Shown in pieces: positions 1-51,560 of a DNA stretch of 51,560 bases (the first letter of the stretch is position 1; the number at the start of each line of letters is the position of its first letter). This DNA comes from a virus (Duplodnaviria > Heunggongvirae > Uroviricota > Caudoviricetes), in IMG/VR virus record IMGVR_UViG_2537561778_000008. One strand, given 5' to 3'. The notes below the pieces were generated by a model, which saw only the letters and a program-made list of their open reading frames with translations, did not search any database and had not been told where the DNA came from. The translations under genes and the position numbers were made by a program.

Positions 1-11684: not shown

Positions 11685-12314
11685 ATGAACATACCACCCA
11701 GGGCGACTAGGACTGTTTTTTGTGTCGGTAGCGGTCCGTCACTCACTCGTGAGGACTGTGCTGCTATAGAAAAAACTGGCTGTTCAATCATCGCGGTTAA
11801 CAATTCCTGGCAGATGTTCGATGACATTTATGCCTTATACGCCGGTGATTTGTCATGGTGGAAGCAATACGGATCCACCATACCGGGAGGGAAATTCCGC
11901 AAAGTGACAGCCAACCTGGCGGCGGCGAAATCATTTTCGTTGGAGTACAGGCGATATTGTGGACCGGCGGAAGGGGTAAATAGCGGCGCGCAGGCTATCA
12001 GTCTGGCTGCTGAATCAGGGGCTGAAGTAGTTGTATTAGTCGGCTATGACTGTTCTCTGCAAAACGGCCTTCATTGGCATGGCGCGCACCCTCAAGCCCT
12101 ACGGAATCCAACGCAGGTGTCTATTTCAAAATGGCAACAGCAGTTCCTGGATACCCGCAAAAAACACGCAGATTTACATATTTTGAATGCAAGTAGGAGC
12201 AGTGCAATTCAATGTTTCCCAAGAATAAATTTAGAGGCAGTGATCGCGTTATTATCGTCGGCAGTGGCCCAAGCGCCGCAAACTTTGTTGCGCCGCGCGG
12301 AGTGCCGATTATAG
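11685..12314 (+). CDS. Hypothetical protein with GSGPS...IIAVN Rossmann-like motif (paralog A); start uncertain
   Basis: ORF opens at 11652 overlapping the 11504-11710 ORF; ATG 11685 is the more plausible start; 3' end overlaps paralog B by about 100 nt. Confidence 0.4.
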   Translation: MNIPPRATRTVFCVGSGPSLTREDCAAIEKTGCSIIAVNNSWQMFDDIYALYAGDLSWWKQYGSTIPGGKFRKVTANLAAAKSFSLEYRRYCGPAEGVNSGAQAISLAAESGAEVVVLVGYDCSLQNGLHWHGAHPQALRNPTQVSISKWQQQFLDTRKKHADLHILNASRSSAIQCFPRINLEAVIALLSSAVAQAPQTLLRRAECRL

Positions 12315-12838
12315 CGGTCAATGGGGCCATCGACTGGCTGAACCGCGCTTCTTATTTTTTCACACTTGATCCATCGCTAGACAATATGCGGCGCGTTGGT
12401 CGTGGCCGCCGTCGCCGTGGTGTTTGTTATTGCATGGCACTACCCGATGTTAAAGAACGTGAAGTCAGAGACGGCGTTCTGTGCTTCCGTCGTGTGGCTG
12501 AACGTGGCATGGAGCCAAAAAATACGAATTCTCCCGAGTGGTGGGCGTGGCGCTGGTCCGCACATTTCGGACTTTGCGAAGATGAGAATGAAATTGCCAG
12601 CGGCAATAGTGCATATGGCGCTCTGAACCTGGCTTTCCATATCGGATTCAAACATGTCGCCCTGGTGGGCGTTGACGCTACACAAGAACCACGCGTTCAC
12701 TCCGGCGGCACGCCAAAAAATCTAAGTCACCTGCCTTTGTTATTCCAGTCTGCGCGTGAACAGATTGACGTTGTTTCATGCGGGAAAATGGGAGGCATTC
12801 CGCAGATGACTCTTAAAGAATGGCTGAAGAATACATGA
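12212..12838 (+). CDS. Hypothetical protein with GSGPS...IIAVN Rossmann-like motif (paralog B)
   Basis: Shares VGSGPS, IIAVN, NS-G/A...L-LA, LVG-D motifs with paralog A; family resembles DUF115/MptE-like by recollection. Confidence 0.45.
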
Positions 12839-13512
12839 TGGCACCCACAATTTATCACCGTATCGACGGTACCAAATACAGGAATGTCTGGGTTGTTGGT
12901 GATCTGCATGGTTGCTACACCAGACTGATGTCCGAACTCCATCGTGTGGATTTTGACCCGGCGCAGGATTTACTGATATCGGTCGGCGACCTTATCGATC
13001 GCGGTACTGAAAATGTCGAATGTCTGGAACTATTGCAGATGCCCTGGTTCAGGGCAGTGATGGGGAACCATGAGCGGCTGATGATTGATGCGTTAAGTCC
13101 AGATGGCAACGTGAATAACTGGCTAATGAATGGCGGACAATGGTTCTTCATGCTGGACACTGATCAGGAAATATTAGCCTGGGCGCTGGTGGAGCTGGTA
13201 AAGCGTCTGCCCTATATCATTGAGTTGAACACCGGGCAAGAAACTATCGTTATAGCCCATGCCGACTATCCGGATAATGAATACCAATTCGGTAAGGAGG
13301 TGCCGCTTTTCAACGTTGTCTGGGCGCGCGAGCGTATCAGTGATTCGATGGATGATATTGGTGGCGAAATTTCGGGCGCAGATCGTTTTATCTTTGGTCA
13401 CACTCCGGTGAAAAGCCCGAAGACATTCTGGAATCAGCATTATATCGACACTGGTGCCGTATTTTGCGGAAACCTGACATTGATGAAAGTGAAAGGTGAT
13501 GGTGCAGCATGA
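12838..13512 (+). CDS. ppp: Ser/Thr protein phosphatase, lambda-PPase-like metallophosphoesterase (P1 Ppp position)
   Basis: GDLHG, GDLIDRG, GNHE motifs; N-terminus aligns with lambda phosphatase from Met at 12838 (ORF opens at 12820). Confidence 0.75.
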
Positions 13513-14210
13513 AGATTGCTTTAGTTCTTCGCTCTGGTGGCGACTATAACGCTTCCGATGTGCAGTGGCTGGTTAATCAACTGCCAAAAGGCTATGAGAT
13601 TATTTGCCTGACAGATCTGAAGCGTTTACATGTGCCTGGCGTCAAAGTTGTCCCATTGATCAACCAGTGGCAAAAGTGCCGTGGCTGGTGGGCGAAAATC
13701 GAGTTGTTCCGACCGGATATAACCGATGATCTGTTCTATCTGGATTTGGACACAGTTATTGCCGGTGATATACGCCCAATCCTTGAGAATCCACCAACCA
13801 GCTTCACCATGCTTAGGGATTTTTACCATCCACAATATCGTGGTAGCGGTGCCCTGTGGATACCAAATAGTGTAAAAGCACATATCTGGAGTTCATTCTG
13901 GCAAGATCCGGAAGGTTGGATTTCTCGTTGTGTCACTACTGAGTGCTGGGGTGATCAGGGGTTCTTACGGAAGGTTATGGGCGATGATACACCAGCATTT
14001 CAGGATCTGTATCCAGGATGGTTTGTAAGTTACAAGGCCGATGTTGTGGAACCTGGTTCAAAATATGCGAGCGCGCGTTACTCCAGGGGGAATGGGACAT
14101 TACCAAAGGACTGCCGAATAATCTTTTTCCACGGCAAACCGCGGCCTCGCGAAGTGTCAGAGGATTGGCTTCCCCTCACTAGCTCGTTTTTTGAGCGAGA
14201 ATCAGAATAA
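13509..14210 (+). CDS. Hypothetical protein with DxD motif, possibly GT-A-like nucleotide-sugar transferase
   Basis: 233 aa; [11 protein letters not shown]; start overlaps ppp stop (ATGA). Weak assignment. Confidence 0.35.
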
Positions 14211-14211
14211 T

Positions 14212-14228
14212 ATTGCTCTAATAATTCC
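14212..14228 (+). promoter_or_regulatory. C1 operator-like site (ATTGCTCTAATAATTCC)
   Basis: 13/17 contiguous match to consensus; begins 2 nt after the upstream stop. Confidence 0.45.
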
Positions 14229-14260
14229 ATATTTTTAAAGCGTGATGTACACTCATCACA

Positions 14261-14277
14261 TTTTTTATTAGAGCAAT
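14261..14277 (-). promoter_or_regulatory. C1 operator-like site, inverted orientation (ATTGCTCTAATAAAAAA)
   Basis: Forms a convergent operator pair with 14212-14228 around an AT-rich promoter-like spacer. Confidence 0.45.
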
Positions 14278-14291
14278 CTATAAGGTGCACT

Positions 14292-14510
14292 ATGTGGCCA
14301 TTCCGACGGAAATATCACTACTGGCTGATCGCCTTTGTTACGCCGACCGGCGGTATCAGGCATGTAATCACCAGGTATCGCAACAAGAGACTCACCTTAG
14401 CCAGAATTTTACAGGCTGCCATAGGTGAGGGACTGGATACAAATTGCGTAGTCCTTCCACCTTCATACTTAGGAAAAATGACCGAAGCACAAGCTAATAC
14501 GGAACTTTGA
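14292..14510 (+). CDS. Possible small protein (72 aa)
   Basis: ATG start downstream of the operator pair; stop 1 nt before next ATG; no motif. Confidence 0.25.
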   Translation: MWPFRRKYHYWLIAFVTPTGGIRHVITRYRNKRLTLARILQAAIGEGLDTNCVVLPPSYLGKMTEAQANTEL

Positions 14511-14511
14511 A

Positions 14512-15774
14512 ATGAGCACTTCAGCACAAAACCAATCAATCGAAAATGTATCTATCCCTGACGTCCTGAATGCCGGTATCCCAGCCATTATCCAGAACAT
14601 CCGGGCCGCGCAACGCCGCGTTAGTTGTGATGACCTCACAGCGCGTTTTTTTGATAATGCGGTTCTGTCAGCGGAGATGCTTCACGCACAGCTTATTGAT
14701 GTTTATAACGCAGAAGCTGATAGCCATAACTCCCTGGTAGATGCAGCTGAAAATATGCAGTTGGATCTCGGTCTGAAGGGTAAAGAAATTGAAGAGCTTC
14801 AGCTACAAATTGAACATTTGAAACGCCAGCAACAGGACGCGATCGACGATGCGACGCATGACGCCAACCAGCGTGCTGATAATGCCGAACGTATAAGCAT
14901 TGAGCTGGAAACAAAACTCAATGAAATGACCGCGATGGTTGAACTGCGGAACTCACAGATTTCAACGCTAAAATCTCAATATAAAGAGATCATGAAACTT
15001 GATCCTTTTAACCTTGAGAAACGCTATAACAAAGCTAAAAGCGAGCGACAGGAACTGCGTAAGCAGGTCGCCGACCTTAACCAACAGCTCAAAAAAACTA
15101 TTAAAGATGCAAGCGAAGCGCGCGTGGCATTTGCTAATAAAAAAGCAGAGGTTACCGCGCTGGTTAATGAGAATGCCAAATTTGCGACGCTCAAGAAGGA
15201 AATGTATGGCATTACTGAGCGCCGTTTCCCTGCAAGCAAACTTCATCCGACGTTAGGGCAAATCTCCTTCTTCCCGCGCCTCCTGGCTTATGGGATCTCA
15301 TCGCCTAAAGAGTTCAATAACGAGCGTCCTTATATCGTTTCTAAGCTGGACTTTGCTTATCAGTTCTGCTGCGACATGGGCTATGCCATTGATATCCGAA
15401 TCAACGAATGGTTGATGCCAAACTTCCAGCCGCTGGCCATTTTCCGCGAGTTCCAGCCGGAAGGTTGGGTAGAGTTCTTCCATGAATTGATCTGTAAAGA
15501 GATGGAAAGCCGCCGCCCGGAACTGGTCCGCCGTGTCGAGTGGGCGCAAGAGGTTATGTTGGCAGATGCAGAGCTGCCGTTCGAACCGGAATTTATTGAT
15601 GATCTGGCAGCTAAAGGGCTGCATACCCTGTTTGATGTGGTTACCCGCCGTCATGAGCAGTTGGTTGTCGAATTGGGTTTAGAGGAAACAGCGGCAAGAA
15701 GGCTTCTCGATGTTTGCTATGCACGTAGCGATGCATGGGAAAAAGAGAACGGCGGCACTATTTACGTTCGCTGA
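14512..15774 (+). CDS. Hypothetical protein with long N-terminal coiled coil (420 aa)
   Basis: Heptad-rich Q/E/K region (residues about 60-230) followed by a globular C-terminal domain. Confidence 0.5.
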   Translation: MSTSAQNQSIENVSIPDVLNAGIPAIIQNIRAAQRRVSCDDLTARFFDNAVLSAEMLHAQLIDVYNAEADSHNSLVDAAENMQLDLGLKGKEIEELQLQIEHLKRQQQDAIDDATHDANQRADNAERISIELETKLNEMTAMVELRNSQISTLKSQYKEIMKLDPFNLEKRYNKAKSERQELRKQVADLNQQLKKTIKDASEARVAFANKKAEVTALVNENAKFATLKKEMYGITERRFPASKLHPTLGQISFFPRLLAYGISSPKEFNNERPYIVSKLDFAYQFCCDMGYAIDIRINEWLMPNFQPLAIFREFQPEGWVEFFHELICKEMESRRPELVRRVEWAQEVMLADAELPFEPEFIDDLAAKGLHTLFDVVTRRHEQLVVELGLEETAARRLLDVCYARSDAWEKENGGTIYVR

Positions 15775-15846
15775 CAGTTACAGTGTCACTTTTAATGCTG
15801 GTGGAGTGCGCCCACCAGCATTTTTTTCGTCCAATGAGGAGGGCAT

Positions 15847-16353
15847 TTGAGTATTTTCAATAAACACGCACACCAGGAACGTCCGTATATCGTCATAGTT
15901 GATATTGATGGAACAATATCAGAGGCAACTGAAGACAGACTGCATTTACTTCCGCCACCAGGTAAAGGTGCATTAACAAAGGACTGGAACGAGTTTAATC
16001 TCGCCTGTGACACCGATACTCCCATCACTCCAGTTATTGATATGGTGCGCCAGTTATTTAACGTTTACACGGTCTGGTTTGTAACCGGGCGCTGTGAGAT
16101 CGCAAGGGATAAAACACGAGCCTGGCTGCGGAAGTACGTAACAAACGGGGCTGAGCCTTTGCTATCTATGCGTCCTGCCACCGATGACAGAAATGACGGC
16201 CCAGCAAAGATTGATCTCCTTAAGAAAATTGGTCTAAGTAAAATCGCGTTCGCGCTGGAAGATAAGATTGAAGTGGCGCGTGTTTTCAGGAGGCACGGCG
16301 TGCTTACGTTAATGGTCAGGGAGTATGAAAATGCGCTTCTTCATCAACAATGA
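15847..16353 (+). CDS. HAD-superfamily phosphatase-like protein
   Basis: DxDGT motif (IVIVDIDGTIS); TTG start with GAGGAGGG SD; stop overlaps C1 operator. Confidence 0.45.
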   Translation: MSIFNKHAHQERPYIVIVDIDGTISEATEDRLHLLPPPGKGALTKDWNEFNLACDTDTPITPVIDMVRQLFNVYTVWFVTGRCEIARDKTRAWLRKYVTNGAEPLLSMRPATDDRNDGPAKIDLLKKIGLSKIAFALEDKIEVARVFRRHGVLTLMVREYENALLHQQ

Positions 16354-16369
16354 TTGCTCTAATAAATCT
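16353..16369 (+). promoter_or_regulatory. C1 operator-like site (ATTGCTCTAATAAATCT)
   Basis: 16/17 match to consensus. Confidence 0.5.
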
Positions 16370-16402
16370 TGATTTTTAAAACAGAGAAAGTGAAAATAAA
16401 AA

Positions 16403-16423
16403 CATGCCGCAAGGCGCGGCATG
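16403..16423. other. GC-rich hairpin CATGCCGC-AAGGC-GCGGCATG flanked by an A-tract
   Basis: 8-bp perfect stem; A-rich upstream gives a U-tract on the minus strand (terminator-like for antisense transcription). Confidence 0.35.
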
Positions 16424-16451
16424 TATCCAATCAATCACAGGAGCTGAAAAT

Positions 16452-16538
16452 ATGAACACGGCATTCAAAATCATTATGGCCGCGATCTATTTCTGGCTGT
16501 TCTCTATCACTTTTGGCGGCATCGTCGCACATGGGTAA
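16452..16538 (+). CDS. Candidate hydrophobic micro-protein (28 aa, MNTAFKIIMAAIYFWLFSITFGGIVAHG)
   Basis: AGGAG SD 8 nt upstream; single TM-like segment; stop 9 nt before next gene. Confidence 0.3.
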   Translation: MNTAFKIIMAAIYFWLFSITFGGIVAHG

Positions 16539-16547
16539 GGGGGATGC

Positions 16548-17135
16548 ATGAAAGGCGAAGTGAAAGAGCGCGGCATGATTTTCAACGATGAGATGGTCCG
16601 GGCAATTCTTGGCGGGAATAAAACACAGACTCGCAGGATTGTTGAAGAAAAATTCTATGGACGGGCAGTGGCCGCAGAGTTGCTTGCCAAGCATTGTCCA
16701 TATGGTCAACCGGGCGATCGTATTTGGGTTCGCGAAACCTACCGGGTACATGGCAAAGCGACGGACGTCGCAACGCTGGTTTATCGCGCAAGCGTGCGTA
16801 ACTCCTGGACAGAACAAACGCACCGGGTTCCGGTCGAGGTTTGTAATAAACCAGTATCAGAAAAGTGGACGCCATCAATTCACATGCCGCGCTGGGCATC
16901 GCGCATTCTTCTGGAAATTACCAACGTGCGCGTTGAGCGGTTGAACGATATCAGCGAATGCGATGCAAGGGCTGAGGGCGCACCAACAGAATCGACCCTC
17001 ATTGGCGATAAGCATTACCCAGGTTTCCGTAGCCTATGGAAATCAATTTATGGCGAAGATAGTTGGAACGCTAATCCTTGGGTGTGGGTAATAGAGTTTG
17101 AGCGTATTCAGGGGGCAACCAGTGAGCGAAATTAA
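16548..17135 (+). CDS. Hypothetical phage protein (195 aa), possibly ASCH-like
   Basis: ATG start; intact ORF; family guess from memory only. Confidence 0.4.
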   Translation: MKGEVKERGMIFNDEMVRAILGGNKTQTRRIVEEKFYGRAVAAELLAKHCPYGQPGDRIWVRETYRVHGKATDVATLVYRASVRNSWTEQTHRVPVEVCNKPVSEKWTPSIHMPRWASRILLEITNVRVERLNDISECDARAEGAPTESTLIGDKHYPGFRSLWKSIYGEDSWNANPWVWVIEFERIQGATSERN

Positions 17136-17754
17136 TTACCAGGCACTGCGTGAGGCGGCGGAACGTGCAATTCCAGCAATGGAACGCCTGTTAATGTTGC
17201 CAGCTGATGATGATTTGTTAAGTGAACAGGAACTTAAAGATTACGGTGTGGATATTGATGCGCTCAACGCCTTCAAATTTCTGGCCGGACCAGAAACCGT
17301 GCTGGCACTACTGGATGAACGGGAAAGAAACCAGCAATACATCAAACGCCGTGACCAGGAGAACGAGGATATTGCGCTAACGGTAGGGAAGCTGCGCGTT
17401 GAGCTTGAAGCAGCAAAATCAAAACTCAACGAGCAGCGTGAATATTACGAGGGAGTAATCGCGGATGGAAGTAAGCGCATTGCAGAACTGGAAGCACGGG
17501 AAATAAAACCAGCCAAAGGTGAGGTTCTTGTCGTTGTTTCTGGTTTTACTGGTTGCGGAAAAAGCGCCATTGCCGGGGAAATAGAAATCGCGATGAAGGC
17601 TATTGGTGTACCGGTTCAGTGGACTAATGGCGATGCGGAAAAGCGCATGACAGGAGCTGACTGGCTGACAGCGATTGAGATGTACAAACCAACAGTGCGC
17701 ATCATGGAAGTTAATGTGCCACGCGCCGCTGGCATTCGCATCAAAGGAGAGTGA
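17122..17754 (+). CDS. P-loop NTPase/kinase-like protein with N-terminal coiled coil
   Basis: Walker A-like GFTGCGKS; ORF opens at TTG 17098; GTG 17122 with GGGGG SD is the likelier start. Confidence 0.4.
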   Translation: MSEINYQALREAAERAIPAMERLLMLPADDDLLSEQELKDYGVDIDALNAFKFLAGPETVLALLDERERNQQYIKRRDQENEDIALTVGKLRVELEAAKSKLNEQREYYEGVIADGSKRIAELEAREIKPAKGEVLVVVSGFTGCGKSAIAGEIEIAMKAIGVPVQWTNGDAEKRMTGADWLTAIEMYKPTVRIMEVNVPRAAGIRIKGE

Positions 17755-17755
17755 T

Positions 17756-18271
17756 ATGGCGTTAACACACCGCGAACTCTGTCAGATTGCGTACAAGTTC
17801 CTTAAGCGCAACGGGTTCAAGGTTTGTTTTCATGACCGCTTTATAGCTGTAACCAGTACCGGAGAACAGCCAGATGCTATGGGATTCAGAAATTCAGCAT
17901 CATGCCTGATAGAGGCGAAGTGTTCTCGTGCTGACTTGTTGGCAGATAGAAAAAAGCGTTTCCGTAAAAATCCCTCACTTGGCATGGGCGACTGGCGATT
18001 CTTTATTAGTGAGCCGGGAATTATTTCAGTTGAGGATTTACCTCCCGGCTGGGGATTACTTCACGTTGTTAACGGAAGAGTACGGAAAGTACATGGATGG
18101 CCCAAGGGGAATTGCTGTTGGGGTAACCCTGAAGATAAACCTTTTATTGGGAATAAGCAGGTTGAATGCGATTACATGTTATCTGCATTAAGGCGCATGG
18201 AGTTGAGAGGGCACCTTAATGAAATATATGACGGTGTAATTGTTAATAAGAAAGAAGGAAACGCGGCATGA
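17756..18271 (+). CDS. PD-(D/E)xK nuclease-fold protein (hypothetical)
   Basis: ATG 17756 with AAAGGAGAG SD; DAMGF...IEAKCSRADL fits D...E-x-K. Confidence 0.4.
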   Translation: MALTHRELCQIAYKFLKRNGFKVCFHDRFIAVTSTGEQPDAMGFRNSASCLIEAKCSRADLLADRKKRFRKNPSLGMGDWRFFISEPGIISVEDLPPGWGLLHVVNGRVRKVHGWPKGNCCWGNPEDKPFIGNKQVECDYMLSALRRMELRGHLNEIYDGVIVNKKEGNAA

Positions 18272-18984
18272 TCACTATTACCAAAGAGCGACTACTTACA
18301 ATCAAGCAGTGGCGCGAAACATACGGACCGGGTAGCAACGTTGTACTGCCAGCAGAAGAAGCAGAAGAACTGGCACGAATTGCGCTGGCATCGCTGGAAG
18401 CAGATCCAGTTGCTTATATTTTCAAACATCCGGCCGGGAAATTATTCTGGTCTTTAACGGATGAAAGCAATAAAGAGCAAGCGGACGTTATTCCTGTTTA
18501 TGCTGCCGCGCCTGCGTCGGTTGTGCCGGATAATGCATCAGAGCCTCTTGCTTATGCTTACAAAGAGCTTACGCCTGAGATTATGCGCAACCATTTAGCT
18601 GTATTCGAGCGATATGGAATAGCCCCAAACGATAGCTCTACCACAATTCAGGCACTGCGAATCGCGCTGGATGGCATAGAGCGGAGCGACGCCATGCTTC
18701 ATGGTGCCGAACCTGTAAGCCAAACTTACAAGTTGAACCAGCTATCGGGCAACTCTCCGGCAACTCCGGATGGTTGGATAAGCTGTAGTGAGCGAATGCC
18801 GAATACCAAAACAGCCGTTCTTGTTGCCGTGGAGTTTGACAGGAAAGGTGACTGGCGAATGAAATGGGCTACTTACATCCCCGGGCATCCTGACGCTAAT
18901 GATGGGTGGATAATTCCTGGTGCGTCGTGGAAACCGTCACACTGGATGCCGCTACCAGAACCGCCGCAGGAGGTGAATCAATGA
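18268..18984 (+). CDS. Hypothetical phage protein (238 aa), DUF551-like C-terminus
   Basis: ATG overlaps upstream stop; tryptophan-rich C-terminal region. Confidence 0.4.
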   Translation: MITITKERLLTIKQWRETYGPGSNVVLPAEEAEELARIALASLEADPVAYIFKHPAGKLFWSLTDESNKEQADVIPVYAAAPASVVPDNASEPLAYAYKELTPEIMRNHLAVFERYGIAPNDSSTTIQALRIALDGIERSDAMLHGAEPVSQTYKLNQLSGNSPATPDGWISCSERMPNTKTAVLVAVEFDRKGDWRMKWATYIPGHPDANDGWIIPGASWKPSHWMPLPEPPQEVNQ

Positions 18985-19064
18985 GCTGGCCTGAAGCATT
19001 CACCACGGTAGGAATTGTGATGGCGGCAGCACTGGGTTTGTATTCAATTTGTCGCTGGTGGTAA
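18981..19064 (+). CDS. Candidate hydrophobic micro-protein (27 aa)
   Basis: ATG overlaps upstream stop (ATGA); MSWPEAFTTVGIVMAAALGLYSICRWW. Confidence 0.25.
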   Translation: MSWPEAFTTVGIVMAAALGLYSICRWW

Positions 19065-19066
19065 CG

Positions 19067-19300
19067 ATGGGAAAAATAACTTTTGTAGTCGAATTTGAGG
19101 ATGGCAAAGAGCCACCTGTTAGCGCCAATCTTGATGTTGCTGGTGGCAGGCTGGTTTCGGTTCTATTTGGTGATTACCGCGACGACTTCTTTCAGCCTGA
19201 AGAAGTTGATGTAGTGCGAGAAGCATTAAACGAGCTAAGTGTTGATAACGATGATGCTCATGCGGAAATCATCAAAAAAATGGAACTGCTAACTCACTAA
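19067..19300 (+). CDS. Small acidic hypothetical protein (77 aa)
   Basis: ORF opens at TTG 19049; ATG 19067 follows a GGTGGT SD. Confidence 0.4.
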   Translation: MGKITFVVEFEDGKEPPVSANLDVAGGRLVSVLFGDYRDDFFQPEEVDVVREALNELSVDNDDAHAEIIKKMELLTH

Positions 19301-19348
19301 ATTATCAATTATGGTGCTATCACCTACGACACCGAGAGAAAATTTATA

Positions 19349-19471
19349 ATGTCAAAAGTAAATGTTTTGATTTTTTCAGCAATTGTTGGCTTTGGTTTTA
19401 CTGCCGGAGTGCAGATTTATATTGCGTGGGAAAAAATCATCAACTACGCATGGAGTTGTTTTATTAAGTGA
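19349..19471 (+). CDS. Candidate hydrophobic micro-protein (40 aa)
   Basis: MSKVNVLIFSAIVGFGFTAGVQIYIAWEKIINYAWSCFIK; AT-rich; immediately precedes next gene. Confidence 0.3.
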   Translation: MSKVNVLIFSAIVGFGFTAGVQIYIAWEKIINYAWSCFIK

Positions 19472-19478
19472 GGTAAGT

Positions 19479-19772
19479 ATGTGGAGAGGTAATAGTCATG
19501 GCAAAAGCCAGATGATACTTACCGAATATAAGCTAGACCACAAAACCAATAAATCACGCTCAGTATATTTGCTCCGGCACAATAGCCGCGTAAGAAATAC
19601 CGTGCTGGAACAAAATCTGACAGTTGAAATGGATAATTACGGTGGATTCAAGCCAACAATTTCGCTTGATGATTTTCCTCGTGGTTTAAGCGAAAGAGAA
19701 GCAATGCTGAAATTAGCAGAATGGCTACAAAGATTAAGCATTGCTATTGAAGATAACTGGTCTGAACCTTAA
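19479..19772 (+). CDS. Hypothetical protein (97 aa), AT-rich
   Basis: ATG 19479 in frame with TTG-initiated ORF 19383-19772. Confidence 0.4.
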   Translation: MWRGNSHGKSQMILTEYKLDHKTNKSRSVYLLRHNSRVRNTVLEQNLTVEMDNYGGFKPTISLDDFPRGLSEREAMLKLAEWLQRLSIAIEDNWSEP

Positions 19773-19778
19773 ATTTAT

Positions 19779-20105
19779 ATGATGACACTAAAACATTTTC
19801 TTGACCGCCCATTATGGGCGGCAGCCGCAGGCTATGACTTTAATTATATGGATTGCATGTCTTATACTGCCAATGCATACGACCATTCGTTCAGCCTGCT
19901 GTTTAATTCTTTAAGAATATTGCCGGAAACAGAAGTTGGAGAGCTTCATTTATGGATATTGGGCTTTATCGCGGCTGTCGTTGGTATTGCTGTATGGCCT
20001 TTTATTTTCTGGCTGGTGGCTGTTGTAGTGTGGTTTAAGTGCAAGACATACCGGAGAAAGTATTTCTTAGGTGATGGAATGACCGATATTGCCAAAATGA
20101 ACTAA
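19779..20105 (+). CDS. Hypothetical membrane protein (108 aa)
   Basis: Two hydrophobic segments (LHLWILGFIAAVVGIAVWPFIFWLVAVVVWF). Confidence 0.45.
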   Translation: MMTLKHFLDRPLWAAAAGYDFNYMDCMSYTANAYDHSFSLLFNSLRILPETEVGELHLWILGFIAAVVGIAVWPFIFWLVAVVVWFKCKTYRRKYFLGDGMTDIAKMN

Positions 20106-20120
20106 GGAATGTGAAAAGAA

Positions 20121-20780
20121 ATGGCGCAAAAAGAAATGACTACTCTAACGACAGCATACTTACAGCAATTGGTATTTTTTGCAGGCGAGGCTACTTGTCA
20201 TCCTGACGCAAACTATTTATTGGAATTTGAGAGGTTAGCGTCACCCGGTATCGTTCTGGAACTGGCCCAACAGGTGCTGGCCTTGAGACAAAAAGAGCAA
20301 CATGAAAGTAATACGTGTAGATTGAATTTTGAGCAGTGGCTGGAACAGCAACGCGGAAAAATCGATGTGGACTGTGGTTGTGTGTCCACTGAAACATTCA
20401 TGCACTGGCTGCGGGTAGCTTACGAGGCTGGCAACTATCCGGATATTCCGGATAGTTCGGTGCCAGCGCCAGGAAAGGGCGTCACCGGTGAACGTATCCG
20501 CATTAAGCCGCATGTTTATCGCGAACTGGTTAACCGTCTCCACGATACAGCGATCAAGTGTGCTGGCACCCAGCAATTACGAGAAAGAATTAGCCGTGTT
20601 TTGGGCGACGTTATTACGCCATATCATCATAAACAAGCCGAGAAAAGCGGTCTGGAAAGGTGTCATCTTGAGGCAGCATTAAACATTAAGCCGGGGCATA
20701 CGCTTGGCATTATTGATGCACTGTTGGTTCATAAGATGGCCAGGGCTTTATTGCCGCTGGTAGGGGGCAATGACAACTAG
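20121..20780 (+). CDS. Hypothetical protein (219 aa)
   Basis: ATG start, intact ORF, no motif recognised. Confidence 0.45.
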   Translation: MAQKEMTTLTTAYLQQLVFFAGEATCHPDANYLLEFERLASPGIVLELAQQVLALRQKEQHESNTCRLNFEQWLEQQRGKIDVDCGCVSTETFMHWLRVAYEAGNYPDIPDSSVPAPGKGVTGERIRIKPHVYRELVNRLHDTAIKCAGTQQLRERISRVLGDVITPYHHKQAEKSGLERCHLEAALNIKPGHTLGIIDALLVHKMARALLPLVGGNDN

Positions 20781-20864
20781 GAAAAAATCGCATTACTGGT
20801 GGCAAAGCCATAACTACTGATACAATATTTCTAGGTTAAAGATCTGGCATTAGGTAGAGATAGC

Positions 20865-21329
20865 ATGTTTCTTCATATCAATCCCGATTGGGCATCAGCT
20901 ATTGCGGCATTTGGGTCAGCAATAGCTGCTTTTATTAGTTTGCGCACAAGTAAAAATCTTGGATTATTCGATAAGGAAAAATTTTATAGTGAAGCATTGA
21001 TAAACTTTGCTGATAGGGCAAATAAAATAGCAACAGGAAAAGCTGGATCAGACTGGGATGTTAATGACGCAAGTAATATAATTCTTTCACTAAATGCCGC
21101 AAAAGAAACTATTGAAAGTGCGCCAAAACCTATTCGAGAGAAACTAAAACAATATTACAAACATAATCTTTGCCATGAGATCATAACTGAATTAGAGGCT
21201 CACTCTCCCCCAGATTCAGTAATTGTAAGAGAACCATCAGAGTATGAAGGCAAGATCATGGGATTGTGGGATGAGATTAAAATATTTCTGGGTTATACAG
21301 TGGTATCAGAAGCAGACCTTGAAGATTAA
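20865..21329 (+). CDS. Hypothetical protein (154 aa), AT-rich, N-terminal hydrophobic segment
   Basis: Lower GC than flanks; no UmuD-like motif (no S-x-K dyad or GDSM). Confidence 0.45.
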   Translation: MFLHINPDWASAIAAFGSAIAAFISLRTSKNLGLFDKEKFYSEALINFADRANKIATGKAGSDWDVNDASNIILSLNAAKETIESAPKPIREKLKQYYKHNLCHEIITELEAHSPPDSVIVREPSEYEGKIMGLWDEIKIFLGYTVVSEADLED

Positions 21330-21442
21330 AGTTTGGTGTGACCACATCATTTCATCAATGATGCCCGAAGTGGGGAGTTTGACGATTGTCCGGTGATTTA
21401 AGCTGCAAAGTGCTGGTGCTTTATGCTTGTGAAGTTTATAAT

Positions 21443-21465
21443 TGTGTACACATAACGAGTACACG
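21443..21465 (+). promoter_or_regulatory. phd-doc operator/promoter region with two GTGTACAC-type palindromes
   Basis: TGTGTACACATAACGAGTACAC directly upstream of phd; Phd/Doc autoregulation is known to use paired palindromic sites. Confidence 0.6.
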
Positions 21466-21473
21466 AGGTGTTT

Positions 21474-21695
21474 ATGCAATCCATTAACTTCCGTACCGCA
21501 CGCGGCAACCTTAGCGAAGTGCTCAATAATGTTGAAGCAGGGGAAGAGGTTGAAATCACCCGCAGAGGCCGTGAGCCAGCAGTAATTGTCAGCAAGGCTA
21601 CTTTTGAAACCTACAAAAAAGCGGCGCTGGATGCTGAATTTGCATCCCTGTTTGACACCCTGGACTCCACCAACAAGGAACTGGTTAACCGATAA
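21474..21695 (+). CDS. phd: Phd antitoxin (prevents host death)
   Basis: 73 aa [45 protein letters not shown]... matches P1 Phd as I recall it; stop overlaps doc start. Confidence 0.9.
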
Positions 21696-22075
21696 TGAGG
21701 CATATATCACCGGAAGAACTTATTGCGCTTCATGATGCGAATATAAACCGCTACGGCGGCCTGCCGGGAATGTCAGATCCGGGTAGGGCTGAGGCCATTA
21801 TCGGGAGAGTTCAGGCCAGAGTTGCCTACGAAGAGATCACCGACCTTTTCGAAGTCTCCGCCACCTACCTGGTGGCTACAGCGAGAGGGCATATATTCAA
21901 TGATGCCAATAAGCGTACCGCGCTAAACAGTGCGCTGCTATTTCTACGCCGTAACGGGGTGCAGGTATTTGATTCACCAGAACTGGCAGACCTTACCGTA
22001 GGGGCTGCGACCGGAGAGATATCTGTATCTACTGTCGCCGCCACGTTACGTAGATTGTATGGTTCTGCGGAGTAG
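21695..22075 (+). CDS. doc: Doc toxin (death on curing; Fic-fold kinase)
   Basis: 126 aa [17 protein letters not shown]... with HxFx(D/N)ANKR motif ([11 protein letters not shown]). Confidence 0.9.
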
Positions 22076-22079
22076 ATTA

Positions 22080-22259
22080 ATGGCACGTAAATACAACAAA
22101 TTGTCCCGTAGAGCGTTAAAGATGCTTCTTGATGGCGTGAGTCGCCGCGAGGTAAAGCAATACCTGGTTGGTAAGCAAATTGGTGCCAGGACCGCTATTG
22201 CTGTGTTATGCCGTCAGGAAATGGTTGTGCTTAAACAGAAAATGCCGGGCAGCAGATAA
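22080..22259 (+). CDS. Small basic protein downstream of doc (59 aa; pdcB-like position)
   Basis: ATG 22080 five nt after doc stop; lysine/arginine-rich. Confidence 0.35.
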   Translation: MARKYNKLSRRALKMLLDGVSRREVKQYLVGKQIGARTAIAVLCRQEMVVLKQKMPGSR

Positions 22260-22286
22260 AGCCAAATCAGTGATGAAAGGTGTGAT

Positions 22287-23330
22287 GTGAAAGCCGTAAT
22301 TACTCCCTTTGTACAAAAAGAGCTTGGCGTCGCCACATTCAAAGTGGATCAGGAAGTCAGAAAGCTGGTGGAGGCTGGCCGTAAATTTATTATGGAGCCG
22401 GTGCCGCGTGAGTTAATCGAGCACATGGACGACGGCCTCGTTGTTTCCGAGCAAACTATGGCAACAAATGAGGCGTTGCAGCCGTTTTTTAACAGCGATG
22501 AACTGTTTCGCCGTATTGGTGGAATTGACGCGCTGGTGGCGTGGTTGCGCAGGAAAGAGGGGCAATGCCAGGCCGCAGATCGTAGCTGGTGTGACAACCA
22601 TATTGTCCACGCTGAACGAGACAACAGCGCGGTGTTGTTGTGCTGGCATCACGATAATCATTACCGGATGCGTGGTTTTAATGAGCTGAAAGAAACGCTG
22701 CATAATAATCGCGTTAACTGGATACTGGATGTCGCTCGTCAGGAAATGGGCCTTTCTGATGGTCATGATTTAAGTATTCAGGAGCTGTGCTGGTGGGCTT
22801 TCATGCGCAACATGATCCACCTCATGCCGGAAGAAGTCTGCCGTATATCAATAAATAAGGTGAGGGCTGCAACGCAGGATAGCGGACCTCTGAAAGAGGC
22901 GGATATTCGCCCGTATGACGATCGCGCTACAGCATATGTTCAGATGATGGAAGAACGCGCCGCGCCGATGCGTGCAAAAGTATGCCCTGTGGATGTTGAC
23001 TCCGACCCTGGCATGGCGCATTTCAAAATACCAAAACTGCAATCGCTAAAATTACCTGAGTACATGGACTTTGTTGCTTCCCGTCCATGCTGTGGGTGTG
23101 GAGCTGCGGGAGCTGGCGCTCACATTACGCCTTATATCGTTCGTCATAGTCGATTATGCGCGCATGACATTTACGCAATTCCTCTGTGCCAGTCATGCCA
23201 GCGTGATATTGAGCGTGACCGCGATAATTGGGAGAAGACGCACGGCAGGCTGGCGATGCATCAACGATTGTTCTTTGATTACGCGCTTGGAGTCGGCGTT
23301 ATCACAAGTCACTCGTCGAGCGTTAGATAA
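22287..23330 (+). CDS. Hypothetical cysteine-rich protein (347 aa; pdcA-like position)
   Basis: GTG start; C-terminal [12 protein letters not shown]...[14 protein letters not shown] cluster. Confidence 0.45.
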
Positions 23331-23331
23331 A

Positions 23332-23348
23332 ATTGCTCTAATGTATTG
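23332..23348 (+). promoter_or_regulatory. C1 operator-like site (ATTGCTCTAATGTATTG) upstream of the lpa-position gene
   Basis: 11/17 contiguous match; P1 lpa is known to be C1-controlled. Confidence 0.4.
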
Positions 23349-23418
23349 CTATTTATTTAATCGAGGGTATTATATTCGTCGTTGATTAGTTGACATGGGC
23401 TAATCAGTAGGTGACAGG

Positions 23419-23871
23419 ATGTTACTTAACTGGCAGGGACGCCACTTCATGGAAATAAATCACTCACGAATTACATCGTATGAGATTGCGGATTACATGA
23501 TCCGCACTAAATCTCTTCTATCAGCGAAAGAACTCGCAGCAATTCTTGAAAAGGAATACCCGCATCTGGATGTCGATAAGCGCGATGTTTATCTGCGCTT
23601 AAAGGCTATCGCTGTGTCTAAGTATTCGTCTGTTTTGATTGATGACAGTACACGCCCACGTAGATTTCAGATCCACTCTCTGAATCCTGAATTCTTTCGC
23701 CGTAGCCGCGCTCCGCGCCGGTTTGATGAAAAACTCCAGAACGAACTCTATATGACGCAGGACGAAAAGGAACGCCGGGAGCACCAGCCTTGGGTAATGG
23801 CGCGTCAACTTTTCAATAAGGTGGTCCGTCAGCACCGTCATTACGGTAATGCCACATCCGCACGTATCTGA
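23419..23871 (+). CDS. lpa: Late promoter activator candidate (P1 Lpa / gene 10 position)
   Basis: 150-codon ORF directly upstream of pacA, preceded by operator-like site; assigned by synteny only. Confidence 0.5.
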   Translation: MLLNWQGRHFMEINHSRITSYEIADYMIRTKSLLSAKELAAILEKEYPHLDVDKRDVYLRLKAIAVSKYSSVLIDDSTRPRRFQIHSLNPEFFRRSRAPRRFDEKLQNELYMTQDEKERREHQPWVMARQLFNKVVRQHRHYGNATSARI

Positions 23872-23956
23872 TTGATTGCTTGCCCGTTCCGGGCCTTTTG
23901 ACATGTGACTTTCGTTACCCTCGCGTCAAAAAGAGTTTTTACGAAAGGAAGCATAA

Positions 23957-25150
23957 GTGACCTGGGACGATCACAAAAAGAATTTTGCTCGCCTGGCGCG
24001 AGATGGTGGTTACACCATCGCACAGTATGCCGCCGAGTTTAATCTTAACCCTAATACCGCACGTCGTTATCTCCGTGCCTTCAAAGAAGACACCAGGACT
24101 GCGGACAGCCGCAAGCCAAATAAGCCAGTCAGGAAGCCACTAAAAAGCATGATCATTGATCACTCTAATGATCAACATGCAGGTGATCATATTGCGGCTG
24201 AAATAGCGGAAAAACAGAGAGTTAATGCCGTTGTCAGTGCCGCAGTCGAGAATGCGAAGCGCCAAAATAAGCGCATAAATGATCGTTCAGATGATCATGA
24301 CGTGATCACCCGCGCCCACCGGACCTTACGTGATCGCCTGGAACGCGACACCCTGGATGATGATGGTGAACGCTTTGAATTCGAAGCTGGCGATTACCTG
24401 ATAGATAACGTTGAAGCGCGGAAGGCCGCGCGCGCTATGTTGCGTCGGTCCGGGGCCGATGTTCTGGAAACCACTCTTCTTGAAAAGTCTCTTTCTCATC
24501 TCCTTATGCTGGAGAACGCCAGGGATACGTGTATTCGCCTGGTGCAGGAAATGCGCGATCAGCAAAAAGCCGATGATGAAGGTACTCCGCCTGAATACCG
24601 TATCGCGAGCATGCTAAACAGCTGTTCCGCGCAGATAAGCAGTCTGATCAACACCATTTACAGCATCCGGAATAACTATCGAAAAGAAAGCCGGGAGGCG
24701 GAAAAGCACGCTTTGTCTATGGGGCAAGCTGGCATTGTTAAGCTGGCATACGAACGAAAGCGTGAAAATAACTGGTCAGTGCTGGAAGCAGCTGAATTCA
24801 TCGAGGCGCATGGCGGGAAAGTGCCGCCCCTGATGCTGGAGCAAATCAAAGCCGATCTGCGTGCTCCTAAGACCAATACCGATGATGAGGAAAGGCAAAC
24901 TGCCGTCGGTGGCCCTTCTCTTGAAGATCTGGACAAAGTTGCGCGAGAACGGGCCGCCAACCGCCGCGCCGATGCCGCATTGTGGATTGAGCAACGTAGG
25001 GAAGAAATCGCCGATATCGTTGATACAGGCGGTTATGGAGATGTTGATACTGAAGGTGTATCAAACGACCCATGGCTGGAACAAGACCTGGACGAAGACG
25101 AGGAGGAAGACGAAGAAGTTACCCGCAAGCTATACGGGGATGATGATTAA
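23957..25150 (+). CDS. pacA: Pacase small subunit PacA
   Basis: 397 aa, GTG start; contains the pac site; acidic C-terminus ([11 protein letters not shown]). Confidence 0.85.
24149..24308 (+). other. pac packaging site: seven GATC-containing hexamers in two clusters
   Basis: GATC at 24151, 24158, 24170, 24185 and 24281, 24293, 24304 (TGATCA/G type) within about 160 bp inside pacA. Confidence 0.75.
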
Positions 25151-26634
25151 TGGCCAGAAGTTGCGTAACGGATCCACGTTGGCGCGAGCTGGTGGCGCTA
25201 TATCGTTATGACTGGATTGCGGCCGCTGATGTTTTGTTCGGCAAAACACCTACCTGGCAGCAGGATCTGATTATTGAGTCTGTGCAGGAACAGGGTAGCA
25301 AGACATCTGTTTCGTCTGGCCACGGTACCGGGAAATCAGACATGACTTCTATCATGATCATGTTGTTCATAATCATGTATCCCGGTGCCCGAGCCATTAT
25401 CGTTGCGAACAAAATTCAGCAGGTAATGACCGGTATATTCAAGTACATCAAGATAAACTGGGCTACTGCCACCAGCCGTTTTCCATGGCTTGCTGATTAT
25501 TTTGTTCTGACAGAAACCGCTTTCTATGAGGTTACTGGTAAAGGTGTATGGACTGTAGTACCGAAGGGCTTTCGTCTGGGAAGTGAAGAAGCTCTCGCCG
25601 GTGAACACGCAGATCATCTTCTGTATATTATCGATGAAGCCTCCGGTGTCAGTGATAGAGCTTTCGGTATCATCACCGGTGCTCTTACCGGACAGGATAA
25701 CCGCATCTTATTGCTGTCACAGCCTACACGCCCAAGCGGCTATTTCTACGATACACACCATAAACTGGCCAAGCGTCCTGGTAACCCTGATGGCGTTTAT
25801 ACGGCGATCACGCTTAACAGTGAGGAATCACCGTTGGTAACGCCAGCATTTATCAAAATGAAGCTGGCGGAGTACGGCGGGCGTGATAACCCTATGTACA
25901 TGATTAAGGTACGCGGCCTATTCCCTAAATCACAGGATGGCTTCCTTCTTGGACGTGATGAGGTTGAACGTGCAACGCGGCGGAAAGTCAAGATTGCAAA
26001 AGGATGGGGCTGGCTTGCATGTGTGGACGTTGCTGGTGGTACGGGACGGGATAAGTCCGTTATCAATATCATGATGGTGTCCGGCCAGCGAAATAAACGC
26101 CGTGTAATCAACTATCGAATGCTGGAATACACAGACGTTACAGAAACGCAGCTTGCCGCCAAAATTTTCGCAGAATGTAATCCTGAGCGATTCCCAAATA
26201 TCACCATAGCGATAGACGGCGATGGTCTGGGTAAAGCAACGGCGGATCTGATGTACGAGTATTATGGTATTACCGTACAGCGTATACGCTGGGGTAAAAA
26301 GATGCATAGCCGTGAAGATAAGAGCCTGTACTTTGATAAACGTGCTTATGCCAACGTTCAAGCCGCAGAGGCCGTAAAATCTGGTCGTATGAGACTGGAT
26401 AAGGGTAATGAAACTATTGAGGAAGCGTCGAAAATCCCTGTAGGGATTAACTCCGCAGGTCAATGGAAGGTGATGAGTAAGGAGGATATGAAGAAAAAAC
26501 TCAACCTGCACTCACCAGACCATTGGGATACATATTGTTTCGCTATGCTGGCGGATTATGTTCCCCAGGATGAAGTGCTTAGCGTCGAAGACGAAGCGCA
26601 GGTTGATGAAGCTCTGGCATGGCTTAATGAATGA
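25150..26634 (+). CDS. pacB: Pacase large subunit PacB (terminase ATPase-nuclease)
   Basis: 494 aa; Walker A-like SGHGTGKS and Walker B-like LLYIIDEAS; ATG overlaps pacA stop. Confidence 0.85.
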
Positions 26635-26637
26635 ATA

Positions 26638-26654
26638 TTTGCTCTAATAAATTG
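26638..26654 (+). promoter_or_regulatory. C1 operator-like site (TTTGCTCTAATAAATTG)
   Basis: Core TTGCTCTAATAAATT, 4 nt after pacB stop. Confidence 0.45.
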
Positions 26655-26786
26655 TGTTTTTTAGCTACCGATGTTACATTGAACCTGACCTCTTGCGCCT
26701 TGAGGCATTTTCGGTTTATGCTTATCAGGCACCTCATTAAAACGGGTGCCGGGATTGGAACCCCGGATAATGCAAAAGGCGACACA

Positions 26787-26808
26787 GACGCCAAAAGCGT
26801 CTTTTTTT
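26787..26808 (+). terminator. Rho-independent terminator (GACGC-CAAAA-GCGTC plus T7)
   Basis: 5-bp stem followed by TTTTTTT, about 150 bp downstream of pacB. Confidence 0.5.
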
Positions 26809-26993
26809 GTGTCATGCCATCGCACAGCCATACGTAGCACATAGCTCCGAGATCAATGGTAGTGCTGGCTGGGCTGCCGAAAGGCAGGCCGGTTCCCTTT
26901 TGCGCCGGTAGTTCCAACCCAGTCAGTGCTACCGCCATTGAGATTGGAACCTCACGCGGTAGCTCCTTAAGTTAGCAAAAGGAGGCTGCCATT

Positions 26994-27215
26994 ATGGCTA
27001 CTATCCCTACCCCAACTCACTCTGAATTTATCTGGCGCTTTTACTCCTGCCAGAAACGTCACTATCACTTCGTTATCGCAACAACAGAAGATGAGGCCCG
27101 CTCTCAGCTTCCTGACGCCCCATGTATTTTCTCTGCCCGTTTTTCCACTGATTCACGCAATTCTCTCAGTTACTGGTGCCTCCCTGTTAACGCTTCTGCT
27201 CAGGAGGGAGTATGA
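26994..27215 (+). CDS. Small hypothetical protein (73 aa) with strong SD
   Basis: AAAGGAGG SD 7 nt upstream; stop overlaps next start. Confidence 0.4.
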   Translation: MATIPTPTHSEFIWRFYSCQKRHYHFVIATTEDEARSQLPDAPCIFSARFSTDSRNSLSYWCLPVNASAQEGV

Positions 27216-28324
27216 GAACGTCATTAGTCACCCGTGAAGAAATGATTGAGGCAATTGAACAGCACACAGCCTGTATCAGTACCAGGGATATACCTGGCGT
27301 TATTGCCAACTACTTCATGATCACCAAACAACTTTACCGGAGAAAGGACAAGAACGCGGTTCACCGCATCCTGCTAACCGATATCCGTGAATACCTGCTC
27401 GAACAGGGTCATCTGAATTACGCAACCGTCGCAGCCGAAGCACGCAAGGAGGCACACAGAATGAAAGCAACTAACGTTAAATCAGAAAAAATTTATGCAC
27501 CTTCAGTTCAGGAATCGGAACTGGTGGTTGTTCAGAATCAGCCGGATGAAATTCCCGTTCTGGAATGGCAGGGAGTACGTGTCGTGACAACCGAAACTCT
27601 TGCTAGAGGGTATGGGGTCGATGAAGCCAATATTCGCAACAATTTGTCTCGCAACCTTGACCGCTTTGAAGAAGGTAAGCATTACTTTCTTCTAACTGGT
27701 TTAAAATTAAGAGAATTTAAGAACAGAGTAACCGGAAGTTACTCTGTTGGTAAGAACGCCAGAAGCCTTACACTCTGGACAGAGCGCGGCGCTGCACGCA
27801 TGTCTAAGATCGTGGACACAAATGAAGCATGGGCATTCTTTGAAAAACTGGAAGACAGCTACTTCCGGCAAAAAGAACAGCAACCGATCGCAATCCCCCA
27901 GACGCTTCCAGAAGCTCTGCGCCTGGCTGCCGAACTGGCTGAACAAAAGCAACTTCTGGAACAGAAAGCCCACCAGCTAAATCAGCAGCTGGTGGCCGCA
28001 GCCCCTAAAGTCGATTTTGCCGACCGGGTATCAGTGGCCAAGGGGATCCTGATTGGAAATTTTGCAAAGGTTGTTGGACTTAAGCAAAACGCGCTGTTTG
28101 CCTGGTTACGGGAGAACGGCATCCTGATAGCGTCCGGTGGACGTAAAAATGTGCCGTTCCAGCAATACATCAACGCCGGGTATTTCACGGTGAAAGAAGT
28201 GGTGCTGGATGATGAAGATGGCTACCAGATACGGTTGACGCCTCAATTAACGGGGAAAGGCCAGCAGTGGTTGACGCGTAAACTGCTCGATGCTGGCTTG
28301 TTAAAACCGGTGGCGGCTGAATAA
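27212..28324 (+). CDS. Phage antirepressor-like protein (Bro-N/ORF6N-like N-terminus, KilA-C/ORF6C-like C-terminus)
   Basis: 370 aa; N-terminal EWQGVRVVTTETLARGYGVDEANIRNNLSRNLDRFEEGKHYFLL and C-terminal VSVAKGILIGNFAKVVGLKQNALFAWLRENGIL resemble Ant/KilAC families; domain call from memory. Confidence 0.45.
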   Translation: MRTSLVTREEMIEAIEQHTACISTRDIPGVIANYFMITKQLYRRKDKNAVHRILLTDIREYLLEQGHLNYATVAAEARKEAHRMKATNVKSEKIYAPSVQESELVVVQNQPDEIPVLEWQGVRVVTTETLARGYGVDEANIRNNLSRNLDRFEEGKHYFLLTGLKLREFKNRVTGSYSVGKNARSLTLWTERGAARMSKIVDTNEAWAFFEKLEDSYFRQKEQQPIAIPQTLPEALRLAAELAEQKQLLEQKAHQLNQQLVAAAPKVDFADRVSVAKGILIGNFAKVVGLKQNALFAWLRENGILIASGGRKNVPFQQYINAGYFTVKEVVLDDEDGYQIRLTPQLTGKGQQWLTRKLLDAGLLKPVAAE

Positions 28325-28356
28325 TGGAAGAATGCCCGGTTGATGCCGGGCATAAT

Positions 28357-29208
28357 TTATTGCGCGCTTTCGGGGTTGTCGTTTACTGGCTGCCCCTTCT
28401 TGGTTTTACGGCTGCGCGTAACTGATGCGGCTGACTTAACCTTTTTCTCTTCGCGAGTGATGGCAATTTGTTTTTTTACATTTTCAATATCTGCCAGGCG
28501 ATATATTTTTGCTTGCGGCCAGCGGTCGCAGATGATCGGTTCTATGGAGTCATAAAGGCTAAATTTTGCTTTTTCGAATTCACCGTTGATGATAATTCCA
28601 TCACGGAGAGTTTCATCGCAGATAAACACGCCACACAGTGGCACATGGTAACTAACTGATTTACCATCATTGTAGTTAGGGCTACTGGAAATGTAGTGGA
28701 CGCGCAGCATTGTTTCGCTAAAGCCGTGTACGCGCATACGGAATTTTTCATCCTCCGGGTACTGCCTCATTAGCTCTTTTGTTGCTTCCAGGTTCTCTAT
28801 GTATTTCGCACTGTGCTCATTGATCCCCGCGCTTTTTTGGATGCGAATGTCCTTATCAATCAGATGAATAATGCGGCCAGCGGTCATGTTGACGCTGTTC
28901 ACAGCTTCTGTCTGATAAGTTGTAACCTTGCGCACACCGCGAAGGATGTTAGGCACTGGATATAAAATAGTCTTTGGGATATTGAGGTCTGGGTACTGTT
29001 CCAGTTCCCGCGCCATTAAAGTCCATTTATCAATTTCAGCCTGAATGCTGTCAGTTTCTTTGAACGGTAGAACGACAACCGGGCGTACAGGACGACCGTC
29101 GCTGGCTGTATCAACGTGTTGGGCGCGTGCAACGGCTTTTTTTAGAAAGAGATCCCTGAAGCTGACGAACTCCTGGTACAGTTGTTCGCCGTAGACATAA
29201 TTTATCAT
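28357..29208 (-). CDS. c1: C1 repressor of lysogeny
   Basis: 283 aa starting MINYVYGEQLYQEFVSFRDLFLKKAVARAQ; matches P1 C1 as I recall it; cognate operators present. Confidence 0.9.
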   Translation of the reverse strand: MINYVYGEQLYQEFVSFRDLFLKKAVARAQHVDTASDGRPVRPVVVLPFKETDSIQAEIDKWTLMARELEQYPDLNIPKTILYPVPNILRGVRKVTTYQTEAVNSVNMTAGRIIHLIDKDIRIQKSAGINEHSAKYIENLEATKELMRQYPEDEKFRMRVHGFSETMLRVHYISSSPNYNDGKSVSYHVPLCGVFICDETLRDGIIINGEFEKAKFSLYDSIEPIICDRWPQAKIYRLADIENVKKQIAITREEKKVKSAASVTRSRKTKKGQPVNDNPESAQ

Positions 29209-29302
29209 TGATCCTCCTCCAGAATTGACATGGTCAATAACGCCCGGCTGAGAAAACCGGTCATTACTGACCTATATTATAGAGGGATCAAACAAAAATA
29301 AT

Positions 29303-29319
29303 AGATTTATTAGTGCATT
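29303..29319 (-). promoter_or_regulatory. C1 operator-like site (AATGCACTAATAAATCT) between coi and c1
   Basis: 14/17 match; overlaps coi stop. Confidence 0.4.
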
Positions 29320-29528
29320 TATTGTGAGTCTAACTGGTTAGTTGCCATGAGATATTCGATTGTGTCAGTGAGGTCATCCAGGTCGTCTTGGGTGATGCGG
29401 TACTCCTGATTGGATATCTTTGAGTAGTGTTCAGCAATGGCGCGGGCAGCGTCGGTTTCGGCAGGGTCTACAGATAAAGCGTTAGAGCAATGTCTAACGT
29501 CGTCGATGGTTGGTTGAATGAAAGCCAT
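29319..29528 (-). CDS. coi: Coi, C1 inactivator
   Basis: 69 aa acidic protein directly upstream of c1 on the same strand, as in P1. Confidence 0.8.
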   Translation of the reverse strand: MAFIQPTIDDVRHCSNALSVDPAETDAARAIAEHYSKISNQEYRITQDDLDDLTDTIEYLMATNQLDSQ

Positions 29529-29766
29529 AATTATGCCTCACTGTATTGACAACACAGAGCCTGAAGCTCTGACCTACTGTTTCACCCATGATCCATGCTG
29601 GGGTAATCTAACAACATTGCGCTGTGTGTAAGATGAGCAATGCATAGCTGTAATGCCGTTGTATAAGGTTTCCCTGTTTGCTCATTTCCTTCTGAGCCGC
29701 TCTACAACGCTGAAGACACATTAAATAGTGAATCCAAAGTCGTATTACGTAACGTCGGCAAAACTA

Positions 29767-29783
29767 TAATTTATTAGAGCAAT
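29767..29783 (-). promoter_or_regulatory. C1 operator (ATTGCTCTAATAAATTA) upstream of coi-c1
   Basis: 16/17 match to consensus. Confidence 0.6.
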
Positions 29784-29849
29784 TGTCAAACAACTATGAA
29801 AAACAATCCAGTTTTTAGCTGGTGGAGTGGGATTTTTCTCTCAAAATTT

Positions 29850-29866
29850 ATTGCTCTAATAATTCT
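29850..29866 (+). promoter_or_regulatory. C1 operator (ATTGCTCTAATAATTCT)
   Basis: 14/17 match; forms a convergent pair with 29767-29783. Confidence 0.55.
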
Positions 29867-29909
29867 TGATTTTTATGCGCAGCTGGACGTAAACTCCTCT
29901 TCAGACCTA

Positions 29910-29943
29910 ATAACTTCGTATAGCATACATTATACGAAGTTAT
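29910..29943 (+). other. loxP recombination site
   Basis: Exact 34-bp ATAACTTCGTATA-GCATACAT-TATACGAAGTTAT, 419 bp upstream of cre. Confidence 0.97.
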
Positions 29944-29962
29944 ATTAAGGGTTATTGAACAT

Positions 29963-30100
29963 GATCAATTTACCTGTAAATCCATACAGTTCAATACCTT
30001 ATCGGGTCAAATAGTGATCACTTGATCATTTGATCAAGTTTGCGCTACGTAAAATCTGTGAAAAGTTGGCAGTGTTAGTGCTCCAGATTTCGCGTAGCGC
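29963..30100 (+). promoter_or_regulatory. cre upstream control region: four GATC sites and a 17-bp imperfect inverted repeat
   Basis: GATC at 29963, 30016, 30024, 30032; IR GCGCTACGTAAAATCTG (30042-30058) / CAGATTTCGCGTAGCGC (30084-30100). Confidence 0.45.
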
Positions 30101-30361
30101 ACTTAGCACCACCAATCAATCAGAGGTGAAAAATGGGATATTCAGCTGCTAAAGTGTCCACTCATCTTGAGCTTGAGAAAAACCGTGGTTACTGGCGGGC
30201 AAAAGGGTTTGATCGTGATAGTTGCCAACTGTCATTATCGCGCGGTGAAGAGAAAATAGTACGCACGCGCGGTCGCTGGCGTTTCTATGGCGAGAACCAT
30301 AAACAGGTAAAGGCAGAGCCGATCCTGTACACTTTACTTAAAACCATTATCTGAGTGTTAA

Positions 30362-31393
30362 ATGTCTAATTTACTGACCGTACACCAAAATTTGCCTGCA
30401 TTACCGGTCGATGCAACAAGTGATGAGGTTCGCAAGAACCTGATGGACATGTTCAGGGATCGCCAGGCGTTTTCTGAGCATACCTGGAAAATGCTTCTGT
30501 CCGTTTGCCGGTCGTGGGCGGCATGGTGCAAGTTGAATAACCGGAAGTGGTTTCCCGCAGAACCTGAAGATGTTCGCGATTATCTTCTATATCTTCAGGC
30601 GCGCGGTCTGGCAGTGAAAACTATCCAGCAACATTTGGGCCAGCTAAATATGCTTCATCGTCGGTCCGGGCTGCCACGACCAAGTGACAGCAATGCTGTT
30701 TCACTGGTCATGCGACGGATCCGAAAAGAAAACGTTGATGCCGGTGAGCGTGCAAAACAGGCGCTGGCGTTCGAACGCACTGATTTCGACCAGGTTCGTT
30801 CACTCATGGAAAATAGCGATCGCTGCCAGGATATACGTAATCTGGCATTTCTGGGGATTGCTTATAACACCCTGTTACGTATAGCCGAAATTTCTAGGAT
30901 CAGAGTTAAAGATATCTCACGTACTGACGGTGGGAGAATGTTAATCCATATTGGCAGAACGAAAACGCTGGTTAGCACCGCTGGTGTAGAGAAGGCACTT
31001 AGTCTGGGGGTAACTAAACTGGTTGAGCGATGGATTTCTGTCTCTGGTGTGGCTGATGATCCGAATAACTACTTGTTTTGCCGTGTCAGAAAAAATGGTG
31101 TTGCCGCGCCATCTGCCACCAGCCAGCTATCAACTCGCGCCCTGGAAGGGATTTTTGAAGCAACTCACCGATTGATTTACGGGGCTAAGGATGACTCTGG
31201 CCAGAGGTACCTGGCCTGGTCTGGACACAGTGCCCGTGTCGGAGCCGCGCGAGATATGGCCCGCGCCGGAGTTTCAATACCGGAGATCATGCAAGCTGGT
31301 GGCTGGACCAACGTAAATATTGTCATGAACTATATCCGTAATCTGGATAGTGAAACGGGGGCAATGGTGCGCCTGCTGGAAGATGGTGATTAG
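30362..31393 (+). CDS. cre: Cre tyrosine recombinase
   Basis: 343 aa MSNLLTVHQNLPALPVDATSDEVRKNLMDMFRDRQAFSEHTWKMLLSVCRSWAAWCKLNNRKWFPAEPEDVRDYLLYLQARGLAVKTIQQHLGQLNMLHRRSGLPRPSDSNAVSLVMRRIRKENVDAGERAKQALAFERTDFDQVRSLMENSDRCQDIRNLAFLGIAYNTLLRIAEISRIRVKDISRTDGGRMLIHIGRTKTLVSTAGVEKALSLGVTKLVERWISVSGVADDPNNYLFCRVRKNGVAAPSATSQLSTRALEGIFEATHRLIYGAKDDSGQRYLAWSGHSARVGAARDMARAGVSIPEIMQAGGWTNVNIVMNYIRNLDSETGAMVRLLEDGD; matches P1 Cre as I recall it. Confidence 0.97.
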   Translation: MSNLLTVHQNLPALPVDATSDEVRKNLMDMFRDRQAFSEHTWKMLLSVCRSWAAWCKLNNRKWFPAEPEDVRDYLLYLQARGLAVKTIQQHLGQLNMLHRRSGLPRPSDSNAVSLVMRRIRKENVDAGERAKQALAFERTDFDQVRSLMENSDRCQDIRNLAFLGIAYNTLLRIAEISRIRVKDISRTDGGRMLIHIGRTKTLVSTAGVEKALSLGVTKLVERWISVSGVADDPNNYLFCRVRKNGVAAPSATSQLSTRALEGIFEATHRLIYGAKDDSGQRYLAWSGHSARVGAARDMARAGVSIPEIMQAGGWTNVNIVMNYIRNLDSETGAMVRLLEDGD

Positions 31394-31410
31394 CCGTCAA
31401 TATATAAGAA

Positions 31411-31427
31411 ATTGCTATAATTATTTG
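31411..31427 (+). promoter_or_regulatory. C1 operator-like site (ATTGCTATAATTATTTG)
   Basis: Variant operator 17 nt upstream of the 31444 ORF. Confidence 0.35.
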
Positions 31428-31443
31428 ATATTTATGGTGACAT

Positions 31444-31755
31444 ATGAGAAAGGATTTCGACATCGGCGGAAAATATGTAGTGCTGTCTGTAAGCACTAAT
31501 ATTCAGTCGCCAGCCGTCATTGTCACTGTAAAGTTAAGCGATAGAATGGCTGATATTGACTCAATATCTGTTGCGTTCCCTGTCAAAAGTATTCGTAGTG
31601 CTGAACATTTCGTGATGAATGCCACCGAGGAAGAAGCACGGCGCGGTTTTGCCAAAGTGATGTCTGAGTTTGGCGAATTTTTGGGGCACGTTGACAAAGC
31701 CCTCTCAATCAGTTCAGCAAGGTCCAAAGCGTTAACAGCTTCCATGCTGAAATAA
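31444..31755 (+). CDS. Hypothetical protein (103 aa) at the position of P1 cra/c8
   Basis: ATG start; between cre and ref; assigned by position only. Confidence 0.5.
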   Translation: MRKDFDIGGKYVVLSVSTNIQSPAVIVTVKLSDRMADIDSISVAFPVKSIRSAEHFVMNATEEEARRGFAKVMSEFGEFLGHVDKALSISSARSKALTASMLK

Positions 31756-31887
31756 AAAAAAGCCTGGCAAGGAGCCAGGCTGCACAAAAGAGCGGGTTTG
31801 TATTCCGCATCCAATCAATCAAGAAGGAGTATAGCACACAGGTACTGAAGTGAAAAAATGTGATTCGCGATTAACAAAATATCTATC

Positions 31888-31917
31888 ATTGCTCTAATTG
31901 ATTGCTATAATTGAGCC
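31888..31917 (+). promoter_or_regulatory. Two overlapping C1 operator-like sites upstream of ref
   Basis: ATTGCTCTAATTGATTG (31888-31904) and ATTGCTATAATTGAGCC (31901-31917); ref is C1-regulated in P1. Confidence 0.5.
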
Positions 31918-31971
31918 GCAGTTTTTGTCAACTACGAAGACGTTGCCATTACTTCACTCCTTGACATCATT

Positions 31972-31998
31972 GGCGGCCATTAGGCCGCCTTTTTTTTT
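31972..31998 (+). terminator. Strong rho-independent terminator 6 nt upstream of ref start
   Basis: GGCGGCC-ATTA-GGCCGCC followed by T9. Confidence 0.7.
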
Positions 31999-32003
31999 GC
32001 CAT

Positions 32004-32564
32004 ATGAAAACAATCGAACAAAAAATTGAACAGTGCCGCAAGTGGCAGAAGGCAGCCAGAGAACGAGCGATCGCTCGGCAACGGGAGAAGTTGGCTGATC
32101 CGGCCTGGCGAGAATCTCAATATCAGAAAATGCGGAATACTATCGATCGCCGTATCGCTAAACAGAAAGAGCGCCCACCAGCCAGCAAAACGCGGAAAAG
32201 CGCGGTAAAAATAAAATCTCGTGACTTGAAGGGACGAACACCGACGGCGGAGGAACGGCGCATAGCCAATGCTCTTGGCGCTCTCCCCTGCATTGCCTGC
32301 TATATGCATGGAGTAATATCTGAAGAGGTGTCTCTGCACCATATCTCCGGTCGTACCGCGCCTGGTTGTCACAAAAAGCAATTGCCACTTTGTAGATGGC
32401 ACCACCAGCATGCAGCACCGGCTGAAGTAAGAGAAAAATACCCCTGGCTGGTCCCTGTTCATGCCGATGGTGTGGTTGGAGGCAAGAAAGAATTCACCTT
32501 GCTGAACAAGTCAGAGATGGAGTTGCTGGCTGACGCCTATGAAATGGCAAACATCATGCACTAA
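32004..32564 (+). CDS. ref: Ref, recombination enhancement function (HNH endonuclease)
   Basis: 186 aa; basic N-terminus and histidine-rich HNH core (SLHHISGRTAPGCHKKQLPLCRWHHQH). Confidence 0.85.
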   Translation: MKTIEQKIEQCRKWQKAARERAIARQREKLADPAWRESQYQKMRNTIDRRIAKQKERPPASKTRKSAVKIKSRDLKGRTPTAEERRIANALGALPCIACYMHGVISEEVSLHHISGRTAPGCHKKQLPLCRWHHQHAAPAEVREKYPWLVPVHADGVVGGKKEFTLLNKSEMELLADAYEMANIMH

Positions 32565-32753
32565 TAAATATATTATTTTTAATCTTAAATGATTGACAAC
32601 TGACAAGTGACTTGAGTCAGAATCATCACACGCCCGGTACGGATGGATCCCTTTTCAAATATTCCATGGACGGCACAGTCTGAGTACCGGGCGCTACCTT
32701 CAGTTGTATTGCTAAGCCGCCGCTGGTGGCTTTTCTTTTTTGTAGGGGGCGCT

Positions 32754-33395
32754 ATGGATAAGAAAATATGCGTTGTTTCAATGAGCGTCGGCAAACCGGC
32801 GTCAATGACTGCTGCATGGATCAACAATGAGCTGATAATGGCTGAGCGGACCAGCTACCCTGAACGCCGCCGCGATATGGAACTCCAGCTGCTGCGCGAA
32901 TTGCGAGAAAAAGAGGAAAAGGGTTTTATCGTGCTGGTGGAAGAGGAAAACAGCTTTATTACCGGTCGAGTTGGCCAGCGTGTAAGGTTGCGTGATCCCT
33001 TCATGAACGGTAGACCGGTACTGATTGAAGCAATGCAGATTTACAAGGAATTGGAACGCCAGAAAGCGATCAAGTTACCGCGCAAGGAATCCGGCAAATA
33101 CATCCTCCACCAAAGCATCTTCGATTCCGAACATGACAAAAAAGGCGATGAATTTTTCAACATCAACTGGAGCGAAATAACGACAGAGCACGTTCTGACG
33201 TTGTTATGCTGCTTCGCAACGGAATACAACAACGTTGCAAACTCCGACTACATCAGGGCAATGGCTGGAGAAGTTGAGCCACGCCAGGAACCATCGTTAC
33301 TAAGCCCACTGATTAACATAATTCGCGGCACACAGAGACTTGCGGAAAAAAGCGTTCCACATGGAATCTTAACTGGAAAGGGAAACTATTTTTAA
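32754..33395 (+). CDS. Hypothetical protein at the position of P1 mat; start uncertain
   Basis: ORF opens at ATG 32643; ATG 32754 has a GGGGG SD; followed by hairpins before convergent res. Confidence 0.5.
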   Translation: MDKKICVVSMSVGKPASMTAAWINNELIMAERTSYPERRRDMELQLLRELREKEEKGFIVLVEEENSFITGRVGQRVRLRDPFMNGRPVLIEAMQIYKELERQKAIKLPRKESGKYILHQSIFDSEHDKKGDEFFNINWSEITTEHVLTLLCCFATEYNNVANSDYIRAMAGEVEPRQEPSLLSPLINIIRGTQRLAEKSVPHGILTGKGNYF

Positions 33396-33437
33396 CGACC
33401 TGAGCGCCACTTCTTTCAGGTCGTGTTGGATGTCATA

Positions 33438-33461
33438 AAAAGGAGGTTTTCACCTCCTTTT
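33438..33461. terminator. Bidirectional terminator-like hairpin between convergent mat-position gene and res
   Basis: AAAGGAGG-TTTTCA-CCTCCTTT with A/T tracts on both sides; second hairpin GACCTGA...TCAGGTC at 33397-33422. Confidence 0.55.
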
Positions 33462-33470
33462 AAACTGGAA

Positions 33471-36383
33471 TTATGGTAATGCGCTCTTGATTAACTGATA
33501 AATATCATCATTAGCAAACTGCGTTTTGAATTCAACTTTAACAGACTGACTTATTTGATTGAAAAGCGCCTGGGCATGTTCAATTTTCTTTTTTTCTTCA
33601 AGCCGTAAACTATCCTTACTATCTACGTTTTTTGTTTCAATGATAAAGTTAAGATAATCACCTTCTGCTGTTTTTACAACATAAGCAAAATCGGGTGAGT
33701 AAGTGTATCCACCAGCTACCGGGATCTTAATAGAATTCTTCGGTATCTTTGAAAAAACAACAACAGACTGGATCTCTCTATCTGTTATATTACGCCTTTC
33801 AAGCTCTGAATCATAAAAAACCTCTTCAAAAAGATAAGTATCTAATGGTGCTTTTGAATTATCCTGTAATACACCAAGATCACTTGATAATACCTCGTCT
33901 AGAGGCTTACCATCAGCATTTGTGAACTTTGTGGGATGAATTGACCCCGAAATCAAATTATATCCGAGGCTGAATTTGTTAAACGAATTGTTCAACAAAT
34001 ACTTACTAAAACCAGATTTAATTTTTCTGATTGTTTGAATATTCAGGTATTCAGTGATATTAATAGTGTCTTTTATATCACAAAAAACTTTATGTAAAGT
34101 ATCGTGTTTAACAAAAATAGTCTGTGATAAGTTATCGAGAAACTCTCGATAACTCATTGTGTTTAGCTTAGCAAAGTCATCGTCATCACTAACAATGCTT
34201 TTCGACATTGCCATATCATTGTGGATGTAAATTTTATCAATGCGAGTATGAACGCCTGATTTGGTAAATCGTTCTGTTTCTTCGAGCATGAATGACTTGA
34301 AAATGGATAAAAACTCATTTTCACTGTTTATTTTGTACTCAATCACCGCTTTTTGATTGATTAATTCCCATAGTTCTTTCAGCTCACTGAACTTACCAAC
34401 ACGCATTTTAGTGCGTCTTTTTCCATCAGTAGCTTTTTTGATTTTACCTGGTTTCACTCCTATAGGGAATGCTGCTGGATATTTGGATTTTAAGCGGCTG
34501 TAGGCATCTGAATCTTTGAAATTATCATTTTCATCAATGATTTCATCATTGAAAAGTTCATTCATTAGTGCTCTGGATGAAAGCTCAGGATACTGAGCCC
34601 TGATTTGTTCCTTAAGCTCTTGAGTAAACTTACTTGGAACCCTTTCTTTGAAAGAACTCTCATTGACCTCTTTAACAAGTGAGTCAACAAAATCCTTTTC
34701 TGTAAAATCGACATAATATTTAAGGGTAAAATTGCGGTCTTTCACTCGACACATGTATTCATTCACAGGAAGACGCAAACCGCGCCCTACCTCTTGAAGC
34801 TTGGATGTGGTACTACCGCTCGAACGGAGCTTACAGATCTGAAAGACATTAGGATTATCCCATCCCTCACGCAACGTCCATTTTGAGAAAATGAAACGAC
34901 GTGGATTATCTAAAGACAGCAAAAGCTCTTTGTCATGAAGGATTTCGTTGATTTCCTTCTCGATTTTATCATCCTTATCACTGTTATCTTTTGAAAAATA
35001 ACCGCCATGAACGGAAGATATATCTTTAACTGTTTTTTCAAGATAGTTACTATAAAACTCATCTTTTTCTATTTTTAACAGTTCATTAGCTTCTGCCAAA
35101 ACATATTCTTCGAACTTAGCTTTCAAACTTCCGGCAATATTATTACCGTCACGATAACCTTCAATATCATCAATAAAGAAAAGAGTAAGAGGCTTTATGC
35201 GTGGCCTTTGTGTCAGAAACTCTTTTTCTAACTTAAAGTGTTCTTTGATAGCTTTCCTCATCATGCTGTCAGCAAGTGTCTGATCGTAAGAATAGGGGTT
35301 TATTGAGCAACCAATTTTTAGCTCAATACCATTACTCAACACTACTGTATTCTTGCCTAAGGCATCAAGAGTTAAATCGTGAATAGCACTATGTGTCTTA
35401 GATAGAGATTCACCTTTTGTTAACTTAAATAAAGTTTTCTTGTTATTTTCATTTAGCTCAAATGTAACTTCTTCCCCATCAGATTTAATGAACTTTAGGT
35501 TGGCGTCACCATCACCAACAATATCCTCAATGTACGCATCAATACCTTTAACAAGGTCTTCATTAAATGCATCCACAGCTGTAAGTCGATAAACTAAATT
35601 CTTATAGCCTTCACTAAAGGTCGCACCGTAGCGGATAATATATTGAGCATTAAACTTCTCTATATTTTCCCATGTCTTTTTACCAGTAGGAAATTTATGT
35701 GGTTCATCAATGATAATGAATGGTTTTACCGCACCAAGAGCTGAAAAGGGAGAATCAAAATGATTGTCAAGCAAGCCAACATCATAAGTGGAATTTAAAT
35801 TCTTAGAGTGAATCATTCCCGTGTTAATAACAAGAACGTGTATATATTTCTTATTGAAATTACTAGCTTCAACAAAATCATGTATAGCTTGAGGCATATA
35901 CGATTTTGTGCTTTTACCGGCATTTTTCTGACTTTCAACAACGTAAGTCTTTATTTCACGCTCATAATCATCTCTAAAGTGTTCTTTTAACGCATCGCTT
36001 TTCAAAAAGTTCACTGTTCCAGCTTTGATCGATAGAGTAGGAACAATAATGATAAACTTATTAATGCCAAATGATTTGTTCAGATCAAAAATTGTTTTAG
36101 TGTAGGTATACGTTTTACCTGTACCTGTCTCCATAGAAACATCGATTACGTTGCTTCCAGCATCGTAATTATTTTTTACATGTTCAATACCATTGAGTTC
36201 CTGAACTTTTTTTATATTTTTATAGTATTGCTGTTCAGTAAGCCGTAATTCTGGATTAACTAACAGGCGAATAGAAACATTATCCTCCTGATGAGATGTC
36301 GCGGAAACAAAAACGTTCATCACCGCATCGACACCTGCTTTCTGATGCGGTAAGTTCTTTTCGAATGTGAACCCTTTTGACAT
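33471..36383 (-). CDS. res: Type III restriction endonuclease subunit Res
   Basis: 970 aa; SF2 helicase motifs (TGTGKT, IIIDEPHKF); same length as EcoP1I Res as I recall; AT-rich. Confidence 0.9.
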   Translation of the reverse strand: MSKGFTFEKNLPHQKAGVDAVMNVFVSATSHQEDNVSIRLLVNPELRLTEQQYYKNIKKVQELNGIEHVKNNYDAGSNVIDVSMETGTGKTYTYTKTIFDLNKSFGINKFIIIVPTLSIKAGTVNFLKSDALKEHFRDDYEREIKTYVVESQKNAGKSTKSYMPQAIHDFVEASNFNKKYIHVLVINTGMIHSKNLNSTYDVGLLDNHFDSPFSALGAVKPFIIIDEPHKFPTGKKTWENIEKFNAQYIIRYGATFSEGYKNLVYRLTAVDAFNEDLVKGIDAYIEDIVGDGDANLKFIKSDGEEVTFELNENNKKTLFKLTKGESLSKTHSAIHDLTLDALGKNTVVLSNGIELKIGCSINPYSYDQTLADSMMRKAIKEHFKLEKEFLTQRPRIKPLTLFFIDDIEGYRDGNNIAGSLKAKFEEYVLAEANELLKIEKDEFYSNYLEKTVKDISSVHGGYFSKDNSDKDDKIEKEINEILHDKELLLSLDNPRRFIFSKWTLREGWDNPNVFQICKLRSSGSTTSKLQEVGRGLRLPVNEYMCRVKDRNFTLKYYVDFTEKDFVDSLVKEVNESSFKERVPSKFTQELKEQIRAQYPELSSRALMNELFNDEIIDENDNFKDSDAYSRLKSKYPAAFPIGVKPGKIKKATDGKRRTKMRVGKFSELKELWELINQKAVIEYKINSENEFLSIFKSFMLEETERFTKSGVHTRIDKIYIHNDMAMSKSIVSDDDDFAKLNTMSYREFLDNLSQTIFVKHDTLHKVFCDIKDTINITEYLNIQTIRKIKSGFSKYLLNNSFNKFSLGYNLISGSIHPTKFTNADGKPLDEVLSSDLGVLQDNSKAPLDTYLFEEVFYDSELERRNITDREIQSVVVFSKIPKNSIKIPVAGGYTYSPDFAYVVKTAEGDYLNFIIETKNVDSKDSLRLEEKKKIEHAQALFNQISQSVKVEFKTQFANDDIYQLIKSALP

Positions 36384-36385
36384 GA

Positions 36386-38347
36386 TTAGTTCCTTACCAC
36401 TAAATCTAACTCAATAGATTTTTTGTTAGCATAACTTTTTAGCGCCTCATTAAGCTCCCTTTGTTTTGCACTTTCAAAGTTACAACCATAAAACACGACT
36501 TTGTTTGGGGCAAAATCTTCATCTGAATCCAGCTTTTGGAGCAACGCTTTCAATGCTTCGCTAGTAAAATTAGGTGCAATCAAATACAGACGGCCATTGC
36601 AAAAGTGTGCTGTATAGCCACTAAGATCAACATCTTCAATAGGTGTTGTTAACAAGCTACCATCATATACACACCATGTAGTCAATAGGGCATCATACTG
36701 TTCAGGCGTTAATACCGCATCATCAAAGAATGTATGATTAGTGAGCGTAAGTTCAGACTCAACTTTTGCTCTAAAGTCATCAATAGTATGAATCACTTTG
36801 AAACCTATTTTAGCCGCATTATCACTTGTGGTTGTGCTTTTTTTAAATACCTCCTGTATCCTTTTTTTTGTTATTTCAAAAATAGATCTATAGCCAAGAG
36901 AATAGGCATTCTTTGTTTTATTTATAACTTCATCTTTTTGTATGCATATAAAATTCCTACAGCCTGAATCTTTTTCATTTAAATATGCAACAGCTTCTGC
37001 TGTCGTACCAGAGCCAGCAAAAAAGTCAAGAACTAATGAATCCTTTTTTGTTCCTATTTTTACAAGATCGGTTATAAGAGGAACAGGTTTTGGTCCTTCA
37101 AATAATTTTGCACCTAAAAGATTTTTAAGCTCAGTTGTCGCCGTGCTTGTACTATATTCAGGTTTATACCAAATTGATTTTGGCTTTTTAGTTGGTAGCT
37201 CTCCAAGAGCAGGCCGCTGTTTTTTATAGATATTTTTACCATCTTTTATATCTATTACTATTAGATTATAAAACTCATCATTTATTTTTTTCTTTCCCCA
37301 CGACCATGAAAGCTCTTCACCCGTAGGGCTTACTGGGTAAAGTACATAGTCATCTTCGTTAAGAGGTTTATCATCATCTGTTACATAAACCTTATTTTCT
37401 GAATTGATGAATACCGGAAACCAACCTTTTGGTCTTGATTTTCTAGAAGCATCTTGGCCAGTACGCTTTAATGTATCAGCTCTTTTAAATAGCCCATATT
37501 CATCTTCATCCCACTCTTTTTCAACTTCACTTTCATCAATATCGAATTGCCCCAAACTACAAACATCTTTGTTTTTAGCGTATACATATATATATTCATG
37601 CGTATCTGAAAAGCCAAAGTTATCATGATTGCCTTTGAGATTCATGATTGTAGGGAGTTTTGCAACAAAATTACCTTGCCCAAATACTTCGTCGCATAAT
37701 AATCCCAACTGTTTATCTTCGTTATCGTCTATGGAGATGAATATTACTCCATCCTCTTTTAAAAGTTCACGTGCAATATAAAGACGAGGATAAATGAATG
37801 TCAGCCATGCACTATGACTGCTTGAACCCTTGGTGGTAAATTCAAGTATGCGGTTAGCCTCATCAAGCTCGATACCTGCCAGTTCAGAAAGCTGTTCTGG
37901 TGTAAACTTGCGATCATCGTTATAGACGAATCCATCTTTACCCGTATTGTATGGTGGGTCAATGTAAATCATATTCACCTTTTCAGCATAAGCATTAACC
38001 ATATGCTTCAATACTTCGAGGTTATCCCCTTTGATTAACAGGTTTTGACTGTTCTTGTTCTCTTCTTGTTGGTTATGTGTTTTATCTTCTGCCAACAACG
38101 TTTTCGGTGGTAGATTGGCCAACAAACGGGCATAAGATTTACCCAGCCAGTTTAAACTGTATGATTCTTTAGAGAGTTCAACCTCCGATGCTCTAATAAT
38201 CTCAAGCAATTTTTCTTGAATGAAGGCTCCGTTTTTATCAAAACACTGTGGGAAATTAGCTTTCAACACAGCCAGTTGCTTGCTGTTAGCCGTTTCTACT
38301 TCGGAAAAAATCGTTTCTTTTTTCATATCCATTTTAAACCAGATCAT
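36386..38347 (-). CDS. mod: Type III DNA methyltransferase subunit Mod
   Basis: DPPY motif (IYIDPPYNTG) preceding FxGxG (DFFAGSGTT), beta-class order; start at Met8 (38326) would give 646 aa. Confidence 0.9.
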   Translation of the reverse strand: MIWFKMDMKKETIFSEVETANSKQLAVLKANFPQCFDKNGAFIQEKLLEIIRASEVELSKESYSLNWLGKSYARLLANLPPKTLLAEDKTHNQQEENKNSQNLLIKGDNLEVLKHMVNAYAEKVNMIYIDPPYNTGKDGFVYNDDRKFTPEQLSELAGIELDEANRILEFTTKGSSSHSAWLTFIYPRLYIARELLKEDGVIFISIDDNEDKQLGLLCDEVFGQGNFVAKLPTIMNLKGNHDNFGFSDTHEYIYVYAKNKDVCSLGQFDIDESEVEKEWDEDEYGLFKRADTLKRTGQDASRKSRPKGWFPVFINSENKVYVTDDDKPLNEDDYVLYPVSPTGEELSWSWGKKKINDEFYNLIVIDIKDGKNIYKKQRPALGELPTKKPKSIWYKPEYSTSTATTELKNLLGAKLFEGPKPVPLITDLVKIGTKKDSLVLDFFAGSGTTAEAVAYLNEKDSGCRNFICIQKDEVINKTKNAYSLGYRSIFEITKKRIQEVFKKSTTTSDNAAKIGFKVIHTIDDFRAKVESELTLTNHTFFDDAVLTPEQYDALLTTWCVYDGSLLTTPIEDVDLSGYTAHFCNGRLYLIAPNFTSEALKALLQKLDSDEDFAPNKVVFYGCNFESAKQRELNEALKSYANKKSIELDLVVRN

Positions 38348-38477
38348 TTAGCAACAAAGCGCCGCCTCCCCAGCCCGTTAGAGCCAGAAGTTGTGGCACT
38401 ATCACTATCTATATGTTTGAAGAATCGTGCTTCTTTGAGCGATGCTCGGTGAGCAAACAGCCATAATTTGGGGAAGT

Positions 38478-38726
38478 TTAATCCGCATTGAGAAGCAATG
38501 CATTATCTATGATGATCTGCTCCCATTCTTCGAATGCCCGGTCACGGACGCCCTGGGGAACGCTGTTAGTTTTGAAATCGACGACCGTACGCCATTTCCC
38601 GTCCGGACGGTACATGCGCAGAGCTTTACTTCCCCCTTCCCTGCGCACCTCAACGTTATGCTTGTCAGCAAACTCTTGTAATGCTCGTAGCGTCCCATGC
38701 TTTACTGTGTAGTATCGCTTTTTCAA
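38478..38726 (-). CDS. lxc: Small protein (82 aa) at the position and size of P1 Lxc/Bof C1 co-repressor
   Basis: 82 aa; downstream of the ulx-position gene with 4-nt overlap; by size and synteny. Confidence 0.55.
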   Translation of the reverse strand: MKKRYYTVKHGTLRALQEFADKHNVEVRREGGSKALRMYRPDGKWRTVVDFKTNSVPQGVRDRAFEEWEQIIIDNALLLNAD

Positions 38727-39163
38727 GTTTTCTCTCCAGCCTGTGCCAAGGCTTCAACTTCCAAATCGTAAGACTCAAACTCATAGTCCTGGTCGTCAAC
38801 TTCTTCAGGCACTGGCAGTAAATGCCAGGCTGAGTATATCTGACCATTATCAAAACGCTCCTGGCTGTAGAGCGTCGCGGCTATGAGTGTTAGCGCCGGG
38901 CGGTCATAACGGTAAATTTTGCGAACGTCACGGTCAACGAGACGACCGAAATTACCATAACCGCGCTCCAGTAATAATTTTTTAATTTCCGGCCAGTATG
39001 GACCATAGCTGCGGTACAGGCGGGGATTTTTCAGTAATCGCCCGCGTAGCCCTGACAGGAAGAAATCAACGTATTCGTCTTCTGTCTTTCCTAACAACGC
39101 TGTACGGAGTACCGCCTCAAGATATGTTTTATTCGGTTTTATTGTATCAGATAGTGTGGCCAT
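38723..39163 (-). CDS. Hypothetical protein (146 aa) at the position of P1 ulx
   Basis: Between darB and lxc on the same strand. Confidence 0.5.
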   Translation of the reverse strand: MATLSDTIKPNKTYLEAVLRTALLGKTEDEYVDFFLSGLRGRLLKNPRLYRSYGPYWPEIKKLLLERGYGNFGRLVDRDVRKIYRYDRPALTLIAATLYSQERFDNGQIYSAWHLLPVPEEVDDQDYEFESYDLEVEALAQAGEKT

Positions 39164-39196
39164 ATTATGCGACGCCCGGCGAACCGGGCGCTCCTG

Positions 39197-42100
39197 TTAT
39201 GCGTATTGTTGGATGACGGCCAGAACGTCCGCCACGTTGTGTTTTGTCTCGATAATCCACCAGTTACCTGGGAAGTCGCTGTTCTTCGCCTTCGCTGGCA
39301 GCCAGCGAGCGCCGAATTTCGCCTTGATTGCGTCTTTCGCACGGAAAAGAACGCCTTTCATGCCTGAGGCTTCCTGAAGCCCAAATACCTCGCCAGCGGC
39401 GAATTTTGGTGCGTACATCATCTTCAGGTCGGCGGTGGATACGCGATAATTCAGACCAAGAGACTGAGCTATGCTGGTGGCATCACCCTGTATTGATGAT
39501 AACTCTTCTTGTTTCTCGTTTCTGGCGGCAATTTCTTCCTCCGTGATGTTGCCAAGGGCCAGGTTTATCCGATCAGCGTCGGCCTGTTTCTCTTCATCGG
39601 TGCGCCCGGCAAGAACCGTGTTAATTCTCTGCAATATCTCCACATGATTCTTGCGCATGCTGAGCAATTCCGGCGTAACCTCGTTAAGATCCACCAGCCC
39701 AAGGATGGCAAGGTCGGAAAACATTGATACCAGGTTGTAGGTCATGCGATAGCTGAGTTGGCCATAGGCTGATGGCAACTGCACCGCATCCATTTGATAG
39801 GCATCCATAAATTTAGAGCCGTCGTTTACGACATCCGCAATTGCAGGTGTGATTTTCCCTGTGGTGGCGGCCTCCCTGATTGCTGTTACCCATGATTGAG
39901 TCAGTGCGGCGACTGCATGATTCAGATTGGCTTCCCGTTCTGCTGCGATGCGCGCGCTTGCTGAGTCCATTGCCTGCTTGATCTCGGCTTTATTGCTGTA
40001 AATGCCGATGGTGCCAAACTGTGCTGTGGTGATCTCATAATCTGACGCCCGGAACTCATGGGTACCGAAAATGGCATTGGTGACCTCAAGTTCAGAATCC
40101 CCGTTACGAGTAGCCCCCTGGCTTGTTTTCTCCGGCATTTTTGCGATCGCATCCGCTATTTTCTCCTGAATTGCTTCAGGGGATAGCGTATCTCCGTATG
40201 ACGCGATTACATCGCCATAATTGGAGCCAAACAATTCAACCAGGAATGTTTCTGCCGAACGGATCTGGCGGTTATTCCCTTCCGACATCATACCAAGCAC
40301 CCATTTTGCAATTGACGACTTCAGCGCGCCGTCACGGCGATCCGGGTAAACCGCATGCTTCAGTGGGGCCGTATAGGAACCAACAAAATCAATGCTATAG
40401 CCTGACTCTGTAGTCTGAACGCCGTATGAGTCAGTGATTTTGATCATGCCGCGCTGCTGGAAACGGTAGAAATCGTCACAGGAAATGATGTCGTTAATCC
40501 CGGCGATGGAGACGCCACCACTGATTTTCTGCATAACAGCATCTTCATCGGGAGTTACATCAACCTGTTTATCCAGCGTCTTCACATCCCAGTTACCCGA
40601 TTTGGTGCCTTTGAAGGTAAAGATGATCTCCACGTCTGCGCGCTGGCTGTCGAAGTCCAGCGACTTAATGCGAACGATATCACCGGCACAATCATAGTAT
40701 TGGCCTACACGCCATGAGCGATCGCCGATAACAAGGAACTCATTCGCATGGTTAACCAGATCAGGATCAACATCCAGAATGCCTTTATTTATTGCATCCT
40801 CCACCAGCGGGCGCAGGCGTTTGATATCCGTCGCGGCCTTCTGAGTACGGTTCAATAATTTCTCATAGCGGGAGATGGCCTGAGAGATATTAGCCTTGCG
40901 CTGAATGGCTCTTTTCAACGACGCGCGATACTGTGCTAACAACATACGGTCTGTGTGATGGACGCTACCCCAGCGGGCTTTCCAGTCTGCGTTATCAGCT
41001 GCTTTGGCCATTACCGCCTGTTTGAATTTGGCGACGTCGGCGGTGGTCTTTTCAAGTTCCGCTTTGCTTCGCTCCAATTCAGCGGTAAGTACCTCCACAT
41101 CCTCACCAGCTGCGTGCTGCGCCTTGATGTAGTTCTGAAGGTCGATAGTAGCCTGTTCTTTCTGGCGAGCGCGTTTCGCAGCTTTCGCCTTATCCATTTG
41201 AACCTGCATCATTACCAGACGTTCGCCGTCATCCTTCGCGGTATACATCTGCATTTCGATCATGTCATTGGCGTCGGCGTTCTCCATTTCTGACTTATCT
41301 GAACGGAGGATATCGGAGATCCAGCCTGCTTTACGCTTCAGCGTCTTCAGTCGGTATTCATCGAAAGACCCCTTGCCGCAGTAGTAGTGAACGCGAACGC
41401 TTGCACGGTTGGAGCCAACTCGTGCACCGCGACCGTTACGTTGTGCGATACTGGCTGGTGTCCACGGCAACGTCAGGTGGTGGATATCCGTCGTTCCTCG
41501 ATGCAGGTTGATACCCACCTCTGCCTTTTTGTTGCAGATGATGATCGGAGTCCGGCCCTCCTGGAAGTCGGCTGCAATCTTTTCCAGACCGCCCAACGAC
41601 ATTTCATTTTGCTGCGCGATATAGGCGTCATACAGAGCCATTTGCTCGTTGTATTTCGCTATCTGTGCATCTGTTGGTTCATCCGGTAGCTCTTTCGGCG
41701 GTTTAACCGCTTTCAGTTTCTTACCGGTTTTACCTGCCTCGGCAACCGTCTGAGCATTCAGGATCCCCACCTTTGAAGGTTCAAGGTCTAGAGCATTGCA
41801 GATAATGCGCTTGAGCTTCTGGTGCTGCGTTTTTTCATCGGTGAAGATGACTTGCTTACCTTCCGGGAAAAACTCCTTCAGCGTGGCGATCAGCTTCGCG
41901 TATTTCGGCGTAACGGGGTGAGTTACGGTCAGTTCGTCAATGCCAAACCTGGCCAGGCGCTTATTCACTTCCTGCTCGAACGCTTCCGGAACCTGCAACT
42001 GAATAAACTCGCCCTTATCTATCAGGGAGTATTGCGATTGCTGCGTGATTGAATCATCACTGTCGTCGTCTTCGCTGGTGGCTTGTTTAGGCAAACTGTC

Positions 42101-45100
42101 CGCCAGCTGCTGCACCGCATCGGCGTACTCCGGCAGGAAACGATAGGTGATCCGGCGATAGTACAGGTCCATGTCAGTACATACGCGGTCCATATCCCTG
42201 ATTATTGAGAAGATCGGACGGGCTTTCTCGTGCTCAATCACGCCGTCTTCATTGACCGAGGTCGTTACGCCATTGTTGGCTTTGGCCGCCGCTTCCGCCT
42301 GCTGACGCAATTCTTCATACGCCGCCAGTTGTTCTTCAGTAAGTGGTGCATCCTGCTGGTGTTCGTCCAGCTCCGGGATCTCCACGGTATCCTTAACGTC
42401 TTCCGCCGTTTTAAGCGTTACCCAGCGATGGAATATACCGCGCAGCGCATCAAGGTTTTCAAAGCCCACCAGCGCCATTTTTTCTTCAACTTCACCGCTG
42501 ATTTTCTGTACCGTTTCCAGCCTGGTCTTGCCGAAGAATTTAACGAAGTCATCAGGACCGTAGATCCCCATCTTCTGCCAGTATTCCTTCGGCAGCACAT
42601 GAGAAAGCATGTTGTATGCATCGATCGGGGTGTTAACGACTGGCGTTGCAGTCAGGAGAACCGGTCCGCGCCCACCATTCTTTTTCATCAGGTACGCGTT
42701 TTTAATTGCCATATCCCGCGCCGATTGCGCCACCGCGCTGGTGGGCAGATAGGCCAGTTGTGACGCTTCGCGACCATTTTTATAGCTATTGCGGTAGTTG
42801 TGACCTTCGTCAGCGATCACACTATCGAAGCCCATATCCTCAAAGTACGGATACTTCTCTGCTTTTTCGGTGCCGGTATCTGAATACTCCGACAATACCC
42901 GGCGACGCGCGGCCTCTTTGCGGTGGGAGTCGGAGTCCATTGCGCTGGCTACGCGTCCGGCGGCAACGAAGTCATAAAGCATATCCTGTGCATGCTCATC
43001 TACGGTGTCATCACGTAGCGGAATGCGGGCGTATTGTTCTTTGGTAAACACGACTGCACGGTAATTTGAGTGCGGGATCGCGTTCATCCGCGCCGTGATA
43101 GTGGCTTCATCTGCCAGCTTAAGAGCATCGCGCATAACTGGAGTGCCATCAGTACCAAGAACAGGTTTACCGTTCTCATCGAGCACCGGCACCTGGCGAA
43201 TCTGATCGCCATCCATCAGCACATCAAGACCGACGAACAGGTAGTTACTGAATGCCTCTTCACTCAGGAATTCTTTTGCTTCGTAATACCAGTTTTCCAG
43301 CACTGATTTAGGCACTACATACGCAGTACGGGTGGAGCGACCGTTCTCATAGTTGAACGCCTCAAGCGCCAGCGCGGTCGTGGTTTTACCCAGCCCGGTG
43401 CCGAAGCCCAGGATGCCGCGCCCATCTTCGGACAGTCGGCGCACCTCGCTATTCTGGTAATCAAATGGCTGGCGCTTACCGCTTAATCCCTTCAACCCAA
43501 GCGGATCGCCAGAGTGTTCATACGGGATATTGCTATTGAACACATCGTTGTATTTGGCAACCAGTTCATCGTAGCGATCGTGCGTCTTGATCCACTTATT
43601 GAACTGGTCCTCAAGCAGTGCCATCTGCTCGCGGTAGCCGTTCGCCGTCGCGCTATCTTTGCCACCGATACGCGCACCATTGAGATACTTTTCCAGCTGT
43701 GCCGGGAACCCGGTCGCGTTTTCACCTGATTTACGGTCCCACTCGTAGCGGATCTCGCCTGTTTCTTTATCCTTGCGCTGGACGACACCGTATCGGTGCC
43801 CGACGAACAGACCATCACCACCGTGATAGGTGTCAGAAACCATTTCGTCGCCTTCCAGCTGCACTGACTGCACATAGCGAAGATCTGGATAGCCGTTTTC
43901 CTGCAAAAATTCCAGAATGACGGAACGGTCGAACCAACGGCTATTGAGCTTAAAGCGGATATTCTCTGCTGGCGTCTTGATGCGCTTCTCTTCGATCGCT
44001 GCCAGCTGATTAAGGACGTTGTTCTTTACTGGACCGTCGGGGAGTGTGGCAAGGAATTCCTGTTTTGGTGCCACTATCTCGTTAATGTCGCCGCTGGTGG
44101 CGCGGGCGAACGGAACAATCCCGCCATACGGTGAAACCGCAATGCCAGGGGTGCTGGCCAATAAATTAAGCAACTCGTCATCACTGGCTGGCAGTTCGCC
44201 GGTAAACGCAAGGCGGAAATCATCGAGCTGGATTGGATCGCGAGTGAGATCACTGTAGAGATAACGCAGGGTGTCCTGATAGCTGGTGGAGTCATAACTG
44301 GCGCTGGAATCATGCGTAACCAGTTTTCCTGTCAGCTCGTCAGAAATAGTGCCATCCAGCTTAATTGCACCACGGAAAGCAAACCAGGCGCGCGCACCGC
44401 TCCCCGATAATTTCGCTATCGGACCGCGACCGGGGTTACCAAAACGGTCAATCTCTGCCTGCAAACGGGATACCAGAGAAAGGCGCTGCTGTTCGATTTG
44501 TTCAGCACTATGCCCGGCGGCCTTCATGTCCTGATATTCAATTAACATCCGGCCAATCATCGCCCCGCGATACAAGCGTTCACGGTATTTTTCAGGCTGG
44601 CTGTTAATCCAGTCCACCAGCTGCACCATATCGTCGCTGATTGATGTGGTGTACTTATCGCGGACATTTGCCATCTGGGTAAATGTCATGCCGAGACGGC
44701 CTTCTGTTGTAGTCAGGTTACGCTGAAGAGCCTCCCAGCTATCCGCGCCATAACTGGCAGCATCGATCTTAAGTTCCTTCCCGGCATCAGCTTCAATCCA
44801 GCGACCACCAGCATATTTTTGCCATACACCATTAATCAGGCGCATTTCCCCTTCACCAACAACGTCTGCGGTCGGTGACGGTTCAGCCATATCGAGCAAA
44901 GACCAGTCGATACGGCTTTCGAAACGATGAATCAGCTTCGCTTTAAGAGCCTGGTTATCAATCTGACCGTCGGCACGAACCTCAATACGCCCCTGGAAGC
45001 CCTTTTCCTGGGTGCCATGAACAAACCGGCGGCCATCCTTTTCAAACCACTTGCCAGAAATAAACGTTGGCCAAAGCACATTTGCCGATTCAAGAGTGCC

Positions 45101-45964
45101 TTCATCCACCAGGGGGATTTTCTCAGCCATCTCTGCCGGATGTTTGCGCATCAGCACCACATCAACGACTGTACTGGTCCCGTTTGCGTCAAAAGTGCCG
45201 GTAGGCAAGCGGTGAGCGCCAAGAAATTCAGCTTTACGGGATAGGCGCAGGCGTAACCGCTTCATGTTTGAACCTGAAACAATGGACGGCGGCACAATCA
45301 CACACATGAATCCGCCTGGCTTTATCTTGTCCAGCATGCGGAGCATGAAGTAAGAACCCATGTCCGTTTCTTCTGCGTAAGGCTTATCGATGTTGCGTGT
45401 GTTATCACGACCACCGAACGGAACGTTACCCACAACATGGTCGAATGAATCGTTAGGCGTGCTTACAGCCAGCTGTTCGAACGGGGAAATCTGTACGCTG
45501 TCTTCCGGATGTAACAGCTGGTTTATACGACCGGAAATGCTGCTGATCTCAGTTGCGGTCATCACCGTACCAACCGGTTTTGTCTCATTAAAAACGCCGG
45601 TGCCCGCCGATGGTTCCAGAGTGTTACCTACATCCGCGCCATAGAGCTTCATGATCTCCCAGACGCCTTCAGCGATAGGCTTTGGTGTGTAATATTCGGA
45701 GACGGACCCGCCAATGCCGCCTTCACCGGTGTAACCAGCCAGGATCTGGCGCTGTTCATCTGTCAGTGTCGCGCCGTCCACCAGCGAATTAAGCAAATCT
45801 ATCGCCTTCTGATTCGCCTCCCGGCGCAGTCGGTCATAGCTTTTGCCTTCCACCTTTTCCACGCCGTATCTAATCGGCGCTCGATGAGATGTTATTGCCC
45901 TAATGTATTTCAATATTTCGCTGACACTTGAACAGCGAAACACTCCCATAGATAGCTTGTTCAT
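39197..45964 (-). CDS. darB: DarB antirestriction protein (methyltransferase-helicase fusion)
   Basis: 2255 aa, same length as P1 DarB as I recall; N6-adenine MTase-like NVPFG motif; SF2 helicase Walker A GFGTGLGKT and IADEGHN box. Confidence 0.9.
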   Translation of the reverse strand: MNKLSMGVFRCSSVSEILKYIRAITSHRAPIRYGVEKVEGKSYDRLRREANQKAIDLLNSLVDGATLTDEQRQILAGYTGEGGIGGSVSEYYTPKPIAEGVWEIMKLYGADVGNTLEPSAGTGVFNETKPVGTVMTATEISSISGRINQLLHPEDSVQISPFEQLAVSTPNDSFDHVVGNVPFGGRDNTRNIDKPYAEETDMGSYFMLRMLDKIKPGGFMCVIVPPSIVSGSNMKRLRLRLSRKAEFLGAHRLPTGTFDANGTSTVVDVVLMRKHPAEMAEKIPLVDEGTLESANVLWPTFISGKWFEKDGRRFVHGTQEKGFQGRIEVRADGQIDNQALKAKLIHRFESRIDWSLLDMAEPSPTADVVGEGEMRLINGVWQKYAGGRWIEADAGKELKIDAASYGADSWEALQRNLTTTEGRLGMTFTQMANVRDKYTTSISDDMVQLVDWINSQPEKYRERLYRGAMIGRMLIEYQDMKAAGHSAEQIEQQRLSLVSRLQAEIDRFGNPGRGPIAKLSGSGARAWFAFRGAIKLDGTISDELTGKLVTHDSSASYDSTSYQDTLRYLYSDLTRDPIQLDDFRLAFTGELPASDDELLNLLASTPGIAVSPYGGIVPFARATSGDINEIVAPKQEFLATLPDGPVKNNVLNQLAAIEEKRIKTPAENIRFKLNSRWFDRSVILEFLQENGYPDLRYVQSVQLEGDEMVSDTYHGGDGLFVGHRYGVVQRKDKETGEIRYEWDRKSGENATGFPAQLEKYLNGARIGGKDSATANGYREQMALLEDQFNKWIKTHDRYDELVAKYNDVFNSNIPYEHSGDPLGLKGLSGKRQPFDYQNSEVRRLSEDGRGILGFGTGLGKTTTALALEAFNYENGRSTRTAYVVPKSVLENWYYEAKEFLSEEAFSNYLFVGLDVLMDGDQIRQVPVLDENGKPVLGTDGTPVMRDALKLADEATITARMNAIPHSNYRAVVFTKEQYARIPLRDDTVDEHAQDMLYDFVAAGRVASAMDSDSHRKEAARRRVLSEYSDTGTEKAEKYPYFEDMGFDSVIADEGHNYRNSYKNGREASQLAYLPTSAVAQSARDMAIKNAYLMKKNGGRGPVLLTATPVVNTPIDAYNMLSHVLPKEYWQKMGIYGPDDFVKFFGKTRLETVQKISGEVEEKMALVGFENLDALRGIFHRWVTLKTAEDVKDTVEIPELDEHQQDAPLTEEQLAAYEELRQQAEAAAKANNGVTTSVNEDGVIEHEKARPIFSIIRDMDRVCTDMDLYYRRITYRFLPEYADAVQQLADSLPKQATSEDDDSDDSITQQSQYSLIDKGEFIQLQVPEAFEQEVNKRLARFGIDELTVTHPVTPKYAKLIATLKEFFPEGKQVIFTDEKTQHQKLKRIICNALDLEPSKVGILNAQTVAEAGKTGKKLKAVKPPKELPDEPTDAQIAKYNEQMALYDAYIAQQNEMSLGGLEKIAADFQEGRTPIIICNKKAEVGINLHRGTTDIHHLTLPWTPASIAQRNGRGARVGSNRASVRVHYYCGKGSFDEYRLKTLKRKAGWISDILRSDKSEMENADANDMIEMQMYTAKDDGERLVMMQVQMDKAKAAKRARQKEQATIDLQNYIKAQHAAGEDVEVLTAELERSKAELEKTTADVAKFKQAVMAKAADNADWKARWGSVHHTDRMLLAQYRASLKRAIQRKANISQAISRYEKLLNRTQKAATDIKRLRPLVEDAINKGILDVDPDLVNHANEFLVIGDRSWRVGQYYDCAGDIVRIKSLDFDSQRADVEIIFTFKGTKSGNWDVKTLDKQVDVTPDEDAVMQKISGGVSIAGINDIISCDDFYRFQQRGMIKITDSYGVQTTESGYSIDFVGSYTAPLKHAVYPDRRDGALKSSIAKWVLGMMSEGNNRQIRSAETFLVELFGSNYGDVIASYGDTLSPEAIQEKIADAIAKMPEKTSQGATRNGDSELEVTNAIFGTHEFRASDYEITTAQFGTIGIYSNKAEIKQAMDSASARIAAEREANLNHAVAALTQSWVTAIREAATTGKITPAIADVVNDGSKFMDAYQMDAVQLPSAYGQLSYRMTYNLVSMFSDLAILGLVDLNEVTPELLSMRKNHVEILQRINTVLAGRTDEEKQADADRINLALGNITEEEIAARNEKQEELSSIQGDATSIAQSLGLNYRVSTADLKMMYAPKFAAGEVFGLQEASGMKGVLFRAKDAIKAKFGARWLPAKAKNSDFPGNWWIIETKHNVADVLAVIQQYA

Positions 45965-45975
45965 TGGTAATCCTT

Positions 45976-45996
45976 AACAAGTGACTAGTGTTAAAT
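45976..45996 (+). promoter_or_regulatory. Candidate late promoter upstream of prt: AACAAGTGACTAG box followed by TTAAAT hexamer
   Basis: Box sits inside palindrome TTAACAAGTGACTAGTGTTAA; same architecture as 10544-10565. Confidence 0.35.
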
Positions 45997-46030
45997 TCCG
46001 TTCAAACACGATGCGAATTATTCTAATTAA

Positions 46031-47761
<1,731 letters not shown>

Positions 47762-49036
47762 ACGGCAAACATTCCCAATTCACAGAGTCCGACCTAAACC
47801 ACATGAAGCGGCTTAGGAATTACAGACTCTCCAAGGGCTAACACTGCCAGCCCGGCAGCTTTTATATTACGGGCCGCGTTAATATCACGATCATGCTCTG
47901 CGCCACATTCCGGGCAGTGCCATTTACGAATATTAAGAGGCATTTTTTGCATGGTGAAGCCGCAACTGCTGCAACGTTTGGAAGAAGGGAAATACTGGTC
48001 GATAGCGACAATGCTACGTCCACCCCATTCTCCTTTGTACTGGAGTTGGCGTACAAGTTCGCTCCAGCCTGCGTCAGCTATTGCTTTAGACAGCTTCGGG
48101 TTACGGATCATGTTTTTCACTTTAAGGGATTCGACGCAAACAACTTGGTTTTCGTTAATCAGTTTGCGGGACAACTTATGCAGGTTATCCATCCGACAAT
48201 CGACTATTCTCGCGTGGAGGCGGGCAACCTTTAAACGTGCTTTGGCGCGGTTCTTTGAGCCTTTTTGTTTCTTGCTCAATCTGCGCTGTAACACTGCTAA
48301 TCGCTTCGCGTATTTAGCGTTGTGTCGAGGATTGCCAGTTTTGAAACCGGTATCGGTGACGAACAAATCTTTTAAACCAATATCAATGCCGACCGTGGAA
48401 ACGGTGATCGGCAGTGATACAGGCTCAAACTCGCAGAGACAGGATACAAAATATCGTTCGGCAGCATCCCTGGTGATAGTGACAGTGGATGGAGCAGACG
48501 GCAACGGACGGCTCCAGCGAACATCTAACGGCTCTTTGCTCTTTGCCATGTACAGCTTGCCGTCACGGTATTTAAATGCGCTGGCAGTTAGTTCTGCGGC
48601 CTGTTTATGCCGCTTGCTCTTAAAAACTGGGTATGCAGCACGCCCGGCGAAAAAGTTAGCAAAAGCCGTTTGTTGGTGGCGCAGAGACTGCTGGAGGGGG
48701 ACGCAGGAAACGTCATTCAGCCAGGCGAATTCTGGTTCTTTTTTCAGTGCCGTTAATTTGGCGCTGGCTTGTGCATAGCCGACCCTCTCATGGCGTGCGT
48801 AGTACGCATCGGTGCGCCAGCGAAGGAGGCTGTTATAGACAAAACGCACACACCCAAAAGTCCGGGCTAATAGCTCGGTTTGTTCGGGAGTTGGGTAGAA
48901 TCGATATTTATAGGCACGCTTCATGTTCTATATAATACATTGAAACTAATGAGTATATAAATGAATACACGGACGAAAATGTTATCAAAGCCAATATACC
49001 AACAGACATTAGGTAAGGTAGCTGGAGGGCAATATA
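47762..49036 (-). mobile_element. IS200/IS605-family TnpB-only element inserted between prt and pro (boundaries approximate)
   Basis: TnpB gene fills nearly the whole prt-pro intergenic; no tnpA ORF; only 32 nt separate tnpB stop from prt stop. Confidence 0.6.
47794..48924 (-). CDS. tnpB: TnpB, IS200/IS605-family RuvC-like nuclease
   Basis: 376 aa; N-terminus MKRAYKYRFYPTPEQ; C-terminal zinc finger CSSCGF...CPECGAEHDRDINAARNI. Confidence 0.9.
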   Translation of the reverse strand: MKRAYKYRFYPTPEQTELLARTFGCVRFVYNSLLRWRTDAYYARHERVGYAQASAKLTALKKEPEFAWLNDVSCVPLQQSLRHQQTAFANFFAGRAAYPVFKSKRHKQAAELTASAFKYRDGKLYMAKSKEPLDVRWSRPLPSAPSTVTITRDAAERYFVSCLCEFEPVSLPITVSTVGIDIGLKDLFVTDTGFKTGNPRHNAKYAKRLAVLQRRLSKKQKGSKNRAKARLKVARLHARIVDCRMDNLHKLSRKLINENQVVCVESLKVKNMIRNPKLSKAIADAGWSELVRQLQYKGEWGGRSIVAIDQYFPSSKRCSSCGFTMQKMPLNIRKWHCPECGAEHDRDINAARNIKAAGLAVLALGESVIPKPLHVV

Positions 49037-50056
49037 ATGACTGATGTTTTGAAAACGGTCACTGACCGCTTTTGTCTCTATAGCAATGCTCGAAAAGGTC
49101 GCCAGAACGGGCGACAGTATGTATTAAGCGCGGTAAAGACCATGCTTGAAAGCAAGGAAACTCAGGAAGGTTTACGCCTTGGTGAGCTTTTCGGCTATTA
49201 CGGTCACGGTCGCCGACAGCTGACCGGCAAACTGGAAGTACCAGAAACCAGCGTAATCATGGTGGAAGGTCGCCCGGTCGTAATCGACAATGTTCCAGCG
49301 TGCCGAACAGTGGCTATATCTGTTGACGACAACGGCATCGTTACCCATACACAGGAAATTCTTAATACAGAGCCGGGGAAAATCGTCGCCGCGATGATCG
49401 AAAGCCGTGCTGGTGGCTGGAGCTGGGCCACTGGCGGGCGCGAGTCCGGGAAAATCGCTGTAACCACCAGCTTCCATGGTGTGGATTATGTGACAACGCC
49501 GAACTATATAAGTCTGGATCATCCTGCCAGTGCCGGAATGTTTGAAAGCGCGGATTCTAAATCTTTACTGGCAGAGTCCCTGGCGGCGCATGGGTACTCC
49601 GACGAGTCAGTGCAGGCCGTTATATCCCATTACGGCAAAATGGCTGAACTGGAAATGATGGTGGAGGCGACAGAGCGTACGGCAGAACTGGAGACCGCAC
49701 TACTCGAAAGCCAGGGCCGCCACCTCGAAGCAATGGCCAAGATCGCAGATGCTGAAGCGCGAATTGCTTTGCTGGAGGAAACAGCGGGTATCCGCGACGA
49801 TGTGCTGGCAGCAATGCAAGACGAACTGGATAACCTCCCGATCTTCGTCTCCGCCGCCCAAAAAGACGCATTCCGCCTCAAAGAACCTGGTGATGCAAAA
49901 ATCGTTGCCACACTTTTCGAATCTCTGATCAAAGTTGGCGCGCGCAACTTGCCTGTCACTAAGAAAATTAAAGAGGTTCCGCAAGCGGCTAACGTCCAGG
50001 CACCGCGTGAGACAAGCATCATCACGTTTAATAATTCAATCAATCCGTTCAAATAA
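49037..50056 (+). CDS. pro: Head-processing protease candidate (P1 Pro position)
   Basis: 339 aa, ATG start; coiled-coil C-terminal half; by synteny. Confidence 0.55.
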   Translation: MTDVLKTVTDRFCLYSNARKGRQNGRQYVLSAVKTMLESKETQEGLRLGELFGYYGHGRRQLTGKLEVPETSVIMVEGRPVVIDNVPACRTVAISVDDNGIVTHTQEILNTEPGKIVAAMIESRAGGWSWATGGRESGKIAVTTSFHGVDYVTTPNYISLDHPASAGMFESADSKSLLAESLAAHGYSDESVQAVISHYGKMAELEMMVEATERTAELETALLESQGRHLEAMAKIADAEARIALLEETAGIRDDVLAAMQDELDNLPIFVSAAQKDAFRLKEPGDAKIVATLFESLIKVGARNLPVTKKIKEVPQAANVQAPRETSIITFNNSINPFK

Positions 50057-50069
50057 CCACCAAAAATAA

Positions 50070-50095
50070 CCCCGGCGGCTGCCGGGGTTCTCGTT
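50070..50095 (+). terminator. Rho-independent terminator after pro
   Basis: CCCCGGC-GGCT-GCCGGGG followed by TTCTCGTT, 14 nt after stop. Confidence 0.6.
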
Positions 50096-50347
50096 AACTA
50101 TTATCACCTTCGTCTGCGTGCCATATATTTGCGCACCGCTCGGCGTGGACAATCTGAAGCGGTTTCTTTCTGCTGCATCAATCTCGCGGCCATGCTCAAA
50201 AATGTCAGGCACAGCCGAAGCCCAGCATACAATAGCGGTTCCAGTGGCCACGTTTCATTAAGCACATATACCGCCATGAAAATCGAGTCGAAAACTATCG
50301 CTGCCAGCGATAACTTCATTGTCGAAAGTCTGCGGAGCTGCCGGAGT

Positions 50348-50905
50348 TTATTCATTGACCAGTCCCGTCAGGCAAAGCTGGCGTTCTTTTTCACGGCGAA
50401 TCTTTAAACCTCGCAGGGGCACGCCGTTACTGTTCACAAAATCAGGGAGATGGTTACACATATTCACCCATTCCCCTTTCTGCGCCCACTTGTGGATGGA
50501 CGTTTCGACTCGCATGCCTCGCGCTTTGCTGTAGTAGGTCCGTAAGCTATTGCATCCCATATTGAATGCCGCGCTTGTCATTGCACTGAAGGCATTATCG
50601 GGCATGTCTTTGCCCCGGAAGTGCTGATTAATACAGCGTTCAGCGATCAGGATATTCTTTTCCCAATCAGCGGCGATTTGCTGGTCGGTTTTTCGCACAC
50701 CCGGCGTTACCCCGTGTGTATTACCGATCCCGTCAGTCCATACCCCCGCCGGGCACATGTATGGATCACGTCGGCAACCTTCAGCGTTACCAATCAGCTC
50801 AAGCCCCGCCTGGTTGGTTCGCACATTGCCATTACCCATCACGATGGTAATCATCACCGCGATAGCGCAAATTGCACCGCCTCCTGCGGCTGTTTTTCCC
50901 TTCAT
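50348..50905 (-). CDS. lyz: SAR-type endolysin Lyz
   Basis: 185 aa from ATG 50905, MKGKTAAGGGAICAIAVMITIV... then lysozyme domain; ORF extends upstream to TTG 51004. Confidence 0.85.
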   Translation of the reverse strand: MKGKTAAGGGAICAIAVMITIVMGNGNVRTNQAGLELIGNAEGCRRDPYMCPAGVWTDGIGNTHGVTPGVRKTDQQIAADWEKNILIAERCINQHFRGKDMPDNAFSAMTSAAFNMGCNSLRTYYSKARGMRVETSIHKWAQKGEWVNMCNHLPDFVNSNGVPLRGLKIRREKERQLCLTGLVNE

Positions 50906-50994
50906 AAAGACCTCATAAGCGAATTTTTTACGCTCCAGGACAAACACTAATTCACAGCCAATACCGACTAACTCGATCCCTTTAGAAGGCACAG

Positions 50995-51014
50995 GATAAT
51001 GCAAATCACTTGTT
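50995..51014 (-). promoter_or_regulatory. Weak late-promoter-like element upstream of lyz (AACAAGTGA box plus CATTAT hexamer)
   Basis: Partial copy of the AACAARTGACTAG box; lacks the CTAG half. Confidence 0.25.
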
Positions 51015-51038
51015 AGCTACGTTTCAAAGATATACATT

Positions 51039-51055
51039 ATTGCTCTAATTAATTT
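51039..51055 (+). promoter_or_regulatory. C1 operator-like site (ATTGCTCTAATTAATTT) between lyz and ssb
   Basis: 15/17 match to consensus, 20 nt upstream of ssb start. Confidence 0.5.
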
Positions 51056-51074
51056 ATTTTATTAGGTAAGATAA

Positions 51075-51560
51075 GTGGCACAACGCGGTGTAAACAAAGT
51101 CATCCTGATTGGTACCCTGGGGCAAGACCCGGAGATCAGGTATATACCAAATGGCGGCGCAGTCGGAAGACTCAGCATCGCAACGAATGAATCATGGCGT
51201 GACAAGCAAACGGGCCAACAGAAAGAGCAAACAGAATGGCATAAAGTCGTTTTGTTCGGGAAACTTGCTGAAATTGCGAGTGAGTATTTACGAAAAGGTT
51301 CTCAGGTCTACATCGAAGGGAAACTTAAAACCCGTAAGTGGACAGATGACGCCGGTGTAGAACGTTACACGACGGAAATTATCGTCAGCCAGGGCGGCAC
51401 CATGCAAATGATCGGCGCTCGCCGTGACGATTCACAGTCCTCAAATGGCTGGGGGCAATCAAACCAACCTCAAAACCACCAGCAATACAGTGGTGGCGGT
51501 AAACCTCAGAGCAACGCCAATAACGAACCTCCAATGGACTTTGACGACGATATTCCGTTT
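51075..51560 (+). CDS. ssb: Single-stranded DNA-binding protein SSB, 3' partial (stop beyond window)
   Basis: GTG start with AGGT SD; [20 protein letters not shown]... closely resembles E. coli SSB; acidic tail DFDDDIPF ends at the window edge. Confidence 0.85.

Follow-up and report, generated by a model that had tools for sequence, protein, structure and literature searches.

Some temperate phages restrain antirepressor genes through small RNAs. In phage P1, the complex of Ant1 and Ant2 is the antirepressor, and its synthesis is repressed by the c4 RNA (PMC8546580). Small antisense RNAs are likewise said to limit the antirepressor of P22 (sar/ant) and the lytic genes of P4 (CI) (PMC12197685). 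In the Salmonella prophage Gifsy-1, the small RNA IsrK, supplied in trans, raises translation of a small ORF and an antirepressor gene that lie downstream by a factor of more than 100, and its middle region does so by pairing with its target; both Hfq binding and trans activation are known only for this IsrK (PMC4825925).

Here, we describe the interval between pacB and c1 in a 51,560-nt stretch of phage DNA from the IMG/VR collection (IMGVR_UViG_2537561778_000008), referred to below as the window. Judged by its sequence, this interval is a complete immI-type cassette, with an operator-like site, an IsrK-family RNA, a C4 RNA and homologues of icd and ant. We consider it likely to give a P1-like phage-plasmid a second antirepressor module for heteroimmunity, controlled by C4 and orthogonal to the first.

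Gene content of the pacB-c1 insert

The insert (26635-28356, ~1.7 kb), delimited from the list of open reading frames and by comparison with P1, fills the gap between pacB and c1. In the initial annotation, no gene of this size was known at the corresponding place in P1, and alignment of the interval bears this out: the stop codon of pacB (93206) and the end of c1 (93231) are separated by 24 bp in P1, and DNA comparison shows P1 and P7 to be without the insert at this position. No sim, kilA or repL gene was found within the window, and the canonical immI position falls outside it. Since the cassette sits between pacB and c1 rather than between sim and kilA-repL, we regard it as a paralogous cassette and not as the canonical immI locus.

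Features of the insert and its flanks (window coordinates).
Feature	Position	Strand	Basis
pacB, terminase large subunit	25150..26634	+	left flank; ORF list; annotated pacB in RCS47, JL22, P1
C1-operator-like 17-mer TTTGCTCTAATAAATTG	26638..26654	+	15/17 vs consensus (2 mismatches); positional homologue of P1 Oc4/Op51
P51a-like promoter candidate	26652..26680	+	-35 TTGTGT, 17-nt spacer, -10 TACATT; putative, by positional homology to P1 P2c4/P51a
P51b-like/isrK promoter candidate	26693..26722	+	-35 TTGCGC, 18-nt spacer, -10 TATGCT; putative, by positional homology to P1 P1c4/P51b
IsrK-family small RNA	26729..26807	+	Rfam RF01394, 62.4 bits (gathering score 50), model positions 1-77/77
a1 TTGGAAC	26755-26761		hairpin loop of IsrK-like RNA
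b1 GCAAAAGG	26772-26779		linker of IsrK-like RNA
Terminator-like hairpin and T-run	26786-26809		hairpin 26786-26802, then T-run
C4 antisense RNA	26852..26939	+	Rfam RF01695, 76.7 bits (gathering score 45), full length 1-87/87
b' CCTTTTGC	26896-26903		loop of C4 hairpin 2
a' GTTCCAA	26911-26917		single-stranded junction of C4
C4 target region, icd leader	26944..26985	+	a2 TTGGAAC 26944-26950; b2 GCAAAAGG 26975-26982
icd Shine-Dalgarno (SD) AAGGAGG	26979-26985		8 nt before ATG
icd homologue, 73 aa	26994..27215	+	71% identity to P1 Icd, equal length; NCBIfam NF033153 E 2.3e-13; PHROG 1426 E 5.8e-45
ant1 homologue, 370 aa	27212..28324	+	ATGA-coupled to icd; 57% identity to P1 Ant1 over 99% of length
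Probable ant2-like in-frame product, 287 aa	27461..28324	+	starts Met84; SD AAGGAGG 27446-27452, 8 nt upstream
GC-rich terminator-like hairpin	28332..28353	.	between convergent ant and c1; right junction vs P1
c1 repressor	28357..29208	-	right flank; ORF list; 98.9-100% identity to C1 of P1 and JL22

A C1-operator-like site and a terminator had been proposed to precede the module, and both are present. The operator-like 17-mer aligns with P1 Oc4 (AATGCTCTAATAAATTT), and the window as a whole contains 12 C1-operator-like sites at up to three mismatches, where 0.35 would be expected. Two candidate promoters lie immediately 3' of this site. The -35 hexamer of the P51a-like candidate overlaps it, while the P51b-like candidate has a predicted start at ~26729, and a TTGCGC...TATATT arrangement is retained at the equivalent place in D6 despite divergent upstream sequence. 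Both are weak, with 7/12 hexamer positions each matching consensus. A consensus promoter scan called no promoter upstream of the RNA genes, and we present both as candidates because they are placed by positional homology to the mapped P1 promoters.

The two coding sequences were described in the initial annotation as a 73-aa ORF with a strong SD, translationally coupled to an antirepressor-like protein of 370 aa with ends resembling Bro-N/ORF6N and KilA-C domains. Each of these features is found where it was placed. The small ORF is a homologue of P1 icd and overlaps ant by ATGA, an arrangement that indicates translational coupling. Ant comprises an Ant1-like N-terminal region, an ORF6N domain at its centre (PF10543, residues 116-200, E 2.4e-18, 66.6 bits against a cut-off of 27.8) and a C-terminal KilAC/ANT domain (PF03374, residues 258-359, E 1.5e-31, 109.3 bits against a cut-off of 25.3), and matches PHROG 63, 'anti-repressor Ant' (E 4e-136). 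Alongside these genes, the cassette contains several elements absent from the initial annotation: the C4 and IsrK-like RNAs, which form the core of the mechanism proposed below, the identity of icd, the probable internal Ant2 start and the full-length paralogy to Ant1/Ant2.

Likeness to P1 Ant1/2 is unevenly spread along the protein, at ~70% over the N-terminal 100 aa and ~93% over the C-terminal 150 aa. The central third, which holds the ORF6N domain, has no relationship to the corresponding part of P1 Ant1 and varies more from cassette to cassette than the rest of the protein, so binding to C1 could differ. Aligned with P1 Ant1, the protein shows an invariant Met84, and ant2 of P1 starts at codon 84 (48937 vs 48688), pointing to a probable in-frame Ant2-like product. 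A search of the sequences of solved structures returned only chance-level matches, to ribosomal protein L9. The Roi and Ant proteins of Stx phages match the centre and C-terminus of Ant, but they are encoded by two separate nin-region genes in a different annotated context, and we do not count them as this cassette. Two further ORFs overlap the RNA genes, one of 104 aa on the minus strand and one of 68 aa on the plus strand; neither matches a Pfam or NCBIfam family, and both were treated as non-coding.

Two RNAs and a three-site pairing code

Between the promoter candidates and icd lie two RNA genes. Folding and a terminator scan resolve the IsrK-like RNA into three hairpins with an intrinsic terminator at its 3' end. 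The C4 RNA is encoded upstream of icd on the same strand and has a minimum free energy of -46.4 kcal/mol (z = -5.07). Its a' and b' segments are exactly complementary, over 7 nt and 8 nt respectively, to a2 and b2 in the icd leader and also to a1 and b1 in the IsrK-like RNA, and b2 overlaps the icd SD. A local leader hairpin that might sequester this SD was dropped from consideration, with a z score of only -0.84 and a 5' arm that is not conserved in type-E cassettes, the type found in 673R5.

These pairings are maintained across 27 distinct cassettes, in which pairing holds in 100% of 1134 cells, with compensatory changes at 16 pairs, compared with 26-50% pairing in slid controls. Compensatory changes affect 4/7 pairs of a':a2 and 3/8 of b':b2, and likewise 4/7 of a1:a' and 3/8 of b1:b', with every one of these helices 100% paired. 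The internal stems of C4 are also 100% paired, with nine compensatory pairs. Compensatory covariation across all three sets of sites shows that selection continues. It is hard to reconcile with the idea of an inert remnant left by a duplication of immI, to which we give almost no credence: the cassette is indeed paralogous to a module elsewhere in P1-like genomes, but its ORFs are intact and it is conserved in hundreds of plasmids.

At least five specificity types occur at pacB-c1, among them the code of the window (a = TTGGAAC, b = GCAAAAGG); two a-types and two b-types are found in all four combinations, alongside a fifth type. Among 100 distinct IsrK-containing segments of IMG/VR, which include 4 a-types and 13 b-types, an exact a' together with an exact a2 is found in 91 and an exact b triple in 73. 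When a genome collection was scanned for the IsrK core, most of the matches were GC-rich genomes hit by chance, and no Salmonella enterica locus was among those listed.

Proposed control of Icd and Ant

We propose that transcription would start at one or both of the promoter candidates just 3' of the C1-operator-like site, and that the terminator would stop most transcripts to yield the ~80-nt IsrK-family RNA bearing a1 and b1. Transcripts that read through would carry C4, icd and ant, and C4 would then be released from its precursor, as by RNase P in P1. Pairing of a' and b' with a2 and b2, the latter lying over the icd SD, would block translation of icd and, through translational and transcriptional coupling, expression of ant. 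Where C4 is in short supply or mismatched, for instance when the element enters a lysogen whose C4 follows another code, Icd and Ant1/Ant2 would be made, and Ant would inactivate the C1 repressor, as its full-length homology to the P1 proteins suggests. The IsrK-like RNA, with its a1 and b1 sites, may in turn compete for C4 and so act as an anti-antisense inducer, a role suggested by the experiments on Gifsy-1 IsrK. A simple decoy role for a1 and b1 does not fit one of these experiments, since basal expression in Gifsy-1 went up when the equivalent of a1 was mutated in cis (PMC4825925).

The initial annotation had suggested a second layer of immunity control, and two observations accord with it. 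The cassette reproduces P1 immI part for part, and the two coexist in JL22, which has both the canonical immI and a pacB-c1 cassette with cross-complementarity of at most 6 nt. Since there is no pairing between the window code and the canonical codes of P1 type, the cassette would add an independent heteroimmunity specificity.

Ant could instead have another target. With its ORF6N centre, which is KilA-N/Bro-N-like, it might be a DNA-binding regulator like 'Roi', an antirepressor directed at the repressors of other prophages or an anti-defence factor, with the RNA control operating as described. The divergent, variable centre of Ant would suit such a role, as would the annotation of the gene as DNA-binding protein Roi in JL22 and 673R5, and in other phages the same IsrK-C4 leader drives different cargo, of Rha type, of Bro-N type or Icd-like only. 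We nevertheless think this unlikely, given the close similarity of both ends of Ant to P1 Ant1/2, the conserved Ant2 start and the position of the cassette next to c1 with a C1-operator-like site of its own. The anti-defence variant, raised in the initial annotation, finds little encouragement: a PADLOC search matched the ORF6N domain only weakly to proteins of two candidate systems, PDC-S05 and PDC-M59A (E values from 1e-7 to 5e-3), and gave nothing for Icd, and none of the known anti-defence families was matched. We favor C1 as the probable target of Ant, on grounds of homology.

A further alternative is that maintenance or addiction is the main role of the cassette, with an Icd toxin checked by C4 that stabilizes the plasmid prophage instead of determining immunity specificity. 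The small ORF does belong to the Icd family, P1 Icd is reportedly a reversible inhibitor of cell division, and in some IsrK-C4 cassettes an Icd-like ORF is present but no Ant can be recognized. At pacB-c1, however, ant is intact and coupled to icd in every cassette compared, and diversification of the a/b code is predicted by immunity specificity, whereas a toxin-antitoxin pair on a single replicon needs none. We judge this reading very improbable.

In E. coli and Salmonella, resistance genes are often carried by P1-like phage-plasmids, whose coexistence, exclusion and induction depend on immunity. Heteroimmunity predictions that consider only immI and immC would change if there were another antirepressor switch with a code of its own. 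Because its three sites covary perfectly, the code provides a direct experimental handle on the role of a1 and b1, and it links IsrK and C4, RNA families that have been treated apart (PMC4825925; PMC12197685). Far more tentatively, and with less than even confidence, we suggest that IsrK-family RNAs might generally be the terminated 'a1b1' leaders of C4-type switches, acting as code-matched anti-antisense RNAs. P1-like phage-plasmids could then have as many as three cassettes of this kind (one each at immI and pacB-c1 and one near cre), whose freely recombining (a, b) codes would form a combinatorial RNA barcode for which relatives superinfect or induce which lysogens, and the 'orf45' region of Gifsy-1 would be a C4 homologue, making the published IsrK mechanism a special case of C4 titration.

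Distribution and comparison with known systems

The module is neither rare nor unrecorded. An intact cassette (at least 80% of it present) occurs in 270 of 804 matching PLSDB records, about a third of the P1-like plasmid matches. The pacB-c1 insertion was noted by Venturini et al. (2019; PMC6906374), and RCS47 annotates an 'ant' gene there; literature searches returned no paper describing the RNA parts of the cassette. Its gene content is thus already in databases and common in P1-like plasmids, so the gain lies in interpretation and not in a new kind of system.

The antisense systems of P22 and P4 differ from the cassette: P22 sar is a true cis-antisense RNA without an a/b two-site code, and P4 is not known to have icd or ant. 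The isrK-orf45-anrP region of Gifsy-1 (Hershko-Shalev et al., 2016; PMC4825925) shares several features with it. There too, an IsrK-family RNA ends at a leaky terminator, with read-through into a small ORF coupled by ATGA to an antirepressor-like gene, and the middle region of IsrK pairs ~130-145 nt downstream, where the a1-to-a' distance in the cassettes compared here is 131-174 nt. By its position, helix b-I of Gifsy-1 would be the equivalent of a1:a'. The Gifsy-1 paper describes no C4 RNA, however, and places orf45 where C4 lies in the window; the cargo also differs, being AnrP, which acts on antQ.

In the icd-ant region of D6, the IsrK-like RNA, C4 and the start of icd share ~94% DNA identity with the window, with TTGAGAC/GCAAAAGG as the a/b code. 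Further downstream, however, D6 encodes an antirepressor that belongs to the Rha type (Pfam Phage_pRha, 313 aa) and is not Ant1-like, and the genomic context differs as well. RCS47, pTZ20_1P, the close relative JL22 and vB_EcoM-673R5 have the same pacB-c1 insertion at 90-97% DNA identity and no annotated RNA in their records. Codes unlike that of the window are found in RCS47 (GAGAC/GTCAAAGG), JL22 (GAGAC/GCAAAAGG) and 673R5 (GGCCT/GTCTAAGG). The centre of Ant also differs between the window and these relatives, with 86% identity between the window and RCS47 proteins.

In its organization the cassette follows immI of P1 and P7, with which it shares the order and spacing of all parts (Oc4/Op51, P51a/b, a1, b1, c4, a2, b2, icd and ant1/ant2, the promoters and ant2 being putative counterparts). 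In both P1 and the window, a 73-aa icd overlaps ant1 by 4 nt, and the probable ant2 of the window would start at codon 84 as in P1; the C4 RNAs belong to one Rfam family, with a 7-nt a site, an 8-nt b site, b2 over the icd SD and an operator-like site upstream. The window cassette lies between pacB and c1, whereas immI of P1 and P7 lies at sim-kilA; its leader is of IsrK type with a strong intrinsic terminator, where that of P1 matches Rfam c4-a1b1 instead; its Ant has an ORF6N centre that is absent from P1 Ant1; and its a/b code differs from those of P1 and P7 immI, with no cross-pairing between them.

The pacB-c1 insert and its genes

In P1, 24 bp separate the pacB stop codon from the annotated end of c1. 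A 2.2-kb query over this region of the window, a P1-like (Punavirus) phage-plasmid, matches P1 and P7 at the pacB and c1 ends only, and the alignment with P1 diverges exactly at both stop codons, so that about 1.7 kb has been inserted relative to P1. No flanking repeats were seen at the junctions in this alignment. The module that the initial annotation had placed here, and described as extra, is real and correctly positioned: its 73-aa ORF follows a strong Shine-Dalgarno sequence (AAGGAGG, 8 nt before the ATG) and is coupled through an ATGA overlap to the 370-aa ORF, and the terminator and C1-operator-like site described upstream are both present. The larger protein contains ORF6N and KilAC/ANT domains, in line with its antirepressor-like character in that annotation.

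Features of the pacB-c1 cassette and its neighborhood, with one distant tRNA gene
Feature	Coordinates	Strand	Description
tRNA gene	1593-1665	+	Rfam tRNA, 64.7 bits
pacA	23957-25150	+	ORF list
pacB	25150-26634	+	ORF list; upstream of insert
C1-operator-like site	26638-26654		17-mer
IsrK-family sRNA	26729-26807		between operator-like site and small ORF; Rfam 62.4 bits (gathering score 50)
a1	26755-26761		hairpin loop in IsrK-like RNA; exact complement of a'
b1	26772-26779		linker in IsrK-like RNA; exact complement of b'
Terminator	26786-26809		upstream of small ORF
C4 antisense RNA	26852-26939		between operator-like site and small ORF; Rfam 76.7 bits (gathering score 45)
ash ORF	26856-26975	+	Pfam Phage_ASH (PF10554), E 1.3e-7
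b'	26896-26903		CCTTTTGC; loop of C4 hairpin 2 (predicted fold)
a'	26911-26917		GTTCCAA; C4 single-stranded junction (predicted fold)
C4 closing stem, 3' strand	26928-26935		GCTACCGC
a2	26944-26950		icd leader; exact complement of a'
Leader segment	26956-26963		GCGGTAGC; between a2 and b2
b2	26975-26982		icd leader, over SD; exact complement of b'
icd	26994-27215		73 aa
ant	27212-28324		370 aa
Internal SD	27446-27452		AAGGAGG, before Met84 ATG at 27461
c1	28357-29208	-	ORF list; downstream of insert
coi	29319-29528	-	ORF list
cre	30362-31393	+	ORF list

This gene content is ordinary and already on record, and the insertion is common. At least 80% of the query is contained in 270 of the 804 matching PLSDB records, the best match (99.0%) being an IncY plasmid of Salmonella 4,[5],12:i:-. 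NCBI annotation labels one product Icd-like and the other a KilAC antirepressor, 'ant' is annotated at this position in the RCS47 record, and pTZ20_1P, as RCS47, has two short ORFs and ant between pacB and c1 (Venturini et al., 2019; PMC6906374). Among the papers searched, none gives an account of this cassette's C4 and IsrK-like RNAs, of its code types, or of an a1/b1 link from IsrK to C4. Its interest to specialists lies in a three-site covarying code, several insertion sites and the IsrK-C4 link.

The 73-aa ORF matches NCBIfam phage_ICD_like and is 71% identical to P1 Icd, which is of equal length. Over 99% of its length, the 370-aa protein shares 57% identity with P1 Ant1. Ant residues 1-100 and 220-370 track P1 Ant1 closely, whereas the center is an ORF6N domain, absent from P1 Ant1, in place of the P1 center. 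Met84, invariant in the Ant alignment, has its own SD, and codon 84 is the P1 ant2 start. The annotated order in P1 is the Oc4 operator, P51a, P51b, a1, b1, c4, a2, b2, icd (73 aa), ant1 (4-nt overlap) and ant2; every part has a counterpart in the insert in identical order, the promoters as candidates and ant2 as a probable internal start, and the upstream portion can be aligned with that of P1. The candidate promoter hexamers match the consensus poorly and are assigned by homology to P1. Judged by sequence, the homologous Icd and Ant1, the order of parts and the Met84/ant2 codon mark the insert as a second immI-type cassette, paralogous to immI.

A 17-mer scan (at most three mismatches) found 12 C1-operator-like sites in the window against 0.35 expected. 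The cassette's site deviates by two mismatches; the other 11 (10587, 14212, 14261, 16353, 23332, 29303, 29767, 29850, 31888, 45894 and 51039) fit the scattered C1 operators that a P1-type genome should have. Among related loci, icd starts with GTG rather than ATG, with an unchanged SD, in JL22 (L002), L049, L055, L056, L060, L061, L081 and L082 (cassette alignment A5, last columns), which may tune basal Icd/Ant expression. One IMG/VR contig (L017) has about 1.3 kb between icd and ant at the pacB-c1 site (3219-4532), possibly an IS insertion uncoupling the two genes.

Leader RNAs and their pairing codes

The RNA genes come from an Rfam scan over the whole window; the 3' end of the IsrK-like RNA is the terminator of the initial annotation. 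The fold predicted for C4 (dG -46.4 kcal/mol, z = -5.07) comprises two hairpins and a long closing stem. Exact complements of its a' and b' sites occur twice each, in the icd leader and in the IsrK-like RNA.

With the Icd protein as query, 79 related loci were gathered from IMG/VR, the majority in pacB...c1 context. All three copies of each site vary in step across them, and since all four combinations of two a-types with two b-types exist, the a and b sites assort independently.

Code types of related cassettes
Type	a	b	Example
A	GGAAC	GCAAAAGG	window
B	GAGAC	GCAAAAGG	JL22
C	GAGAC	GTCAAAGG	RCS47
D	GGAAC	GTCAAAGG	L042, L045
E	GGCCT	GTCTAAGG	673R5

Across 27 distinct cassettes, whose rows are kin sequences with few independent events, the C4 stems, a':a2 and b':b2 are paired in 100% of 1134 cells with 16 compensatory pairs (slid controls, 26-50% paired), and a1:a' and b1:b' are likewise 100% paired, with compensatory changes at 4/7 and 3/8 pairs.

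In type-E cassettes (L005, L008, L009, L018, L028, L033, L035) the interval from the IsrK terminator to C4 is shorter by 21 nt (A5 columns 137-157), and compensatory changes run along the whole C4 closing stem. The 3' strand of this stem is also complementary to the leader between a2 and b2, and in type E both partners are altered (CCACCGC / GCGGTGG); this match, seen in two haplotypes only, could perhaps give the precursor another way to pair before processing. In the closest plasmid (L089, 1957-2076), NCBI annotates a 39-aa 'ash family protein' CDS that overlies the C4 gene and has a counterpart in the window; this CDS is probably an RNA gene read as a protein.

Cassette sites and portable leaders

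Among the P1-like elements compared, cassettes occupy three sites: canonical immI, pacB-c1 and a position some 3 kb away from cre. No cassette lies near cre in the window, which also lacks kilA, repL and sim. Three contigs each carry two separate cassette loci (L062+L084, L011+L085, L026+L080). The full genome of JL22, 97% identical to the window over the pacB-c1 region (Ant, 99.5%), combines a pacB-c1 cassette (a = TTGAGAC, b = GCAAAAGG) with an immI at the canonical site (a = TTGACAG, b = GATTGTGA), and the two show at most 6 nt of cross-complementarity. Two PacB alleles, about 100% and about 88.7% identical to that of the window, accompany the cassette, the latter being the P1 type; its presence is thus not bound to a single backbone lineage.

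The cre-site cassettes, upstream of cre in L072, L077 and L084 and downstream on the opposite strand in L076 and L078-L080, have P1-type leaders with several more a/b codes. At the canonical site, before kilA-repL, the leader is either P1-type or IsrK-type. IsrK-type leaders with the window's type-A code stand there in L036, L043, L081-L083 and L086, joined to P1-type Ant1 (94%) or window-type Ant (88%), which argues that leader and cargo have been swapped between sites.

Scanning IMG/VR with the IsrK core turned up 100 distinct segments, of which 91 have an exact a' with an exact downstream second copy a2 and 73 an exact b triple (about 0.02 expected by chance per 7-mer search, by our rough estimate), with 4 a-types and 13 b-types in total. 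The cargo varies: in some segments an Icd-like ORF is accompanied by an Ant1-type, Rha-type or other gene, and some leaders directly precede Bro-N-type proteins. This variety makes the IsrK-C4 leader a portable switch.

Proposed regulation and known systems

P1 C4 is reportedly released when RNase P cuts the transcript of the operon, and is said to block icd translation, which reportedly leads to premature termination ahead of ant. Because its parts are homologous, the cassette most likely works like P1 immI with a code of its own, in which C4 should block icd and hence ant. An incoming phage with the cassette would then make Ant unless the resident prophage provides type-A C4, and a resident carrying it would silence type-A ant genes of incomers. 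P1 c4 RNA represses synthesis of Ant1/Ant2, the antirepressor of C1 (PMC8546580), and P1 and P7 heteroimmunity rests on differing c4 and c4 targets (PMC6906374; PMC12197685).

In Gifsy-1, IsrK in trans raises a downstream small ORF and antirepressor gene >100-fold, and activation needs pairing of the IsrK middle region ~130-145 nt downstream (PMC4825925). The Gifsy-1 IsrK is equivalent to that of the cassettes by position only, and the cis effect of its a1-equivalent mutation is at odds with a pure decoy role (PMC4825925). Its pairing distance resembles the a1-to-a' spacing in the cassettes (131-174 nt), and from this likeness and the Gifsy-1 activation we infer that the IsrK-like RNA, carrying matching a1/b1, could titrate C4.

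Follow-up and report, generated by a model that had tools for sequence, protein, structure and literature searches.

A very probable EcoP1I Type III restriction-modification system between mat and lxc of a P1-like phage-plasmid

The module described here is very probably the EcoP1I Type III restriction-modification system of phages P1 and P7, intact and flanked by mat and lxc in a P1-like phage-plasmid, as judged from its agreement with the known genes and proteins. It was found in a virus sequence of 51,560 nucleotides (IMG/VR virus record IMGVR_UViG_2537561778_000008), which in its full length is called the window, and all positions are those of the window unless another record is named. The EcoP1I system is already known, is found here in its known place and does not offer a new specificity. 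Its sequence dates from the 1980s, and biochemical work on the enzyme has been carried out ever since. As this is a textbook enzyme, and as its occurrence on wild P1-like phage-plasmids has already been documented, the significance of the result is small. The practical yield is an annotation, namely the module label EcoP1I with the specificity AGACC.

Identity of the module

The region 33300-38800 was compared with phages P7, P1, phi456 and vB_EcoM-813R1 using Megablast and is 99.8-99.9% identical to them over its full length. For the base-by-base comparison with P1, the IS5 element of the P1 reference was taken out together with its 4-bp duplication. Here 11 of the 5,501 positions differ between the window and P1, and both mod and the mod-lxc interval are free of such differences. 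The best-matching plasmid records in PLSDB are 99.8-100% identical to the region.

The likeness to EcoP1I of P1 (X06287, NC_005856) covers the Mod protein (646/646 residues), the mod DNA, the mod-lxc interval and Res (968/970), as well as the site between mat and lxc, the promoter regions as annotated and the junction of 2 nt between mod and res. The window differs from P1 in having G76 and E618 in Res, and in having a mod without the IS5 of the P1 reference. EcoP7 of phage P7 (AF503408) is likewise similar: its DNA is 99.9% identical over 5.5 kb, its genes follow in the same order and its mod-lxc interval is the same, without an IS. P7 carries I560 in Mod, which is outside the central region, and differs by L590F and Q593L in Res.

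The following features make up the module and its border with the phage backbone:

33325..38479, no strand assigned: exchangeable cargo module, AT-rich, running from the final 71 bases of mat up to the stop codon of lxc (comparison with p655Rt_p0111)
33471..36383, minus strand: res, EcoP1I restriction subunit, 970 aa (ORF, Pfam and match to 4zcf_C)
36384..36388, minus strand: mod-res junction, mod stop TAA, TC, res ATG (AAC TAA TC ATG TCA; from the sequence)
36386..38326, minus strand: mod, EcoP1I methyltransferase and recognition subunit, 646 aa (published start at 38326)
38478..38726, minus strand: lxc (bof), flanking backbone gene outside the restriction-modification system (P1 and P7 annotation, ORF)

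The two genes are adjacent on the minus strand with mod upstream and res downstream, which is the gene layout of Type III systems. An earlier reading of the same DNA, made from the sequence only, had described an intact Type III system consisting of two AT-rich ORFs. That description is correct: both ORFs are complete, the catalytic motifs were all found, and the quality of the matches is far above chance expectation. A premature stop in res or mod, which the same reading named as evidence against itself, was looked for and is absent from both ORFs. The GC content is 35.8% for the module, 34.8% for res and 36.0% for mod, compared with 48.5% elsewhere in the window, so the AT-richness is confirmed as well.

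No evidence contradicting the EcoP1I identity arose in the analysis.

The res gene and the Res protein

Res was reported as an intact protein of 970 aa, and the ORF at 33471-36383 on the minus strand agrees with this, having all the motifs of the protein: GTGKT at residues 87-91, DEPH at 226-229, PD at 897-898 and E916-x-K918. Pfam domains ResIII (5e-18) and DEAD were found at aa 65-258, and RE_endonuc (4e-25) at aa 849-954. This is the architecture of the family, with an N-terminal SF2 helicase/ATPase and a C-terminal PD-(D/E)xK nuclease. Moreover, the protein aligns along the entire EcoP15I Res chain 4zcf_C (E=0).

The two residues that differ from P1 Res, which is the protein studied biochemically, are G76R and E618D, where the window has G76/E618 and P1 has R76/D618. 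Residue 76 is found 11 residues ahead of the Walker A motif. Res of P7 is also identical to the window at 968/970 residues, and Res of the Salmonella plasmid pSA20030575.2 is identical throughout. As the window, P7 and pSA20030575.2 agree at both positions 76 and 618, P1 is the odd one out. On the DNA level, res differs from P1 res by seven single-base differences, mostly silent.

The mod gene and the Mod protein

The open frame of mod reaches an upstream ATG at 38347 and thereby covers 36386-38347 on the minus strand, or 653 codons, beginning with MIWFKMDMKKET. The start of the published P1 and P7 Mod is the third Met (MKKET), which is Met8 at position 38326 and results in 646 aa. The assignment made earlier, a 653-codon ORF with a protein of 646 aa from Met8, agrees with both the published and the P7 annotation. 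In RefSeq entries for plasmid copies of mod, the start has been placed at Met6.

Mod was compared with the proteins of X06287, P7 and a Salmonella plasmid. It was found to be identical at every residue to EcoP1I Mod (CAA29614.1, GenBank X06287), and mod is the same as in P1 base for base, with zero differences over positions 36159-38561. The only change relative to P7 Mod is T560I (T here, I in P7).

Pfam domains N6_N4_Mtase (1e-43) and T3RM_EcoP15I_C (4e-34) were found in the protein, and it matches the EcoP15I chain of structure 4ZCF with E=3e-233. The order of motifs is that of a beta-class N6-adenine methyltransferase, where DPPY (residues 123-126) comes before the SAM-binding FxGxG motif (FAGSG, residues 436-440) and a variable centre lies between the two.

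The mod-lxc interval and IS elements

The interval from the lxc stop to the first ATG of the mod ORF is 130 bp long (38348-38477), in agreement with the length reported before, and 151 bp long if counted from Met8. No IS is present in this interval of the window. The sequence-only reading stated that P1 carries an IS1 in the mod-lxc interval, and took the short interval as a sign of an IS-free ancestral state. Neither statement holds. In the annotation of the P1 reference NC_005856, the stretch separating mod from lxc is free of IS elements. An IS5 flanked by a 4-bp duplication (record 7652-8846) interrupts mod itself, inserted after the base equivalent to window position 37578, which is nucleotide 749 of mod. 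The IS1 of P1 (record 22626-23393) is located between isaA and isaB, about 12.6 kb from lxc, and the genes separating the two include darB, prt, pro, lyz and ssb. This IS1 site is a separate variable region, RD-2 (PMC6906374).

P1, P7 and the window share one and the same mod-lxc interval, with base-for-base identity between the window and P1, and both wild-type P1 mod (X06287) and P7 have an uninterrupted mod in the same IS-free layout. As the interval is no departure from P1, its length of 130 bp is uninformative on the ancestral state.

The P1 strain that was sequenced is a laboratory mutant, P1 mod749::IS5 c1.100 (PMC6906374). With IS5 of the P1 reference being a laboratory insertion, it is the intact wild elements that represent the natural state of mod. 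Natural relatives bearing an IS1 have it within one of the two genes and not in the mod-lxc interval, i.e. inside mod in p47538_2 and inside res in CP098997.1. Two minor observations concern the same region: NZ_CP070907.1 carries an ISVsa5 somewhere within the 5.5 kb, and pSCU-120-2 has one extra base, a G, in the mod-lxc interval.

Promoters and the mod-res junction

Promoter positions were taken from the P1 annotation and mapped to the window by adding 30299 to the P1 (L001) coordinate, or 29100 beyond IS5. This resulted in five promoters:

36485..36513, minus strand: P1res, predicted sigma-70 promoter in the 3' part of mod
36818..36846, minus strand: P2res (formerly PR1), res promoter within mod
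36853..36879, minus strand: P3res, res promoter within mod
38377..38405, minus strand: P1mod, promoter in the mod-lxc interval
38475..38503, minus strand: P2mod (formerly PM2), promoter overlapping the 3' end of lxc

All five annotated regions are base-identical in the window, and the identity runs to position 38561. The mod stop and the res start are 2 nt apart, and it has been proposed that ribosomes move from the mod terminator onto the res initiator codon (PMC3874151).

Expected mode of action

Gene integrity, the motifs, the identity with EcoP1I and the identity of the promoter regions were read directly from the DNA and its translations; the mechanism given in this section is adopted from the EcoP1I literature.

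Given the near-identity to EcoP1I, a Mod dimer would bind AGACC and methylate one strand, and the nuclease would consist of Res and Mod assembled (PMC3874151, PMC6158743, PMC4005696). Cleavage is expected to be ATP-dependent and to require two unmethylated sites in inverted orientation relative to each other (PMC3874151, PMC6158743). According to the same work and PMC4005696, ATP hydrolysis by the helicase-like domain of Res would lead to one-dimensional sliding of the enzyme, and a collision of the sliding enzyme with a site-bound one would result in a cut near one of the sites.

Transcription of mod would start, following the literature, from two promoters in and just past the 151-bp mod-lxc interval. 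For res, separate promoters within mod would be used, and Mod would increase the amount of cellular Res (PMC3874151, PMC6158743, PMC4005696). Assuming expression in the host, the role of the system would be defence of the lysogen against incoming unmodified DNA; an additional contribution to plasmid maintenance has been proposed.

It could be argued that the genes are intact while the system is silent or weakened, due to Res G76/E618 or to host-dependent expression, so that it acts as a methylase only or is inactive. The points in favour of this are indirect. Type III systems with a non-functional res do exist in other bacteria (PMC3874151). In addition, IS hits recur in the module among relatives (the IS5 of laboratory P1, and an IS1 each in p47538_2 mod and CP098997.1 res), which suggests that loss of the system is tolerated. 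Against this, the helicase and nuclease motifs of Res are all there, the G76/E618 allele is common to P7 and the Salmonella plasmid, and none of the promoter regions annotated for P1 shows a sequence change. A silent or weakened system is considered very unlikely.

Recognition sequence

Specificity in this enzyme family is determined by the central third of Mod, where EcoP1 and EcoP15 are "totally non-homologous" (PMC3874151). The corresponding part of the window is:

36808..37679, minus strand: central third of mod (about aa 216-506), target-recognition region (no alignment to mod of pUTAK-13-1)

This part is identical to EcoP1I, and EcoP1I recognises 5'-AGACC-3' (PMC2962900). With a recognition region that matches M.EcoP1I throughout, Mod of the window can be given the specificity AGACC on the strength of its sequence. 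On the basis of this protein identity, m6A at AGACC is predicted in a host carrying the element (PMC2962900). The window has 60 AGACC sites, 30 on each strand, so the element would be dependent on its own methylase.

EcoP15I (plasmid p15B; 4ZCF) is the other well-matching enzyme. It has the same architecture, Res aligns over the full length, and Mod agrees almost completely over its N-terminal ~255 and C-terminal ~250 residues. In contrast to the AGACC of EcoP1I, EcoP15I recognises CAGCAG (PMC3874151). The difference in specificity follows from the Mod alignment, where about aa 256-394 of the query, part of the recognition region, are left unaligned; this gap and the central third overlap to a large extent.

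The earlier reading held that the specificity was not assignable from sequence and might be unlike both EcoP1I and EcoP15I, which would imply a different recognition region. Such alleles do occur at the same locus in other P1-like plasmids. The res-mod of pUTAK-13-1, whose type of mod allele is represented by WP_032244074.1, is ~92% identical to the window, except for the central mod third, which does not align and is unlike both EcoP1I and EcoP15I. In the window, though, Mod is M.EcoP1I at all 646 residues and the mod DNA is base-identical, so that a third specificity is refuted, with hardly any probability left to it. The same reading had stated that a central region identical to EcoP1I would leave no new specificity, and this is what was found.

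The T8 tract

A run of eight T is located at 36862-36869. On the coding strand it reads ACA AAA AAA AGG, i.e. T-K-K-R, and according to the P1 annotation mapped to the window it is part of the spacer of P3res, one of the res promoters.

Slippage in such a tract (A8 on the coding strand) would make mod phase-variable, like the phasevarions of Haemophilus and Neisseria. This idea has in its favour that a homopolymer of 8 lies within the mod coding sequence, and that Type III mod genes subject to phase variation are well documented (PMC3874151). The length of the tract was obtained by a pattern scan allowing 5-12 bases between the flanks, and it is 8 in 5/5 IMG/VR contigs. It is also 8 in P1, P7, X06287, pSA20030575.2, pSCU-120-2 and vB_EcoM-813R1, so no variation in length was seen across the 11 relatives checked. 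Furthermore, in the listed spread sample of E. coli records, the 13 that are full-length and uninterrupted all have exactly the length of the query, 2,092 bp.

Tandem repeats of the phasevarion type were not found in the window mod by Tandem Repeats Finder. The mod genes of phasevarions (Haemophilus, Neisseria, Helicobacter) belong to the same enzyme family, but the window mod has no tandem repeat tract, and its A8 is constant among the relatives. The tract is a pair of Lys codons in DNA of 36% GC, which has four T7 runs as well. Phase variation through this tract has a negligible probability, and the earlier dismissal of the run as unremarkable is supported by the Lys-Lys codons and the constant length in 11 relatives.

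Two records of unequal length were aligned pairwise as well, and the tract is unchanged in them. The indels of vB_EcoM-813R1 fall in other homopolymers (three T7, one A5 and two G-runs) and look like sequencing errors.

Location and distribution

The window has the gene order annotated in P1 and P7, as expected for a slot in a P1-like phage-plasmid (Punavirus). One flank of the module carries ban (dnaB), lpa, pacAB, c1, cre, c8, ref and mat, and the other carries lxc, ulx, darB, prt, pro, lyz and ssb. The slot corresponds to RD-1, a variable region already known, and the literature describes res-mod as low in GC and recently acquired (PMC6906374).

A search of 5,426 complete E. coli genomes found EcoP1I mod at an identity of at least 99% in about 41 of them. 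Among the plasmid records in PLSDB, 743 match the query and 64 of these hold at least 80% of the region. Most P1-like elements are without the res-mod module.

In P1-like phages without res-mod, the match to the window begins only at positions 38471-38482. In p655Rt_p0111, which has the same backbone, the res-mod stretch of 5,155 bp is replaced by 1,127 bp with a PIN-domain gene. The alignment to this plasmid ends at window positions 33324 and 38480, where 38480 belongs to the stop codon of lxc. The sharp boundary at the lxc stop may stem from a specific mechanism of recombination by which cargo is exchanged in this slot and, as a separate matter, Res G76/E618 may alter ATPase activity or cleavage; taken jointly, these two proposals are given only a very slight chance. 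If true, neither a Res-allele effect nor such a mechanism would change the identity of the system.

Both p655Rt_p0111 and the window have a TnpB insertion and an antirepressor module.

Exchange of the res-mod module

The mat-lxc interval, known as the variable region RD-1 of P1-like phages (PMC6906374), behaves as a cargo exchange site. In plasmid p655Rt_p0111 (L016), which has the same backbone, the res-mod module is replaced by a gene for a 316-aa PIN-domain protein; here positions 9611-10737 of L016 correspond to positions 33325-38479 of the window, and the right edge of the exchange is the lxc stop codon.

At this locus a third Mod allele occurs in P1-like plasmids, as in pUTAK-13-1 (NZ_CP169009.1, L015 4001-5971). 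The ends of this protein are nearly identical to both EcoP1I and EcoP15I; its central third is unlike EcoP1I and shows only a loose similarity to EcoP15I. Among the matches listed there were about 12 E. coli plasmid records carrying mod at 90-95% identity. We consider the third allele a more likely source of a new Type III specificity in P1-like phages than the window, the Mod of which is identical to M.EcoP1I. Most of darB is also missing from pUTAK-13-1.

Integrity of res and mod

At position 33945, within res, the window carries a C where P1, P7, X06287, pSA20030575.2, pSCU-120-2 and phage vB_EcoM-813R1 all carry an A. This is a silent substitution, as the Res of the window matches that of the Salmonella plasmid pSA20030575.2 at every residue.

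IS insertions have arisen independently in the AT-rich res-mod module of natural isolates. IS1B interrupts mod in p47538_2 (L013), IS1 interrupts res in CP098997.1 (L014), and NZ_CP070907.1 has an ISVsa5 somewhere within the 5.5-kb region. A further case in the module is a laboratory IS5 insertion in P1 mod.

The res and mod genes of vB_EcoM-813R1 (ON470617.2, L007) are broken into several ORFs annotated as 'hypothetical protein'. Six single-base deletions cause this splitting, and each falls in a homopolymer: three in T7, one in A5 and two in G-runs. The deletions look like long-read sequencing error and not like real decay.

Mobile element at prt/pro

The window carries a TnpB-only element:

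47743-49036, TnpB-only element of the IS200/IS605 type
47794-48924, minus strand, tnpB ORF

The ORF carries the Pfam domains HTH_OrfB_IS605, OrfB_IS605 and a Cas12f1-like TNB domain. The element is inserted exactly at the prt/pro overlap of P1, so mobile DNA does occur in the window, at a distance of 9 kb from mod. Through the insertion the C-terminus of Prt is changed from NDND* to NDIDNCPP*, while pro is left intact but is no longer coupled to prt. Of 5,426 E. coli genomes, 38 have the same 1.3-kb element at an identity of at least 99%; in most cases it sits on a plasmid of ~95-100 kb, next to the portal gene.

immI-like module

Between pacB and c1 the window carries an immI-like module of 1.7 kb with the following features:

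26633-28357, immI-like module
26729-26807, isrK match
26852-26939, C4 antisense RNA match
27212-28324, antirepressor ORF (370 aa, ORF6N and ANT/KilAC)

The Salmonella plasmid pSA20030575.2 is otherwise very similar to the window but is without this module. Plasmid p655Rt_p0111 does have the module, and its annotation there comprises ash, an icd-like gene and an antirepressor.

AGACC sites and tRNA gene

The EcoP1I site AGACC occurs 30 times per strand in the whole window. Base composition taken by itself predicts roughly 45 and 50, an apparent shortfall as judged by that measure. Finally, one tRNA gene was located:

1593-1668, tRNA-Met (CAT), upstream of the dnaB-like ban

This placement agrees with the expectation for the P1 tRNA region.
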